Shown here piece after piece: positions 1 to 64,000 of a DNA stretch of 64,000 nt (the stretch's first letter is position 1; the number at the start of each line of letters is the position of its first letter). The translations under genes were made by a program, and so were the position numbers. Origin of the DNA: an uncultured Planctomycetota bacterium (GTDB lineage Bacteria > Planctomycetota > PLA2 > JAEUHO01). Location: contig CAVVXN010000002.1 of NCBI GenBank assembly GCA_963752285.1, positions 192,001-256,000 on the forward strand. Direction: 5' to 3'. The notes under the pieces were generated by a model. That model did not search any database. It was not told the DNA's origin and saw only the letters and a list, made by a program, of their open reading frames with translations.

Positions 1-1
1 T

Positions 2-457
2 GCTCGCCGACTTGCTCCGCACGACCTCCGAGCCGAGCCCGCCCTTCAGGTCCTCCCGGACGAACCGCACGAACTCGTCGATGCCGCGGCGGAACGCCGC
101 GCCGCGTCCTCGCGGGAGGGTGATCAGGCGCGGGCAGTCGGGCTCCTCGAAGTTGTGCGTGTAGAGCCGGTCCGGCGCGCGCGGCGAGCGCGGTCGGATC
201 GACTCGAGCAGTCGCTTCAGAAGCGTCGAGCGCCCCGTGCCGGTGAGCCCGCGGACGAAGATGTTCTGTCCCGGCGCATCGACCTCGAGCCCGAACCGGA
301 GCGCCTCCACGGCCGCGTCCTGGCCGACGACGCCCTCGAGCGGCGGCACGTCGTGCGTCGTCTGGAAGGAGAACACGTCCGGGTCGCAGTGCCATCGGAG
401 CTGGTCCGCGACGAGCGGCAGGTGCTGGTAGGGAGGCGGGACCGGCGGGGTCGTCAT
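2..457 (-). CDS. Lon-like (peptidase S16, LonB/LonC-type AAA) protease, N-terminal part; runs off the window start
   Basis: Not in the ORF track. My translation from ATG 457: MTTPPVPPPYQHLPLVADQLRWHCDPDVFSFQTT...VVGQDAAVEALRFGLEVDAPGQNIFVRGLTGTGRST...YTHNFEEPDCPRLITLPRGRG, the typical N-terminus and Walker A region of this family. Confidence 0.85.
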   Translation of the reverse strand, partial: MTTPPVPPPYQHLPLVADQLRWHCDPDVFSFQTTHDVPPLEGVVGQDAAVEALRFGLEVDAPGQNIFVRGLTGTGRSTLLKRLLESIRPRSPRAPDRLYTHNFEEPDCPRLITLPRGRGAAFRRGIDEFVRFVREDLKGGLGSEVVRSKSAS

Positions 458-534
458 GGCGCCGAGGGTAGGCCGGACGCCGCGTGCCGAGAACCCCCCT
501 CCGAGAGGTCGGGCCCGCCCTCGGGACGACGGGT

Positions 535-1008
535 TCAGACCGAGTGCTCCGGCGCCTCCCCCTTGTACGTGTCCAGCCACGCCCAGTACGCGTCCACGAG
601 CTCCCGCGTCGTTTCTCCGAGGCGCGCGTCGTCGTGTTCGTCCACGGCGTGGACGAAGCGGCGGAGCGCCTCGCCGAACGCGGCGCGCGCGTCCTCGAAG
701 CGCGCGACGTCGGCGTCGCGGAGGTCGTGGGGGAGCGTCGCGCCGAGGAGCCCCAGGCCGTGCGCCACGACCTCGCCGCGACGGGCCCGGATCGCCGGCA
801 GGTCGCCCGTCTGGGCCGCGCTCGCGAGGGCCACCACGACGGTCCGCATGCCGCCGAACGCCGGCGTCACGTCGCCCGGGGGCGGCGCCTGGCGTACGCC
901 GACCGGCGCCGCGGCGCCCGCGCCCGCGCAGCCGGCCCACGCCAGGGCCGCGGCGAGGAGCGCGCCGAGGGACCGCGCGCCGCGCGTCCGGCCGGCGCCC
1001 GGCCTCAA
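535..1008 (-). CDS. Hypothetical lipoprotein, helical
   Basis: C-terminal part of track ORF 535..2208; hydrophobic segment with lipobox-like LAWAGC; probable TTG start overlapping the glyQS stop (TTGA); start uncertain. Confidence 0.6.
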   Translation of the reverse strand: MRPGAGRTRGARSLGALLAAALAWAGCAGAGAAAPVGVRQAPPPGDVTPAFGGMRTVVVALASAAQTGDLPAIRARRGEVVAHGLGLLGATLPHDLRDADVARFEDARAAFGEALRRFVHAVDEHDDARLGETTRELVDAYWAWLDTYKGEAPEHSV

Positions 1009-2354
1009 GCTTCGTCGTCCTTCCGCGTCCAGGCGCGGATCCGGTCGCGCAGGAAGGCCTCCAGGCCCGCCTCGGGGACGCGCGGCTGCTCCATCGTGTC
1101 GCGGTCGCGCACCGTGACCGTGCCGTCGGCGAGCGTCTGGCTGTCCACGGTGACGGAGAACGGCGTCCCGATCTCGTCCACGCGGCTGTACCGGCGGCCG
1201 ACCGTCCCGCCCTCGTCGTAGAGCGCGCGGAAGGACCCCCGAAGCGTCTCGTAGAGCGTCCGCGCCCGCTCCGGCATGCCGTCCTTGCGGACGAGCGGGA
1301 ACACGCCCACCTGCACGGGCGCGAGGCGGGGGTGGAGGTGGAGCAGCACGCGGGTCTCCCCGTTCGGCTTGACCTCCTCGTCGTACGCGTCGCAGAGCAG
1401 GGTCAGGAAGCAGCGGTCCACGCCGGCCGAGGGCTCGATGACGTACGGCACCACCCACGTCTTCTTCTCCTCGTCGCGGTAGGCGAGCCCGCGCCCGCTC
1501 CCCTCCTGATGGCGCTGCAGGTCGAAGTCGGTGCGGTTCGCGACGCCCTCGACCTCGTCCCAGCCCCACGGATAGCGGTACTCGACGTCGGCGCACGCTT
1601 TCGCGTAGTGCGCGCGCTCGTCCAGCTCCTGCTCGCGGAGGCGCAGGTGCGAGGGCCGGATGCCGAGCGAGCGCCACCAGGCGAGACGCCGATCGCGCCA
1701 GTAGAGGAACCACTCGTCGTCGGTTCCCGGCTCGCAGAAGAACTCGAGCTCCATCTGCTCGAACTCGCGCATGCGGAAGAGCTGTCCGCCCGTCACGATC
1801 TCGTTTCGAAACGCCTTGCCGATCTGCGCGATGCCGAACGGGATCTTGACGCGCGTCGTCTCGAGGACGCTCTTGAAGTTGACGAAGATGCCCTGCGCGG
1901 TCTCGGGGCGGAGGTACACGACCGACGCGTCGTCCTCGACGGCGCCGACGCGGGTCTTGAACATCAGGTTGAACTGCCGCGGCTCGGTCAGCTCGCCGCC
2001 GCACTCGCCCGGGTGCTTCGAGGGCTTCTTCGGGCACGCCGCCTCGCCGAGGCGGTCGGCCCGGAACCGCGATTTGCACGTCTTGCAGTCCACGAGGGGG
2101 TCGCTGAAGCCCGCCACGTGCCCGGAGACCTCCCAGACGCGGGCGGCCATGAGGATCGAGGCGTCGAGGCCCACCACGTCGTCGCGCTCGAGCACCGTCG
2201 TGCGCCACCAGTCGTCCTTGATCTGGCGCTTCAGCTCGACCCCGACCGGGCCGTAGTCGTACGTGGCCTGGAGACCGCCGTAGATCTCGGAGGAGGGGAA
2301 TACGAACCCCCGCCGCTTGGTCAGGGCGACGACGCGGTCCAGGGTCGTGGTCAT
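1005..2354 (-). CDS. glyQS: Glycine--tRNA ligase (alpha2 type)
   Basis: KRRGFVFPSSEIYGG, YLRPETAQGIF, GKAFRNEI, FRMREFEQME, VIEPSAGVDR; ATG at 2354. Confidence 0.97.
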   Translation of the reverse strand: MTTTLDRVVALTKRRGFVFPSSEIYGGLQATYDYGPVGVELKRQIKDDWWRTTVLERDDVVGLDASILMAARVWEVSGHVAGFSDPLVDCKTCKSRFRADRLGEAACPKKPSKHPGECGGELTEPRQFNLMFKTRVGAVEDDASVVYLRPETAQGIFVNFKSVLETTRVKIPFGIAQIGKAFRNEIVTGGQLFRMREFEQMELEFFCEPGTDDEWFLYWRDRRLAWWRSLGIRPSHLRLREQELDERAHYAKACADVEYRYPWGWDEVEGVANRTDFDLQRHQEGSGRGLAYRDEEKKTWVVPYVIEPSAGVDRCFLTLLCDAYDEEVKPNGETRVLLHLHPRLAPVQVGVFPLVRKDGMPERARTLYETLRGSFRALYDEGGTVGRRYSRVDEIGTPFSVTVDSQTLADGTVTVRDRDTMEQPRVPEAGLEAFLRDRIRAWTRKDDEA

Positions 2355-2466
2355 GGCGCTCCTCTTCGCGCGGTCCCGCGCGCGGCCGAGGGCGCGATTC
2401 CTACCATCCCGTTCTCGGCGCGCGAGGCGTGAAACGACCTTCCGGCGGGGATGACCGCCGCATGAC

Positions 2467-2514
2467 GCCCCGGGTATTGGGTTCCTATCAACTTGCGAAC
2501 CCAATATGTTGGGG
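2467..2514. promoter_or_regulatory. Tandem NrdR-box-like operator pair
   Basis: ACCCAATATGTTGGGG (2499-2514) fits the NrdR consensus acaCwAtATaTwGtgt; degenerate copy GCCCCGGGTATTGGGT starts 32 bp upstream (2467-2482). Confidence 0.5.
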
Positions 2515-2582
2515 CATTCCCCGGCGACCCCGCGGCTTTCACGCCAGCCGTGGGGTGAGGGAGGACCGCGGGCCTCTCTTGC

Positions 2583-2607
2583 TAACCCCCTGCCCCACAA
2601 TGATTTT
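2583..2607. promoter_or_regulatory. IHF-like pseudo-palindromic site TAA-N4-CTG-N5-CAA-N4-TTT
   Basis: TAACCCCCTGCCCCACAATGATTTT; same layout recurs at 18729-18753. Confidence 0.4.
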
Positions 2608-2782
2608 CGGCTTTGCACTCCGCGCAGCGTCCTTCAGAATCCGCGCGGTGGCGGATTCCCGGAGGCCCTTGACGTTCTCGGGCCGCCCGGGGATCGGATC
2701 GCACGGGGCGCCGGCCGGGGCGGGCGGCGCCGACGGGAGGGTGGCGGCGGGGGCCGCCGAGCGTCGGAGGGGTCGGGCCGAG

Positions 2783-3046
2783 ATGACGAGCAGCGTCGGG
2801 TCGAGGAAGGGGCCGTGGCGGCTCGGCGAGGTCGCCCGGGTCGTGGGGCTCTCCCGACAGACGCTCCACCACTACGCGGCGCTTGGGCTGATCCGGCCCG
2901 TGGCCACCACGCCGGGCGGGCACCGCCTCTTCGGCGGGAGCGTGTTCCGCCGCGTGGAGGAGATCCAGGCCGGCAAGCGGACGCGACCGCTGGCCGAGCT
3001 CGCACGCCCGTCCTCGCCCGCGCCGCGTGGGAGGAAGCACAGATGA
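2783..3046 (+). CDS. Small MerR-family HTH protein without effector domain (BldC-like), 87 aa
   Basis: WRLGEVARVVGLSRQTLHHYAALGLIRPVATTPGGHRLF MerR winged HTH; ATGA overlap with the next gene. Confidence 0.85.
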   Translation: MTSSVGSRKGPWRLGEVARVVGLSRQTLHHYAALGLIRPVATTPGGHRLFGGSVFRRVEEIQAGKRTRPLAELARPSSPAPRGRKHR

Positions 3047-3888
3047 CACAGCCCGTGGCGAGTCGTCGTCGGGAGCCGGAACCCTCGGGCCGGGTCGCGC
3101 GCCGCGCGCGCGGTCCCGACATGACGGAGGTCTGGCGCGCGTTCAAGACCACGGGAGACGAGGGGCTCCGAAACCGGCTCGTCGAGCACTACCTCTACCT
3201 CGTCAAGGTCATCGGCAACCGGGTGGCCGCGCGCCTGCCCCGTTCGATCGACGTCCAGGACCTGAGGAGCGCGGGCGTGTTCGGGCTGATGCGCGCGGTC
3301 GAGAACTTCGACCTCGACCGGGGCACGCCCTTCGAGTCGTACTGCGCCACGCGGGTCCGCGGCGCGATCCTCGACGAGCTGCGCGCGCAGGACTGGGTGC
3401 CGCGGCTGGTCCGCCACCGCGCGTCGCGCTACCAGGAGGTCCTGGGCGGACTCCGGCGCGACCTCGGCCGGGAGCCCTCGACCCACGAGGTCGCCGGCCG
3501 CCTCGGCACGACCACGGAGCAGGCCGAGAGCATGCGCCGCGAGTCGAACCTGACGAGCGTCTACAACCTCTCTCCGGTGGAGGAGCGCGACGACGACCCG
3601 CGGATGCTCCGGCACCTCGACGTCCTGATGGACCACGACAGCGACGTCCCCTTCGACCGGTACGTCGCGCACGACCTGGCCCACGCCCTCCAGGGCGTGC
3701 TCGCCGGCCCCGAGCGCACCGTGATCGCCCTCTACTACTACGAGGGCCTCACGATGAAGGAGATCGGCCGCGTCATGGGGATCTCCGAGAGCCGCGTCTG
3801 CCAGATCCACACGAAGACGCTGAAGAAGCTGAAGCGTCACCTGGACGAGCTGGGCGAGACCGCGCGGCGGCTGGCCGTCGCGTCGTAG
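3043..3888 (+). CDS. RNA polymerase sigma factor, FliA/WhiG (sigma-28) family
   Basis: DLRSAGVFGL, FESYCATRVRGAILDELRAQDWVPR, LYYYEGLTMKEIGRVMGISESRVCQIH. Confidence 0.93.
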   Translation: MTQPVASRRREPEPSGRVARRARGPDMTEVWRAFKTTGDEGLRNRLVEHYLYLVKVIGNRVAARLPRSIDVQDLRSAGVFGLMRAVENFDLDRGTPFESYCATRVRGAILDELRAQDWVPRLVRHRASRYQEVLGGLRRDLGREPSTHEVAGRLGTTTEQAESMRRESNLTSVYNLSPVEERDDDPRMLRHLDVLMDHDSDVPFDRYVAHDLAHALQGVLAGPERTVIALYYYEGLTMKEIGRVMGISESRVCQIHTKTLKKLKRHLDELGETARRLAVAS

Positions 3889-3988
3889 GGACGCGCGAAG
3901 CGCCCTCCTCGCCCGAGGACGAGGACCCGGGCGAGCCCGACCGGCGAGGGGGGGGCGTGGGCCTCCGGCGCGGGGAGAATCTCTCCCG

Positions 3989-5290
3989 ATGGACCACTTC
4001 GCCCACCGGGAGGGCCGGCTCTTCTGCGACGGCGTGCCGCTCGACCGGCTCGCCGACGCCGTCGGAACGCCCGCCTACGTCTACTCCGCGGCGACGGTCC
4101 GCCACCACGTCCGGCGGCTGAGGGAGGCGTTCCGGGGTCTCGACCCGCTCGTCTGCTACGCGGTCAAGGCGAACGCCAACCTGGCGCTTCTCCGTCTCTT
4201 CGTCGAGGAGCGCACGGGATTCGACATCGTCTCGCAGGGCGAGCTCGAGCGCGTGCTCTCGGTCGGCGCCGACCCCGCGACCGTGGTCTTCTCGGGCGTG
4301 GGCAAGACGGAGGCCGAGATGCGCCGCGCCCTCGAGGTCGGCGTGCTCCGCTTCAACGTCGAGAGCGAGGAGGAGCTGGAGGCCCTCGCGAAGGTCGCGG
4401 CGTCCCTGGACCGCGTGGCGCCCGTCGCGATCCGGGTGAACCCGGACGTGGACCCGCACACGCACCGCTACATCGCGACGGGCCAGCGCGAGACGAAGTT
4501 CGGCGTGGACCTCGCGCGGGCCGTGGCCCTCGCCGCGCGCGCCCGCGCGCTCGGGAGCGTGCGCCTGCTCGGCATCCAATGCCACATCGGGAGCCAGATC
4601 ACCGAGGTCGAACCCTACGTCGCGGCGGTCGAGCGCACGCTCGAGCTCGCCCGGCGGTGGAGGGCCGAGGGCGACGCGATCGAGACGCTCGACATGGGCG
4701 GCGGGTTCGGCATCGTGTACGACGACCCCGACGTGCCGGGCTTCGACGCGTACGCCGAGGCGGTCCGGCCGATCGTCGAGGGCTCGGGCCTCCGGCTGGT
4801 GCTCGAGCCGGGTCGCGTCATCGTCGGCAACGCCGGCGTCCTGCTGACGCGCGTGCTCTACCGGAAGGTCTCGGGCGCGCGGCGCTTCGTGATCGTGGAC
4901 GCCGGCATGAACGACCTGATCCGTCCCGCGCTCTACGACGGACACCACCGGATCTGGCCCGTCGTGGGACCGCCGCCGCCCCCGCCCGGGACGACCCCCG
5001 ACCTCCCGACCTCGGACGTCGTCGGCCCCGTGTGCGAGACGGGGGACTTCCTCGGCAAGGACCGTCCGCTGCCGGAGGTCCGCCCCGGCCAGGTCCTCGC
5101 CGTGATGAGCGTCGGCGCGTACGGGTTCGCGATGTCGAGCAACTACAACGAGCGGCCCCGGCCCGTGGAGGTCCTCGTGGACGGCGACCGGTTCGGCGTC
5201 GTCCGTCGGCGCGAGTCGTACGCGGACCTCGCCCGCCTCGACGTCGCCGAGCCGGCGATGCGGAGCTTCGCCGCGGAGATCTCCTCGTGA
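3989..5290 (+). CDS. lysA: Diaminopimelate decarboxylase
   Basis: YAVKAN PLP lysine, [27 protein letters not shown]...SNYN. Confidence 0.96.
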
Positions 5291-6111
5291 GCGACGTCCG
5301 CCCCTGCCGCGTCGGCTCGCTCTCCGTCGGGACGGGCGAGCGACCCTTCCTGATCGCCGGCCCGTGCGTCATCGAAGGCCGCGACATGGCGCTCACGCAC
5401 GCCGAGCGGATCCGCGACGTCGCCCACGCGCACGGCTTCGACTACTGCTTCAAGTCGTCCTACGACAAGGCGAACCGCACGAGCCTCTCGTCGTTCCGCG
5501 GCCCGGGCCTCGAGGACGGCCTCGCGGTGCTCGCCGAGGTGCGGCGCGAGGCGGGCGTGCCCGTGCTCACCGACTTCCACTCCGCAGCGGAGGCCGCGCC
5601 GGTCGGGGAGGTCGTGGACGTCCTGCAGGTGCCGGCCTTCCTGTGCCGTCAGACCGACCTGCTCGTGGCCGCCGCGGCGACCGGCAAGGCCGTGAACGTG
5701 AAGAAGGGGCAGTTCCTCGCCCCCGAGTCGATGGGGAGCGTCGTCGAGAAGCTCGAGGGCTCGGGGTGCCAGGACGTGCTCCTGACGGAGCGCGGGGTCT
5801 CGTTCGGCTACGCCAACCTGGTCGTGGACTTCCGCTCGCTCCCGCTCATGCGCACGTTCGGACACCCGGTGATCTTCGACGCGACGCACAGCGTGCAGCG
5901 GCCGGGCGGTCTCGGCGACCGGACGGGCGGAGACCGCCGCGAGGTGCCCGCGCTCGCGCGCGCCGCCGTCGCGGTCGGGGTGGACGGCCTCTTCATGGAG
6001 GTCCACGAGGATCCCGACCGCGCGCTCTCGGACGGTCCGAACCAGCTCGCGCTGGCGACGTTGCCGGAGCTCCTCGGTCGGCTCCGACGGCTCTGGGAGG
6101 CGGGGAGGTAG
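5287..6111 (+). CDS. kdsA: KDO 8-phosphate synthase
   Basis: [48 protein letters not shown] start overlaps the lysA stop. Confidence 0.96.
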
Positions 6112-6133
6112 GCCCGCGTCGGGCGCGCGCCCC

Positions 6134-7048
6134 TCATCTCCTCATCGGAAGCCTGAGGAGGGTCAGCGCGGCCGGGCGCACGCGGACCTCGACGTCGGTC
6201 CGGCCGGCCGCGTCGCCGTCGATCTGCACCTCGAGCGGGCGCGGCGTGCGGATCCGGACGCGCTGCGCCGTGGCGAACCGGACCTGCCGGTCGAGGTGGA
6301 AGCGGCCGGTGCTCGCCCGCAGCCCCAGGCGGAGGAGGTCGCGGCGCGTCCGCGAGCGCACCGTGACGAGGTCGAGGCGGCCCGAGTCGAGGCGCGCCGT
6401 GGGCGAGAGGGAGAAGAGACCGCCGTAGTGGCGGCTGTTCTGGACGATCACGAGCGGGGTCGTGAAGGCGGGCCGGTCGTCGGGCCGGACCTGGATCGCG
6501 GGGAACCCGTAGCCGCCGAAGGTCTTGAGCACGGGGGCCACCCAGCGGGCGTACCCGCCCGACGACATGCCGTGCTCGCGGACGACGGCGACCGCGTGCA
6601 CCATCGCCCCGTCGAGCCCGATGCCCACCGAGGTGATGGCGCGCTCGGACGAGCCGTCCGCGCGCGTCACCTCGAGCACGTCCACCGGCCAGCGTTCCGC
6701 GCGGGGGAGCGCCGTCGCGAGGTCGTCGGCGGATCCGCTCTTCCAGAACCGCGTCTCTCGCGCGACGAGGTTCGCGGTCCCGGTCGGGACGACGCCGATG
6801 GGCCAGGGCGGAAGGTCCTGGGCGGCGTTCAGGAGCGCCCGAACCGTGCCGTCGCCGCCGGCGACGAGCAGCGCGTCGAGGTCCGCCGTGCGGATCTCGA
6901 GGAGGTGCCGTGCGAGGTCCCCGGGGGCGTCGCCGACGTACGTCGTCACGCGGTGCCCGGCGCGCGAGAGCGCGTGCACCAGCGCCTCCACGAACGCGTG
7001 ACCGCCGCGGCGCCCGGCGGAGGGATTCTCCAGGAGGTAGATGCGCAC
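6134..7048 (-). CDS. Diacylglycerol/lipid kinase family protein
   Basis: NPSAG, AGGDGT, PTGTANLVA, QIDGD. Confidence 0.9.
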   Translation of the reverse strand: MRIYLLENPSAGRRGGHAFVEALVHALSRAGHRVTTYVGDAPGDLARHLLEIRTADLDALLVAGGDGTVRALLNAAQDLPPWPIGVVPTGTANLVARETRFWKSGSADDLATALPRAERWPVDVLEVTRADGSSERAITSVGIGLDGAMVHAVAVVREHGMSSGGYARWVAPVLKTFGGYGFPAIQVRPDDRPAFTTPLVIVQNSRHYGGLFSLSPTARLDSGRLDLVTVRSRTRRDLLRLGLRASTGRFHLDRQVRFATAQRVRIRTPRPLEVQIDGDAAGRTDVEVRVRPAALTLLRLPMRR

Positions 7049-7114
7049 GCCGCGGCCCCCTACGTGGGGGGCACAGGGTACCGGGACGCATCGGAGCGGG
7101 CGAGCGGGCTCGCC

Positions 7115-7143
7115 TTGACCACGCGTCCGGGCGCCCGTACGCT
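7115..7143 (+). promoter_or_regulatory. sigma70-type promoter
   Basis: TTGACC-17 nt-TACGCT upstream of the DUF296/apgM-like pair. Confidence 0.55.
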
Positions 7144-7275
7144 TCGCCGCGGGCGCCGAAGGACCGCGTCCCGTCCCGGAGAGGACGGGTCGGCGCGCCG
7201 AGGGTCGGCTCGTCGGATCCCGCGCGGGGCGCCGGCGAGCGTCGCCCCGGACGACGCCGAACGGCGGGAGGCGCG

Positions 7276-7737
7276 ATGCGACACCATCGCTTCGAGGACG
7301 GTCGTTACGTGGTCCGCCTGGATGCGGGCGAGGACGTCATCGCCTCGCTCACCGCGTTCGCGACGGAGGCGCACATCGAGGCGGGCTTCCTGTCGGGCAT
7401 CGGCTCGGTGGACCGACTCGTGCTCGGCTTCCTCGACCCCGAGGCGAAGGAATACCAGAAGCGCACCTTCGAGGAGCCGATGGAGGTCGCGAGCTTCACC
7501 GCGTCGATCTCGATGCAGGAAGATCGACCGATGATCCACGCGCACGCGGTGGTGGCGCCGCGCGAGCTCCTCGCGTACGCGGGTCACGTGCACAGCGCTC
7601 GGGTCGGGGCGGTGCTCGAGGTCGTCGTGCTGCCGTTGCCCGGCCGCCTCGAGCGCCACCCCCTCCCGGACCAGCCCTTCCTGGGGCTCATCCTGCCGGG
7701 GGAGACGCCGCCACAGGCCGCCGCCGGAACCCGATGA
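7276..7737 (+). CDS. PPC/DUF296 domain protein
   Basis: VVRLDAGEDV, GIGSV, MEVASFTASIS, HAHAVV, AGHV. Confidence 0.88.
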   Translation: MRHHRFEDGRYVVRLDAGEDVIASLTAFATEAHIEAGFLSGIGSVDRLVLGFLDPEAKEYQKRTFEEPMEVASFTASISMQEDRPMIHAHAVVAPRELLAYAGHVHSARVGAVLEVVVLPLPGRLERHPLPDQPFLGLILPGETPPQAAAGTR

Positions 7738-8927
7738 GGACCCTGGTGGTCGTCATGGCGGGCGCGGCGGACCGTCCGCTGGAGGACCTCGGCGGTCGAA
7801 CGCCCCTCGAAGCCGCGGGTACCCCGAACCTCGACGGACTCGCGGCCGAGGGCCGCCTCGGCCGGATCGGGACGGCGCCCCCGGGCCACCGGGCCGAGGA
7901 GGGCGCGTTCGCGCTGTCGCTCTTCGGCCTGGACCCCCTCTCGTACGGCGAGGTCGGCGGCGTACTCGACGCCGCGGCGTTCGACGTACCCGTCGGCTCG
8001 CTCGACCAGGCGTTTCGCCTCGCGCTCGTCACGGCCGACGCCACCACCATCTTCGACCCCACGGCGGGACACGTCTCGAAGGACGAGGCGACGCTGCTCC
8101 TCGACGCCCTCTCCGACGTCTTCTCGGACCCCGACCTCTCCTTCCGGCCCGGCGACGGCTGGCGGAACGTCCTCCTCTGGAAGGGCGCGCGGGACGTCCG
8201 CGTGAAGACGGTCCCGCCGTACGAGGTGGTCGGCAAGTCGCTCCGCGCCGCGATGCCGCGCGGGACCGGCATCGGGCGTCTGCTCGCCGCCATCGAACGG
8301 AGCGCGGAGATCCTCGGGCCACACGAGGTGAACGCGTGCCGGCGCGACCTCGGCGAGAACCCCGCGACGCTCGTGTGGCCGTGGGGACCCGGCGTGCTGC
8401 TCCCGCTCCCCGACTTCCTCGCGCGGACGGGCATCCGCGCCGCCGTCGTGGGCCGCAACCCGAGCGTGATCGGTGCGGCGAAGCTGCAACGCATCGAGCA
8501 CCTCCCCGTGGACGGCGCCACGGGTCGCGCCGACACGAACCTCAAGGCGAAGGCCGAGACCGCGCTCCAGGCGCTCGAGACGCGCGATTTCGTGCTGCTC
8601 CACGTGGACGCGCTCGCGGCGACGAGCCACGCCCGCGACTTCGTGCTCAAGGTCGAGACGCTCGAACGCGTGGACGGGTACCTGCTCCCGCCGCTCCGGG
8701 ACGCCGCCGCGCGCGGGGACGTGCGGCTCGTGGTCATCGCGGGCGAGGCGATCTCCGTCGAGACGGGTCGCCACCTCCCCGACCCCGTTCCGTTCGCGAT
8801 CTACGGGCCGGGCGTCCGGAGCCACCGGGGCAAGGGGGGCGTCACGGAGGTCGCGGCCCAGGGCGCGGGCTTCTTCGTGGAGGAGGGGCACGAGCTCCTC
8901 GACTTCCTCCTCCACCTGCCCGACTGA
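7734..8927 (+). CDS. ApgM-like cofactor-independent phosphoglycerate mutase homologue, probably catalytically inactive
   Basis: LGGRTPLEAAGTPNLDGLA, NPATLVWPWGPG, GATGRADTN, HLPDPVPF; metal ligands and nucleophile Ser substituted. Confidence 0.85.
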   Translation: MRTLVVVMAGAADRPLEDLGGRTPLEAAGTPNLDGLAAEGRLGRIGTAPPGHRAEEGAFALSLFGLDPLSYGEVGGVLDAAAFDVPVGSLDQAFRLALVTADATTIFDPTAGHVSKDEATLLLDALSDVFSDPDLSFRPGDGWRNVLLWKGARDVRVKTVPPYEVVGKSLRAAMPRGTGIGRLLAAIERSAEILGPHEVNACRRDLGENPATLVWPWGPGVLLPLPDFLARTGIRAAVVGRNPSVIGAAKLQRIEHLPVDGATGRADTNLKAKAETALQALETRDFVLLHVDALAATSHARDFVLKVETLERVDGYLLPPLRDAAARGDVRLVVIAGEAISVETGRHLPDPVPFAIYGPGVRSHRGKGGVTEVAAQGAGFFVEEGHELLDFLLHLPD

Positions 8928-9209
8928 GAGCCTGTGCTTCACAGACTCCGAGGTGCCCGCCGGCGGTCCGCGCGGGGCGCCGCGCGGGGCGGGAAACGCG
9001 CACCGGTCAAGATCCGGGGCCGCGATGACCGAGATACATGGGGCTCCCGGTGGGCGGCGAGCCCGGCCCGCGGGACGAAAGAGCGCGACGGGCGGGACGC
9101 GAGGTCCGAGCGGGGAGGTCCTTCCGTGTCACGCGCCGTCTCCCGCCCGTACGATCGACGCGCCGTAGACGGGCGCTTGCGCCCGCAGCGAAGAGGACCG
9201 GTCCGTACG

Positions 9210-12200
9210 GTGAGCGCCTCCCGTGCCCGCATCGTGATCGAGCTCGCCGGTCAGGCGTTCGAGAGCGACCTCCCCGACCGACCGGTCGTGGTGGGCCGGG
9301 GCGAGGGGACCGACCTGAGGCTCCTCGACGACGACATCGGGCTCACCCAGTGCCGGATCGAGGCGCTCGGCGACGGCCGACACGTCGTGAGGGACCTCGC
9401 GAGCGGCCGTCCCACCCGCGTGAACGGGCTCGAGGTCCAGCAGGTCTCGCTCGCGGACGGCGACGTCGTGGAGGTGGGGACCGCGCGGATCACGTACCGC
9501 GCGGCCGTCGAGACGCCGGCGGCGGGATCCGACCGCGCCGAGCCCGCGCCGGCCGCCGCCCCCCGCGGCGCCCTGCGCGAGGCCCCCCCGCGCGATCCCC
9601 TCGCGGACGGCGCGGGGCGGCCGCCGACCCCGTCCCGCCACGTGTCGCACCACGACCTCAAGAAGGCGATGCTCGGCCTCGGGGCCGCCGCGGTGGTCGC
9701 CATCGTCGTCGCCGCCGTCCTCTCGAGCGGCGGCGCCTCCGACGACGCGGCCGCCGCGGAGCGTCGCCTCCAGTCGGCGCTCGACCTCTACCGCGGCCAG
9801 GACTACGTCGCGGCCGCGAGCCTCCTCGAGGACCTGGACCGCGCCGGGACGCCGTTGACCGTGCGCGAGAAGGCGGGCCGGTACCTCGAGCTCGCCCGCG
9901 CGGCGCTCGCCGACGCGGCCGACGACGCGGACCGGCTCTCGGCGCACCCGCTGGACGTGGACACCGAGCACCTGGACACGCGCCGCGAGCTCTTCGTACG
10001 GCGGCACGGCGCCCTCCTCGTCTCGCGCTTCGACGACGCGATGAACAAGGTCGAGGCGGCGCAGTCCGCGTGGCGCCAGGACCAGCTCGAGGACGCGCGG
10101 AAGGCGGCCGAGCGGCGGCTCGCGAGCCAGCAGTGGAGCGAGGCCCGGCGCGTGTGGACGGGTCTTCGCGCGAAGGGAACGCCCGGCGTCCGCTTCGACG
10201 ACGAGGTCGAGTCCGCGCTCCAGGCGATCGAGAGCCGCGCCGGCGAGGACGCGTCGAAGCTCCTCGAGGCCGCGAACGCCGCGGCCGCGACATCGGGGCC
10301 CGAAGCGGGAATCGCGCGCGTCGAGGCGCGCCTTCCGGACTTCGAAGGGACGGCCGCCCACGGCCGCCTCGTCGGCGCGGTCCAGGACTGGCAGCGCGAG
10401 ATCCGCGACCGGCTCGCCGCGGGCCACGTGCCCGACGTGTCGGGTCCGACCACCGCGCCGGGGCCGACGGCGCCCACGCCGGCGCCGGCCCCCGCCACGG
10501 ACGCGCGGGTCGCCGAGGTCGAGAAGGCCCGGGCCGACGCCGAGAAGAGGGCCCGGGACCGGGCGTACGCCGCGGCCGCCGAGGCGCTCGCCGCGGCGCT
10601 CCGTCCCGACGACGCGGGGCCCGCCGTGGACCGCGCGCGGGCGCGGCAGGCGGACCTCGTCCTCGCCGGCCGCGGTCTGGGCCTCCTGATCGCCGACATC
10701 TCCGCGCGGCCCGAGGCCTACCGCCACGTCGAGATGGGCGCGCAGGTCGTGGTCTCGCTCGAGGCCGCGGACGCGGAGGGCGTCACGGGCTCGGTCACCG
10801 GCGGGCGCGCGCGGTACCGCTGGTCGGCGCTCCCCACGACGCGCCTGGTGGGGCTCGTCCTCGAGGTGAAGGGCCATGGGGAGGACCTCGTGGCCCTCGC
10901 GGGCCTGCTCCACGAGCTCGGCGCCGAGGCGCCGGCCGACCAGCGTCTCGTCGAGGCCGGCTCCGAGGGCGTCCCGACCGCCACGATCTTCCCGCTCGTC
11001 GCGCGGTGGCGCCAAGAGCCGGTGCCCGAGGGCGGCTACGTCGCGTGGAAGGGCCGCTACGTCTCCCCGGCCGAGCGCGACCGCCTCGCCCGGCTCGAGC
11101 AGCTCGACGGGCTCGCGTCGAAGGCGCACCAGGCCGACGCGAAGGTGTGGAAACCGGCGGCGGAGGAGCTCCTCTCGCTCGGAGACGACGGCCGCGCCCG
11201 ACTCGCGGACGTGCTCACGACCCGTCGCGGCGCGCTCGTCGAGTCGATCGCGGCCTCCAAGGCGTTCGACAGCGGGAAGACCCGCGCGAAGCTCTACGAC
11301 GAGCTCCAGAAGCGCCGCGCGTACGCGCTCCTCCTGATCGAGGACGCCAACGCCTGGCCCTACCCGAACCCCAGCGGGCAGAACACCGACGAGGTCGTGC
11401 GCCGGGTGGACGCGGTGCGCGAGGTGTGGGAGCACCCCTTCTCGCTCGTGGCCTCGTGGAACGCCTCGCTCAAGTCCCGCCTCGCCGAGGTCGCGGACCT
11501 CGACGCGTTCCTCGTCCGCGCGGACCCGTCGTACAAGCCGGACCTCGCCGATCTCGACCAGCGCGTGGGCAAGCGGATCGACATGCCGTCGTACACGCCC
11601 GACGCCGGCTCCGCCGGGCTGCGCCAGTACTCGCTGAAGGTGCTCGCGTTCAACGAGCGGGTCGCGACGACGTCCACGCGCGAGGAGAAGGACTGCGTCC
11701 GGGCGGTGAACGAGTACCGGATGATGATGGGACGGCGGGCGGTCCGCATCAACGAGCGGCTGGTCCGCGCCGCGCGGGGCCACAGCATCGACATGCGAGT
11801 CAACGGCTACTTCGCGCACGACACGCCCGCGCCGTACGCGACCCCGGACAGCCGGACGCCCGGCGATCGCGTGCGGAAGCAGGGGTACGGGGGCGGCGTC
11901 GGCGAGAACATCGCGATGGGCACGTGGTCCGGGCGCGACGCGTTCGCAGCCTGGTTCCACTCGAGCGGGCACCACCGCAACATGGTCGCGGCGGGCTGGA
12001 CCGAGATGGGCGCGGGGCGGAGCGGCGGGAGCTGGTGGACGCAGAACTTCGGCGCCGCCGGTGGCACGTCCCTGAAGGAGCCCGACGAGCTGCCGCCGCC
12101 CGAGAAGGCGTTCGCGCCCGAGCCCGAGGACGACTCGGGCCGACCCCTCGACCGGGGCGGCGAGAGGCTCCCGAACGAACCGCCGCCCGGCTCGCCCCCG

Positions 12201-12242
12201 CCCGCCGCCCCGCCCGACGAACCGGGCGCCCCCTCCGACTGA
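9210..12242 (+). CDS. FHA domain, transmembrane segment, helical region and C-terminal CAP/SCP domain
   Basis: VVVGRG...TRVNG...LADGDVVEVG (FHA); one hydrophobic helix; VNEYR...AARGHSIDM...FAH...GENIA...WFHSSGHHRNM...WTQNFG (CAP); start uncertain. Confidence 0.85.
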   Translation: MSASRARIVIELAGQAFESDLPDRPVVVGRGEGTDLRLLDDDIGLTQCRIEALGDGRHVVRDLASGRPTRVNGLEVQQVSLADGDVVEVGTARITYRAAVETPAAGSDRAEPAPAAAPRGALREAPPRDPLADGAGRPPTPSRHVSHHDLKKAMLGLGAAAVVAIVVAAVLSSGGASDDAAAAERRLQSALDLYRGQDYVAAASLLEDLDRAGTPLTVREKAGRYLELARAALADAADDADRLSAHPLDVDTEHLDTRRELFVRRHGALLVSRFDDAMNKVEAAQSAWRQDQLEDARKAAERRLASQQWSEARRVWTGLRAKGTPGVRFDDEVESALQAIESRAGEDASKLLEAANAAAATSGPEAGIARVEARLPDFEGTAAHGRLVGAVQDWQREIRDRLAAGHVPDVSGPTTAPGPTAPTPAPAPATDARVAEVEKARADAEKRARDRAYAAAAEALAAALRPDDAGPAVDRARARQADLVLAGRGLGLLIADISARPEAYRHVEMGAQVVVSLEAADAEGVTGSVTGGRARYRWSALPTTRLVGLVLEVKGHGEDLVALAGLLHELGAEAPADQRLVEAGSEGVPTATIFPLVARWRQEPVPEGGYVAWKGRYVSPAERDRLARLEQLDGLASKAHQADAKVWKPAAEELLSLGDDGRARLADVLTTRRGALVESIAASKAFDSGKTRAKLYDELQKRRAYALLLIEDANAWPYPNPSGQNTDEVVRRVDAVREVWEHPFSLVASWNASLKSRLAEVADLDAFLVRADPSYKPDLADLDQRVGKRIDMPSYTPDAGSAGLRQYSLKVLAFNERVATTSTREEKDCVRAVNEYRMMMGRRAVRINERLVRAARGHSIDMRVNGYFAHDTPAPYATPDSRTPGDRVRKQGYGGGVGENIAMGTWSGRDAFAAWFHSSGHHRNMVAAGWTEMGAGRSGGSWWTQNFGAAGGTSLKEPDELPPPEKAFAPEPEDDSGRPLDRGGERLPNEPPPGSPPPAAPPDEPGAPSD

Positions 12243-12296
12243 GCGGCGGGCGCCGGCCCGGCGCCGCGGGGGGACCCCGTCGGTATCGTCCGGGCC

Positions 12297-13706
12297 GTGC
12301 TGGCCCACCCGCTCCTCGTTCCCGCCATCCGCCTCGACCGCGCCGAGGCGCGGGACGAGGAGACGCGCCGGGCGCTCGAGCGCGCGCGGGCGCCCTGGTG
12401 CGCGGGCTTCCTCCTCTTCGGCGGCGAGGCCGAGGAGGTCCGGGGGCTCACCGAGCGTCTCCGCGACGCCGCGGGGCGGGACCTCCTGGTCGCGTCCGAC
12501 ATGGAGCGCGGCGCGGGCCAGCAGGTGTCGGGGCTCCCGCGGCTGCCCGAGGCCGGGGTCTTCGGGCGCGCCGCCTCGCCCGGCGAGGTCGCGCGCGCCG
12601 GCTGGATCACGGCGCGCGACGCGCGGTCCGTGGGCGTGGACGTCCTCTTCGCGCCCGTGCTCGACGTGCCGAGCGTGGTCGAGAACCCGATCGTCGGGGA
12701 GCGCGCGTTCGCGTGGGACCCGCTCCGCGTGGCGACGCTCGGTCGCGCGTTCCTCGCCGGCGCGCTCGCGGGCGGGGCCCTCCCGGTGGCGAAGCACTAC
12801 CCGGGCCACGGCGCGACGCGCACCGACTCCCACGTGGACGTCCCGGTCGTCACCGACGACGAGGACACCCTCTCCCGGCGCGACCTGCTCCCGTTTCGCG
12901 CGGCCCTGGCCGCGGGCGTGTGCCCCGCGGTGATGACGGCGCACGTCTCGTACCCGGCGCTCGACGACTCGGGGACCATCGCCACGTTCAGCCGGCCCGT
13001 GCTCGACCGCCTGCGCGGCCACGCGCGGCCCCGCGAGGTCGTCGTGTTCACGGACGCCCTCCTGATGGACGCCGCGTGCCGCGAGCACGGGACGGCGGGC
13101 GCCGCGCGCCGCGCGCTCGACGCGGGGGCGGACCTCCTGCTCTACGCGGGCGACGAGGAGGCGGTGGCGCGGGCGCTCTCGGACGTGCCCGCGGATGTGC
13201 TCGACGAGCGCGCCGACCGCGTGGCGCGGTTCCTCTCGGGGCGGGCCGAGACGACGCCGGCCTCGGGGTCCGACGCGGAGGCGCTCGCCCGGGAGGTCGC
13301 GACGCGCGCGGTGCTCCTCTCCTGGTGGGGCGACGTCGAACGCCGGTCGGTCCTGGTCCTCGACGACGACGGCACGCCCGGCCGCGGCGAGGCGCTCGCC
13401 GCGGGCGCGCGGCGCGCGGGGGTCCCGCTCGAGGTGCTCGCCCTGGGCGACGAGGGGGTCGATCGGGGCCGGCTCGCGAAGGCCTCTACGCTGGTCCTCT
13501 TCGCCTCCGTGCGCGCGGCGAAGGGCCCGGGCGGGCTGGGCCCCGGGGCGCGGCGCACGCTCGAGCGCCTCGCCTCCCTTTGCCCTCGGCCGCGCCTCCT
13601 CGCCCTCGGGGCCTTCGTGCCGGAGGCCGACGTGCACCTCCCCGGGACGCACCCCGCGCTCGAGGCCGCGCTGGCCCTCCGGCTCTTCGACGTCGAGGGG
13701 ACGTGA
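12297..13706 (+). CDS. Glycoside hydrolase family 3, NagZ-like beta-N-acetylhexosaminidase
   Basis: SDMERG, FAPVLD, KHYPGHGATRTDSH (NagZ motif), MTAH, TDAL. Confidence 0.9.
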   Translation: MLAHPLLVPAIRLDRAEARDEETRRALERARAPWCAGFLLFGGEAEEVRGLTERLRDAAGRDLLVASDMERGAGQQVSGLPRLPEAGVFGRAASPGEVARAGWITARDARSVGVDVLFAPVLDVPSVVENPIVGERAFAWDPLRVATLGRAFLAGALAGGALPVAKHYPGHGATRTDSHVDVPVVTDDEDTLSRRDLLPFRAALAAGVCPAVMTAHVSYPALDDSGTIATFSRPVLDRLRGHARPREVVVFTDALLMDAACREHGTAGAARRALDAGADLLLYAGDEEAVARALSDVPADVLDERADRVARFLSGRAETTPASGSDAEALAREVATRAVLLSWWGDVERRSVLVLDDDGTPGRGEALAAGARRAGVPLEVLALGDEGVDRGRLAKASTLVLFASVRAAKGPGGLGPGARRTLERLASLCPRPRLLALGAFVPEADVHLPGTHPALEAALALRLFDVEGT

Positions 13707-13805
13707 AGCGCCCGGCCACGAGCACGGTGGGCGCACGGACCTTGGACGAGCCTAAGCGGCTGGAGCGGCAGGGGATACGAGGGGTCCCGATCGCGTGGCG
13801 CATCC

Positions 13806-13835
13806 TTGACACTCGGGACCTCCGACGCATAAGAT
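13806..13835 (+). promoter_or_regulatory. sigma70-type promoter
   Basis: TTGACA-18 nt-TAAGAT upstream of the CDS at 13951. Confidence 0.65.
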
Positions 13836-13950
13836 CCCGCATCCATCGACCCCCGTCAGCGGGGTGTGGGTGGCGTTTCGGAGGTGGCAGGATGACGGCG
13901 TGCCGGCGCGATTCGTCCCGGCCCGTACGACCGTCGAAGGGAGGGCTCGT

Positions 13951-16149
13951 ATGAAGGCAGCACGCCTTCGTGCTGGACATTTCGTGCTCGTGGCAGCGCT
14001 GCTCGCATTCGGCATCGTCGCCGTGCGTCCCGTGCCTGCGTTCGCGGCGGCGGAGGACCTCCAGTCGGCGCTCGACGACTACGCTGCGGGTCGCTACGAG
14101 GTGGCGCTGAAGAAGCTCCGCGAGTACGTGGCGAGCAATCCCGGCGACGAGGAGGTCTACCAGGTCCTCCGGTCGGCGGACGAGCACCTGCTCCTCAAGG
14201 TCCTCGCCCTCCAAGGCGACAACGAGGCCCTGATGAAGGTCCTCTTGAACCAGATGAAGCCGGTGTCGCGCGCCCGCCACCTCGACACCGCCAAGATCCA
14301 GGAGCTCGTGAACACGGCCGTCACGGACCCCCGGCTCGACAACCGCCGCGAGGCGCAGCTCGAGCTCCGGTCGGCCGGGGACCTCGCGGTGCCGTATCTC
14401 TACGGCTACCTCGCGCGGTCCGACGCCGAGGTCGTGGTCAACGCGATGTTCGCCCTGCACCGGCTCGGCTCGAGCGCCGTGATGCCGCTCGTACAGGTCC
14501 TGAAGTCGGACAACGCGCGCATGGCCGCGACGGCCGCGGCGGTCCTCGGCGACATCGGCGACCCCGTCGCGCTCCCGGGTCTCCTGGCCCTCGCCGGGAC
14601 CACCCAGGACCCGGGCGCCAAGGAGAAGGCGATGGTCGCCGTCCAGAAGATCGTGGGCGACCGAGCCGCGACCCTCAAGGCTCCCGACTCCTACGTCCGC
14701 TGGGGCATGAAGTTCTACGCGAACGACCCCTCCGTGATCATGGGCTTCGACGACGTGCGGAACCTGTGGCGCTGGGAGGACGGCGACCTCGTCCGCTACA
14801 CCATCCCGTCCTGGCTGTTCCCGGGGCAGATGGCCGAGCAGATGGCCCTCGACGCCCTGAGCATCGAGCCCCAGAACCGGGACGCCCAGGCCCTCCTCGT
14901 CCGCTCGCTCCTCCTCCAGAAGGTCGAGGCCGAAGCGACCACGTCGAATGGGGGCACGGTCCCCGACGCCCTCCAGGGCGTCCAGGACGTCGCGGCCAGC
15001 CAGGGCTTCGACGCGGCCACCGAGGCGCTGCGCGGCGCGCTGCGCGACCGGGACTGGGACGTCGCGGTCCAGGCGATCCAGGTGATGGTCCAGACCTACG
15101 CCGGAGAGCCCCTCGCGAACAGCCCGCTCGGCGCCGCGCTCGTCGCGCCCGAGACGCGGGTCAACTACGCCGCGGCGATCGCGGCGCTCCAGATGAGCCC
15201 GCAGAGCGGTCTCCCCAACGCCGACAAGGTCGCGAACCTCGCGGCCCGCGCGGCATCCGAGCGCGCGGTGCGCCAGGTGCTGGTCATCGACCCGCACGAC
15301 GACGCGCGCAGCAAGCTCGACGTGGACCTCGCGCACGCCGGCTACGTGGTCGCAGGCGTGCGGAGCGGCGCCGAGGGCGTCGCGCGCGCGAAGCTCGCCC
15401 CGACGCTGGACGTGATCATCGTCCGCGCGGACCTCTCCGATCCCCAGCACACGCCGACCTCGCAGCAGCTCGACTCGGCGATCGGCGTCATCGACGAGCT
15501 CAAGTCCGACGTGCGTACGAAGGAAATGAGGGTGATCGTGCTCCTCGGCGGCATGGAGGGGCAGGGCGTAGACACGCTGAAGGACTTCTTCCAGAAGCGC
15601 TACGGCGACAAGGTCGCCGGCTTCCTCAACGTGCCGCTCGACACCTCGGTGGTGGCCGAGACCGTGAACGCGGCCGCCGAGGCCGGGAACCTGAACCCGG
15701 ACCGCGAGCGGGCGAACCAGCTCGCGGCGCGCGCGGCCGAGGCCTTCGCGACGACCGACTTCACGTGCCGCGCGTTCGACCTCAGCGTCGCCGTGGACCC
15801 GCTCTCGACCGCCGCGACCGAGGGGCCCACGCCCGACGTGAAGCTCTGGGCGACGCGCGCGCTCGGGAACGTCTGCCTGGGCGGCGCCGACGCGCTCGTG
15901 AAGAACCTGAGCGAGGGCGCGGACGACGCGCTCAAGGCGGCGGCGGCCACGGCGCTCGGTCGCGTGCTCGCGAAGCAGCCGGGTACGCCCGAGCAGATCC
16001 AGGCGTTGATCGACGCCGCGGCCGGCGAGGGCGACGTCGCGAAGGCGGCGCTCGAGGCGCTCGGCACGGCGCGCGGCCTCACCCCGGAGCAGCGTCGCGA
16101 CCTGTTCAAGGCGCACCGCCCCGGCGTCGCCGAGAAGGCGCCGCTCTAG
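13951..16149 (+). CDS. Exported HEAT-repeat protein with internal pseudo-receiver-like domain
   Basis: SD-like GGGAGG, signal peptide ending AFA, HEAT repeats (AAAVLGDIGDPVALPGLL), REC-like segment VLVIDP...GYVV...SGAEG...LDVIIVR. Confidence 0.8.
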   Translation: MKAARLRAGHFVLVAALLAFGIVAVRPVPAFAAAEDLQSALDDYAAGRYEVALKKLREYVASNPGDEEVYQVLRSADEHLLLKVLALQGDNEALMKVLLNQMKPVSRARHLDTAKIQELVNTAVTDPRLDNRREAQLELRSAGDLAVPYLYGYLARSDAEVVVNAMFALHRLGSSAVMPLVQVLKSDNARMAATAAAVLGDIGDPVALPGLLALAGTTQDPGAKEKAMVAVQKIVGDRAATLKAPDSYVRWGMKFYANDPSVIMGFDDVRNLWRWEDGDLVRYTIPSWLFPGQMAEQMALDALSIEPQNRDAQALLVRSLLLQKVEAEATTSNGGTVPDALQGVQDVAASQGFDAATEALRGALRDRDWDVAVQAIQVMVQTYAGEPLANSPLGAALVAPETRVNYAAAIAALQMSPQSGLPNADKVANLAARAASERAVRQVLVIDPHDDARSKLDVDLAHAGYVVAGVRSGAEGVARAKLAPTLDVIIVRADLSDPQHTPTSQQLDSAIGVIDELKSDVRTKEMRVIVLLGGMEGQGVDTLKDFFQKRYGDKVAGFLNVPLDTSVVAETVNAAAEAGNLNPDRERANQLAARAAEAFATTDFTCRAFDLSVAVDPLSTAATEGPTPDVKLWATRALGNVCLGGADALVKNLSEGADDALKAAAATALGRVLAKQPGTPEQIQALIDAAAGEGDVAKAALEALGTARGLTPEQRRDLFKAHRPGVAEKAPL

Positions 16150-16164
16150 AGTCCCCCGGGACGC

Positions 16165-16196
16165 GCCCCGCGCGTCGCGGAAGCGACGCGCGGGGC
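16165..16196. terminator. 14-bp perfect hairpin with GGAA tetraloop, no U-tract
   Basis: GCCCCGCGCGTCGC-GGAA-GCGACGCGCGGGGC just after the stop at 16149. Confidence 0.65.
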
Positions 16197-16400
16197 CCCC
16201 CAGTCGCCGGCGGGCCGGCCCGCGTCGTCCGCCGGGCCGACGGCCCGCCCGGCTGCCGTCATCACGGGCGTGTCTCCGTCATAGCGCCTTGTGAGGACGT
16301 ACAGCCGCCTACGAGCGCGCCCCCCGGCTCGTTCCCGAACGCGGGAGGCTCCACCTTCGCGGCCGTACGGCCGATGACGGTAGGAGAGGCTCGGGCCCCC

Positions 16401-16429
16401 TTGCCGGGCCGGCCCTCCATCCGTAGGAT
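16401..16429 (+). promoter_or_regulatory. sigma70-type promoter for the small Cys protein
   Basis: TTGCCG-17 nt-TAGGAT. Confidence 0.5.
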
Positions 16430-16451
16430 GCTTGATCCGGCGCGCGAGACC

Positions 16452-16646
16452 ATGGCGAAGAAGAAAGACTGCTTCGGTTCCGAGACCTACGTCTGCCGGA
16501 CGCAGAGCTGCCCGTACGTGTCCGAGTGCGTGCAAGCCGTCTGGGAGAAGAAGCTCCGACGGATCATGACCCGCAAGGGCGCCCGTCTCGACGCGCGCGC
16601 GGACTCGTCGATCCGCGTGCGGTCGAAGGAGTTCCTCGCGCGCTGA
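16452..16646 (+). CDS. 64-aa basic protein with four cysteines (putative metal-binding)
   Basis: MAKKKDCFGSETYVCRTQSCPYVSECVQAVWEKKLRRIM...; coding-like GC3 bias; promoter upstream. Confidence 0.75.
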   Translation: MAKKKDCFGSETYVCRTQSCPYVSECVQAVWEKKLRRIMTRKGARLDARADSSIRVRSKEFLAR

Positions 16647-16709
16647 CGCGGGACGCGTCGCTGGGCGGGCCTCGCCCTTCGCGTCGGCGCGGGCGGCAAG
16701 CGGAACGCC

Positions 16710-18017
16710 TCAGCCCGTCCAGCTCCCGCGCATCCACAGCCGGAAGCCGACGTCCTCGAAGCGTGCGCCCTTGTCGCGGTAGCCCAACGAGTCGGGCTCG
16801 GTGGTGACCGTGCAGTCGAGGATGCCGTCGAGGTACGAACCGCCCACGGTGGGCGCCGTGGACGCGTCTTCCTCGGGCGGGTTGTCGGGCGCGGCGATCC
16901 CGAAGATCACCCCGCCGTCCGACGTCCTCTGTTCGACGAGGCGGTCGTTCCGGACCCACTCGCGCGCGTTGCCGCTCATCGCCCAGATGTCCTCGGGCGT
17001 CACGCCGCCGCCGTCGTCGCTGTAGCGGTAGTCCACCGGGAGCAGCTCGGCCGTCTGGTCCTCGTGCCAGAAGCTTTGACTGTTGCACGCATACACGAGC
17101 GGCTCGTCGCCCCACGGGTAACGGCGCTTGCCGTCGCCCGCGCGTCCCGCGCGGAGCCACTCCCTCAGCGTCGGCAGACGAAGACGGTCGTTGGCTTCCA
17201 GTCCCAGCACGTCGGACGCCCAGGCCGCGAACGCTTCCGCGTCGAGCCACGAGACGTCGGTGACGGGCAGGTTCTCGGGGATGGGGCCCTTCGCCGCCGG
17301 CAGCTCCCAGCGCAGCTCCTCGTACGGCGTCAGGAAGATCCACGACGGCGGGACCACGATCAGCGTGTCGTACCTCTCGGGAAGCGGTGCCGCGAAGTCG
17401 CGAGGGCGGGGGGGATCGCGACCGGAACGTTCGCGCACGACGTCGCGGACGCGGGCCCACCAGTGGTCCACGAACGCCCGTGCGAACCGGAGCCTCTCGG
17501 CGTCCCGCTCCTCCTGGCCCGTCTTCTTCGGACGCCAGGCGTCGCGCAGGAACGCCGGGATCCTCGTGGGGTCTTCCTGGCACGCCTCCACGTACTCCGC
17601 GTACATGCCGCGCGTCACCTCGAACTTGAGCATGCGCTCGGCCCCGACGTGGACCCACTTCAACCCCTCCTTCGACTCCACGTAGTCGGCGAACCCGGCG
17701 TCGAGGGAGACCATGAGCCGTCGCAGGTCGTCCCGCACCGTGAGGCGCGACCGGATCGGGACGACCGCGGGCGTCCCCTTGGCGTGCTCGGGCCCGCGGA
17801 AGGTCCGGATCCCCAGCTGCACGACGCCGACGACCAGGAGCGCGAAGACCAGGAGGACGAGGGCCTGCAGCCAGCGGCCACCCGAACGACGGTCGTCGCG
17901 AGGGGGGACGGGCGTCGGCGCGAGCCGGTAGGCGCAGGCCGGGCAGAACTTCATCGCCCCGGTGACGGGTGTCCCGCAGCGCGGGCATCTCCCGACGTGG
18001 GGCACGGTCTCCGTCAT
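16710..18017 (-). CDS. Zinc-ribbon, TM and FGE-sulfatase (SUMF1-like) domain protein
   Basis: CPRCG...FCPAC; TM; EVT, PVTDVSWLDAEAFAAW, RLPTLREW, YPWG, MSGNAREW, GGSY, VGFR. Confidence 0.88.
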   Translation of the reverse strand: MTETVPHVGRCPRCGTPVTGAMKFCPACAYRLAPTPVPPRDDRRSGGRWLQALVLLVFALLVVGVVQLGIRTFRGPEHAKGTPAVVPIRSRLTVRDDLRRLMVSLDAGFADYVESKEGLKWVHVGAERMLKFEVTRGMYAEYVEACQEDPTRIPAFLRDAWRPKKTGQEERDAERLRFARAFVDHWWARVRDVVRERSGRDPPRPRDFAAPLPERYDTLIVVPPSWIFLTPYEELRWELPAAKGPIPENLPVTDVSWLDAEAFAAWASDVLGLEANDRLRLPTLREWLRAGRAGDGKRRYPWGDEPLVYACNSQSFWHEDQTAELLPVDYRYSDDGGGVTPEDIWAMSGNAREWVRNDRLVEQRTSDGGVIFGIAAPDNPPEEDASTAPTVGGSYLDGILDCTVTTEPDSLGYRDKGARFEDVGFRLWMRGSWTG

Positions 18018-18052
18018 GACGGGCTCGGGCACGGTGTTGGGGGGCGGCGGGG

Positions 18053-18080
18053 TTGACTCCCGGGCCGCAGCGTCTAGGGT
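18053..18080 (+). promoter_or_regulatory. Possible tRNA promoter
   Basis: TTGACT-16 nt-TAGGGT about 20 nt upstream of the tRNA. Confidence 0.4.
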
Positions 18081-18101
18081 ACCCTCCCGCATCCGCGGCG
18101 G

Positions 18102-18176
18102 GCCCTGGTAGCTCAGCGGTAGAGCACCGCTTTCGTAAAGCGGGGGTCGTGAGTTCGATTCTCACCCGGGGCTCCA
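18102..18176 (+). tRNA. tRNA-Thr(CGT)
   Basis: Acceptor GCCCTGG/CCGGGGC, D-arm GCTC/GAGC, anticodon arm CCGCT-TTCGTAA-AGCGG, T-arm GTGAG-TTCGATT-CTCAC, encoded CCA. Confidence 0.97.
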
Positions 18177-18302
18177 TCCCCGCGTTCGCCGTACGAGGGC
18201 GCGTGGGGGAGGGCGCGATGCGCCCCTCGCCGGCTCGGGCCGACCGCGGAGGGTACGGCCGACCGGGACCCCGCCCGCCCACGGGCGGCGCGCTCTCGAA
18301 CG

Positions 18303-18335
18303 ACCGCGGGCCGCCGGGTTCCGGCGGCCCGCGGT
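18303..18335. terminator. 15-bp perfect hairpin between convergent tRNA and CDS
   Basis: ACCGCGGGCCGCCGG-GTT-CCGGCGGCCCGCGGT. Confidence 0.65.
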
Positions 18336-18371
18336 ACATGGGGCTTTCGTTCCGCTCGTCTGCTCGGGGGG

Positions 18372-18671
18372 CTAGAAGCCGAGGTGGAACCGGAAGCCCG
18401 CGCGCGGCCACCACCCGTAGGTCCGCGGGGCGTAGTAGTACGTCCGCGGCGCGTAGGAGTACCGGGGCGTGGCGTAGTAGTAGGTCGGGGTCGAGTACCC
18501 GTACCTGGGCGCCGTGTCGTAGTAGCTCTGCGGCGTGTAGAACCGGAACGTCGGCACCGGCAGTGAGATCCCGCCGCCCACGTACAGGTCGGCGCGCGCC
18601 GGCGGTGCCGTCACCAGGGTCGAGGCGGTCAGCACGGCCAGCGCAGCAACGGTCACGAGTAGAGTACGCAT
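18372..18671 (-). CDS. Small secreted Tyr/Pro-rich repeat protein, 99 aa
   Basis: GGAGG SD; signal peptide ending ARA; repeated YYxxPR/YAPRTY units; C-terminal FRFHLGF. Confidence 0.85.
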   Translation of the reverse strand: MRTLLVTVAALAVLTASTLVTAPPARADLYVGGGISLPVPTFRFYTPQSYYDTAPRYGYSTPTYYYATPRYSYAPRTYYYAPRTYGWWPRAGFRFHLGF

Positions 18672-18873
18672 GATCAAACCTCCAATCGTCTGGCCGCATC
18701 CCAACCTAGCCATCTCGCGCGGGGTCGATAACCGACTGGGGGACAACGAGTTGAGAGGGTCGTGCCCCGCACGTGGCGGAGGGCTCAGAGCCCTTCGCCC
18801 CAAGGTCGGCGCGGGTGTGCGCGACGCGTAGCGCGCGAGGGGGCTTGGTCCGCGGCGTGCGAGCCGTCGCCGG

Positions 18874-20694
18874 ATGCGACCCGACGCGGACCGTTCCCCG
18901 ACCGACAGCCCGACCTCGTCTCGCGGCGTGCTCGCCGGCCGCGCGGCGATCCCGTCCACGCCCCGGTCCACGATCTTCCTGACGGCGCTCCTCGCCGTCG
19001 CCGCGCTCTACCTCGGTCGCGTCTTCTTCGTCCCGCTGGCTCTCGCCGGCCTGTTCGCGTTCCTGCTCGCGCCCATCGCGGAGTTCCTCGAGAGGAGGAT
19101 CCGCGTGCCGCGCGTTCCCGCGTCGATCCTCTCGATCGCCGGCGCGACCTGTCTCTCTGCGGGACTCGCGTGGATGGTGGCGATCCAGGCCTTCTCGATC
19201 CTCGAGCAACTGCCGACGTACCGCGACAACATCCAGGCCAAGTTCCGCACGTTCCAGGGCATCCGCGAGAACATCGAGTCGGTATCGGAGAACCTGGACC
19301 AGGTCCGCAAGCACCTCGACGGCACCGCGCCTCCGGACAACGTCGGCCCGGAGCCGCTGCCCGAGCCGAAGCCCGAGGAGACGCCGCAGAGGGTGGCGAT
19401 CGCCACGCCGCCCCCGACCCTTCTCCAGACGGCGACGAGGTACCTCGGTCCCTTGCTCGGCCCGCTCTCCACCGTGGGCCTGGTCCTCGTGCTGACGCTC
19501 TTCATGTTGCTCGGCCGCGAGGGCCTGCGCGACCGCATCGTCCGCATCCTCTCGCGCGACCACGCCACCCTCACGAACCGCGCGCTCGACGAGGCGACGC
19601 GACGCGTGAGCCAGTACCTCCTCACGACCCTCGCCGTCAACGGCGTGTACGGGATCGCGATCGGGACGGGCCTGGTCCTGCTGGGCATCCCGAAGGCGTT
19701 CCTGTGGGGGCTGCTCGCGACCCTCCTGCGGTTCATCCCGTACGTCGGACCGTTCGTGGCCGCCTCCCTTCCGATCGTGCTGTCGCTCGCCGTGTTCGAG
19801 ACGTGGAGCCACGCGCTCTCCGTCCTCGCGCTCTTCCTGGTCGTGGACGCCACGACGGCCAACTTCGTGGAGCCGCACGTGTACGGCAGGCGAACCGGGC
19901 TCTCCTCGCTCGCGATCCTCCTCGCCGCCTTCTTCTGGGTCTGTCTCTGGGGCGTGCCCGGGCTCTTCCTGTCCGTGCCCCTCACCCTGTGTCTCGCGGT
20001 CGCGGGGCGGTACGTGCCCGAGTTCGGCTTCCTACACCTGCTCTTGTCCGACGACCCGAGCGCGGTACCCCCCACGCGCTTCTACCAGCAGCTCGCCACG
20101 GGTCGCCAGCACCGCATGTTCGACCTCGCGATCCGCCACCGCGAGGTCCACGGACTGCTCTCCCTCTACGACGACCTCGTCCTTCCCGTCGAACGCATCG
20201 TCGAGGACGCGGAGGAGCGGGGCCACATCTCGTCGAGGACCCGTGCGCAGATGCAGAGCGACCTCGAGTCGCTCCTCGCGAGACTGTGCGAGTCGTCGCC
20301 GGCGAGCGCCCCTCTCGTGGCGCGTGGACGCGCTGTGTGCGTGCCCGTGCACGCCGACGCCGACGACCTGGTCACGCGGGCGCTCTCCCACGTGCTCGCG
20401 GACGCGGGTTACCGGGTCGAGCGGCTCGCGTCCCTGGAGGGCCCGACGCCGCCCGTGGACCGCGACCCGCCCGATGCCGACGTGCTCCTCCTGGTCGCGT
20501 CGCCGCGCGACGTGAAGCGCCTGGGCCCGCTGCTCGCCTGGCTGAAGCCCCCGGGGGCGCGCGCCCGGGTCGTGGCCGTGGTGTGGAGCCGCGCGCGACT
20601 CTCGGAGGAGATGGCGACGCGCCTCGAGGCGCTCGGCGCCGACCATGCGAGCGCCACGCTCCGCGGGGCGCTCGGCTTTGCCCTGACCCTGTGA
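18874..20694 (+). CDS. AI-2E family transporter with C-terminal soluble domain
   Basis: LRDRIVR, RVSQYL, LWGLLATLLRFIPYVGP, NFVEPHVYGRRTGLS, LWGVPGLFLSVPLT, PPTRFYQ. Confidence 0.92.
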   Translation: MRPDADRSPTDSPTSSRGVLAGRAAIPSTPRSTIFLTALLAVAALYLGRVFFVPLALAGLFAFLLAPIAEFLERRIRVPRVPASILSIAGATCLSAGLAWMVAIQAFSILEQLPTYRDNIQAKFRTFQGIRENIESVSENLDQVRKHLDGTAPPDNVGPEPLPEPKPEETPQRVAIATPPPTLLQTATRYLGPLLGPLSTVGLVLVLTLFMLLGREGLRDRIVRILSRDHATLTNRALDEATRRVSQYLLTTLAVNGVYGIAIGTGLVLLGIPKAFLWGLLATLLRFIPYVGPFVAASLPIVLSLAVFETWSHALSVLALFLVVDATTANFVEPHVYGRRTGLSSLAILLAAFFWVCLWGVPGLFLSVPLTLCLAVAGRYVPEFGFLHLLLSDDPSAVPPTRFYQQLATGRQHRMFDLAIRHREVHGLLSLYDDLVLPVERIVEDAEERGHISSRTRAQMQSDLESLLARLCESSPASAPLVARGRAVCVPVHADADDLVTRALSHVLADAGYRVERLASLEGPTPPVDRDPPDADVLLLVASPRDVKRLGPLLAWLKPPGARARVVAVVWSRARLSEEMATRLEALGADHASATLRGALGFALTL

Positions 20695-20730
20695 CGGGGC
20701 CTTCCTCCGTGGCGATGGACCGCGCCGGGC

Positions 20731-20770
20731 CGTGCCGATTCGGCGTCGTCCCGCGTGCCGATTCGGCGTC
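20731..20770. repeat. 17-bp direct repeat, two copies 23 bp apart, each with a dyad core
   Basis: CGTGCCGATTCGGCGTC at 20731-20747 and 20754-20770; core GCCGA-T-TCGGC. Confidence 0.85.
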
Positions 20771-20869
20771 TTCTTGCGCGCCGAACGGCAGATCCTGCCC
20801 GAGGGGCAGGGCGCCCTCGGGGCGCCGCGCCGGGCCCCGCGCGCGGGACGGCACGGATTCGCGGGGACG

Positions 20870-20885
20870 CGGCATGGGCTTTGCG
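20870..20885 (+). promoter_or_regulatory. sigma54 (-24/-12) promoter candidate
   Basis: CGGCATGGGCTTTGCG has GG-N10-GC with TTGC at -12. Confidence 0.55.
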
Positions 20886-20937
20886 ACCGCTTCTTGTTTG
20901 TCGGCGCCCCCTGTCCGTCGGGTGCGAAGGAGCGGTG

Positions 20938-21270
20938 ATGATCATGTCGAGCAAGACCGAAGACGCCAAGTCGGACCTGAAGCAGCTTCGCGAGGACCTC
21001 GCGCAGGTGCGCTCGGACCTCGGCGAGCTCGCCCAGACGCTGTTGTCGATCGGCCGCGGGAAGGTCTCCTCGGCCCGCGAGGGCGTGAGCGACGCCGCGG
21101 ATGCCGGGCTCGGCAAGCTGAAGGACGTGCTCGAGGGGATCCGGGAGCGCAACCGCGCCGCCCGGGAGAAGCTGCGCCACCAGGTGGAGATGCACCCGGC
21201 GGCGAGCGTCTTCGCCGCGCTCGGGCTGGGATTGGTGCTCGGGAAGATCCTGAGCCACCGTCGGAACTGA
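20938..21270 (+). CDS. DUF883/ElaB/YqjD family tail-anchored protein
   Basis: AAGGAG SD; DLKQLREDLAQVRSDL coiled coil; HPAASVFAALGLGLVLGKIL C-terminal anchor. Confidence 0.88.
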   Translation: MIMSSKTEDAKSDLKQLREDLAQVRSDLGELAQTLLSIGRGKVSSAREGVSDAADAGLGKLKDVLEGIRERNRAAREKLRHQVEMHPAASVFAALGLGLVLGKILSHRRN

Positions 21271-21272
21271 GG

Positions 21273-21560
21273 TTGGCCACCGTCGTGGGTCGTCTCGCCG
21301 AGCTCCTGCTCGTGGGCGCGGACCTCCTCGCCAACGAGTGGAGGAGGCTCGCGCGCGCGCAGGTCCGCGTCCTCCGCGCGGCCGCGTTCGCGTGCGTGTT
21401 CGCCGCGCTGCTGCTCGTGGGGCTCGGGTTCCTCGTCGCGGCGGTGTACCTCGCGCTCGAGCCTGCGGTCGGCCCTCCGCTCGCCGCGTTGTTCACGGGG
21501 ACGGGGACCGCGGTCGCCGGGCTCCTCGGGCTGCTCCTCCTGCGCGGGACCCGCGGATGA
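21273..21560 (+). CDS. YqjE-like (holin-X family) two-TM membrane protein
   Basis: TTG start; ADLLANEW followed by two hydrophobic helices; position after the DUF883 gene. Confidence 0.7.
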   Translation: MATVVGRLAELLLVGADLLANEWRRLARAQVRVLRAAAFACVFAALLLVGLGFLVAAVYLALEPAVGPPLAALFTGTGTAVAGLLGLLLLRGTRG

Positions 21561-21742
21561 CGGAGTCGGAGGCCCGCGAGAAGCTCGAGTCGATCGCGGC
21601 GAGGGGCGCCTCGGCCCGCGCGTGCCCATGGACCGCGGTCGCCTGGGGGTTCGGCGTCGGGTTCGCGCTGGGGCGCTTCCCGTGGCTCGCGCGACGGGCA
21701 CGCGGGGTCCTCGAACGGGCGCTCCGGGTCGTGCTCGGGTAA
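21557..21742 (+). CDS. Small membrane protein (YqjK-like position)
   Basis: ATGA overlap; PWTAVAWGFGVGFALG. Confidence 0.65.
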   Translation: MTESEAREKLESIAARGASARACPWTAVAWGFGVGFALGRFPWLARRARGVLERALRVVLG

Positions 21743-21807
21743 TCGCGCGTCCCTCGCGCGCCGGGCTCCGCCGGCCGCCGGCCGCCGGGCGCCGGCGCTC
21801 CGAGACC

Positions 21808-22758
21808 TCACCGCGCGCGGACGAGCTCCCACTCGTCGATGCCCTCGGCGGCGAGGAGCGGGCGCACGTCGTCCAGGAAGCGCCCGCCGTCGCCGCGATA
21901 GCCCGCGGTCGGCGCGAGGTCCGGGAGCCGCTCCGAGAACCACGCGTTCAGCCGGTCCATGTAGAGCTCCCGCACGAGCTTCGCGGCCATCGAGGCCCAG
22001 CCGACGAGCAGGGCGCGGGCGTCGCCCGAGGTCAGGACGCGCACGTCGAACCTCCGCCCCGGGAGGACGAGGACGTACCGCGCGTCGCCCTTTGGCGCGG
22101 GTCGCGGGTCCACGGACGCGAACGGGAAGAGGCCCGAGAGCCACTCCGCGTAGTCGAGCCGCCCGCCCTGACGGTCGAGGACGATCTCGGCCTCGGCGTC
22201 GTCGGTCGTGTCGAGGAGGCGGAGCAGCACCTCGCCCGTCGCGAGCGCGAGCGCGCGAGCCTTGTTGCCGAGCCGGTCGATCGTCCGGTTGAGCTCGCCG
22301 GCGCCCATGGGGCGAAGCGCGAGCCCCGCAGCCGAGACTCCGTGCTTCGAGACGTGCTGCCGGAGACGCGCCGGCGGCGCCTCGGGGAACGGGACGCCCT
22401 CCAGGCCCGCCGCCCAACGCGGCGGTGCGAGGTCGGACGCGCCGAAGACGCCGTAGCATGCCAGCGCGTCGGCGAGGGACCGCGGCGGCGCGTGCCCGAG
22501 CGCCTCGACGAGCGCGTGCACGCCGCGGACGAGCCCGGCGCGTCCCAACCGGCCGTGTACGACCTTCGAGTCGTCCACCACCACGGGGCGCCCCGCGTCG
22601 AGAGCGCCGGCCACCCGGCGGGGGCGCCGGATGACCCGTCGTGCGAGCGCCCGCGCGAGGTCCCCGGCGCCGTTCGGCGTCCGCCAGGACACGCCGGCGA
22701 CGACGAGCGGACCGAGCAGCGGGCCGTAGCCCGCTTCGTCGATGCCGATGTGGAGCAC
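21808..22758 (-). CDS. Divergent ribonuclease HII-family protein
   Basis: GIDEAGYGPLLGPLVV, DDSK, LDRQGGR, SGD...ASMAAKLVRE, AGY. Confidence 0.85.
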   Translation of the reverse strand: MLHIGIDEAGYGPLLGPLVVAGVSWRTPNGAGDLARALARRVIRRPRRVAGALDAGRPVVVDDSKVVHGRLGRAGLVRGVHALVEALGHAPPRSLADALACYGVFGASDLAPPRWAAGLEGVPFPEAPPARLRQHVSKHGVSAAGLALRPMGAGELNRTIDRLGNKARALALATGEVLLRLLDTTDDAEAEIVLDRQGGRLDYAEWLSGLFPFASVDPRPAPKGDARYVLVLPGRRFDVRVLTSGDARALLVGWASMAAKLVRELYMDRLNAWFSERLPDLAPTAGYRGDGGRFLDDVRPLLAAEGIDEWELVRAR

Positions 22759-22837
22759 GAGGCCTCCCCGAGCGTGGCGGGCCGAGGGTACCGCTCTCCG
22801 GGGACGCCGAGCGCGGATCGGCCGAAGCCGGGGGGGG

Positions 22838-23548
22838 TCAGAGCCTCTCCACCCCGAGCGAGGCGATTACCGCTTCCAGGGCGTGCGCGAGCTCCTTCCG
22901 GTCGCGACCCGCCGGCTCGATGAGGGGCGCGATGCGGATCTCGACGCGACCGCCGCGCCGCGGTCCCCAGGAGCCCTTGGGCATGACCGCGCCGGTTCCG
23001 AAGATCGCGACGGGCTGGATCGGGAGGTCTCCGAGGACGGCGATCTGGAAGGAGCCCGGCTTGAAGGACCGCATCCGGCCGTCGGTGCTCCGCGTGCCCT
23101 CCGGGAACACCGCCGCGGCCAGGCCCCGGTCGCGCGCGCGGCGCGCGGCCTGCTCCACGACGTCCTTCCCGGCGCGTGCGCGGCCCCGGTCGAGGAAGAA
23201 GTGACCCGAGGTCCATGCGTACCAGCCCACGAGCGGCAGCCGCCGAAGCTCCTCCTTCAGCACGAATCGCACGCGAAGCGGGAGGAGGTAGCTGAGGAGG
23301 AGCGGCGGATCGAGGAACGAGTTGTGGTTCGCGACGACGAGACGGGCGCCCCGGCGCCCGAGGTTCTCCCGGCCCGTCACGACGACGCGGCAGCCCGCCG
23401 CGAACAGGAGGCACCGGCCCCACGCGGCGACGACGAGCTCCTCGACGCCCAGCCGCGGAAAGAGGACGTGCGTGAGCATCGAGAGGACGAAGCCCACCGC
23501 CGTGAGGGGGACCACGACCAGGAAGAAGACGAGGTGACGGAGGACCAT
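22838..23548 (-). CDS. plsC: 1-acyl-sn-glycerol-3-phosphate acyltransferase family (PlsC-like)
   Basis: NHNSFLD, FLDR, FPEGTRS, FKPG. Confidence 0.9.
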   Translation of the reverse strand: MVLRHLVFFLVVVPLTAVGFVLSMLTHVLFPRLGVEELVVAAWGRCLLFAAGCRVVVTGRENLGRRGARLVVANHNSFLDPPLLLSYLLPLRVRFVLKEELRRLPLVGWYAWTSGHFFLDRGRARAGKDVVEQAARRARDRGLAAAVFPEGTRSTDGRMRSFKPGSFQIAVLGDLPIQPVAIFGTGAVMPKGSWGPRRGGRVEIRIAPLIEPAGRDRKELAHALEAVIASLGVERL

Positions 23549-23644
23549 TCGGACTCACTGCCGGCGACCGGGCCCGGGCCGAGGGCGCGCGGGGCCCGCG
23601 CCCCGACCCCCCGTCCCGTTCCCGTCCGGCGATCGCGAGGCCCG

Positions 23645-25990
23645 CTACGGCCTCAGGCTCGTGCTCTCGGTCTCGTTCGAGAGGTCCATCTGGTCCGAGG
23701 CGCGCGCCACCACGGCGGTCGTCTTCACGAGCGACGAGGGCGGCGCCGACAACACCCGGACGGTGATGTCGAACGTGATCAGCTCCTTCAGGCCGAGCGA
23801 GAAGGCCGCGCTCGTCGCCGTCTGGCCCTGTCCGCTGACCTGGGCGTCCTTGTCGCTGCGGCCCGAGACGAACTCGAGCTCCGGGGGCAAGGTCCAGGAG
23901 ACGACGAGGTCCGGAGTCACCTCGGTCCCGATGTCGTTCAGGACCGTCAGGCGATAGAGGAACGTCTCCCCGACGCGGAACACGCCCTGCTCGGAGCCGT
24001 CGAGGGCCTTGTCCACCATCTCGACCTGGAGGGCGGGGAGGCCGGTGACGCGGAGCGAGACGTCGCGTCGGATCTGGCAGCGCGCGCCGCAGTCGGACGA
24101 AGCCTGCACCTCGCACGACCCGACCGCGGTGCCGTTCACCGAGAAGTCTTGCGTCCACGACTTCCCCGGCCCGAGCGGGCCGACCTCGAAGTCGCGGACG
24201 ATGTTCCCGAGGCAGGCGCCGGTCGTCACGCGCACCACGCAGCCCTCGGCGTCGCCGTCGCCCGCGTTCCGGACGACCAGCGTGAAGTTCGCGGGCTCGT
24301 TGAAGTAGACCTGGTCGGGTCCGGTGAGGTCCATCTCGAGCCGGCAGGTCACGACCTCCACGGTGCAGGAGGCCTCCTTCTCCTCGACGCCGTCCGCCAC
24401 GGCGCGCGCGTGGTTCACGTGCTCGCCGGGCGTCTCCGCGACGCCGGAGAACTGGACCTCCTTGCTCTCGCCGGCGGCCAGCGTCCCGAGACTCACGTGG
24501 TCCTGACTCGTCGGCTCGATGCCGTCGGGGTAGATGTCGCGGACCTCGACGTTGTCGAGGGGGCCGCGGCCCGTGTTCGACACCAGCACCACGAACGTCA
24601 CCGTCTGGCCCGCGTTCACGCGCGACGGCTGGCACGTCTTCGTGATCTCGAGCTGACCGGCGACCACCTCGACCCCGCACGTGTTCTCGACCTTCGCGCC
24701 GCCGGCGGAGCTCGTCGCGCGAACGGTGTCCACGTACGAGCCTGCCTCGTGCGCCATGACGCGGACGGTCTGGGTGTGGGTCGCGCCGGGCGCGAGGGTC
24801 CCGACCTGGACCGGGAACGGGCTCGTGTCGGCGAAGACCAGGCCCGGCGCCGGTTCGTCGTCGAGCACGACGTCCGTCGCGGGCGCGTCGCCCGTGTTCG
24901 TGACCGTGATCGTCTTGTCGAAGGGCTTGCCCACCGACGGCAGCCCGCCGGCGGGGAACGAGCAGGCGACCTCGAGCGCGACCTTCCGCCACGTCTTCGT
25001 GACGATCCGGGTGCGCGGGCACGTCTCGCCGTAGAAGCTGCCCTGCGCGGTGAGGCGCACGCGGTTCACGCCGGGTTGGCCCGTCGTGTTCTTGAGCACG
25101 ACCTCCGCGACGCCGTTCGCGTTCGTGAGGACCTGGGCCACGCGGTCGCCGGAGGAGGCGAACACGGCCGCGGGACCGTCGAGCACCTCCGCCTCGACGG
25201 GCTGCCCGGGGATCCCGGACCCGTCCGTGCGGAAGACGCGGACCGGGAACGTGTGCTCGTCCTCCGGGAGGACGTTCGTGGCGTCGGCGGGGAACTCGAC
25301 GTCGTAGTCGGCCCAGATCTTCCGCGCGAAGATCTTGTGCTTCGTGCCGTCCCGGATGGCGGGGACGTACACGATCAGGTCGGTCACGCCCTCGCGCGAC
25401 GAGGTGATCGTGACCCAGGACTGGCCGGGGCCCACCGTGATGTCCGGCAGGCGCGCGCCGTTCGGGCCCTGGTACGGATGGTTGTTCGCGGCGTCGATGA
25501 GCTCGGAGCCGTAGTTGGTCACCGAGACCGCGTACTGGTTGTCGATCTTGTTGCCTGCGTTCGACGGGATCGCGTTCGCGAGCGGTGCGATCACGCCCGC
25601 GCCGTACTGGTCGTCCACGGCGACGATGTCGCCGACGGCCTCGGGATACCGGGCGAGGATCCACTCGACGCGCTGCCCGGGCATCGGGTTCCCGCAGCTG
25701 TCGAACACGGTCACGACCAGCGTGTGCTGGGTCCGGACGGGGTTGCAGTCCACGGCGGGCGACACGCGCTCGTCCACCTCGACCCGCGCGGGGACGCGCC
25801 CCACCGGCTGGACGACGCGTGCCGGCGCCGTCGCCACGACGGGACCCGTCGCGGGCGCCGTGGCGCAGGGGGCGCAGCCCGGCCAGATGTTGTCGAGCGG
25901 CGTGGTCCGGCAGGCCCCGAGGAGGACGAGGGCCATCGAGGCCCAGGCCACGGGACCGAGCCGGGGCACGAGACGAAGGTGCCGTCGCAT
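23645..25990 (-). CDS. Cysteine-rich DUF11-repeat lipoprotein, OmcB-like
   Basis: Lipobox LLGAC; Ig-like repeats TITVTNTG, VLVSNTG, LVVRNAG, YRLTVLN; GTLAPG/GTLAAGE; C-terminal ETEST; 16 Cys by my count. Confidence 0.85.
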   Translation of the reverse strand: MRRHLRLVPRLGPVAWASMALVLLGACRTTPLDNIWPGCAPCATAPATGPVVATAPARVVQPVGRVPARVEVDERVSPAVDCNPVRTQHTLVVTVFDSCGNPMPGQRVEWILARYPEAVGDIVAVDDQYGAGVIAPLANAIPSNAGNKIDNQYAVSVTNYGSELIDAANNHPYQGPNGARLPDITVGPGQSWVTITSSREGVTDLIVYVPAIRDGTKHKIFARKIWADYDVEFPADATNVLPEDEHTFPVRVFRTDGSGIPGQPVEAEVLDGPAAVFASSGDRVAQVLTNANGVAEVVLKNTTGQPGVNRVRLTAQGSFYGETCPRTRIVTKTWRKVALEVACSFPAGGLPSVGKPFDKTITVTNTGDAPATDVVLDDEPAPGLVFADTSPFPVQVGTLAPGATHTQTVRVMAHEAGSYVDTVRATSSAGGAKVENTCGVEVVAGQLEITKTCQPSRVNAGQTVTFVVLVSNTGRGPLDNVEVRDIYPDGIEPTSQDHVSLGTLAAGESKEVQFSGVAETPGEHVNHARAVADGVEEKEASCTVEVVTCRLEMDLTGPDQVYFNEPANFTLVVRNAGDGDAEGCVVRVTTGACLGNIVRDFEVGPLGPGKSWTQDFSVNGTAVGSCEVQASSDCGARCQIRRDVSLRVTGLPALQVEMVDKALDGSEQGVFRVGETFLYRLTVLNDIGTEVTPDLVVSWTLPPELEFVSGRSDKDAQVSGQGQTATSAAFSLGLKELITFDITVRVLSAPPSSLVKTTAVVARASDQMDLSNETESTSLRP

Positions 25991-26209
25991 CAGATCGAGC
26001 CCTCCCGGCGGCCGGCGCCGCCCTCCCTCCGACCCCTCGCGACCGGGGGGCCCTGAAGACCCCCTGGCCACCCGGGCGCACTGCCCCCCGGGTACCGCGG
26101 TCCATCGGCCGGGGGGAGGGAAAAGAAGACCCCGACGCTGTCTCTGCCCTGTCATCGCGCGGGGGCCCGGCCGGCCGGACTCCGGGTGAAGTGGGCAGGG
26201 GCGAGCCGG

Positions 26210-26249
26210 AAAAGAACGCGGCCCCTCGCGCTTCGAGTCGCGAGGGGCC
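26210..26249 (-). terminator. Intrinsic terminator located upstream of the OmcB-like gene
   Basis: GGCCCCTCGCG-8 nt loop-CGCGAGGGGCC followed by GCGTTCTTTT on the minus strand. Confidence 0.8.
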
Positions 26250-26338
26250 GGTCACCCGTTCGTCCCGCGGTCGAGGATCCGTAGCCCAAAGGGGGAAGCC
26301 AAAGGGAGAGGCCCCGGGTAGGACCGTCCTCGAACCGC
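26210..26338 (-). ncRNA. Candidate structured sRNA or attenuator leader, about 130 nt
   Basis: Promoter-like TGGCCA-17-TATGCT (26371-26343), long stem GCGGTTCGAGGA/TCCTCGACCGC with C/U-rich loops, then the terminator. Confidence 0.5.
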
Positions 26339-26424
26339 CCGGAGCATACCTCGACTCGCACAGTATGGCCACTCGCAAGGTGTGCACGCGAAGTGGGCCT
26401 AAAGGCCCTGATGGCCCGGCCCTC

Positions 26425-26748
26425 CTACCCGGCCCGGGCCGGGCGGTGGGGACAGGCGCACGGCGTGTGGTCGCAGCGGGGGCACCCGTCCCGATAGCGG
26501 GCGGCGGCGCCCGCGAGGTCCACGCCGGCGAGCGAGGCGAGCGTCGCGAGCCACGCGAGGACGTCGGAGACCTCTTCCTCGAGGTTCGCCCGCTCGCCGC
26601 GCTTGAGCGCGCGAGCGAGCTCGCCGACCTCTTCGACGAACCACACGAACGTCGCGTCCGCGCCGCGCGCGCGGTCGCGCGGTCCGTAGAGGCGCTCGAT
26701 CGCGGCCTGGAAGGCCGCGATCGTGAGCGGCGTGTCGTTCGCCGCCAT
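26425..26748 (-). CDS. MazG-like nucleotide pyrophosphohydrolase
   Basis: WFVEEVGELA...EEEVSDVLAWL; C-terminal CPRC...PCAC; start overlaps the upstream stop. Confidence 0.9.
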   Translation of the reverse strand: MAANDTPLTIAAFQAAIERLYGPRDRARGADATFVWFVEEVGELARALKRGERANLEEEVSDVLAWLATLASLAGVDLAGAAARYRDGCPRCDHTPCACPHRPARAG

Positions 26749-28880
26749 CAGCGGAGACGCTTCACCGTCGAGATCGTGATGTCGTCGTTCTGTGGCGCGT
26801 CGAGGTGGAACTGGTCGATCGCGCTGCCGACGAAGTTCACGAAGGCCTGCGAGTTCTTGGGCGCCTCGCGGGCCACCGCCTGATAGAAGCGCGGCTCGCC
26901 GAACTCCTGGCCGTCGCTGCTCTGCACCTTGAGCGCGCCGTCCGTGTAGAGCACGATCCGGTCGCCCACGTTCACGGGCAGGTCGCCCTCCTCCAGGGCG
27001 CGGTCGAACACGGGACCCACGTCGAGCCCGAGGGCGATGCCCTCGGGGTTCACCTTCGCGACCTTCCCGCTCGCGTGGCGGTAGACGAGCAGCGGGAGGT
27101 GGCCCGCGCTCGCGATGGTCGCCTTGCCCGCGTTCGTGTCGATCACGACGTAGACCGCCGTGACGTGGCGGCCGGGCGGCAGCTCGCCCGCCAGGTTCTT
27201 GTTGACCTGACGGAGCACCTCGGCCGGGGAGGCGACCCCGGGGGCCGCGGCCCGCACGTACGACCGCGCGCTCGCCATCACGAGCGCCGCGGTCAGGCCC
27301 CGCACGTTCGTGTCGAGGAGGATCACGCCGACGTGGTGGTCGTCGATGCGGAAGTACTCGAAGTGGTCCCCACCGATCTCGAAGCCGGGCTTGAAGAGCG
27401 TCTCGACCTCGTAGTCGGAGAGCCGCGGCGGGTTCTTGCTCATCAGCGCGCCGTGGATCTCTTCCGCGACCTTCTGTTCGCGGTCCACGATCTCCGGCAG
27501 GTCCTGGTCGCCGTGCTGACTGCGGAACTCGAGGTTCGAGACCATTCGCTCGACCGCGCGGGCCACCGCGCCCGCCTCCGCGCCGCGCGCGCGGAGCGTC
27601 CGCGACGGGTCGCCGCGCGTGCCCAGGCGGTCGACCTCGCGCGCCAGCTCGCGCACGCTCGCCGTGTGCGCGTTCGCGACGGCGAACGCGAGGCCGCCTA
27701 CGAAGAGCGGGCCGATGAGCAGCATCGCGAGCCCGATCCCGTTTCCGGCGTCGTCCCCGCCGGAGCCGGCCCACAGGGCGACGTACGCGCGCATGGGGTG
27801 GTCGCGGGGCGCGCCGCGGACGTCGGCGCCGTAGATCTCGGCGTCCCACATCCGCATGTCCGAACCCCGGACCTTCCCGGTCGTGTGCGTCTGTGTCGCG
27901 GCCAGGCTGTGGTCGTACCGGAGCCCGTCCCCCGACGGGAACGAGGCGATCTCCTGCGCGTCCGCGCCCTGGCCCTCCGTGATCCACGCGCCGAGCACCC
28001 GCACGTCGCCGTCGAGCGCGGCCGCGAGCGAACGGAGGGCGGCGATGCGCTGGTTCGCGTCCGCCCGCGACGTGCCCGTGCCCGACGACACGGCCTTCTT
28101 CCACTTCTCGACCGCCTGGTTCCAGCGCGCCTTCGCCTCCTTGAGCTCCCGCCGCTCCTCCTCGTCCATGCCGGCGGGGAAGTCCTGCTTCACCGCGTCG
28201 GCGTGGCGATTCCAGAAGGTCTTGCCGGCGTCGCCGAAGAGATCCTCGACGATCTTCTGGGTCTGCTCGACGGGGTCCTCTCCCTTCGCGGCGGTCTCTC
28301 CCGTCCAGAACGACGCGGGCACGAGCCCGAGGCTCTGCGCGGCGCTCGCGCCCGCGCGGTCGATGTCCACGGAGCCGGCCTTCTTGCCCGTCAGGAGCAC
28401 GGCGGCCGCGACCACGGCGAACGTCAGTACGGCGGAGACGAGCCCGACCTTGAGGGCGATCGTCATCCCGCCCCCCGAGGCGGCGCGCGTCGAACGCCCG
28501 GTCGCGCGTCCGCTCCGGCCGGTGCGTCCGACCTCGACCTCGGCCATGTCGTCGCCGCGGCGGGCGCCCCGTCCGGCGCCGCCGCGGGGCGCGGCGGGCG
28601 GGACGGGCGCACGCGCCGGCGACGCCACGACCGGCGCGACCGGGGGCGTGACCGGCGCCACGGCGGGCACGACCGGAGGCGGCATGGCGGGCCTGACCGG
28701 CGTCGCCGCCGGGGGCACGACGGGCGGACGCACGGGCGGACGCAGGGGTGCCTTCGCCGGCGGGACCACGGGCGGCACGACCGGGCGCACCGGCGCGGGC
28801 TCCTCGCCTCGTCCGCGCCCGGCTCCCTCCCGCCGTCGCTCGGGACCGCGTTCGCGGCGCGGCCGTCTCTGATCCGCCAT
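26748..28880 (-). CDS. Membrane-bound SpoIIE/RsbU-type PP2C phosphatase with HAMP-like linker
   Basis: Pro/Val-rich N-terminus, two TMs, GGDHFEY, LLDTNVRG, SAGHLP, YTDG, DDIT. Confidence 0.88.
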   Translation of the reverse strand: MADQRRPRRERGPERRREGAGRGRGEEPAPVRPVVPPVVPPAKAPLRPPVRPPVVPPAATPVRPAMPPPVVPAVAPVTPPVAPVVASPARAPVPPAAPRGGAGRGARRGDDMAEVEVGRTGRSGRATGRSTRAASGGGMTIALKVGLVSAVLTFAVVAAAVLLTGKKAGSVDIDRAGASAAQSLGLVPASFWTGETAAKGEDPVEQTQKIVEDLFGDAGKTFWNRHADAVKQDFPAGMDEEERRELKEAKARWNQAVEKWKKAVSSGTGTSRADANQRIAALRSLAAALDGDVRVLGAWITEGQGADAQEIASFPSGDGLRYDHSLAATQTHTTGKVRGSDMRMWDAEIYGADVRGAPRDHPMRAYVALWAGSGGDDAGNGIGLAMLLIGPLFVGGLAFAVANAHTASVRELAREVDRLGTRGDPSRTLRARGAEAGAVARAVERMVSNLEFRSQHGDQDLPEIVDREQKVAEEIHGALMSKNPPRLSDYEVETLFKPGFEIGGDHFEYFRIDDHHVGVILLDTNVRGLTAALVMASARSYVRAAAPGVASPAEVLRQVNKNLAGELPPGRHVTAVYVVIDTNAGKATIASAGHLPLLVYRHASGKVAKVNPEGIALGLDVGPVFDRALEEGDLPVNVGDRIVLYTDGALKVQSSDGQEFGEPRFYQAVAREAPKNSQAFVNFVGSAIDQFHLDAPQNDDITISTVKRLR

Positions 28881-28961
28881 GACCCGCTCCTTCCCGGCGC
28901 CCCGGACGCACGAACGAGGGTGCGAGCGGGGAGTATAGGCCGGCCGAGGTTCGGGGCCCCT

Positions 28962-29453
28962 TCAGCGGGCGAAGAGGCCGGCCCACGAGAGACCGAGGAC
29001 CACCGCGCCCGCGACGCACCCCGCGGCGAGGTCGTCGGCGAGCACGCCGACGCCGCCGGGGAGCCGTTCGAGCCGGGCGATGGGCCCGGGCTTCATGATG
29101 TCGAGGACGCGGAAGAGAACGAGGGCCGCGGCGGCCGCGACGAGGCCGCCGTGCACGGCCACCGCGACGCCCGACGCGATCGCCTGCCCCGCGACCTCGT
29201 CGGAAACGACCCACCCCGGGTCGCCGCGGCCGTCGGGCCGCAGCGCGCGCCCGCCCCAGACGAGCGTCACGGCGGAGCCGAGGACGACCAGCGCGATCGC
29301 GCCCGGGAGGCCGAGGCCCGCGCGGTCCAGGAGGACCACGGCCGCCGCGGTCACGATCGAGCCCGCCGTGCCGGGCATCCCCGGCGCATAGCCCGCGCCG
29401 AGCGCGGCGAGGAGGAGACGCGCGGTTGCCGAGAGCGGGCGCGCCTCAGGCAT
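28962..29453 (-). CDS. pgpA: Phosphatidylglycerophosphatase A
   Basis: PGTAGS, DPGWVVSDEVAGQ, LFRVLDIMKPGPI, GGVGVLADDLAAG. Confidence 0.93.
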   Translation of the reverse strand: MPEARPLSATARLLLAALGAGYAPGMPGTAGSIVTAAAVVLLDRAGLGLPGAIALVVLGSAVTLVWGGRALRPDGRGDPGWVVSDEVAGQAIASGVAVAVHGGLVAAAAALVLFRVLDIMKPGPIARLERLPGGVGVLADDLAAGCVAGAVVLGLSWAGLFAR

Positions 29454-30054
29454 CGGCGAGGAGCCGCGCGGCCCGGAACGCGTAGTCGACGCCGGAGACC
29501 ACGGTCAGGATCGTCGCCCCCCACACGAGCGCGTGCGCGAGGCTCCACGTCGTGGGTCCGCCGGGCAGTCGATCGAGCACGGGCACGGCCCATCGTGCGA
29601 GCGAGAAGCCGGCCTCGTACAGCAGCACGCCGCCGACCGCGAACACCTGGAGGAGCATCTTGGCCTTGCCGAGGGGCAGGGCCTGGAACGAGGTGCCGAG
29701 GCCCTCGACCGCGCCTCGGAGCGCGGTCACGAGCAGCTCGCGCGCGAGGATCAGCGCGACCGCCCACGCCGGCAAGACCGCCGGAACCCCGTCCACGCCC
29801 AGGAGCACGATCATCGTCCCGAGCACGAGCAGCTTGTCCACGAGCGGGTCGGCGATCCGCCCGAACACGCTCACCTCGCCGAAGTGGCGGGCGACGATCC
29901 CGTCTACCGCGTCCGTCGCGGCGGTCAGGGCGAAGAGGCCGAAGGCCCAGTACCACGTGGCGCGTGTCGGGTCCGGCGCGGCGAGGGCCAGGATCGTCCA
30001 CAGCGCGAAGGTCAGCACCGCCCGGAGCAGGGTGATCCGGTTCGCCCAGCCCAT
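29446..30054 (-). CDS. pgsA: CDP-diacylglycerol--glycerol-3-phosphate 3-phosphatidyltransferase
   Basis: NRITLLR, TDAVDGIVAR...FGRIADPLVDK, ARELLVTALR, GKAKM. Confidence 0.93.
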   Translation of the reverse strand: MGWANRITLLRAVLTFALWTILALAAPDPTRATWYWAFGLFALTAATDAVDGIVARHFGEVSVFGRIADPLVDKLLVLGTMIVLLGVDGVPAVLPAWAVALILARELLVTALRGAVEGLGTSFQALPLGKAKMLLQVFAVGGVLLYEAGFSLARWAVPVLDRLPGGPTTWSLAHALVWGATILTVVSGVDYAFRAARLLADA

Positions 30055-30064
30055 GGCGCCGATG

Positions 30065-31444
30065 CTACCGCGCGAGCCCCGCCACGGGGCCACCCGTCGC
30101 GAGCGTCCCCACCAGGTCGTACCCCGCGCTCTTCGTCACCCGCACCGGCAGGATCTCGCCGACGCGCCGCGCCCCCCCGTCCGCGATCTCGACCGTGCCG
30201 TCCACGTCGGGCGCGTCCCAGCGGCTCCGCCCGATCGCGACCCCGCGGACTGGATCGACCTCCTCGACCAGGACCTCGATCGTCCGTCCGACCCGGCTGG
30301 CGTTCGAGGCGAAGTGCACGGCCTGCTGCGCCTCCATCAGCTCCGCGCGGCGTGCCTCGGCCACGGCCTCGGGCACGGGGTCGTCCATCGTGAAGGAGGG
30401 CGTCCCCCGCTCGCGGCTGAAGCAGAACACCCCGAGGCGGTCGAAGAGGCCCTCGGACACGGCGCGGAGGTTCTCGTCGTGGTCGGCGTCGGTCTCGCCG
30501 GGGAAGCCGGTGATCAGGGTCGTCCGGACCGCCACGTCCGGCACGCGGTCGCGGATTCGCTCGAGGAGCGCCCGTTGGCGCTCGGCGGTGATGCCGCGGC
30601 GCATGCGCCTCAGCACCGGCGTGCTCATGTGCTGCAGGGGCAGGTCCACGTACTCGACGACGCGCTCGTTCGAGGCGATCTCGTCGATCACGTCGTCGCG
30701 GAGGATCGACGGGTAGAGGTAGAGGAGCCGCCACCACCTCGGCCCGTCGATCTTCGTGAGGGCCCGCACGAGATCGACGAGGCGCGGACGGCCGTAGCGG
30801 TCGCGGCCGTACGCCGTCGTGTCTTGGGAAACGACGCAGACCTCCGAGACGCCGAGCTCGGCGAGGCGCGTGGCGTCCTCGACGTTCTCCTCGATCGTCC
30901 GGCTCGCGAGTCGCCCGCGGAACGAGGGGATCGCGCAGAATGCGCATCGTTGGTCGCATCCCTCGCTGATCTTCAGGTACGCGTACGCGGTGGACGGCGT
31001 CAGCAACACGCGCCGCGGCGGCGCGAGCGCGATCGGCTCGAGGCCCATCAGCGAGGTCGCCGCGTCCACGATCTCGGGGTAGTCGCGGAAGGGGAGCCAG
31101 CGATCGACCTCGGGCAGGCTCTTCTCGAGCGCCGCGCCGTCGCGCTGGACGAGGCACCCCGACACGATGAGCCCGCGGAGGCGACCGTACTCCTTGTGCC
31201 GCGCGACCCGAGCGATCGTCTCGACGCTCTCGCGCCGCGCGGGGTCGATGAAGCCGCACGTGTTCACGAGCGCGAGGTCGGCCTCGTCCATCGTCTCGGC
31301 GAGCGCGAACCCCGCCGACTCGAGGCGCGAGACGAGCCCCTCGCTGTCCGCGAGGTTTTTCGCGCAGCCGAGCGATATCAACGCGACGCGCCCGCGCGGG
31401 GGCGCGGAGCGGGCGGGGGGGGCGGGGCCGTCCGGGGTGTTCAT
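30065..31444 (-). CDS. rimO: Ribosomal protein S12 methylthiotransferase
   Basis: SLGCAKNLADSE, NTCGFI, KISEGCDQRCAFCAIP, GFPGET, TRAM domain with DAPDVDG. Confidence 0.95.
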   Translation of the reverse strand: MNTPDGPAPPARSAPPRGRVALISLGCAKNLADSEGLVSRLESAGFALAETMDEADLALVNTCGFIDPARRESVETIARVARHKEYGRLRGLIVSGCLVQRDGAALEKSLPEVDRWLPFRDYPEIVDAATSLMGLEPIALAPPRRVLLTPSTAYAYLKISEGCDQRCAFCAIPSFRGRLASRTIEENVEDATRLAELGVSEVCVVSQDTTAYGRDRYGRPRLVDLVRALTKIDGPRWWRLLYLYPSILRDDVIDEIASNERVVEYVDLPLQHMSTPVLRRMRRGITAERQRALLERIRDRVPDVAVRTTLITGFPGETDADHDENLRAVSEGLFDRLGVFCFSRERGTPSFTMDDPVPEAVAEARRAELMEAQQAVHFASNASRVGRTIEVLVEEVDPVRGVAIGRSRWDAPDVDGTVEIADGGARRVGEILPVRVTKSAGYDLVGTLATGGPVAGLAR

Positions 31445-31478
31445 CGGCCCACCAAGGGTCCGGTGCGGCCCGGGTCGG

Positions 31479-33416
31479 TCAACCGCGCGCGTCCCACTCC
31501 TCGCGCGAAACGAGGAGCGGACGGGCGCCGCTGGGGGTCATCTCGCCGAGGACCCCAGCCTTCACGAGGCTCTCCATCAGGGCCCTCGCGCGCGCGTACC
31601 CGATGCCGAGCTTCCGGGAGAGGAGCACCGAGGAGGCGGCGCCCCGCTCGAACGCCACCTCCACCGCCTTCGCCGACAGGTCGTCCTGCGGGAGGGCCGC
31701 GCCCTTCCGGCGGGGCGCGGCGTCGTGCTCGCGCCCCGCGTCGTCCCGACCCGGGGACCTCGGCGGCGCGTGCCGCTTCGCCGGGGCCTGGGCCGGGGCC
31801 TTCGCCTCGGGGCGCGCGGGGGCGTCCGCGTCCGCGCCGGCCGTTCGCCGCGACTTCTTCGCCTTCGCGGGACGGGCCTTCCCGTCGGTGGCCGCCGCGC
31901 GGGTCCCGCCGCGGGCCTTCGCGCCCGCCTTCGTCGGGGCCGTCTCCGCGGGGGCGGCCCGGGCGGTACGCCGCGTCTTCTTGGCCTTCCCGCCCGGGCC
32001 GGACCGCTTCGTGTCGCCGGAGGCCGGCGCGGCCTCGGCGGGCCTCGTCTTCCGTCGCTTTCCCTTCCGGGCGGGTCTCGCCTCCTTCCCCAGCGGGGGC
32101 GCGACGGCGTCGGGCGCCACCGGGACCGAGGCCGCCGGCTCGTCGAAGAAGCCGGAGCCTTCGAGCTTCTGGCGGTAGAGCGCCATCGACTCCTCGTCCG
32201 AGATCGCGGCGGTCTCGAACGGCGCGGTCTCCTCGAGGAGCGCGAGCGCTTCGGCGTCGGCCTCGGCGAGCGCGCGCGCCTCGTCGTCCTCCTCGGGCTC
32301 CGCGTCGGCGGGGAGCGCGTCGGCGAGCGCCACGAGCGCGGCCTCGGGGTCCACGGGGTCCCCGGGGGGCGCCGGACCCTTAGGCGCGGACGGGGCCTCG
32401 GAAGGCGCGGGCCCGGGCGGCCCGGGCTCCGTGGCGGTCGCTCGGGCGTCCTCCTCCGGGTCCTCGATCGCGTCCTCGTCGCGATAGCGAACGCCTGCGG
32501 GAAGCGGCATCTCCGGGCGGCCGCGCGACGCCGGTTCGTCCGATTCGGCCTCGGCGGGGGGCGGCGGCTCGTCCGCGTACCGCACGCCCGGGCGAAGACG
32601 TTGCGGGCGCGCAGGCGCCGCGGGCGACGGCTCGGCCGGCGGCCCGTCCTCGGCCGGGGGCTCCTCGCCCTCCTCCGGCTCGGCGAATCGGACCCCGGGA
32701 TGGAGCTCGCTCGCCGGGGGGACCGGGGTGGGCTCGGGCGGCGGCGGCTCCGCGACGCCGACGGGCGCGTCGCTCTCGCGATACCGGATCGGACCGACGT
32801 CGCGCCCCTCGATCTCCATCGGGAGCTCGTTCCCGGCCTCGTCGTAGCGGCGGACGGGGTAGAGCGGCTTCGGACCGCGGGAGCGCGTGCCGTCGAAGAG
32901 TCCCGGCGGGGGCTCGAGGCGCAGGACCGACCCGGACTCGGTGGGCGGCCGCGCGGCGGGGATCCGGGAGAAGAACGGCGCGATCGCGAGCATGCCGGCC
33001 GCCGCTGCCATGGCGAGGAGCAGCAGCGCGGCGAGCACGCTCCCGAGCGTCTGGAGGAGCTCGGCGAGACGCGCGCCCCAGAGTCCGCCCACCGTGGCCC
33101 CGCCGACCAGGGCGAGGAGACCCGCCGTCGCGACGCCGAGCACGACGCAGAAGACGAGGCGGACGCCGATCCCCCCGGGTCCCGAGAGCCCGAACGGGTC
33201 ACGCCCCCAGTACCCGAGGAGCAGCCAGCCGAAGAGCACGAGGAGCACGAGCACCCCGCCCCAGCCGAGCAGGGTGCCCGGCGCCTCGAGGAGGCCGAGC
33301 GTCCCGAGGTGCGGGCGGTCGAACCCCCGGATCCCGAGCGCGATCTGCAGGCCGAGGAGGACCACCAGCAACGCGGGGACCAGGAGCGCGGTCCAGCGGC
33401 GCGGGGTCAGGGACAT
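31479..33416 (-). CDS. Membrane protein with disordered linker and C-terminal FtsK-gamma domain, no motor domain
   Basis: Four hydrophobic N-terminal segments; Pro/Glu-rich then Lys/Arg/Ala-rich linker; DDLSAKAV...ASSVLLSRKLGIGYARARALMESLVKAGVLG...RPLLV; alternative GTG start at 33467. Confidence 0.85.
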   Translation of the reverse strand: MSLTPRRWTALLVPALLVVLLGLQIALGIRGFDRPHLGTLGLLEAPGTLLGWGGVLVLLVLFGWLLLGYWGRDPFGLSGPGGIGVRLVFCVVLGVATAGLLALVGGATVGGLWGARLAELLQTLGSVLAALLLLAMAAAAGMLAIAPFFSRIPAARPPTESGSVLRLEPPPGLFDGTRSRGPKPLYPVRRYDEAGNELPMEIEGRDVGPIRYRESDAPVGVAEPPPPEPTPVPPASELHPGVRFAEPEEGEEPPAEDGPPAEPSPAAPARPQRLRPGVRYADEPPPPAEAESDEPASRGRPEMPLPAGVRYRDEDAIEDPEEDARATATEPGPPGPAPSEAPSAPKGPAPPGDPVDPEAALVALADALPADAEPEEDDEARALAEADAEALALLEETAPFETAAISDEESMALYRQKLEGSGFFDEPAASVPVAPDAVAPPLGKEARPARKGKRRKTRPAEAAPASGDTKRSGPGGKAKKTRRTARAAPAETAPTKAGAKARGGTRAAATDGKARPAKAKKSRRTAGADADAPARPEAKAPAQAPAKRHAPPRSPGRDDAGREHDAAPRRKGAALPQDDLSAKAVEVAFERGAASSVLLSRKLGIGYARARALMESLVKAGVLGEMTPSGARPLLVSREEWDARG

Positions 33417-33575
33417 CGGCGGGGATCCTACAACGAGCGTCCCAGGTTCGGGCGGAGCGGTGTCCACGACGTCACCTCCCGGCGCGCGGCCCGCGCGCGG
33501 TCCCCCGGGGCGCCGAGGGGGCCGTTTTGGGCTCGGGGCGACGAGGTCCGCGGCCGCGAAGCGCCCGGCGCGGCC

Positions 33576-35909
33576 TCACTCCCACGACTCGTCCACCACC
33601 TCGACGTCCTCGCCCTCGCCGAACGTGTGCGAGGGGCGCGGCCCCTCGCCGCGCTCGGCGGCGCGCTGTGCCTCCCAGGCGTCGAGCTCGACGAGCACCT
33701 CGCGCGCCTTGCTGCCCACGTGCGGGCCCACCACGCCGCGGTCGCACATCATGTCGATCAGGCGGGACGCGCGCGTGTAGCCGATGCCCATGCGCCGCTG
33801 GAGCATGCTCGCGCTGCCGAGCCGCGTGGACAGGACCGCGCGCACGGCGTCGTCGTAGAGGTCGTCCTCCTCGAGCGGGTCGCCGAGGCCCTCGCGCTTG
33901 GCCTGGAGGAGGTCCTGGTACTCGGGCGGCGGGACGTGCTCCTTCAGCCAGTCCACGACGTGCCGGACCTCCGCGTCCGTGACGAGCGTTCCCTGGGCGC
34001 GGCGGAGGTGCAGGCTCCGCGGGTGCATGAAGAGCATGTCGCCCATGCCGAGGAGCTTGTCCGCGCCGTTCGCGTCGAGGATCACGCGGCTGTCGATCTT
34101 GCTCGAGACGCAGAACGCGATGCGCGTGGGCATGTTGGCCTTGATGAGGCCCGTGATGACGTTCGTCGAGGGGCGTTGCGTGGCGAGGATGATGTGGATC
34201 CCGACGGCGCGGCTCTTCTGCGCGAGCCGCGTGATGGCGAGCTCCACGTCCTTGCCGCTCGTCATCATCAGATCGGCGAGCTCGTCCACGACGATCACCA
34301 CCTGCGCGAGCTGTTCCGGCGCCTCCTCCTCGGACAGTCCCGCGCGTTCGCGGGCCTGCGCGATCTTCTCGGCGGGCAGGGCGTTGTAGCCGGCGATGTT
34401 GCGCACGCCGGCGGCGAGGAGCAGGCCGTAGCGCTCCTCCATGCGGTCCACCGCCCACTCGAGGATCTTCGCCGCGCGCTTCATGTCGGTCACGACGGGC
34501 GTGATGAGGTGGGGGATGCCCTCGAAGAACGAGAGCTCGACCTGCTTCGGGTCGATCAGGATCAGGCTCAGCTCGTCGGGCGTCCGCGTGTACAGGAACG
34601 AGAGCAGGATCGAGTTGATGCAGACGCTCTTGCCCGACCCGGTCGCTCCCGCGATCAGGATGTGGGGCATCGTCGAGAGGTCCTCGACCAGGGGTCGGCC
34701 CGCGGTGTCGCGACCGAGGAAGATCGGGAGCGACCGGCGCTCCGCCAGCGGGGCGGCCTCCTCGACGAGGTCGCGGAAGCACACGGTCTCGCGCGTGAGG
34801 TTCGGAACCTCCACGCCGACCGTGTTGCGGCCGGGGATCGGCGCGACGATGCGCACGCTCGGCGCCTTCAACGCGATCGCGAGGTCGTCGGCGAGCGCCG
34901 TCACGCGATTCAGGCGCACGCCCGAGCCGATCGCGAGCTCGTAGAAGGTGATCACCGGCCCGCGCTGGCTCGAGACGACGCGGGCCTCGACGCCGAACGA
35001 GGCGAGGGCCTGGCCGAGGACCTTGCCGTTGACCTCGACCTCCTCCTTCACCTGCTCCGCGTCGTGGACCTCGCCCACGTCGAGGAGGTTCGTGGGGGGG
35101 AACTCGTACTCGCCCGAGGTGCGGCGGGGCGAGGCCTTCGACCGGCGCGGCCGCGCGCGGGGCGCCGGCGCGCGCGGGACCGCGGGGCGCGCCGGGGTCG
35201 CGGCGTCGGCCGGCTCGGCCGTCGGGAGGGGGGCGACCGGCGCCGGGGCGGCCGCAGCGGGCTCGTCCTCGCCCTTTGCCTGCGCCACCTCGTCCTCCGC
35301 CTCCGCAAGCGCGGTCGCGCGCTCCTCGCGGGCCAGGGCCGCCGACTCGAGGAGCGCGCGGACCCGTCCGTACGTGCGCCCCACCGAGACGTCGGAGACG
35401 AGACGGAGCGTGCCGAGCGCGGCGACGAGCGCGACGAGACCCGCGGCGTGCCCGAGCGACCGGTAGAGGGCCGAGGCGAGGGCCACGCCGACGTAGCCCG
35501 CCGGGCCCGAGCGCGCGAGGCCGGGGAACGAGGCGTGCACCAGGAGGAGTCCGGCGGCGCCGCCGACGAGGGCCGCCAGGGGGAGGGTCAGGGCGAGGCG
35601 GAGTCCGAAGCGACGGGGCCGCCGGCCCCGGACGAGCGGCACCCCGAAGCCGAGGGCCGACAGCGGGAAGACCCACGCCCCGATCCCGACCGCGCGCGCG
35701 AGCGCGGACGCGACCCCGTGGCCGAGGGTCCCGGCCAGGTTCCCCACTCCGCCCTCGGAGGGGAGGGGACCCAGGCTCGCGAGGGCCGCGGAGAGGACCA
35801 CGCCGAGGAGCGCGAGGGCCACCCCGAGGACCTCGAGCCCGACGGGCTCGTCTGCCACGGCCTCCGCCGGGACGGTCCGGGAGCGGGAGGCAGCGGACGA
35901 GCGGCCCAT
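33576..35909 (-). CDS. ftsK: DNA translocase FtsK
   Basis: N-terminal TMs, PHILIAGATGSGKS, IDPKQVEL, VDELADLMM, LATQRP, LLGMGDML, gamma SMLQRRMGIGYTRASR. Confidence 0.97.
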   Translation of the reverse strand: MGRSSAASRSRTVPAEAVADEPVGLEVLGVALALLGVVLSAALASLGPLPSEGGVGNLAGTLGHGVASALARAVGIGAWVFPLSALGFGVPLVRGRRPRRFGLRLALTLPLAALVGGAAGLLLVHASFPGLARSGPAGYVGVALASALYRSLGHAAGLVALVAALGTLRLVSDVSVGRTYGRVRALLESAALAREERATALAEAEDEVAQAKGEDEPAAAAPAPVAPLPTAEPADAATPARPAVPRAPAPRARPRRSKASPRRTSGEYEFPPTNLLDVGEVHDAEQVKEEVEVNGKVLGQALASFGVEARVVSSQRGPVITFYELAIGSGVRLNRVTALADDLAIALKAPSVRIVAPIPGRNTVGVEVPNLTRETVCFRDLVEEAAPLAERRSLPIFLGRDTAGRPLVEDLSTMPHILIAGATGSGKSVCINSILLSFLYTRTPDELSLILIDPKQVELSFFEGIPHLITPVVTDMKRAAKILEWAVDRMEERYGLLLAAGVRNIAGYNALPAEKIAQARERAGLSEEEAPEQLAQVVIVVDELADLMMTSGKDVELAITRLAQKSRAVGIHIILATQRPSTNVITGLIKANMPTRIAFCVSSKIDSRVILDANGADKLLGMGDMLFMHPRSLHLRRAQGTLVTDAEVRHVVDWLKEHVPPPEYQDLLQAKREGLGDPLEEDDLYDDAVRAVLSTRLGSASMLQRRMGIGYTRASRLIDMMCDRGVVGPHVGSKAREVLVELDAWEAQRAAERGEGPRPSHTFGEGEDVEVVDESWE

Positions 35910-36071
35910 GCGCCTAGTTGGATCGGGCAGAAGCGCGCCGTTCGGTAGGCGAACGAACCGCGAACCCCCCGGGGGCCCGCGCGCGCGACCCGCCGAAGAC
36001 CCGACCGCCTCTCCGGACCCGCCCCCGGCGCTGATTCGGACGAATTGCTCTGGCTCCGTATGACGAATGGG

Positions 36072-36602
36072 TCAGAGGAGGGGGTTCATCGCCTCCAGGA
36101 TCGCCCCCGGTTCGCTCATCCGGCCGGGGCCGACCTCGCCTTCGCTCAGCCACCCCGACGCGGGGCCGACGAGGTGGACCCCGTCCTCCTCCAGCACGCG
36201 GACGTTTCGTCTCGTCCGCGGGTTCTCCCACATGCGGACGTTCATCGCGGGCGCCAGGAGCACCGGGCACTTCGCCCCGAGGACCGTCGCCGTGAGCACG
36301 CTCCCGGACAGGCCGTGCGCGATGCGGGCGAGCACGTTCGCCGTGCACGGCGCGACCACGAGGAGGTCGGCGTCCTCCGTCACGCGCAGGTGGTCCTGGG
36401 GCGTGGACCCCGTGCCCCACGTCCGGTCCGTGAACACCCGCCGGTGCGTGAGCGCCGAGAACGACAGCGGGCGCACGAAGCGGAGCGCGGCCCGCGTCAT
36501 CACGACGTCCACCTCGTGCCCCGCCTGGACGCACTTCGACGCCAGGTCCACGGCCTTGTACGCGGCGATGCTGCCCGTCACGCCGAGGACGAGGTGGCTC
36601 AT
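36072..36602 (-). CDS. coaC: Stand-alone phosphopantothenoylcysteine decarboxylase (HFCD flavoprotein)
   Basis: GVTGSIAAYKA, APCTAN, PAMNVRMW, GPGRMSEP; usual position after gmk-rpoZ; no CoaB domain. Confidence 0.85.
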   Translation of the reverse strand: MSHLVLGVTGSIAAYKAVDLASKCVQAGHEVDVVMTRAALRFVRPLSFSALTHRRVFTDRTWGTGSTPQDHLRVTEDADLLVVAPCTANVLARIAHGLSGSVLTATVLGAKCPVLLAPAMNVRMWENPRTRRNVRVLEEDGVHLVGPASGWLSEGEVGPGRMSEPGAILEAMNPLL

Positions 36603-36615
36603 GGCGAACCCGGGC

Positions 36616-36822
36616 CTACTCGGCGTCCTCGGGGACGAGCTCGATCTTGCCGGCGCGGACCTCCTCGATCGCGATGTCGATCGGGTTGTCCGAGCGGATG
36701 TCCACGAGCCGCGGCGCGCCCGCCACCAGCTCGCGGATGCGCTTCTGGAGCAGCGTGGTCAGCTGGAATCGTCCGCCGACCTTCGCCTCCAGCTCGTCGA
36801 TGATGCGGATCTTCTCCTCCAT
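36616..36822 (-). CDS. rpoZ: RNA polymerase omega subunit
   Basis: KVGGRFQLTTLLQKRIREL...NPIDIAIEEV; between gmk and coaC. Confidence 0.9.
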   Translation of the reverse strand: MEEKIRIIDELEAKVGGRFQLTTLLQKRIRELVAGAPRLVDIRSDNPIDIAIEEVRAGKIELVPEDAE

Positions 36823-36831
36823 GGCGTCGAA

Positions 36832-37434
36832 TCACTCCTCGCCGCGGCCGGGCGACCAGGCGAGGCCCGCCCCCGCGACCAACCGCCGCACGGCGGCGTC
36901 CAGGTCGTCGTTCACCACCACCAGATCGAACCAGGAGGCCGCCTCGGCCTCCCGCTCGGCCTCGGCCACCCGACGGCGGACCGCGGCCTCGTCGTCCTCG
37001 CCGCGCGCCGTGAGGCGGCGCAGCATCTCCTCGGGGTCGGGCGCCGTCACGAAGACGTACGTCGCGTCCACCCCGAGGTCCTTGAGCGTCCGGGCGCCCT
37101 GCACGTCCACCACGAGGAGGCCGTTCCTCCCGGACGCGAGGATCGGCTCCAGGTTCTGCCGCGGCGTCCCGTACCGGTGGCCGTAGACGCGCGCGTGCTC
37201 GAGGAAACGCCCCGCGCGGACGCCCGCCTCGAACTCGTCCTCCGTCAGGAAGTCGTACGCCTCCCCCGGCCTCTCGTCGCCGCGCGGGGGACGCGTCGTG
37301 GCGGTCCGTGCGCGGGCGAAGCCCGGGTCCTCGAGCAGCGCGCGGGCCACGGTCGTCTTGCCCGAGCCGCTCGGGCCCGACAGGACGACGAGGCGCCCGC
37401 GCGCCGTGCGGGGGGAGGAGGGGGCCGACGTCAC
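36832..37434 (-). CDS. gmk: Guanylate kinase
   Basis: SGPSGSGKTT, TTRPPR, FLEHA, YGTP, DVQGA, VVNDDL. Confidence 0.95.
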   Translation of the reverse strand: MTSAPSSPRTARGRLVVLSGPSGSGKTTVARALLEDPGFARARTATTRPPRGDERPGEAYDFLTEDEFEAGVRAGRFLEHARVYGHRYGTPRQNLEPILASGRNGLLVVDVQGARTLKDLGVDATYVFVTAPDPEEMLRRLTARGEDDEAAVRRRVAEAEREAEAASWFDLVVVNDDLDAAVRRLVAGAGLAWSPGRGEE

Positions 37435-38297
37435 TCGAGGTTCTGCACCTGCTCGCGCAGGCGCTCCACGTCGGACTTCATCTCGACCACGACGCGCGAG
37501 AGCGCGATCTCGTTCGTCTTGCTCCCGATCGTGTTCGTCTCGCGGTGGATCTCCTGGACGAGGAAGTCGAGCGTGCGCCCGACGGCGCCGCCCTTCCCTA
37601 GGACCTCGCGGGCGTGCGCGAGATGGGCCTCGAGGCGCGTGATCTCCTCGCGGACGTCCGCGCGGTCCGCGAGGATCGCCGCCTCGCGGGCCATCACGGC
37701 CTCGTCGGGAGACGCCCCCGTGCCCTGGAGGAGCTCGGCCATCCGGGCCTCGAGACGCTCCCGGGTGCGCCGCGGCGCCTCGGTCGCCTCGGCCTTCACG
37801 GACGAGAGGGCCGTCTCGACCGCGGCGAGCAGTCGCTCGATCTCCAGGCCGAGCTCTCGTCCCTCGCGCCGCCGCGCCTCCACGAGCGCGGTGAGGGCGG
37901 CGCCGGCGGCCTCGGCCGCCTCCGCCGCGTGCGTCTCGCCTCCGGCCGGGTCGGAGGCGTCGGCGAGCACCCCCGGCACGCGGAGCACGTCGCCGACGGA
38001 AGGCGGCGCGAGCCCGGTCGTCCGCGCGAGGTCCGCGAGGCGGGCCGCCGTCGCGATGAACGCGACCTCGCTCACGCTCTCGCCGGCCCCCGCGGCGACG
38101 GGGGTGAAGCGCACGAAGAGCGTCACGTGTCCGCGCGAGACGTGCCGGCGGACGGCCTCCTCGAGGGGCGCGTCGAGGCTCCCGAGCGGGCCCGCCGTGC
38201 GCAGCGAGGTCTTTAGGAAACGGTGGTTCACCGACCGTGCCTCCGCCTCGTAGCGACCGCTCGCGCGGTCGAGGACGGCGCGGCCCGATCCGGTCAT
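37431..38297 (-). CDS. yicC: YicC/YloC family endoribonuclease
   Basis: SMTG, RSVNHRFL, DVREEITRL, GRTLDFLVQEIHRETNTIGSK, REQVQNLE. Confidence 0.94.
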   Translation of the reverse strand: MTGSGRAVLDRASGRYEAEARSVNHRFLKTSLRTAGPLGSLDAPLEEAVRRHVSRGHVTLFVRFTPVAAGAGESVSEVAFIATAARLADLARTTGLAPPSVGDVLRVPGVLADASDPAGGETHAAEAAEAAGAALTALVEARRREGRELGLEIERLLAAVETALSSVKAEATEAPRRTRERLEARMAELLQGTGASPDEAVMAREAAILADRADVREEITRLEAHLAHAREVLGKGGAVGRTLDFLVQEIHRETNTIGSKTNEIALSRVVVEMKSDVERLREQVQNLE

Positions 38298-38322
38298 GGA
38301 CGAGAGGGGACCCACCCGGGCG

Positions 38323-38895
38323 TCAGCTCCCCCTGCCGTCTCCCGGAGCGGGCGGTACGGGTGCGGGCGCCTCGGGCGCGGGGCCGGAGGGGGGCGCGTC
38401 CCCCGCGGGCGGCGTGCCTGCACCGGGCGGCGTGGCGCCGCCGGACGGCGTGGCGCCGCCGGACGGCGTGGCTCCGCCGGACGGCTGTGCGCCCGAGGGG
38501 GGCGTCGCGCCCGGCGTCGTGGGCGTCGTTCCGCCGTCGCCCGGCGCCTCGCCGCCCGGGGGCAACGCTTCGCCGGGGTTCGGCCCGGTGCCCGGGAAGG
38601 GCGCGGACGACGGCGTCACGCCCGACGGCGTCACGTTCTCGACGGCCTTCATCGACGACGTCTCGCCCGCGGAGACGAGCCCGGCGTAGAGCAGCGCGGA
38701 GCCGAGGAATGCGCCCGCGAGGTACGCGGTGAAGCGGTTCACGGTCCCGGCCTTCACGCCGAACGTGTCCGCGCCCGCGCCGCCGAACGCGCCGCCGAGC
38801 CCGCCGCCCTTGCCCTCCTGGAGGAGGATGACGACCGTCAGCAGCACGGACGAGATGACGAAGCAGGTGAAGACGAGCGTCTGGAAGAGGCCCAT
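38323..38895 (-). CDS. secG: Preprotein translocase SecG with long Pro/Gly/Thr-rich tail
   Basis: ILLQEGKGGGLGGAFGG, two TMs, follows tpiA. Confidence 0.92.
   Translation of the reverse strand: MGLFQTLVFTCFVISSVLLTVVILLQEGKGGGLGGAFGGAGADTFGVKAGTVNRFTAYLAGAFLGSALLYAGLVSAGETSSMKAVENVTPSGVTPSSAPFPGTGPNPGEALPPGGEAPGDGGTTPTTPGATPPSGAQPSGGATPSGGATPSGGATPPGAGTPPAGDAPPSGPAPEAPAPVPPAPGDGRGS
38429..38482. repeat. 18-bp tandem repeat, three copies, inside the secG tail (PSGGAT units)
   Basis: GGCGTGGCGCCGCCGGAC twice, then GGCGTGGCTCCGCCGGAC. Confidence 0.9.
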
Positions 38896-38982
38896 GAGCG
38901 AGGCGACGATCGGGGCGGGGTCGAGATGCACGTCGGGTTCCTCGATCTCGGGGTGGGGGGGCCACCCGCTGGGAGCCGGAGA

Positions 38983-39753
38983 CTACGCCTCCGAGGCCGT
39001 GGCGCGGACGAGCCGCTGGAACGCGTCGGGGTCCAGGGATGCCCCTCCCACGAGGGCCCCGTCCACGTCCTCGGCGGCGAGCAAGCGGCCTATGTTGCCG
39101 GGTTTCACGCTCCCACCGTAGAGGATTCTGAGGCTTCGGGCGCGGGACGCGTCCCTCGACCGGACCTCGGCGCGGATCCAGGCGTGGACCTCCTGGGCCT
39201 CCTCGGGGCTGGCCGTGAGGCCCGTCCCGATGGCCCAGACCGGCTCGTAGGCGAGGACCAGGGGGGCGTCGGGCCCCGGGAGTGCGTCGAGTCCCGCGTC
39301 CACCTGCCGGAGGACCACCTCCCGGGCGCGGCCCGCGCGGCGCTCCGGGAGGGTCTCGCCGACGCAGAGCACGGGGACGAGCCCGGCTTCGAGCGCCTGG
39401 AGGAGACCCGCCGCCACCACCGCGTCGGTCTCGCCGAGGCCGTGGCGCCGCTCGCTGTGCCCACAGAGGACGTAGCGACAGCCGACCCCGGTCAGCATCG
39501 CCGCCGCGACCTGCCCGGTGTAGGCGCCGAACGGTTCGGGAGCGCACGCCTGACCGCCCACCGCCACCGGGCCGTCCGGTGCGCCGACCACCCGCGCGAC
39601 CTCGTCGAGCCACGGATAGGGCGGGAACAGGGCGACCTCGCTCGTCGAGGTTCGGGCCGCCTCCAGCGCGGCCTCGGCCCACCGCCGCGCGTCGGCGCGG
39701 AGGCCGTTCATCTTCCAGTTGCCGGCGATCAGGACCCCGCGGGCCTCGTCCAT
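38983..39753 (-). CDS. tpiA: Triosephosphate isomerase
   Basis: AGNWKMN, GHSERR, AYEPVWAIGTG, YGGSVKP, LVGGASL. Confidence 0.97.
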   Translation of the reverse strand: MDEARGVLIAGNWKMNGLRADARRWAEAALEAARTSTSEVALFPPYPWLDEVARVVGAPDGPVAVGGQACAPEPFGAYTGQVAAAMLTGVGCRYVLCGHSERRHGLGETDAVVAAGLLQALEAGLVPVLCVGETLPERRAGRAREVVLRQVDAGLDALPGPDAPLVLAYEPVWAIGTGLTASPEEAQEVHAWIRAEVRSRDASRARSLRILYGGSVKPGNIGRLLAAEDVDGALVGGASLDPDAFQRLVRATASEA

Positions 39754-39935
39754 GCGGAGAGGGTAGCGGGACGGACCCGGGTCGGCGAAGCCGGGCGCCG
39801 CGATCCGCCGCGCGGGCGCGGGCTTCGGCGGGGTCCACCGCGGCGGACCGGTACGCCGGTCGAGGCCCGTGATTTGCCGCGCACCCTGGTCCATTCCCGC
39901 CCGCCGAGGGTCGAACGGCATAGAATCCGCGCGCG

Positions 39936-40967
39936 ATGCTCGTCGTCTTCTCCCCGTCCGCCACCGACGCCGAGCGGCGTCGCCTGATCGCCACGCTCGA
40001 GGCGAACGGGTGTCGCGCGGAGGCGTCTCGCGACCACGGTTGCTGGATCCTCACCGTCCACGGCGACCTGGACCGCCTGCGCGAGGTGCCGCTCCACGTC
40101 TACCCGGGCGTGCGCCAGATCGTGCCCCTTGCGGCGCCCTACACGCTGGCCGGCCTGGAGCACCAGAGAGAGCCCACGGTCGTGACGGTGGGGGACGTCC
40201 GGATCGGGGGCGGCGGCTTCGTGGTCATCGCCGGGCCCTGCGCGGTGGAGGACCTCGAGACGTTCCGCGCGATCGCCTTCGCGGTGAAGGACGCCGGCGC
40301 GAACCTGCTCCGGGGCGGCGCCTGGAAGCCGAGGACGAGTCCCTACTCGTTCCGAGGTCTCGGGCTCGACGGCCTCAAGATCCTGCGCGAGGTGAGCCTG
40401 GAGACCGGCCTCCCGACCGTGACGGAGGTGCTCGACCCGCGGCACGTCGAGGCCGTCGTCTCGAACGCCGACATGGTCCAGATCGGCACGCGCAACATGA
40501 GCAACTTCGACCTGCTCGTCGAGGTCGGGCAGGCGGGCCACCCCGTGCTCCTCAAGCGCGGTCGCTCGGCGACCGTCTCGGACTGGCTGCTCGCGGCCGA
40601 GTACGTCCTGGCGCAGGGCAACCCGAACGTGGTCCTCTGCGAGCGCGGCGTGCGCGGATTCGACACGGCGACGCGGAACCTCCTCGACCTCGCGGCCGTC
40701 CCCGCGGTCCGGGCGCGGTCGCACCTCCCGATCGTCGTGGACCCGAGCCACGCGACGGGCAAGGCGCGGTACGTCGCCCCGATGGCGCGGGCCGCGTGCG
40801 CGGCGGGGGCGGACGGCGTGATGGTCGAGGTACACACCGAGCCCACCTGCGCGCTCTCGGACGCCGAGCAGGCGCTCCTGCCGGACGCGTTCCGCGACCT
40901 CTGCGAGGACTTGCGGCTCGTCTCGCACGTGATCCACCGCGGCGCGGCCAGCGAGACGGAGAGCTAG
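39936..40967 (+). CDS. aroF: DAHP synthase type I-beta with N-terminal regulatory domain
   Basis: IAGPCAVE, RGGAWKPRTSPYSFRGLG, QIGTRNM, LLKRG, CERG, DPSHATG. Confidence 0.95.
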   Translation: MLVVFSPSATDAERRRLIATLEANGCRAEASRDHGCWILTVHGDLDRLREVPLHVYPGVRQIVPLAAPYTLAGLEHQREPTVVTVGDVRIGGGGFVVIAGPCAVEDLETFRAIAFAVKDAGANLLRGGAWKPRTSPYSFRGLGLDGLKILREVSLETGLPTVTEVLDPRHVEAVVSNADMVQIGTRNMSNFDLLVEVGQAGHPVLLKRGRSATVSDWLLAAEYVLAQGNPNVVLCERGVRGFDTATRNLLDLAAVPAVRARSHLPIVVDPSHATGKARYVAPMARAACAAGADGVMVEVHTEPTCALSDAEQALLPDAFRDLCEDLRLVSHVIHRGAASETES

Positions 40968-40990
40968 GAGGCCTCGCCCCGCGTCGCGCG

Positions 40991-41638
40991 CTACCGGGCG
41001 CCGATGCGGCGGATCGCGCCCTCGATCGTCCGGCGGTCGGCACCGTCCACGGCCTCGGCGGCGGCCCGGAGCGCCTCGAGCGCGGGCTTCGAGGCCCCGC
41101 CGACGTTCGCGAGGGCCATCGCCGCCCAGACCTTCGTCTCGCGGTCGTCGCTTTCGAGCAGCGCCGTCAGGCCGGGCACCGCGTCCGCCGCCTCCGGCGG
41201 GAGGCCGGTGGACCACACCCGGACGAGCCGTTTCCGCGTCGCGGCGTCGCCCCGCCGGAAAGCGTCGAGCATCGCGGGCACGTCGTCCGGCTCGAGCGCC
41301 CGGAGCGCGTTCGCGGCGGCGCGCTCGACCTCGGGCACGGCGAGGAGTCCGACGAGGCGCGGGACGGCGGGGCCGGCGTCCGCGTGGAGCAGCTCGACGA
41401 GGGTCACGGCGTTTCGGACGACGCGCGGGTCGTCGTCCTGGAGCAGGGTCTCGACCTCGGCGAGAGCGTCCTGGCCGCGTTCGCGGAGCCGCTCGAGCGT
41501 CGGGACGTCGCCCTCCGCGACGCGCTCGCGAAGCGGTCTCGGTTCCCCGCGCCCGCAGCCGGCGAGCGCGAGGGCCACGAGCGTGACGACGAGCCGTCCG
41601 CATCGCCCGGCGGACGAGGGGCGCGCGTCCGGCGTCAG
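40991..41638 (-). CDS. HEAT-repeat lipoprotein, paralogue of the upstream gene; start unresolved
   Basis: LALAGC lipobox; AVPGLT...VWAAMALANVG shared with the neighbour; CTG at 41638 overlaps the upstream stop. Confidence 0.75.
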   Translation of the reverse strand: MTPDARPSSAGRCGRLVVTLVALALAGCGRGEPRPLRERVAEGDVPTLERLRERGQDALAEVETLLQDDDPRVVRNAVTLVELLHADAGPAVPRLVGLLAVPEVERAAANALRALEPDDVPAMLDAFRRGDAATRKRLVRVWSTGLPPEAADAVPGLTALLESDDRETKVWAAMALANVGGASKPALEALRAAAEAVDGADRRTIEGAIRRIGAR

Positions 41639-42315
41639 CGGTGCTCGCTGTACATGCCCGGCTTGTCGGAGTCCTCGATCCGCTTGATCACGCCCGCGAA
41701 CATGCGCTTGTCCTTCTCGGGCGCCGCCTCGGCCGCGGCGTGGAGGGCGGGCAGCGCGGACTTCGCGGCGCTCCCGATGTTGGCCAGGGCCATGGCGGCC
41801 CACACGCGCGCGTCGCTGTCGCTCGTAGACAGGTACTTCGTCAGCCCCGGCACGGCGTCCTTCGCCTCGCCGCCGACGCCGTGGGACCAGGACTCGACGA
41901 TCAGCTTCTTCAAGGCGTCGTCGCCGGAGTCGAAGGCGGTGACCATGTCGGGCGTCGCCACGCGTCGAAGCGAGGCCAGCGCATCCATCGCCCGTCCCTT
42001 GACGCCGGGGACCTTCATGGCCTGGATCAGCGTCGGGACGGCGGGCTTCCCCGCGTCCCCGAGCATGCCGACGAGCATCACGGCGTTGACGACGACGTCG
42101 GGATTGGGGTCCTTCATCAGCTCGATCAGCTGCGGGATCGCCGCGGCGCCCTTCGCCCGGAGCGCCCCCAGCGCGGAAGAGTCGCCCTCGGCGATGCGTT
42201 GACTCAGCGACTTGTTGCTGGCGCTGCCCGACTTCGAGCAGGCCGAGAGCGGCAGCAGGACGGCGAGCCCGACGAGGATCGCCAGCGAGGCCAGGCGGGG
42301 CAGCGGGTTGCGCAT
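41635..42315 (-). CDS. HEAT-repeat lipoprotein
   Basis: AGGAGG SD, ATG 42315, lipobox LSAC, HEAT units AIPQLIELMKDPNPDV and AVPGLT...VWAAMALANIG. Confidence 0.88.
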   Translation of the reverse strand: MRNPLPRLASLAILVGLAVLLPLSACSKSGSASNKSLSQRIAEGDSSALGALRAKGAAAIPQLIELMKDPNPDVVVNAVMLVGMLGDAGKPAVPTLIQAMKVPGVKGRAMDALASLRRVATPDMVTAFDSGDDALKKLIVESWSHGVGGEAKDAVPGLTKYLSTSDSDARVWAAMALANIGSAAKSALPALHAAAEAAPEKDKRMFAGVIKRIEDSDKPGMYSEHR

Positions 42316-42488
42316 CGGACACGACCTCCTTCTTCCCGGTGGGGGCCCGCGTCTCGGGTGCGGCCGGGCCGCCACCACGGCGATTCTGCGTCCGTCGCCG
42401 ATCGAGGGCAACCCGCGCCCCGGCGCGGTCGGTCCGGCGCGGGTACGCTGGCGCCCGACGGGCTGCGGACGGGCCCGGGGAGGGCACG

Positions 42489-43586
42489 GTGCGCGCGGAC
42501 CTCGCCACGGACGCGCCGCGCGGCGGGCCCGCGCCGCCCGACCCCGAGGTCCGGCGGGTCGCGGCGGCGCCCGCGCGGCTCGTCGTCCGGCTCCCGACGT
42601 GGCTCGGCGACGTCGTGATGGCGGCGCCCGCGCTCGAGGCGCTGTCGCGCGCGCTCCCCGAGACGACGCTCGTCGCCGCGGCGCGACCCGGCCAGGCCGG
42701 GCTCGCCGCGATGCTCCCGAGCGTCGCCGCCGTGCTCGAGATCGGCGACGAGCGTGGGCCGGGCGGCGTCCGGGCCGCTGCCCGCCGCTACCGCGAGGAC
42801 GGCGCGGACGCCGTGCTCGCGCTCCCGCGCGGCGCCCGGGCGCTCCTCGCGCCCTACCTCGCGCGCGTCCCCGTCCGCGTGGGGTTCGGCGCGCCCCTCC
42901 AGCGGTGGCTGCTGACCCACCCCGTCGAGGGCTGGCGCGCCTGGCGCGGCGCCCACCGGAGCGCGTGGCTCGGGCTCCCGGGCCGCGCGTTCGGCGCGGG
43001 GCCCCTCGGCGCCCCCGTCCTCTGCCCCCCGACGGTCGCGCGCGAGCGGGCGCGCCAGCTGCTCGGGGCCCTCGGCCACCGGCCGGGGCGCCCGCTCGTG
43101 CTGCTCGAGCCCGGCGCGGCGTACGGCCCCGCCAAGTGCTGGCCCGCCGACCGCTTCGGGCGGCTCGCGCGTCTCCTCCTCGACGACGGCGCCGACGTGG
43201 CGACGATCGGGCACCGGCGCGCGTCCGCGGAGGACGAGATCGTGCGTCTCGCGCCGGGGGTGCTTCGCGCCGCCGGCCGGACGCCGGAGCTCCCCGTGCT
43301 GGCGGCGCTCCTCGAGGCCGCCTCGCTCGTCGTGACGAACGACACCGGGCCCATGCACCTCGCGGCCGCCGTGGGCGCTCCCGTCCTCGCCCTCTTCGGC
43401 GCGACCGACCCCGTGGTGAGCGGGCCGGCGGGGGCCGCGCCCCGCCGGATCCTCGTCTCGCCGACGCCCTGCAGCCCCTGCTTCCTCCGACGCTGCGCGG
43501 TCCCCGGGCATCCCTGTCTCGCGTCGATCGGCGTGGGGCGCGTCCACCGGGAGGCCCGGGAGATGCTCTGTCGCGTCCGGATCTGA
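42489..43586 (+). CDS. waaF: LPS heptosyltransferase II-like (GT9)
   Basis: PTWLGDVVMA, PGAAYGPAKCWP, NDTGPMHLAAA, LFGATD, CSPC...C...C. Confidence 0.88.
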   Translation: MRADLATDAPRGGPAPPDPEVRRVAAAPARLVVRLPTWLGDVVMAAPALEALSRALPETTLVAAARPGQAGLAAMLPSVAAVLEIGDERGPGGVRAAARRYREDGADAVLALPRGARALLAPYLARVPVRVGFGAPLQRWLLTHPVEGWRAWRGAHRSAWLGLPGRAFGAGPLGAPVLCPPTVARERARQLLGALGHRPGRPLVLLEPGAAYGPAKCWPADRFGRLARLLLDDGADVATIGHRRASAEDEIVRLAPGVLRAAGRTPELPVLAALLEAASLVVTNDTGPMHLAAAVGAPVLALFGATDPVVSGPAGAAPRRILVSPTPCSPCFLRRCAVPGHPCLASIGVGRVHREAREMLCRVRI

Positions 43587-43681
43587 GCGCCGGTCCGGGG
43601 CGCCTCGCGCCCGGGGTCCGTGCCCTGTACATTCGGCGCGGCGCCTCGAGGGAAGGCCGGACGGCGCCGGTGGGAGCCGGG

Positions 43682-44743
43682 ATGGCGCGACGATTCACGC
43701 TGGCCGAGCTCGCGGACATCGCGGGCGTCCCCGAGGACACGGTCTCGACCTGGGAGCGCCGGGGCTACCTCGGCGAGATCACCAAGGACGAGAAGGGCGA
43801 CGCCCGGTACGGCTTCACCGACGCCGAGCGCTGCGTGGAGCTCGGCGGTCGGGCGATCCCCCGGCGCATCTCGGTCGTCAACCAGAAGGGCGGCGTCGGC
43901 AAGACGACCACGGTCTTCACGCTGGCCGCGGCGCTCTCGGACCTCGGGCGGCGGGTGCTCGCGATCGACCTCGACGCGCAGGCCAACCTGACCTCCTCCT
44001 TCGGTTTCGACCCCGACACCCTCGACCTGACGAGCGCCGACCTCCTGCTCCGCGAGGAGGTGGAAGCGGCCGACGTGATCGTCGAGACGGGCCTCGAAGG
44101 CGTCCACGCGATCCCCGCCGACATCAAGCTGTGCAACGTGGAGACGCGCATCCACGAGATGATGATGCGCGAGTACATCCTGCACACGAAGCTCGAGGGG
44201 CTCTTCGACCGCTACCACGTGATCCTGTTCGACTGCCCGCCGAACCTGAGCCGGATCACCGTCAACGCGCTCGTGGCGAGCCAGGAGGTCGTGGTCCCGA
44301 TCGAGACGCAGTCCTACTCGATCAAGGCGATCAGCGACCTCACGAACACGTTCACCGTGCTCCGGGAGAAGATGCAGCACGAGCTCAAGGTCTGGCTCCT
44401 GCCGACCAAGGTGGACCGCCGCATGCGACTCGCCGGCGAGATCCTGGACGCGCTCGAGGACGCGTTCCGCGGTCGCATCCTCGATCCGATCCAGGTGGAC
44501 TCGAACCTGGTCCGCGCGCCCCTGCTCTGCGAGCCCGTGACGCGCGCGTTCCCCACTTCGCGTTCCGCGGTCGAGTACCGGCGACTCGCACGGTTCCTGA
44601 CGCTGCCCGACGCCGAGCGCGAGCGGTGGATGCGACTCACGCTGAGGGAGCGCAGCGCCCTCTTCGACGAGGGCGCGACGACGCCGGGGCTCGACCTCGA
44701 CGAGGCGGCCCCGAACGTCGAGGACCTCGGCGCGACCGCGTGA
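43682..44743 (+). CDS. MerR-HTH fused to ParA/Soj ATPase
   Basis: FTLAELADIAGVPEDTVSTWERRGYL, then NQKGGVGKTTT, IDLDAQANLT, FDCPP, NALVAS. Confidence 0.92.
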   Translation: MARRFTLAELADIAGVPEDTVSTWERRGYLGEITKDEKGDARYGFTDAERCVELGGRAIPRRISVVNQKGGVGKTTTVFTLAAALSDLGRRVLAIDLDAQANLTSSFGFDPDTLDLTSADLLLREEVEAADVIVETGLEGVHAIPADIKLCNVETRIHEMMMREYILHTKLEGLFDRYHVILFDCPPNLSRITVNALVASQEVVVPIETQSYSIKAISDLTNTFTVLREKMQHELKVWLLPTKVDRRMRLAGEILDALEDAFRGRILDPIQVDSNLVRAPLLCEPVTRAFPTSRSAVEYRRLARFLTLPDAERERWMRLTLRERSALFDEGATTPGLDLDEAAPNVEDLGATA

Positions 44744-44829
44744 GACGAGGCCGCGTCCGGCGGACGTGCCGCGAGCGCCGGGTGTCCCGTCGTTCACCGT
44801 AAGATGGTCCCTTCCCCCGAGACTTCCCC

Positions 44830-46767
<1,938 letters not shown>

Positions 46768-46945
46768 CGCGTCGCGCCGATCACCGCTCGGAGGAGGGCC
46801 GCAGGGTCTCGGTGCGGCCGCTCTCGCGGTGGACGACCACGCCGGGCGCGCCCACGTCGAGGACGTACGAGACGCTGTCCGGGGGCGCGCCCCCGGGCAC
46901 ACGCTGCGCCCCGCCGCCGCCCCCGAGCGTACGGCCGCCGGCGGC

Positions 46946-47551
46946 TCAGGCGGGCGGCGTGCCGTCCACGACGAAGCGCGCGCGTGCGCCCGGCGCCCCG
47001 TCGAGCTCGAGGTCGAGCACGTCGCCGGGCCGGATCGGGCCGACGCCCTCCGGCGTGCCCGTGAAGACGAGATCGCCGGGCCGGAGCCCGAACCAGCGGT
47101 CGATGGCCGCGAGCAGGGCGGGGACGGGGTGGAGGAGGAGCGAGGTGTCGCCGCGCTGGCGGACCTCGCCGTTCACCCGGAGCGTGAAGCGGAGGCGGTC
47201 GAGCGCGACGGGCGCCGCGACGAACGGACCGAGCGGCGCCGAGCCCCGGAACCCCTTCGCGGCCGCCCACGGCTCGCCCCGCGCCTTCGCCGCCGCCTGA
47301 CGCGTGCGATCGGTCAGGTCGAGGCCCAGCGCGACCGCGCTCGCGCCGCCGTCCTCGCCGACGCGCACGACGAGCTCCGCCTCGTGGTGGACCTCGCCCG
47401 CGCCGGGGGGGAGCCGCACGGGACCGGGCGGGAGGACGATCGCGCCCTCGGGCTTCAGGAACACCACCGGCTCCGCGTCCGCGGCGGGCGCCGCGCCCAT
47501 CTCCTTGGCGTGCGCCGCGTAGTTCCGGCCGATGCAGAAGATCGTCGGCAT
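46946..47551 (-). CDS. Fumarylacetoacetate hydrolase family protein
   Basis: CIGRNYAAH, FLKP, HHEAEL, AKGF, GDLVFTGTPEGVG. Confidence 0.92.
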   Translation of the reverse strand: MPTIFCIGRNYAAHAKEMGAAPAADAEPVVFLKPEGAIVLPPGPVRLPPGAGEVHHEAELVVRVGEDGGASAVALGLDLTDRTRQAAAKARGEPWAAAKGFRGSAPLGPFVAAPVALDRLRFTLRVNGEVRQRGDTSLLLHPVPALLAAIDRWFGLRPGDLVFTGTPEGVGPIRPGDVLDLELDGAPGARARFVVDGTPPA

Positions 47552-47642
47552 CCGGTGCTCCTCGCGCCGTGGGCCCGGCCGACGATACGCCGGTTTGCCG
47601 AGGGGAGGGTCGGTCGGTACAAGAGGCCGAGGAGCCCGCCGC

Positions 47643-49439
47643 ATGAACGTCGGCCTCGTGATGGTCGTGATGGTCGCGTGCCTGGCGCTCGGGTACCGCC
47701 TCTACGGACGATTCGTGGCCCGGCAGGTGGGGGTGGACCCCGACCGGCCCACGCCGGCGGTGACCCACGAAGACGGCGTGGACTACGTCCCCACGCGGGG
47801 CCCCGTCCTCTTCGGGCAGCACTACGCCTCGATCGCCGCGGCGGGTCCGATCGTCGGACCCACCCTCGCGCTGATGTGGGGGTACATGCCCGCGTGGCTG
47901 TGGATCGTCCTCGGCGTGATCTTCGTGGGCGCGGTCCACGACTTCACGGCGCTCTTCGTGACGATGCGGGAGGGCGGCCGCTCGGTGGCCGAGGTCGCGC
48001 GCAAGACGCTCGGCACGACCGGATTCGTGCTCTTCGTGGGCTTCTCGCTCTTCCTCTGCGTGCTCGTCTCGGCCGCGTTCCTCGACCTGACGGCGGTCGC
48101 GCTCACCTCGACCTGGTCCCTCGCCGACCTGGGCCTCCCGGCGGGACAGACGCTCGTCCGCGTCATCGGCACGGGAGACACGCTGCCGAACGGAGCCGTC
48201 GCCGCCGCGCCGCAGGCGGTCATCGGCGGGATCGCGTCCACGTCCGTGATCGCGCTCACGCTCCTCGCGCCGCTCGTCGGCTGGCTGATCGTGAGGCGCC
48301 GGGTCCCGATCAAGTGGATGAGCCCCGCGGCGCTCGCGATCTGCCTCGCCACGGTCTGGGTCGGCTTCCACGCGCCGCTCACGGTCGTCCCCAGCACGTG
48401 GATCCTGATCGTCGCGGGCTACACGCTCGTCGCGGGGTTCGTTCCGGTCTGGGTGCTGCTCCAGCCCCGCGACTTCGTGAACGTGCACCTCCTCTACCTG
48501 GGCCTCCTCGCGATGGTCGTGGGCGTCGTGGCCTGCGGCCTCGCCGGCGTCACGGTGTCGGGGCCCGCGTTCGCCGCGTCGGGCACGGTCGGGAACATCG
48601 GGCTCCTCTGGCCGTTCCTCTTCGTCACGATCGCGTGCGGCGCGGTGTCGGGCGCGCACGCGCTGATCGCGGGAGGGACGACCTGCAAGATGATCGCGTC
48701 GGAACGGCACTGCCCCCCGATCGGGTACGGCTGCATGCTCCTCGAGGGCCTGCTCGCGATCTGCGTCACGCTCGTGCTGCTGGGCGGCCTCGGCTACGAC
48801 AAGTACGCGTCGATCGTCTGGCCGCGCGGACCGGGAGGCGAGTTCTTGAAGGGCAACGCGCCCCTCGCGTTCGCCGCCGGCGTGGGCGGGACCCTCCAGA
48901 AGGGACTCGGTCTCCCCATGATCTACGGGACGCTCTTCGGGATCCTGCTCCTCGAGGGCTTCCTCGTCACCACGGTGGACACGATCGTGCGTCTCTCGCG
49001 CTATCTGGTCGAGGAGATCTGGAGCGTGGCGTGGCCCTCGCGCCCGGCGTTCTTCCGGAACCGCGCGGTGAACACGCTGGTGCCCCTCGTCCCGATCGTG
49101 GCCCTCGCGCTCGCGAAGGGATACAAGCGCATCTGGCCCATCTTCGGCTCGGCGAATCAGCTCCTGGCCGCGCTCACGCTGATCGCGGGCGCGCTCTGGC
49201 TCCACCAGAAGGCGAAGAAGACGTGGTTCGCCGCGATCCCCGCCGTCTTCATGGTGGTGACCACGATGACCTCGATCGGGTGGCTCGTGACACGCGACGC
49301 GGGGCGCGGCGACGTCGTCCTCCTGGTCGTGGACCTCGCGCTCCTCGCCATGGCGCTCGGGGTCGTGGCCATCACGCTCGGCCGGATCGCGAGGTTCCGC
49401 GCCGCGCGGTCCGTGGACGTGGCGGCCGTCCGGGAGTGA
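47643..49439 (+). CDS. cstA: Carbon starvation protein A family transporter
   Basis: TPA...DGVDYVP, SIAAAGPIVGP, GAVHDF, PVWVLLQPRD, FVTIACGAVSG, IWPIFGSANQLLA. Confidence 0.94.
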   Translation: MNVGLVMVVMVACLALGYRLYGRFVARQVGVDPDRPTPAVTHEDGVDYVPTRGPVLFGQHYASIAAAGPIVGPTLALMWGYMPAWLWIVLGVIFVGAVHDFTALFVTMREGGRSVAEVARKTLGTTGFVLFVGFSLFLCVLVSAAFLDLTAVALTSTWSLADLGLPAGQTLVRVIGTGDTLPNGAVAAAPQAVIGGIASTSVIALTLLAPLVGWLIVRRRVPIKWMSPAALAICLATVWVGFHAPLTVVPSTWILIVAGYTLVAGFVPVWVLLQPRDFVNVHLLYLGLLAMVVGVVACGLAGVTVSGPAFAASGTVGNIGLLWPFLFVTIACGAVSGAHALIAGGTTCKMIASERHCPPIGYGCMLLEGLLAICVTLVLLGGLGYDKYASIVWPRGPGGEFLKGNAPLAFAAGVGGTLQKGLGLPMIYGTLFGILLLEGFLVTTVDTIVRLSRYLVEEIWSVAWPSRPAFFRNRAVNTLVPLVPIVALALAKGYKRIWPIFGSANQLLAALTLIAGALWLHQKAKKTWFAAIPAVFMVVTTMTSIGWLVTRDAGRGDVVLLVVDLALLAMALGVVAITLGRIARFRAARSVDVAAVRE

Positions 49440-49494
49440 TCCGGACGGGCCCCCGCCGGGGCCCGGGTCCGCCCCCGGCGGCTATACTCCCGGC

Positions 49495-51105
49495 GTGAAC
49501 GCCCCCCGCCTTCCGCCCCCCCCGCGGCGGGGCCACGTCGCGGGGTCCCCGACGCTCTCGTCGTGCCTTCGTGGGCTCCACCTCGGCGGCCTCGTCCTCC
49601 CGGGCCTGCTCGGGCTCCTCGGCGTCGTCGTCGTCCCGGCTCCAGCCCGGGCGCACGAGGTCGAGACGAAGGACGGCACCGTCTACGAGGGGAAGATCAT
49701 CGTGGACGACGACGAGCACGTGGTCGTGCTGACCACGTTCGACGGGCGGAAGTCGGTGCCCCGCGCGGACGTCGTCCGCGAGGACAAGTTCGTCCCGCCC
49801 CTCCGGGACCAGCTCGCGTACCGCGCGGACCTCGCGAAGGACTCGGTCCCCGACCTCTTCGCTCTCTACAAGTGGGCGAAGGAGAAGGGCTTCGAGCCCG
49901 AGCTCGTCCAGATCCTGGAGCGCATCGTAGAGATCGATCCGAAGAGCGCGCGCGCCCACAAGCTCCTCGGCCACGTGAAGGTGAAGGACGCCTGGATGAC
50001 CCCGGACGAGAAGGCCGCCCAGGACGCGGCCGCGCACGACGCGGAGATGCGCGCGAAGGGGCTCGTCCCGTACCAGGGCCGCTGGGTGACGCCCGAGGAG
50101 AAGGACGCCCTCGAGAAGGGCCTCGTGAAGGACGGCGACCAGTGGGTCACCGAGGAAGAGCTCCACCGGCGTCGCGGCGAGAAGAAGGTGGACGGGAAGT
50201 GGGTCCGGGTCGGCGAGGCCGAGGGCAAGGCCTGGCTCGAGGAGCTCCGCCAGGGCCACGTCGCGGTGTCGTACCGCTGGAGCCCGCACGTGGACCTCTA
50301 CGGCGACACCGACGAGGAGACCACCAAGACGGTCCTCGACGGCGCGGAGGCCGCGTGGCGCGCGCTCTACCAGGTCCTCGCCCCGGGACCCGACGAGATG
50401 CCGGAGGGGGTGGACGGGCGGATCCGCATCCACGTCTTCACGAAGCAGCCCGGCTACGCGCGGTTCGTCCAGGTGTTCGACGGCAAGGCGAAGTGTTCCG
50501 AGGTGTCGCCGGGCTGGATGCGGTCGGCCCAGCGCCAGCACGCTTTCTGGTGGGTCCAGCCGATCGGCGTCGTCGGCGCGTACAAGTTCCCGAACACGAC
50601 GCGGACGCTACGGAGCAACGCCGTCCACAACATGGGCTTCCTGCTCCTGACCCAGTACCACTTCGACTACCGGTTCCCCCCGGCCTGGCTCGAGGAGGGC
50701 TTCGCGTACCTGCTCGAGATGGAGGCGTACGGCTCGTCGGACACCTTCAACCTGCACCAGCAGGGCACGGCCGCCGCGTCGGGCGCGGGCCAGACGCCGT
50801 GGGCCGACACCGAGCAGTGGCGCGGGCTCTTGAAGGACCTCGTCTCGCAGGGGCAGGACGTGTCGGCCAAGCGACTCTCCGTCATGCCGGCCGACCAGCT
50901 CGGCTACCCGGAGCTCGCGAAGTCCTGGAGCCTGCTCGAGCTCCTCTACCGGACGGATGCCAAGAAGCTCCGGGCGTTCCTCGCCGCCACGAAGGACCGC
51001 TCGAAGTCGGTCGAGGACGCGCTGAAGGAGGCGTACGGCTGGACCTGGCACGACCTCGACGAGAAGTGGCACGCCTACGTCGCGGCCGACTTCCGCGTGA
51101 CGTGA
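49495..51105 (+). CDS. Secreted hypothetical protein with GxVxxxGxW repeats and a degenerate zincin-like domain
   Basis: Signal peptide ending ARA; TKDGTVYEGKI; GLVPYQGRWV, GLVKDGDQWV, GEKKVDGKWV; AVHNMG...PAWLEEGFA. Confidence 0.8.
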   Translation: MNAPRLPPPPRRGHVAGSPTLSSCLRGLHLGGLVLPGLLGLLGVVVVPAPARAHEVETKDGTVYEGKIIVDDDEHVVVLTTFDGRKSVPRADVVREDKFVPPLRDQLAYRADLAKDSVPDLFALYKWAKEKGFEPELVQILERIVEIDPKSARAHKLLGHVKVKDAWMTPDEKAAQDAAAHDAEMRAKGLVPYQGRWVTPEEKDALEKGLVKDGDQWVTEEELHRRRGEKKVDGKWVRVGEAEGKAWLEELRQGHVAVSYRWSPHVDLYGDTDEETTKTVLDGAEAAWRALYQVLAPGPDEMPEGVDGRIRIHVFTKQPGYARFVQVFDGKAKCSEVSPGWMRSAQRQHAFWWVQPIGVVGAYKFPNTTRTLRSNAVHNMGFLLLTQYHFDYRFPPAWLEEGFAYLLEMEAYGSSDTFNLHQQGTAAASGAGQTPWADTEQWRGLLKDLVSQGQDVSAKRLSVMPADQLGYPELAKSWSLLELLYRTDAKKLRAFLAATKDRSKSVEDALKEAYGWTWHDLDEKWHAYVAADFRVT

Positions 51106-51124
51106 GGAGCGCGAGAGCGACCTG

Positions 51125-52930
51125 ATGCGATCTGGCCGAGGTGTCCTCGCCCGCACCCTCCGATCCTCCCCGTCCGAACGGAGCCGGTTCCGGGCGGGCG
51201 TCGCCCGGTGCGCGCTCCTCGCGCTCTTCGCGGCCACGCTCGGACCCGGGCTCCCCTCGGCCCGCGCGGACGAGCGCGACCGCGAGCCCGCGCCGCCCGC
51301 GGTCTTCTTCCCCGACCCCGACCCGGTCACCGCGAAGGAGATCGAGGAGCTCGAGGAGAACTCCTACGAGGACCTCAACAAGGCGCCCGTCGCACGCGAC
51401 CTCCAGGTGCGTCGCTACGGGGTGTGGAGCGTCTCGAAGCTCGCCTTCGACCTCCGCCAGCAGTCGGTCGAGGCGCGTACCTGGAACGCGGCGCTGACGG
51501 CGTTCGCCCTCCGCGACCGTCTCGGGGACGCGCCGGAGCTGTGGCCGCTCCTCGAGCCCCTGGTGCGGATCGTGGAGGTCAGCCCGGAGCCGTACCGCCC
51601 GGCGTTCTCGATGCTCGCCCTCGGCGCCTTCCGCGGTCCCGAGCACCTGCCGCCCGACCCGCCTCACCCCGACCCCCTGGTCCTGCGCGCCCCGGAGCAC
51701 GCGGCGAAGAGCGCGATCGAGGCCGGCCTCGACGCGATCACGCACCGGCTCGACGACGGGCACCCGAGCGTGGAGGTCGCGGCGGCGCTCGCGCTGGGCA
51801 AGTCCGGGGCCTCGAGCGCGCGCGAGCGGCTCCAGGCGGAGGTCCGCCTGGCCGACCAGGCGAAGGTCGAGCCCCGCATGGCCGTCCTCGTGAGCGTCGG
51901 CCTCCTGCCGCGTCCGGGCGACGACGCGATCCTGATCCGCGCGCTCTCCGACCCCGAACGACGGATCCGGCGCGCCGCGGCGCTCGCGGTGACGCTCCAG
52001 GCCCTCCACGAGCCCCGTCCCGCGTGGGTGGCGGCGCCGGCGCGCGTCCTGCACGCCCTCACGGCCGACGAGATCGCCCCCCAGCTCGAGGACGGCTGGG
52101 AGGCGGTGTTCGCCCGCGGCGTTCTCGCGTCCCTCTCGGGCGACCGGCCGGAGTGGCAGACGCTCTTCGAGCTCGCCACGACGCCGTCGGCGAAGGAGGG
52201 CGCGCAGCGCGCGGCGGCCCAGGCGCTGGTCTTCTGCGAGGAGCCGTGGTTCGACCAGGAGTCCGCGGAGCGCATCGTCCGGGGCGCCGCGCTCGAGCCC
52301 GTCGTCATCGCGGCGTTCCTCCTCCACCTCGGCACGCTCGCCTCCGAGGAGGCGATCAACGCGTGCGAGCAGCTGCTGAAGAGCGCGGCCCGTCGGCCGG
52401 TCGGCAAGCCCGAGTGGGACGTGCGCTACTACGCGGTCCTCGGCCTGGTCCAGGCGCTCGTGGACGGGCGCGTGACGGACGCCGCCCGCCGGCAGCGCGT
52501 CGTCGAGGTCCTCGAGACCGGCGTCGCGCGGGGCCTGCAGAAGGGACCGTTCCGCGACGCGCTGGCACGCGTGCTCGAGTACGAGAAGAAGCCGGTCCTC
52601 CAGTCCGAGACGTACACCGTGCCCGAGCGACGCGTGCTCGAGCTCGAGCGGACCTTCGACGACGCGCCGGGGCTCCTCGCGCACGACCTGAAGGACCTGG
52701 CGGTGCGCCGGCTGAACGACATCGTCCCCGAGGTCTTCAACGTCAACAGCATGCGCCCGGGGACGCCCGGCAACCGGGACAAGTCCGAGATGCCCCGCCG
52801 GTTCCTGAAGGGCCTGATCGACCACTACCCGTACTTCTCCCGTCTGGACCTCCTCGCCGACCGCGGCTACCGCCCGCGCCCCGCCATGCCCCACGGCGAC
52901 GACCCCCGTCTCGAGGTGGACCGCCGATGA
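51125..52930 (+). CDS. Secreted HEAT-repeat protein
   Basis: Signal peptide ending ARA; LDDGHPSVEVAAALALGK, LSDPERRIRRAAALA; ATGA overlap with the kinase. Confidence 0.8.
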   Translation: MRSGRGVLARTLRSSPSERSRFRAGVARCALLALFAATLGPGLPSARADERDREPAPPAVFFPDPDPVTAKEIEELEENSYEDLNKAPVARDLQVRRYGVWSVSKLAFDLRQQSVEARTWNAALTAFALRDRLGDAPELWPLLEPLVRIVEVSPEPYRPAFSMLALGAFRGPEHLPPDPPHPDPLVLRAPEHAAKSAIEAGLDAITHRLDDGHPSVEVAAALALGKSGASSARERLQAEVRLADQAKVEPRMAVLVSVGLLPRPGDDAILIRALSDPERRIRRAAALAVTLQALHEPRPAWVAAPARVLHALTADEIAPQLEDGWEAVFARGVLASLSGDRPEWQTLFELATTPSAKEGAQRAAAQALVFCEEPWFDQESAERIVRGAALEPVVIAAFLLHLGTLASEEAINACEQLLKSAARRPVGKPEWDVRYYAVLGLVQALVDGRVTDAARRQRVVEVLETGVARGLQKGPFRDALARVLEYEKKPVLQSETYTVPERRVLELERTFDDAPGLLAHDLKDLAVRRLNDIVPEVFNVNSMRPGTPGNRDKSEMPRRFLKGLIDHYPYFSRLDLLADRGYRPRPAMPHGDDPRLEVDRR

Positions 52931-55900
52931 GCCCCCGCAACGAGGACTTCCTCTTCGCGCAGGAGGCCCAGCGCCAGGGCTACGTCAGCGAGGCCCAGGT
53001 CGAGGAGGGCTTCCAGCTCCAGCGGCGCATGGTGGACGAGCTCGAGCTGGACGAGCGGCTGTCGGTGATCCTCGTGAAGCGAGGCTGGCTCGCCGACCCG
53101 CAGGCGCGGCGCGTGTACGCGCAGATCGACCCCAAGGGACGCCCCGACGAGATCTCGGGCTACGAGATCGTGGAGAAGATCGGACGCGGCGCGATGGGGA
53201 CCGTCTACAAGGCGATCCACACGAGCCTGCAGCGCCCCGTCGCCATCAAGATCCTCCGGAGCGACCTGGCCCGCGAGACGATCCACGTCGCGCGCCTGAA
53301 GGAGGAGGCGAAGCTCCTCGCGAGCCTCGACCACCCGAACATCGTCCGCGCCCTCGACGCGGGCGAGGCGGCCGGCTTCCCCTTCGTCGTGATGGAGTAC
53401 GTCGAGGGCGACTCGCTGAAGGACCGGATCGCGCGCCGCGGCCCCCTGAAGGAGGTGGACGCGCTCAAGATCGTCCAGCAGATGGCGGACGCCCTCGAAC
53501 GCGCCCGGCGCATGGGCGTCGTGCACCGGGACGTGAAGCCCGGGAACATCATCCTCTCGCGCTCGGGCGCGCCGAAGCTGATGGACCTCGGCCTCGCGAA
53601 GGGCCCCGTGGACGTGGGCCTGACCCAGCACGGCGCGACGGTCGGCACCCCGCAGTACATCTCGCCGGAGCAGGCCCAGGACGCCCGGCGCGCGGACACG
53701 CGGAGCGACATCTACAGCCTGGGCGCGACCCTCTACGCGATGCTCACGGGCCGGCCGCCGTTCACCGGGACGAGCCTCGCCGAAGTCCTGTCGAAGGTCC
53801 TCTACGAGTCGCCGACGCCGGTGCGCGTCCTGAACCGCGCGGTGAGCCCCGACGCCGCGTACCTCGTCGAGCGCATGATGCTGAAGGACCCGAGCCTCCG
53901 GCACCGCACGCCCGCCGAGGTCGCCGAGGACGCCGCCGCGATCCTCGCGGGGCGTTCGATCATCCCCGCCGGGTTCCGCGGCAACTGGGAGGCCTACCTC
54001 CTCCGGCGGCGGATCCGGCGGTGGACGCGGTGGGGGGCGGCGGCCGTCCTCGCGACTGCGCTCCTCGGGGGGGGCACCCTCCTGGTGGTGAGCCACCAGC
54101 GGTCGCTCCGGACCGCCGCGGAGGCCCGCACCGCGGTACGGGAGGTGCTCGGCTCCACCGAGATCGGGCCCTCGGACTCCACGGGCGAGATCCAGCAGAA
54201 GCTGATGGCCGCGCGCCACGCCCTCGAGCTGTACCGCGGTCTCGACGGCGTGGACACGAAGCCCCTCCAGCAGCAGATCGAGGTGCTCGCGGGAGAGGCG
54301 GCGGGCCTCGCCCACGTGGAGAAGGACCTCGCGCCCCAGGTGGAGAAGCTGCTCGGGGAGCACGCCTTCGCCGCCGCGCTCGACAAGGTCCGGGAGGGCC
54401 AGGAGGCGATCTCGGGCGACGGGCCCGCCCGGCAGGCCGCGGACGCGCTCCAGCAGCGGATCCGCGTGGCCTCCCACGAGGCGTTCTACCGTCTCGCCGC
54501 GGACGCGTCCGTGACCGTCTTCCAGGATCTCGACGACGCCCGCCGACGTTGGGAGCGCCGGCGGAGCGTGCTCGCGACGCCGTTCGTCGCCGACGCCGAG
54601 GTCGTCCGCGCGCGGGAGCTGGCGGACCACGGCGCCGACGCGCTCGGGAAGGTCGCCGGGCGCGTTCGCGACGTCGAGGAGCGGTTCTCGGCGACCTCCC
54701 TCGCACCCCGGCTCGCGTCGTTCGACATCGCCGCGGTGCAGACCGACCTCTTCGCGAGGCGCAAGGAGGCCGTCGCCTTCGCGGAGAACGAGTGGGGTCC
54801 CCTCGAGGACGCCGGGCTCGGTCGCGCGCGCGACGTGCGGCGGATGGTCGAGGCGCGCCTCGCGCGGCTCGACCCGGTCGTGGACGAGGCCGTGGAGGCG
54901 CTCGTCCGCGAGGTGGACGAGAAGGTCCGCCAGAGCGCGGAGGCGGGGAAGGTGGACGACGCGCTCGCGCTCCTCGACCGACTGGAGTCCGCGCTGCGTG
55001 CCGGGGGCTACCCCCTCCTCGCGGAGAAGACGGCGGAGGAGCGCCGGGCCCTGGCCGAGAGACAGCGCCTGGAGCTCGAGCGCGCGCGGGAGGACCTCTC
55101 GTCGATCCTGAAGGACGTCCGCGAGCGCGCGCGCGCCGGCAAGGCCGACGCCATCCGGGCCCTCGTTGCGGAGACCCTCCAGACGAAGGAGACCTCCTGG
55201 CCGTTTCGCGAGGCGGTCGAGGGTCTCGGACGCGTGGCCGACGCGCTCGACGAGGTCGTGGGCGCCGCGCTCTCGGGACTCGAGCGGCGCGGTCGCGTGG
55301 AGGACGTGCGGCTCCGGAACGGGAAGACCGAGAAACGGTGGGTCGTGGAGTCGGTGGACCCCCCGACGCGGACCGTCTCGATCGCCACGTCGAAGGGCGC
55401 GGTCGAGAAGCGGTCCCTCCTCGACGTGGACCCCGCCCTGCTCCTGGCGTGGGCCGCGCCGGCCGACGGCGACCCGCCCCCGCGGTTCGAGGTCGTGACA
55501 CGGCTCATGGCGCTGGGCGAGGAGGAGCCGAGGGACCTGAGGCCGCACCGCGACGCGCTCGATGCGCTCGCCGCGGCATTCGACCGTGCGGGCTGGGAGG
55601 GGCCCCTCCACGACTGGGCCAAGGCGGAGAGCGACCGCTCGAACACGCAGCAGAACGCGCGCGAGCGCGACGCCGTGGAGCAGATCTCGACCGTCGACTT
55701 CTACATGATCCGGCGCGAGCCCGAGTACGCGCGCCCCGCGCTCCTTCGGCTGCTCCTGCCGGACGACCCGCTGCGGTACACCGACGTGTTCGACCAGCAG
55801 CGCGAGCGTCTCGAACGCGACCTGGAGACCGTGAACGCGCAGCTGGCGAACCTGAAGCTCGCGGACCACGTCCCGGGTGCGCGGATCCAGGACGCGGGCG

Positions 55901-56694
55901 GCGGCCGGACCTCGGTCCGCTTCCGCTTCGAGTCGGGCGAGGAGCTCGAGTCGTTCCGCCGGGACCCCGGACGGGGCGTCGGCGCGATCGAGCGGTACAC
56001 GACCGAGCGTTCGGTCACGCCGGGGACGACGACGCAACGCCTGCACCTCCTCCGGGGGGAGGAGGGGATCGACCGTCACGCGCCGCTCGTCTTCCCCTCC
56101 CTCTTCGACCCCGCCGCGCCGATCGACGTCCAGTTCACGCTCTTCACGCTGAAGAGCCCGTTCTTCCTCGCCGTGGACGTGGACGGCCTGCAGGTGGCCA
56201 TCCTCTCCGCCGATCCCACGTCCACCGCGTGGAACGCGCGCTGGCGGTTCCCGGACGACGTTCCGAAGCTCCCCGACGAACGCCGGACGCCGAACGTCGC
56301 GTGGTACGGCCGCGGTCGTGGCGTCGCGTTCCACGCCGGTCGGGGCTTCGGCGAGCCGACCGACAAGAAGACGTGGGACTGGCCCGACGCGTCGGGCGCC
56401 CGGAACCGGGAAGAGTGGCCGCACAGCAAGGATCTCGGCGGCCGCCTCTTCGCGTTCGGCGCCGACGAGGTGCACCGCGTGAAGGTCTCTCGAGAGCGCG
56501 GTCGCCTCTCGCTCTTCGTGGACGACCACCTCGTGGCGCGTGAGGAGAAGGAGCCGTGGGCCCGGATCGGCAAGCAGAGCGACAAGGACCACCGCGTACG
56601 CGGCGGCACCGGCCTGATCCAGATCTGGACCTGGACCCCCCAGGCGATCGACGACCTCGAGATCACCGGCGCCGTTCGGGACGAGTACCGGTGA
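52927..56694 (+). CDS. Transmembrane Hanks-type Ser/Thr protein kinase
   Basis: IGRGAMGTVY, VAIK, HPNIV, HRDVKPGN, DLGLAK, GTPQYISPEQ, SDIYSLG; one TM; long helical and beta-rich C-terminal region. Confidence 0.95.
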   Translation: MSPRNEDFLFAQEAQRQGYVSEAQVEEGFQLQRRMVDELELDERLSVILVKRGWLADPQARRVYAQIDPKGRPDEISGYEIVEKIGRGAMGTVYKAIHTSLQRPVAIKILRSDLARETIHVARLKEEAKLLASLDHPNIVRALDAGEAAGFPFVVMEYVEGDSLKDRIARRGPLKEVDALKIVQQMADALERARRMGVVHRDVKPGNIILSRSGAPKLMDLGLAKGPVDVGLTQHGATVGTPQYISPEQAQDARRADTRSDIYSLGATLYAMLTGRPPFTGTSLAEVLSKVLYESPTPVRVLNRAVSPDAAYLVERMMLKDPSLRHRTPAEVAEDAAAILAGRSIIPAGFRGNWEAYLLRRRIRRWTRWGAAAVLATALLGGGTLLVVSHQRSLRTAAEARTAVREVLGSTEIGPSDSTGEIQQKLMAARHALELYRGLDGVDTKPLQQQIEVLAGEAAGLAHVEKDLAPQVEKLLGEHAFAAALDKVREGQEAISGDGPARQAADALQQRIRVASHEAFYRLAADASVTVFQDLDDARRRWERRRSVLATPFVADAEVVRARELADHGADALGKVAGRVRDVEERFSATSLAPRLASFDIAAVQTDLFARRKEAVAFAENEWGPLEDAGLGRARDVRRMVEARLARLDPVVDEAVEALVREVDEKVRQSAEAGKVDDALALLDRLESALRAGGYPLLAEKTAEERRALAERQRLELERAREDLSSILKDVRERARAGKADAIRALVAETLQTKETSWPFREAVEGLGRVADALDEVVGAALSGLERRGRVEDVRLRNGKTEKRWVVESVDPPTRTVSIATSKGAVEKRSLLDVDPALLLAWAAPADGDPPPRFEVVTRLMALGEEEPRDLRPHRDALDALAAAFDRAGWEGPLHDWAKAESDRSNTQQNARERDAVEQISTVDFYMIRREPEYARPALLRLLLPDDPLRYTDVFDQQRERLERDLETVNAQLANLKLADHVPGARIQDAGGGRTSVRFRFESGEELESFRRDPGRGVGAIERYTTERSVTPGTTTQRLHLLRGEEGIDRHAPLVFPSLFDPAAPIDVQFTLFTLKSPFFLAVDVDGLQVAILSADPTSTAWNARWRFPDDVPKLPDERRTPNVAWYGRGRGVAFHAGRGFGEPTDKKTWDWPDASGARNREEWPHSKDLGGRLFAFGADEVHRVKVSRERGRLSLFVDDHLVAREEKEPWARIGKQSDKDHRVRGGTGLIQIWTWTPQAIDDLEITGAVRDEYR

Positions 56695-56827
56695 GACGGT
56701 CCTACGTTCCTCGCGCGCCGGAATCCCCGGGGACGGGCCCGCGTCGAAGTGGGGGCTCGGTTCAGGCGGGGGACCCCCGTGGCCGAGAGGGTCCGCGGTT
56801 TGCTCGGTTCACCCGGCGGAGAGTCCC

Positions 56828-57271
56828 ATGAGTCCGTCCCCCGCCAGTCCGAAGCCGGCGTCCACCGGGACGCGGCCCCTGCTCGCGCTCCGCGGGACCG
56901 GCGAGGTCGCCGAGGGCGAGAACCTCGAGATCGCGCTCGGCGACGCCGTGGTGCTCGGGCGGAGCCGGCACTGCGACTGGTCCCTCAAGCGCACGCCGAC
57001 CTGGCTCAAGAGCCAGGACGCCGAGCGTCAGAGGCTCCGCGCCACCCTCTCGTGGCGCTCGACCAGCCGTCGCCACTGCCGTCTGACGTACCTGGCCCCG
57101 GACCTGCTCGACGTGGAGAACCTCTCGCAGAACGGGACGTTCGTGGACGGGAGCCCGGTGGCCCGCGTCCTCCTCAGCGACTGCCGGACGACCGCGCACC
57201 GCATCCAGCTCGGGCCGCACGGCGTCGTGCTCGAGGTCCGGCCCTCGCACCCGGCCGACGGCGACCGCTGA
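56828..57271 (+). CDS. Stand-alone FHA domain protein
   Basis: VLGRS...SRRH...NLSQNGTFVDG. Confidence 0.85.
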   Translation: MSPSPASPKPASTGTRPLLALRGTGEVAEGENLEIALGDAVVLGRSRHCDWSLKRTPTWLKSQDAERQRLRATLSWRSTSRRHCRLTYLAPDLLDVENLSQNGTFVDGSPVARVLLSDCRTTAHRIQLGPHGVVLEVRPSHPADGDR

Positions 57272-57290
57272 GCCCCCCGGCGCCGCGCGG

Positions 57291-58403
57291 TCAGACGGGC
57301 GCGAGGAGCGACCGGGCCACGGCCGCCACCGCCGCGGGCTCGAGGCCCGTCATGCAGACCGGTGCGGCGCACGCGCGGAGCCGGCAGGGGCGACAGGCGA
57401 CGTCGCTCCGCGACAGGGTCTCGAGCACGCCCGCCGTGCCGTCGGCGCGTCGCCCGTACGGCGCGTAGACGGCGGCGTCCTTGGGGCCGAAGAGCGCGAG
57501 CGTCGGGACCCCGGCGAGCGCGGCGAGGTGGAGCGGCCCCGTGTCCGCGCCCACGACGAGCGCCCCCCGCCGGAGGAGCTCGCCGAGCGTCGCGAGGTCG
57601 GGCGCCGGGAGGACCGGGACGGCGCCCTCGGCGCCGCGGGCGACGTGACGGGCGAGGGGGCCCTCGCCGGGCGGGGCGAGGACGCCGACCGCACGGCCGC
57701 CCGCGACGAGCCGCCGCGCGAGGTCCGAGAAACGATCCGGCGGCCAGCGCTTGAAGCGGCCGAACGCGCTCGTGCCCGGGAGGAGGAGCACGACCCGCTT
57801 CCCGGCGAGCCCGGCCGCGGCGAACGCGGCCTCGGCGCGGCGCGCCGCGCCGGGACGCACGGGGAGCCCGGGGTCCGCCCACGGGAGCGGTCGGTCGAGG
57901 GCGGCGGCGACGAGGCCGAGGGCCCGCTCGACCCGGTGGGGCGCCCCTGCGGGCGGGTCGAAGCGTTCGTCCGTGAGGAGGGCGTTCCCCTCCCGCGCGG
58001 TCGGCCGCGTGAAGCCGACCCGCCGCCGGGCCCGGGCCGCCCGGACGACGACCCCGCTCTTCAGGTTCCCCTGGAGGTCGATCGCCACGTCGTACGTCCG
58101 CTCCCGGAGGCGGGCGAGGAACGCACGGAGGAGGGCGAGGCGGGCGCCCGGGTGGCCCCGGGCGCGCGAGAGCGCACGCCGCGGGAGCACCACCGCGCGG
58201 TCCACCTCGGCGCGAGGGGCCACCAGGTCCCGAAACCGGTCCTCCACCGCCCAGTCGATCCGGGCGTGGGGCTCGGCCCGCCGGAGCGCCACCAGCGCCG
58301 GGAGCGCGTGCACCACGTCCCCGAGCGCGGAGAGCCGCACCAGGAGGAAACGTGGTTGCCACCCGGCGGGCGGGGCGCGGTCGCCGGCGGGCTCTCGTCG
58401 CAT
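57291..58403 (-). CDS. LPS heptosyltransferase family (GT9, WaaC-like)
   Basis: VRLSALGDVVHALP, IDLQGNLKS, KRWP, DTGPLHLAA, LFGP. Confidence 0.9.
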   Translation of the reverse strand: MRREPAGDRAPPAGWQPRFLLVRLSALGDVVHALPALVALRRAEPHARIDWAVEDRFRDLVAPRAEVDRAVVLPRRALSRARGHPGARLALLRAFLARLRERTYDVAIDLQGNLKSGVVVRAARARRRVGFTRPTAREGNALLTDERFDPPAGAPHRVERALGLVAAALDRPLPWADPGLPVRPGAARRAEAAFAAAGLAGKRVVLLLPGTSAFGRFKRWPPDRFSDLARRLVAGGRAVGVLAPPGEGPLARHVARGAEGAVPVLPAPDLATLGELLRRGALVVGADTGPLHLAALAGVPTLALFGPKDAAVYAPYGRRADGTAGVLETLSRSDVACRPCRLRACAAPVCMTGLEPAAVAAVARSLLAPV

Positions 58404-58546
58404 GGACGGCGTCTCCGGGCGGGAGGAGCGCAACCAGGGGCCGCCCACGCGGGTGTAGGTTACGAAGGCGTATCATGCCCCGAGCGGTGGCGCGGGGCCG
58501 GCGGCGGCCCTGCGGCGAGGTGGTGTTCGTGGGCGAGGCGGAGATC

Positions 58547-59683
58547 GTGCGGCGTACCCTCGGTCCGTTCCTGGGGATCCTCCTCCTCTCGCTCCCCGCG
58601 AGCCCGTCCCGCGCCGGGGACGAGCCGGGGCGCGCGCTCGACACGTTCTTCAAGGGCCGGATCACCCGGTTCGACGCGAAGACCCTGACGCTCCACTACG
58701 ACTTCTCGAAGAAGGAGCAGATGGAGGACTGGCCGGCGGGCATCCCGTTCCCGATCGAGAAGCTGCCCGACCAGGACGTCCGGTGGTTCGACGAGCGCCT
58801 CGAGGTCCGTGGCAACACCGGCGCGGGTCACCTCGCCGTGTGGCGCGGCGACATCGAGGTCCGGTGCCACATCACACCCGATGCCGAGAAAGACCTCGGC
58901 GGCTACCTCGTGCCGAGTCCCGAGAGCGACGACCTCGCGACGTTCACGCTCGCGGAGACGTACTTCCACGGGTGGGACAAGCACAGCGGCGGCCAGCTCA
59001 GCATCCTCAAGTTCGGGAAGCAGTGGCGCGAGCGCGGGAGCAGTGCGGATTTCATCGGGTTCCGCTACGTCGCCGACCGTCCCCTCGACCCGCCCATGCA
59101 GGTGGGGCACGCGGTGGACATGATGTACGGCATCAAGGGCGGGAAGCTCGTGCTCCAGGTCGGCGACGTGGACCTCGCGGGGCGCGACATCGGCACGAAG
59201 TTCAAGAACGAGCGGCCGGGCTTCTACACCGTGAAGGGCCGGATGCTCGTGGACGACGTGGACATCACCGGCCGCCTCGATCCCGCGTGGATGAAGGCGC
59301 ACGACCTCGCGTGGCGGCTGGAGACGCCGCTCACCGCCGTCGCGGCCGACCCGGAGGCGGAGAAGGCGATCGAGGCGTACGGCAAGGGCCAGGCGGCCGC
59401 CGCCGACATCGTGAAGATCGTCGGCGACCTCAGCCGGCCGGAGCCGGTGCGACAGGCCGCCGCGGAGGCGCTCGGGAAGGGCCCGAAGAAGGCGGTCCCC
59501 GCGACGCTCGACCTGCTCTACCACGCCGACCCCGACGTCCGCTCGCTCGGCATCGGGATCGTGAAGGCCCTGCTCGGCAAGGACTACGGCTACAAGGCGA
59601 CGGGCTCGGAGAGCTCGAGGAGCGTCGCGATCCGTCGGCTGAACGAGGACTTGAAGGACCACCCGGAGCTTCTCTCGGACTGA
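58547..59683 (+). CDS. Secreted hypothetical protein, beta-sandwich-like domain plus C-terminal HEAT
   Basis: GGAG SD and GTG start; signal peptide ending SRA; LHYDFS...VDDVDITG; VRQAAAEALGK; alternative ATG at 58475. Confidence 0.8.
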   Translation: MRRTLGPFLGILLLSLPASPSRAGDEPGRALDTFFKGRITRFDAKTLTLHYDFSKKEQMEDWPAGIPFPIEKLPDQDVRWFDERLEVRGNTGAGHLAVWRGDIEVRCHITPDAEKDLGGYLVPSPESDDLATFTLAETYFHGWDKHSGGQLSILKFGKQWRERGSSADFIGFRYVADRPLDPPMQVGHAVDMMYGIKGGKLVLQVGDVDLAGRDIGTKFKNERPGFYTVKGRMLVDDVDITGRLDPAWMKAHDLAWRLETPLTAVAADPEAEKAIEAYGKGQAAAADIVKIVGDLSRPEPVRQAAAEALGKGPKKAVPATLDLLYHADPDVRSLGIGIVKALLGKDYGYKATGSESSRSVAIRRLNEDLKDHPELLSD

Positions 59684-59731
59684 CGCCGGGACCCCGGCGA
59701 GGCCGGGTCGCGAGCGGGGAAGGAGGTCGCG

Positions 59732-60094
59732 ATGCGGCGCGTACGTTGGCTGGTGGTGGTGGTCACCGCTCTGGCGGTGGTTGGCTTCTTCGCCTTCGAC
59801 GCCGCCGCGCGCGGCGGTCGGGGCGGCGGCGGTGGACGTGGCGGCGGCCGCGGCGGGTTCGGCGGCGGCGGTCGGGGCCCGAGCGTCGGCGGCGGCACCG
59901 GCGGCGGTCGCGCGGGCCGAGGCGGCAAGGGTGCCAACTCGACGTCCGCCAAGGACTACGAGGTCCTCCAGAAGCAGGAGGACCGGCGCAAGCGCATCGA
60001 GGAGCGCCGGCACCAGCTGATGGAGTCCGCGCGGCAGGAACAGCAGGAGGCGCGCGAGGCCGCGCTCCGGCTCCAGGCCGCGGAGGGGCTCTGA
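59732..60094 (+). CDS. Small exported Gly/Arg-rich protein
   Basis: AAGGAGG SD; signal peptide; RGGRGGGGGRGGGRGG; charged helical C-terminus. Confidence 0.8.
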   Translation: MRRVRWLVVVVTALAVVGFFAFDAAARGGRGGGGGRGGGRGGFGGGGRGPSVGGGTGGGRAGRGGKGANSTSAKDYEVLQKQEDRRKRIEERRHQLMESARQEQQEAREAALRLQAAEGL

Positions 60095-61797
60095 TGCCCG
60101 GTCGGGCCGCGAGAGCGCCCGCCCTTGGCGTCCTCCTCGGGCTCTGGGTCGCCCTCCTCCTCTTCGGTGGGCCCCGGGCGCACGCGGCGGACGAGCCCGA
60201 CCCGAGGGCCTCCGCGCTGCACGTCGCCGACGGCGACTCGGCGTACGAAGCGGGCCGGTGGAAGGAGGCCGCCGACTGCTACTGGAAGGCGATCGAGATG
60301 GATCGCACGAACTACGACGCGCACGTGAAGTACCAGCGCGCGAGCCTGCGGCAGGGTGTGGCCGTCGCGGACCTGAGCGCGGACTACGACTCGTTCGTCC
60401 GCGACTTCCCGGCCGATCCGGCGTTCAAGCTGCACCGCGCGCGCCTCGACCCGCCCGACGCGCGCCTGAAGGAGATCGACGCCCTCGGCGGCAAGGCGAC
60501 GCCGGCCGACCTCGCGTACGAGACCGCGCTGGCGCTCCTCGAGCAGGACGACACGACGAAGGCGCTGAAGGAGCTCGAGAGCGCGGTCAAGAAGGGCGCG
60601 ACGCCCCGCGTCGAGGTCCTGCTCGTCCGGACGCTGGCGCGCGCGGGACAGTCCTCGGAGGCCGAGAAGCGCCTGAAGGACCGGCTCGACGACCCGGTCT
60701 TCGCGCTGGAGGGCGCGCGTCTGTCCCTGGCGACCGGCGCGTACGACGAGGCGGTGAAGCGGGCGGACGTGGTCCTCGCCGTCCGGCCGGCGAGCGCGGC
60801 CGCGCTCCTCGTCCGGGCCGAGGCCCGGCTGCGCACCGGGCACGAGCCGGAGGCGATCGAGATCCTGACCGGCGCCCGGCGCGCGACCCAGGATGCGACG
60901 CCCGTGCTCCTCGCCCTCGCGGGCCTCCTCGGGCACGGCCCGGACCCGGACAAGGCCCTGCCCGCCGCCGCCGAGCTCTACGACACGGTGCTGAAGCGCG
61001 ATGCGAAGGACACCCGCGCGATCTACGGCATGGCCTGGGTCCTCGAACGGCAGCTCAAGTACAAGGAGGCGGAGGATCTGTACCGGAAGGCGGCGAGCCT
61101 CCTGCCCACGGACGCGTCGTGCGTGGAGTCGATCGGCTTCGTCCTCTTCCGGCAGGGCCGCGTCTCCGACGCCGCGGTCCAGTTCAAGAAGGCGATCGAC
61201 CTGGACCCGGACTACGCGAGCGCCTACGCGAACCTCGGGGCGATGCACGACGAGAAGGCGGAGTACAACGAGGCGATCGACTGGTACGAGAAGCTCCTGA
61301 AGCTCCGGGGGCAGAAGGACAACATCCGGGCGCTCGTGAACTGCGCGTTCGACCACGAGCAGCTCGGGAACTTCTCGAAGGCGGAGAGCTACCTGCGCCA
61401 CGCCGTCGCCATCCGTCCGAAGGACGCCGACCTGGTGACCTGGCTCGCCGACAACCTCTACTTCCAGGAGAAGTGGCGGGACGCGACGAAGCTCTACCTG
61501 CAGGCCACCGACCTCGACCCGAAGGCGTTCTACGCCTGGCGCGGTCTCGGGCTGGCGTTCGGCCAGCAGAACAAGTGGTCGGACGCGGCGGACGCCCTCG
61601 AGAAGGCCAAGCAGCTGAAGCCGAAGGACCTCGACCTCCTGCTCCGGCTCGGCGGGCTCTACCTTCAGGAGCTCGAGAACCTGGACAAGGCGCTCGAGAA
61701 CTTCCAGGCGTACGAGGACAACGGCGGAGACGACCCCGCCGTGCCCGACACGATCGCCGAGATCCAGAAGCAGATCGGCGACAAGAAGAAGCACTGA
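60094..61797 (+). CDS. Exported TPR-repeat protein
   Basis: Signal peptide ending AHA; TPR units such as AAVQFKKAIDLDPDYASAYANLG. Confidence 0.9.
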   Translation: MPGRAARAPALGVLLGLWVALLLFGGPRAHAADEPDPRASALHVADGDSAYEAGRWKEAADCYWKAIEMDRTNYDAHVKYQRASLRQGVAVADLSADYDSFVRDFPADPAFKLHRARLDPPDARLKEIDALGGKATPADLAYETALALLEQDDTTKALKELESAVKKGATPRVEVLLVRTLARAGQSSEAEKRLKDRLDDPVFALEGARLSLATGAYDEAVKRADVVLAVRPASAAALLVRAEARLRTGHEPEAIEILTGARRATQDATPVLLALAGLLGHGPDPDKALPAAAELYDTVLKRDAKDTRAIYGMAWVLERQLKYKEAEDLYRKAASLLPTDASCVESIGFVLFRQGRVSDAAVQFKKAIDLDPDYASAYANLGAMHDEKAEYNEAIDWYEKLLKLRGQKDNIRALVNCAFDHEQLGNFSKAESYLRHAVAIRPKDADLVTWLADNLYFQEKWRDATKLYLQATDLDPKAFYAWRGLGLAFGQQNKWSDAADALEKAKQLKPKDLDLLLRLGGLYLQELENLDKALENFQAYEDNGGDDPAVPDTIAEIQKQIGDKKKH

Positions 61798-61844
61798 GCG
61801 CGGCGACGGGCCCGGCCCCGCCCGCCCGCAGGGGCGTGGTGTGG

Positions 61845-64000
61845 TCAGACGCCGACGCCGATCCTCGGCGCGTCGAGGTGCGCGTCCTCGGGAGCCGGGC
61901 GGTCCGCTCTCGGTGCGCTCTCGAACGACCATCCGGTCTTGAGCCCGAGCACGAACCACACGAAGCCCGCGACCCCGGCGAGGAACGTGGTGTCGCCGAT
62001 CATGCGGAGCCAGCGCAGGCTCACGATCAGCGGCTGCTGGAGGAAGTCGGCGGACCGCGCGTACCAGAGGCCCGTTTCGATGCTCGCGTGCGCCTGGAGG
62101 ATCCCGATCGGCAGGAGCGAGAGCCCGATCATCAGCGCGAGGCCGACGTTCAGGGCCCAGAACGAGAAGCGGAGCGCGCCCGTGCGCCACGTCCCCTCCG
62201 GCCGGAGCCGGCGCAGCACGATCAGGGTCAACCCGAGCGCGAGGAGCCCGTACACGCCGAAGAGCGCCGCGTGGCCGTGGACCGGGGTCGTGTTGAGGCC
62301 CTGCATGTAGTAGAGGGCGATCGGCGGGTTGATGAGGAACCCGAAGAGACCGGCGCCCACGAGGTTCCAGAACGCGACCGCGACGAAGCAGCGTAGCGGC
62401 CAGCGGTAGCGCTGCATCCAGGGGGCCTGACGCCCCCGCCGGATCGTCTCCCACGCCTCGCGGCCGATCAGCACCAGGGGCACCACCTCCAGCGCGCTGA
62501 ACGTGGCGCCGATGGCCATCACGCCGACCGGGGTGCCGGCGAAGTAGAGGTGATGGAAGGTCCCGGGAATGCCGCCGAGGAGGAAGATCGCGGTCGAGTA
62601 CAGGACGCCGCGCGTCGCGGTCGAGGCGCGGATCAGGCCGAAGCGCTGGAAGAGGAACGCGATGGCGGCCGTGGCGAAGACCTCCATGAAGCCCTCGACC
62701 CACAGGTGCACGACCCACCAGCGCCAGTACTCCATCACCGTCAGGTGCGTGCGCGCGCCGTAGAGGAGGCCCGCGCCGTAGAAGAGGCCGATGGCGCCGG
62801 CGGACCCGGCGAACAGCAGGACGAGAGGACGCCGGCTCGAGCGCTCGCGGAGCGCGGGCCACAGCCCACGGAGGGTGAGGACGAGCCAGAGGAGGAGCCC
62901 GACGTAGAGCAGCACCTGCCAGAAGCGGCCGAGATCCACGTACTCGTAGCCCTGGTGCCCGAACCAGAACGTGGCGCCCGTGCCCAGCTTCTGCTGCACC
63001 GCGAACCACTCGCCCGCGAGCGAGCCGCCGACGACCAGGAGGAGCGCGCCGAAGAGGACGTTCACGCCGAGGCGCTGGAACCGCGGCTCTCGGCCGCCCA
63101 CCGCGGGCGCGAGGAAGAGACCCACTGCGAGGAACGCGGTCGCGATCCAGAACACGCCCGTCTGGATGTGCCACGTGCGCGTGACCGCGTACGGGAGGAT
63201 CTTGAAGAGGGGGAGGCCGAAGAAGCCGTCTCCCTCGACCGTGTAGTGCGCGGTGAGCGCGCCGAGCATCACCTGCACCACGAAGAGACCGACCACGGCG
63301 ACGCAGAACTTCCCGACGGCCCGCATCGAGGGGGTCAGGCGGATCTGGTCGAGCGGGTCCTTGGGCGCGGGAAGCGGGTCGTTCTCGGCCTTCCGGCGTC
63401 CCGCCTCGTACCAGACGAGCGTGCCGACGCCGCCGAGGAGCACGACGATGCTGACGATCGACCACAGCACGTTGGCCCCGCTCGGCTGGTTTTCGACGAG
63501 GGGCTCGTGCGGCCAGTTGTTGGTGTACGTGACCGCGCTGTCCGGACGCGCGGTGGTGCAGGCCCACGCGGTCCAGAAGAAGAACCGCGTCATGGCCTCG
63601 CGCCGCGGCAGGTCGGGGATCGCGTCCGTCTGGAGCGCGTACGCGCTCCGCAGGGAGGCGAGGGACGGGTCGTCGCCGAAGAGCGCGAGGTAGTGCGCGC
63701 CGACCTGCTCGACGGCGGCGGCGCGGTCCTTCGAGATCACGAGATCGCCCGTCTTCGGGTCGTACCGGTTGGTCCGCATCTCCCGGACGAGGCGCGCGCG
63801 AAGCGCGGCCTGCGTCTCGGCGTCGAGCGCGTCGTACGAGACGCCGTGCTCCCGCCGGCTCCAGAGGTCGAGGAGCGCGACGGACTCGCGATGCAGCCAG
63901 TCTGCGGACCAGTCCGGCGCCTGGTAGGCGCCGTGCCCCCAGATCGAGCCGACCTGCTGGCCGCCCATGCTCTGCCAGGCCTGCTGGCCGTCGAGGATCA
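61845..64000 (-). CDS. norB: Quinol-dependent nitric oxide reductase (qNor); 5' end lies beyond the window
   Basis: GSIWGHGAYQAPDWSADWLH, YTNNWP, WWVVHLWVEG, GTFHHLY, SALEVVPL, HGHAALFG; frame stays open to the window edge. Confidence 0.96.
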   Translation of the reverse strand, partial: ILDGQQAWQSMGGQQVGSIWGHGAYQAPDWSADWLHRESVALLDLWSRREHGVSYDALDAETQAALRARLVREMRTNRYDPKTGDLVISKDRAAAVEQVGAHYLALFGDDPSLASLRSAYALQTDAIPDLPRREAMTRFFFWTAWACTTARPDSAVTYTNNWPHEPLVENQPSGANVLWSIVSIVVLLGGVGTLVWYEAGRRKAENDPLPAPKDPLDQIRLTPSMRAVGKFCVAVVGLFVVQVMLGALTAHYTVEGDGFFGLPLFKILPYAVTRTWHIQTGVFWIATAFLAVGLFLAPAVGGREPRFQRLGVNVLFGALLLVVGGSLAGEWFAVQQKLGTGATFWFGHQGYEYVDLGRFWQVLLYVGLLLWLVLTLRGLWPALRERSSRRPLVLLFAGSAGAIGLFYGAGLLYGARTHLTVMEYWRWWVVHLWVEGFMEVFATAAIAFLFQRFGLIRASTATRGVLYSTAIFLLGGIPGTFHHLYFAGTPVGVMAIGATFSALEVVPLVLIGREAWETIRRGRQAPWMQRYRWPLRCFVAVAFWNLVGAGLFGFLINPPIALYYMQGLNTTPVHGHAALFGVYGLLALGLTLIVLRRLRPEGTWRTGALRFSFWALNVGLALMIGLSLLPIGILQAHASIETGLWYARSADFLQQPLIVSLRWLRMIGDTTFLAGVAGFVWFVLGLKTGWSFESAPRADRPAPEDAHLDAPRIGVGV

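Follow-up and report, generated by a model that had tools for sequence, protein, structure and literature searches.

It is still an open question how planctomycetes manage cell division in the absence of FtsZ, and the window analysed here, a stretch of 64,000 nucleotides from an uncultured Planctomycetota bacterium, adds a more particular one: what is the role of a second FtsK-derived gene that lies directly behind an intact ftsK and lacks the motor? In keeping with the original prediction, in which planctomycetes are devoid of FtsZ, no FtsZ match was found in its genome assembly, which is 89% complete. For Planctopirus limnophila, the passages cited from two reports describe ftsK as the sole classical division gene that is essential and state that there is one FtsK homologue only (PMC6952346, PMC12283558).

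The ftsK locus and its gene run

The genes concerned are the following:

33576..35909, minus strand: ftsK, intact, 777 aa, with 4TM, alpha, SpoIIIE motor and gamma domains (Pfam)
31479..33416, minus strand: motor-less FtsK paralogue, 645 aa from an ATG at 33416
31479..33467, minus strand: open reading frame of the same paralogue from an alternative GTG start at 33467, 662 aa, i.e. 17 aa more
30065..31444, minus strand: rimO-like gene (UPF0004, Radical_SAM and TRAM_2)
29446..30093, minus strand: pgsA-like gene (CDP-alcohol phosphatidyltransferase)
28962..29453, minus strand: pgpA (phosphatidylglycerophosphatase A)
26748..28880, minus strand: gene for a SpoIIE/PP2C-type phosphatase, a recurrent final member of the gene run

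The intact ftsK lies 108-159 nt upstream of the paralogue, with which it shares one operon-like gene run, and the rimO-like gene follows 34 nt downstream. Across the ftsK-to-rimO interval no promoter-like site was found, nor a terminator-like site on the gene strand, in a weak scan to which the sigma-70 consensus may not apply. Each possible start of the paralogue has a short motif ahead of it, GGAGG at a distance of 7 nt for the GTG and AGGA at about 11 nt for the ATG, and alignments of orthologues start near the ATG. The 645-aa product is the same protein as the public-collection entry P0004, and database annotation describes the paralogue proteins as ‘hypothetical protein’ only. At the far end of the run, the phosphatase position is occupied by HAMP and/or SpoIIE proteins in eight loci of other families. 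The neighbouring FtsK is matched by FtsK_4TM (28.5 bits), FtsK_alpha (104.5), FtsK_SpoIIIE (209.6) and FtsK_gamma (84.7), and carries a Walker A motif (aa 421) and the VIVVDE motif (aa 538). A search of sequencing runs listed four of DNA, which share only 6-10% of words, and none of RNA; the resulting contigs are short, cover ftsK and rimO for the most part, and in no case span the paralogue.

Architecture of the paralogue

The layout that had been proposed from the DNA letters, with four hydrophobic segments, a low-complexity linker and a gamma domain but no motor, was borne out by Pfam, hydropathy and a search for Walker patterns; the linker spans about 420 residues and the gamma domain is C-terminal. 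In the HMM scan that the original prediction had suggested, FtsK_gamma is the sole Pfam match (46.8 bits against a cut-off of 30.6, and 51.8 bits at the identical position in the whole-genome scan), and neither FtsK_alpha (PF17854) nor FtsK_SpoIIIE (PF01580), the components of the RecA-type alpha/beta motor, matches at E<=1. Walker A and hhhhDE patterns are found neither in the paralogue nor in the family representatives (0/26), Pfam reveals no motor domain in the 24 best family matches scanned, and NCBIfam assigns the protein to no family. The paralogue is not a translocase. Its segments can be delimited as follows:

32952..33416, minus strand: N-terminal four-helix membrane domain, FtsK_4TM-like, aa 1-155
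32772..32870, minus strand: family-specific motif YPxRRxDxxGNELPM...DVGxIRYR-D/E, aa 183-215
32142..32771, minus strand: acidic, proline-rich disordered linker, aa 216-425, net charge -37
31692..32141, minus strand: basic Lys/Arg/Ala-rich tract, aa 426-575, net charge +24
31509..31688, minus strand: FtsK gamma winged helix (PF09397), aa 577-636

In Kyte-Doolittle windows the hydrophobic stretches fall at aa 7-33, 42-72, 75-113 and 117-152, and the most conserved motif of the protein, RGFxxP...PGxLLGWGG, is located in the TM1-TM2 loop and the beginning of TM2. Pfam does not detect FtsK_4TM in the paralogue itself; it does so in 2/26 family representatives and, above cut-off, in several related paralogues (L033 48.9, L035 32.4, L041 32.7, P0111 35.5 and P0039 27.2 bits). 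Profile comparison with hhalign, a procedure in which composition can inflate the scores of membrane helices, gave 91.8% (E 7e-7) against FtsK N-termini and 96.8% (E 3e-10) against the paralogues of other families, with reversed controls at 0.3-0.8% in both cases. The ten best named clusters for this region in the Atlas are likewise all FtsK_4TM, at 0.88-0.89. The N-domain is thus probably an FtsK-type four-helix membrane domain, with its N- and C-termini predicted to face the cytoplasm.

Between the membrane and the gamma domain the protein has a character of its own. Within the motif at aa 183-215 the residues Y186, P187, G195, E197, D206, G208 and R211 are invariant or nearly so, and the motif is absent from the other-family paralogues compared. 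The pattern G-V-R-[YF]-x-[DE] recurs three more times in the acidic linker (at aa 241, 277 and 308), which ends in a conserved RYxxKLExSGxFD motif (aa 414-425). The basic tract that follows recalls chlamydial Hc2 and similar basic proteins of the histone H1 type, which have a comparable Lys/Arg/Ala-rich low-complexity tract of a sort that binds DNA without sequence preference; the likeness is compositional only, and in the paralogue the tract forms just a segment within a membrane protein. The Pfam family HC2 gave weak matches, far below cut-off, in 3/26 family representatives and none in the paralogue itself.

An AlphaFold2 model of the full paralogue was built with 26 sequences; a single-sequence model of gamma alone (pLDDT 64.8) was set aside in favour of this alignment-based one. 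The N-domain (aa 11-150) is helical, with pLDDT means of 70-97 over 10-residue blocks, and gamma (aa 581-640) reaches 93-96. The aa 183-215 motif lies at 63-81, the acidic linker is mostly below 50, and 270 of the 645 residues fall below 50 in all. Sequence matches of gamma in the PDB are 2j5o, 2ve8 and 2j5p, and each of the ten best Foldseek matches of the model is a structure of FtsK gamma (TM 0.73-0.84 when normalised to the target, rmsd 1.4-2.3 A), at E values of only about 0.007-0.02 because the query was the whole 645-aa model.

Conservation within the family

A word-based search for homologues was swamped by low complexity, returning only six proteins, and was replaced by a profile search, in which about 50 clusters match at E<1e-30. 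The search for orthologues proposed at the outset succeeded: they occur in 22/24 genomes of the same family, orthologues with the same synteny among them, and nine of the paralogue loci come from named Planctomycetota MAGs.

One might nevertheless suspect a functionless stretch, be it an ftsK duplicate in decay or an artefact of assembly. The paralogue evolves fast, keeping 35-49% identity where FtsK keeps 52-83%; one lineage has lost gamma while retaining a Lys-rich tail; and in two relatives (G001 and G009, the nearest with long contigs) the N-part and gamma stand in different frames, to be explained by an indel error within a GC-rich repeat or else by genuine decay. Such an account is contradicted by the recurrence of the gene within the family and by open frames of 465-935 aa at 13/15 fetched loci of other families and in G039 (one of the remaining two has gamma in another frame, the other no clear ORF). 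It also sits badly with 21 invariant columns across 26 family representatives, distributed over three separate modules, and with a GC3 of 0.93, the level of the neighbouring genes. Moreover, pairwise dN/dS is lower in gamma (0.37-0.46) and in the aa 183-215 motif (0.25-0.45) than in the linkers (0.54-1.47), where only the contrast between regions is used and absolute values are rough, as the pairs are distant (<=55% identity) and dS is near saturation. Chance or an assembly artefact is ruled out by the occurrence of orthologues in independent assemblies, and loss of function can hardly be credited. To judge from its sequence, then, the gene is real, constrained and expressed-looking, a motor-less paralogue rather than a decayed copy, as had been surmised.

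A phylum-wide design and its origin

The arrangement is not confined to one family. A second gamma lies 1.4-3.0 kb behind the ftsK gamma on the same strand in 21/121 sampled Planctomycetota genomes, representing 12 families, and all 14 of the other-family ORFs that could be called and scanned are without a motor. Paralogues of this kind in other families (P0156, P0111, P0109, L033-L045) are also encoded directly behind ftsK, usually before rimO-pgsA-pgpA, and also combine a 4TM-like domain, a disordered linker and gamma; their N-domains are homologous to that of the window's protein and their gammas cluster with its gamma. The window's gene, which lies behind ftsK on the same strand and encodes a 4TM-like domain, a disordered linker and gamma, is thus one of these planctomycete motor-less paralogues. 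What differs is the linker, acidic and then basic in the window's family, whereas in 16 other-family paralogues it is purely, often extremely, acidic (net -11 to -207) and devoid of any basic window. A strongly basic window (100 aa, net +14 or more) occurs in 14/27 family representatives and in 0/16 other-family paralogues. Similarly, the GNELPM, G-V-R-Y-x-D/E and KLExSGxFD motifs were seen in the window's family and not in the other-family paralogues. No account of an FtsK paralogue that has 4TM and gamma but lacks the motor came to light in the literature searched.

In a tree of gamma domains the data do not reject a single paralogue clade (p-AU 0.51); the gamma of the window's paralogue clusters with the paralogues of other genomes and not with its own FtsK. 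A recent duplication within this genome was considered and rejected, as the two gammas are 37% identical and that of the paralogue groups with those of other genomes. The most likely origin, as far as sequence comparison can tell, is an old tandem duplication of ftsK in Planctomycetota, after which the copy lost the alpha/beta motor. Where the paralogue gene is missing, as in a related complete genome, ftsK directly abuts rimO, so that tandem duplication seems to have inserted it; the sister-family f2, f3 and f5 genomes yielded no paralogue behind ftsK or before rimO with the queries used.

The gamma domain and KOPS

The original prediction had treated the gamma domain as a reader of KOPS, and here the sequence speaks against it. 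In E. coli FtsK, changes of the recognition-helix residues R1300, E1303 and E1306 render the protein KOPS-blind (PMC2680272). With residues numbered as in that study and PMC5052618, an ungapped alignment with E. coli gamma has R1300 replaced by Ala and E1306 by Val in the paralogue, and E1303 kept. An Arg at the R1300 position occurs in 0/6 family gammas and 6/22 paralogue gammas, as against 21/21 planctomycete FtsK gammas, that at R1297 is found in 10/22 paralogue gammas, and the recognition helix is degenerate across the paralogues. The recognition-helix strings that had been quoted as different are both present in the translations of the paralogue and FtsK. The net charge of the H2-H3 stretch in the window's family is +2 to +3, as in FtsK. 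The paralogue is therefore probably no KOPS reader, though the gamma fold is retained.

What the paralogue may do

The best reading, to which we give about an even chance, is that an old motor-less tandem duplicate of ftsK is now a membrane-anchored DNA-binding adaptor beside FtsK. Its membrane domain would share the membrane assembly of FtsK, perhaps co-oligomerising with the FtsK 4TM domain, and in the window's family the basic tract and gamma would together hold DNA without reading its sequence. When the cell divides without FtsZ, the paralogue would in this way keep chromosomal DNA tethered to the FtsK site or pass it on to that site, and the family-specific short linker motifs would serve as docking sites for further partners. 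DNA binding without KOPS reading is proposed because of the substitutions at R1300 and E1306, the degenerate helix, the +24 tract, and the Lys-rich tail that is kept where gamma was lost. The membrane-to-DNA tether of the original prediction accordingly remains plausible for the window's family, given the basic tract. However, since this basic window is lacking in 13/27 family representatives and the linkers of other families are acidic, a tether based on the basic tract cannot be the shared ancestral function.

The same observations lend themselves to a possible, if less than probable, alternative, in which the paralogue does not act on DNA but accompanies or regulates FtsK in the membrane: it would join the FtsK assembly through its 4TM domain, the largely acidic linker would serve as a spacer, imitate DNA or offer a platform for docking, and the degenerate gamma would be a protein-protein module. 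The purely acidic linkers of the other families, the loss of most recognition-helix arginines (R1297 and R1300) among the paralogues and the conserved position beside ftsK all favour it, whereas the basic tract immediately before gamma in the window's family, the lineage that keeps the basic tract only, and the FtsK-like charge of the gamma H2-H3 stretch do not. A different use of gamma, in E. coli, is activation of XerCD-dif recombination, of which the isolated or fused domain is capable, and a membrane-tethered gamma might switch on this reaction at the division site without translocation. The genome encodes both XerC-like and XerD-like recombinases. The R1289 position, a key contact, is Arg in 43/43 aligned family gammas and Arg or Lys in 21/22 paralogues. 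The minimal activating peptide described in the passages cited from PMC5052618 has its I-G-Y retained here. Activators other than FtsK are known as well: the account cited of XafT, the XerD activation factor of phage TLC-phi (PMC9226527), would be a precedent for activation by a small non-motor protein, yet XafT is soluble and phage-borne, the paralogue is a predicted membrane protein, and the two have no sequence relation and no Pfam family in common. Of the six E. coli gamma residues listed as touching XerD (Q1288, R1289, R1292, I1293, G1294 and N1296; PMC5052618, Table 1), the paralogue retains R1289, I1293 and G1294, with Q1288 replaced by Ser, R1292 by Gly and N1296 by Ala. R1289 is also a DNA contact in FtsK and the interface is said to vary among species, according to the same paper. 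On the recombinase side, the XerD-like protein keeps 0/5 of the partner residues (E119, Q123, I127, E184 and Y187), so that the E. coli interface is not transferable. With a well-conserved gamma in the neighbouring FtsK, a second activator seems redundant, and we consider this role unlikely.

The locus had also been read as one in which the paralogue took over the position of RodZ, a claim that found no support. In some other phyla rodZ is said to precede pgsA, in the order ftsK-rodZ-rimO-pgsA, and one could imagine that the paralogue, encoded at the supposed RodZ place, stands in for RodZ functionally as a membrane protein that binds MreB through its helix-turn-helix. MreB is present in the genome (484 bits), no RodZ_C (PF13464) match was found anywhere in it, the paralogue gene precedes rimO-pgsA, and both RodZ and the paralogue are membrane proteins with a cytoplasmic helix-turn-helix. 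The resemblance goes little further: the gamma fold presumably differs from the XRE-type HTH of RodZ, there is no homology (Pfam gives FtsK_gamma only), and the topology is reversed. RodZ starts with its HTH, crosses the membrane once and ends in a periplasmic RodZ_C, whereas the paralogue starts with four helices and closes with the winged helix. Moreover, the slot is empty where the paralogue is missing, with ftsK abutting rimO, so that the gene seems to have been inserted and not exchanged for RodZ. The portion cited of PMC5147048 reports that RodZ was not found in Planctomycetes. A stand-in for RodZ is thus very improbable.

Outlook

Returning to the proposed DNA-binding adaptor, the comparison with FtsK of E. 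coli, P. aeruginosa and the adjoining gene defines what has been kept and what has been lost. The long variable linker and the gamma fold are shared, and so probably is the FtsK-type four-helix N-domain, whereas the RecA-type alpha/beta motor and Walker A/B are present in FtsK alone; in addition, the R1300, E1306 and N1296 positions of gamma are altered and the paralogue evolves far faster. A bolder proposal, which we hold to be rather doubtful, is that the apparatus with which planctomycetes divide and segregate without FtsZ has the paralogue as a core component peculiar to the lineage. At the division site or bud neck its membrane domain would assemble together with FtsK, which is essential; the conserved periplasm-facing loop and the linker motifs would draw in envelope partners from nearby genes (phospholipid synthesis, PP2C signalling), and the charged disordered linker and degenerate gamma would hold the chromosome, so that FtsK alone would not be the whole machine. 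In the supplement to the P. limnophila essential-gene paper, the genes in the neighbourhood of ftsK (Plim_2061-2065) are listed with their insertion indices but are not annotated.

A conserved second FtsK-derived membrane protein that lies behind ftsK in at least 12 families, and is known only as a ‘hypothetical protein’, offers a concrete and testable candidate for a partner in this division. The paralogue is a natural experiment that separates the membrane and gamma functions of FtsK from DNA pumping, and it shows gamma evolving freely once released from the motor.

Domain architecture and gene context

The window has a G+C content of 74%, and real genes in it are recognisable by a GC3 above 0.9. 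On the minus strand lies a run of genes in the order yicC, gmk, a flavoprotein gene, ftsK, the paralogue, a rimO-like gene, pgsA, pgpA and a SpoIIE/PP2C phosphatase gene, including:

33576-35909, minus strand: ftsK, with all four FtsK domains (Pfam)
31479-33416, minus strand: the FtsK paralogue, ATG start, 645 aa
30065-31444, minus strand: rimO-like radical-SAM gene
26748-28880, minus strand: SpoIIE/PP2C phosphatase gene (Pfam: SpoIIE domain only)

The original prediction was that the gene behind ftsK encodes four hydrophobic segments, a linker and an FtsK gamma winged helix without a motor, and this architecture was borne out. Pfam matches FtsK_gamma alone (46.8 bits against a cut-off of 30.6) and no motor domain, NCBIfam assigns no family, hydropathy places four hydrophobic stretches within residues 7-152, and a pattern search detected no Walker A or Walker-B-like pattern in the protein, nor in the 26 representatives of its family. 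The two recognition-helix strings quoted in the prediction were both found in the translations. Beyond the membrane domain the protein is composed as follows:

aa 156-215: mixed segment with a conserved motif
aa 216-425: acidic proline-rich part, net charge -37
aa 426-575: basic Lys/Arg/Ala part, net charge +24
C-terminal to the basic part: gamma (Pfam)

An AlphaFold2 model built with 26 sequences is confident for a helical N-domain and for gamma, with disorder between them, and the best ten PDB matches of this model in Foldseek are all FtsK gamma structures. The genome itself (4.64 Mb in 5 contigs, 89% complete) contains exactly two gamma domains, that of FtsK and that of the paralogue.

The N-domain has no Pfam match to FtsK_4TM, which is matched in just 2 of the 26 representatives and is above cut-off in related paralogues. 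Profile-profile comparison of the hhalign type aligned the family's N-domain with three true FtsK N-termini (91.8%, E 7e-7, 91 columns) and with N-domains of paralogues from other families (96.8%, E 3e-10, 136 columns), reversed-sequence controls giving 0.3% and 0.8%. In a language-model Atlas the nearest clusters to residues 1-160 are all FtsK_4TM, at a score of 0.88-0.89 that amounts to a lead. These comparisons point to an FtsK_4TM-like domain. Its best-conserved stretch, RGFxxP...PGxLLGWGG, runs through the first loop and into the second helix; given an Arg-rich N-terminus inside, the positive-inside rule would have this loop face the periplasm.

The reading frame is open from GTG 33467 (662 aa), and the version from ATG 33416 (645 aa) is the protein in the public collection. 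Within 33416-33500 (minus strand), GGAGG lies 7 nt before the GTG and AGGA about 11 nt before the ATG. The 17 extra residues of the GTG start show no conservation in orthologues, and the protein is numbered here from the ATG because orthologue alignments start near it. In a terminator scan the gaps between ftsK and the paralogue (108-159 nt) and between the paralogue and rimO (34 nt) contain no terminator-like site on the gene strand, so that co-transcription of the three genes is plausible. Elsewhere in the window, a 316-aa ORF (21808-22758, minus strand) has an RNase HII match confined to residues 4-24 (36 bits), the remainder being without a match, and may have a frame problem or be a fusion of an unusual kind.

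A real gene or a decaying copy

The original prediction had allowed for a decayed ftsK duplicate without orthologues. Within the same family, 22 of 24 other genomes match the N-part and/or a gamma scoring higher than that of FtsK (protein query), a lower bound set by a stricter first look; the two genomes without a match have fragmented assemblies of 82% and 88% completeness. Scanning species-representative genomes gave nine loci, all in MAGs titled Planctomycetota, Planctomycetia or Planctomycetales, and an 11-member profile run against 1.84 billion representatives matched 50 clusters at E<1e-30. Among 24 of the best family matches, Pfam found gamma at E<=0.001 in 20, FtsK_4TM weakly or at cut-off level in two, and a motor domain in none. 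The 26 full-length representatives share 21 invariant columns, located in the membrane domain, the motifs and gamma.

The protein evolves fast, at 35-49% identity against 52-83% for the compared parts of FtsK. Nei-Gojobori dN/dS over five usable distant pairs, with dS so near saturation that only the contrast between regions is meaningful, was 0.37-0.46 for gamma, 0.25-0.45 for the motif at aa 183-215 and 0.29-0.77 for the membrane domain, against 0.54-1.47 for the two linkers, which is not the pattern of a decayed duplicate. Against an intact gene stand the nearest long-contig relatives, genomes G009 (locus L016:6585-8745) and G001 (L018:6251-8177), in which the N-part and gamma lie in different frames, the N-part frame in G001 continuing into rimO; these two cases could stem either from an indel error within a GC-rich repeat or from a genuine break or decay of the gene. 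The paralogue of the window is a real gene, not a decaying copy.

Occurrence and origin in the phylum

The gamma model was run over 121 Planctomycetota genomes (at least 85% complete, about 70 families) and matched at least once in 116 and at least twice in 32. In 21 genomes from 12 families, including that of the window, a second gamma follows the FtsK gamma 1.4-3.0 kb downstream, on the same contig and strand; two further genomes are doubtful cases, and in nine the second match falls on a different contig. The 15 loci fetched for an ORF check, plus that of genome G039, yielded fourteen ORFs of 465-935 aa with gamma and without a motor, FtsK_4TM being above cut-off in three and weak in three more. 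At locus L046 the called ORF has no match and gamma sits in another frame, and at L047 no clear ORF was found. Many loci of other families go on with a rimO-sized ORF, pgsA, pgpA and a HAMP-PP2C phosphatase; in the window's family rimO and pgsA are Pfam-confirmed in six or seven loci. A membrane phosphatase of HAMP and/or SpoIIE-type PP2C kind ends the run ftsK-paralogue-rimO-pgsA-pgpA at eight loci outside the window's family, L034, L036, L040, L041, L042, L043, L044 and L046.

The arrangement is not universal. At L050 (G065:C1:3843328-3844891), in a complete genome of 4.0 Mb from a different family, the end of the FtsK gamma and rimO are 77 nt apart with no paralogue between, and sister-family genomes have other genes behind ftsK. 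A tree of 43 gammas is poorly resolved, and a single group of all paralogue gammas is not rejected (p-AU 0.51). The gamma of the window clusters in it with paralogues of other families (support 98/84 and 91/92), not with its own FtsK, and paralogue branches are long, those of FtsK short. The simplest history would be that ftsK was duplicated in tandem once, long ago, and that the copy lost its motor and was afterwards lost in places or diverged too far to be recognised.

Two further observations concern gamma itself. Two single-contig genomes of one genus in family f10 (G043 and G104, 9.3-9.5 Mb) gave no FtsK_gamma match, and their FtsK may be without a recognisable gamma. Weaker profile matches (database proteins P0087, P0105, P0083, P0060, P0073, P0090, P0091 and P0097) have other gamma architectures: motor-less ones comprise an Mrr_cat nuclease with two gammas, DUF4062 with two gammas and small two- or three-gamma proteins, and a motor-bearing one joins Mrr_cat, a short FtsK motor and two gammas. 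Such proteins probably belong to defence systems or mobile elements and have no connection with the paralogue.

Gamma residues and possible function

The paralogue's gamma aligns without gaps to those of E. coli and P. aeruginosa. E. coli numbering was anchored on the peptide 1289-1297 given in PMC5052618 and on the KOPS-blind triple R1300A/E1303A/E1306A of E. coli FtsK in PMC2680272.

Table. E. coli gamma residues, the residue in the paralogue and, where given, retention in planctomycete FtsK gammas and paralogue gammas
Q1288 (XerD contact): S
R1289 (XerD contact): R; FtsK 20/21, paralogues 21/22 (Arg or Lys)
R1292 (XerD contact): G
I1293, G1294 (XerD contact): both kept
Y1295: FtsK 21/21, paralogues 10/22
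N1296 (XerD contact): A
R1297 (recognition helix): R; FtsK 21/21, paralogues 10/22
R1300 (KOPS reading): A; FtsK 21/21, paralogues 6/22
E1303 (KOPS reading): E
E1306 (KOPS reading): V

None of six gammas of the window's family has Arg at the R1300 position. By the counts at R1289, Y1295, R1297 and R1300, the recognition helix of the paralogues has been freed from its FtsK constraint, the fold and the R1289 position being retained.

As to Xer activation, the genome's XerD-like protein reaches 302 bits with the XerD model and 288 with that of XerC, and for the other recombinase the order is reversed. In alignment the XerD-like protein keeps none of E119, Q123, I127, E184 and Y187 of E. coli XerD, so the E. 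coli gamma-XerD interface is not transferable, for or against activation. The E183/E184/Y187 positions carry other residues in both the XerD-like (L025:1468-2367, plus strand, aligned by tool) and the XerC-like protein (L024:1477-2409, minus strand, by eye). Any activation of Xer by FtsK in this genome would have to go through a different interface.

The linker sets the window's family apart. Its acidic part is followed by a basic one; a stretch of 100 aa with a net charge of at least +14 occurs in 14 of 27 representatives (+23 in the window's protein), and only this family has the motifs GNELPM, four G-[VI]-R-[YF]-x-[DE] and KLExSGxFD. A G002-type lineage within it (L010:1336-3138, plus strand; L017:5878-7641, plus strand; P0023) has an orthologue with a Lys-rich tail and no gamma, about 9 kb from ftsK and still upstream of rimO-pgsA-pgpA. 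The basic tract, the family motifs and this gamma-less Lys-rich lineage favour the mechanism that we infer for the window's family, in which basic tract and gamma would hold DNA without sequence specificity. The wider paralogue group cannot have had such holding as its ancestral role: linkers in other families are purely acidic (net -11 to -207) with no basic window, and in the 819-aa paralogue of genome G121 (L041:4116-6575, minus strand) the linker, of about 330 residues, consists almost entirely of Glu/Asp-Leu/Pro repeats and is followed by a short Lys-rich stretch and gamma.

Division context

The genome, at 89% completeness, gave no match to FtsZ or RodZ_C, and MreB is present. A passage of PMC5147048 reports that RodZ was not found in Planctomycetes, and passages of PMC6952346 and PMC12283558 report ftsK as essential in P. 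limnophila and state a single FtsK homologue there. Full-text literature searches brought up no description of a motor-less 4TM-gamma FtsK paralogue, and database entries for such proteins read 'hypothetical protein'. The protein is a new variant of FtsK, so far undescribed, that is widespread in Planctomycetota and equipped, in the window's family, with a basic tract and motifs of its own.
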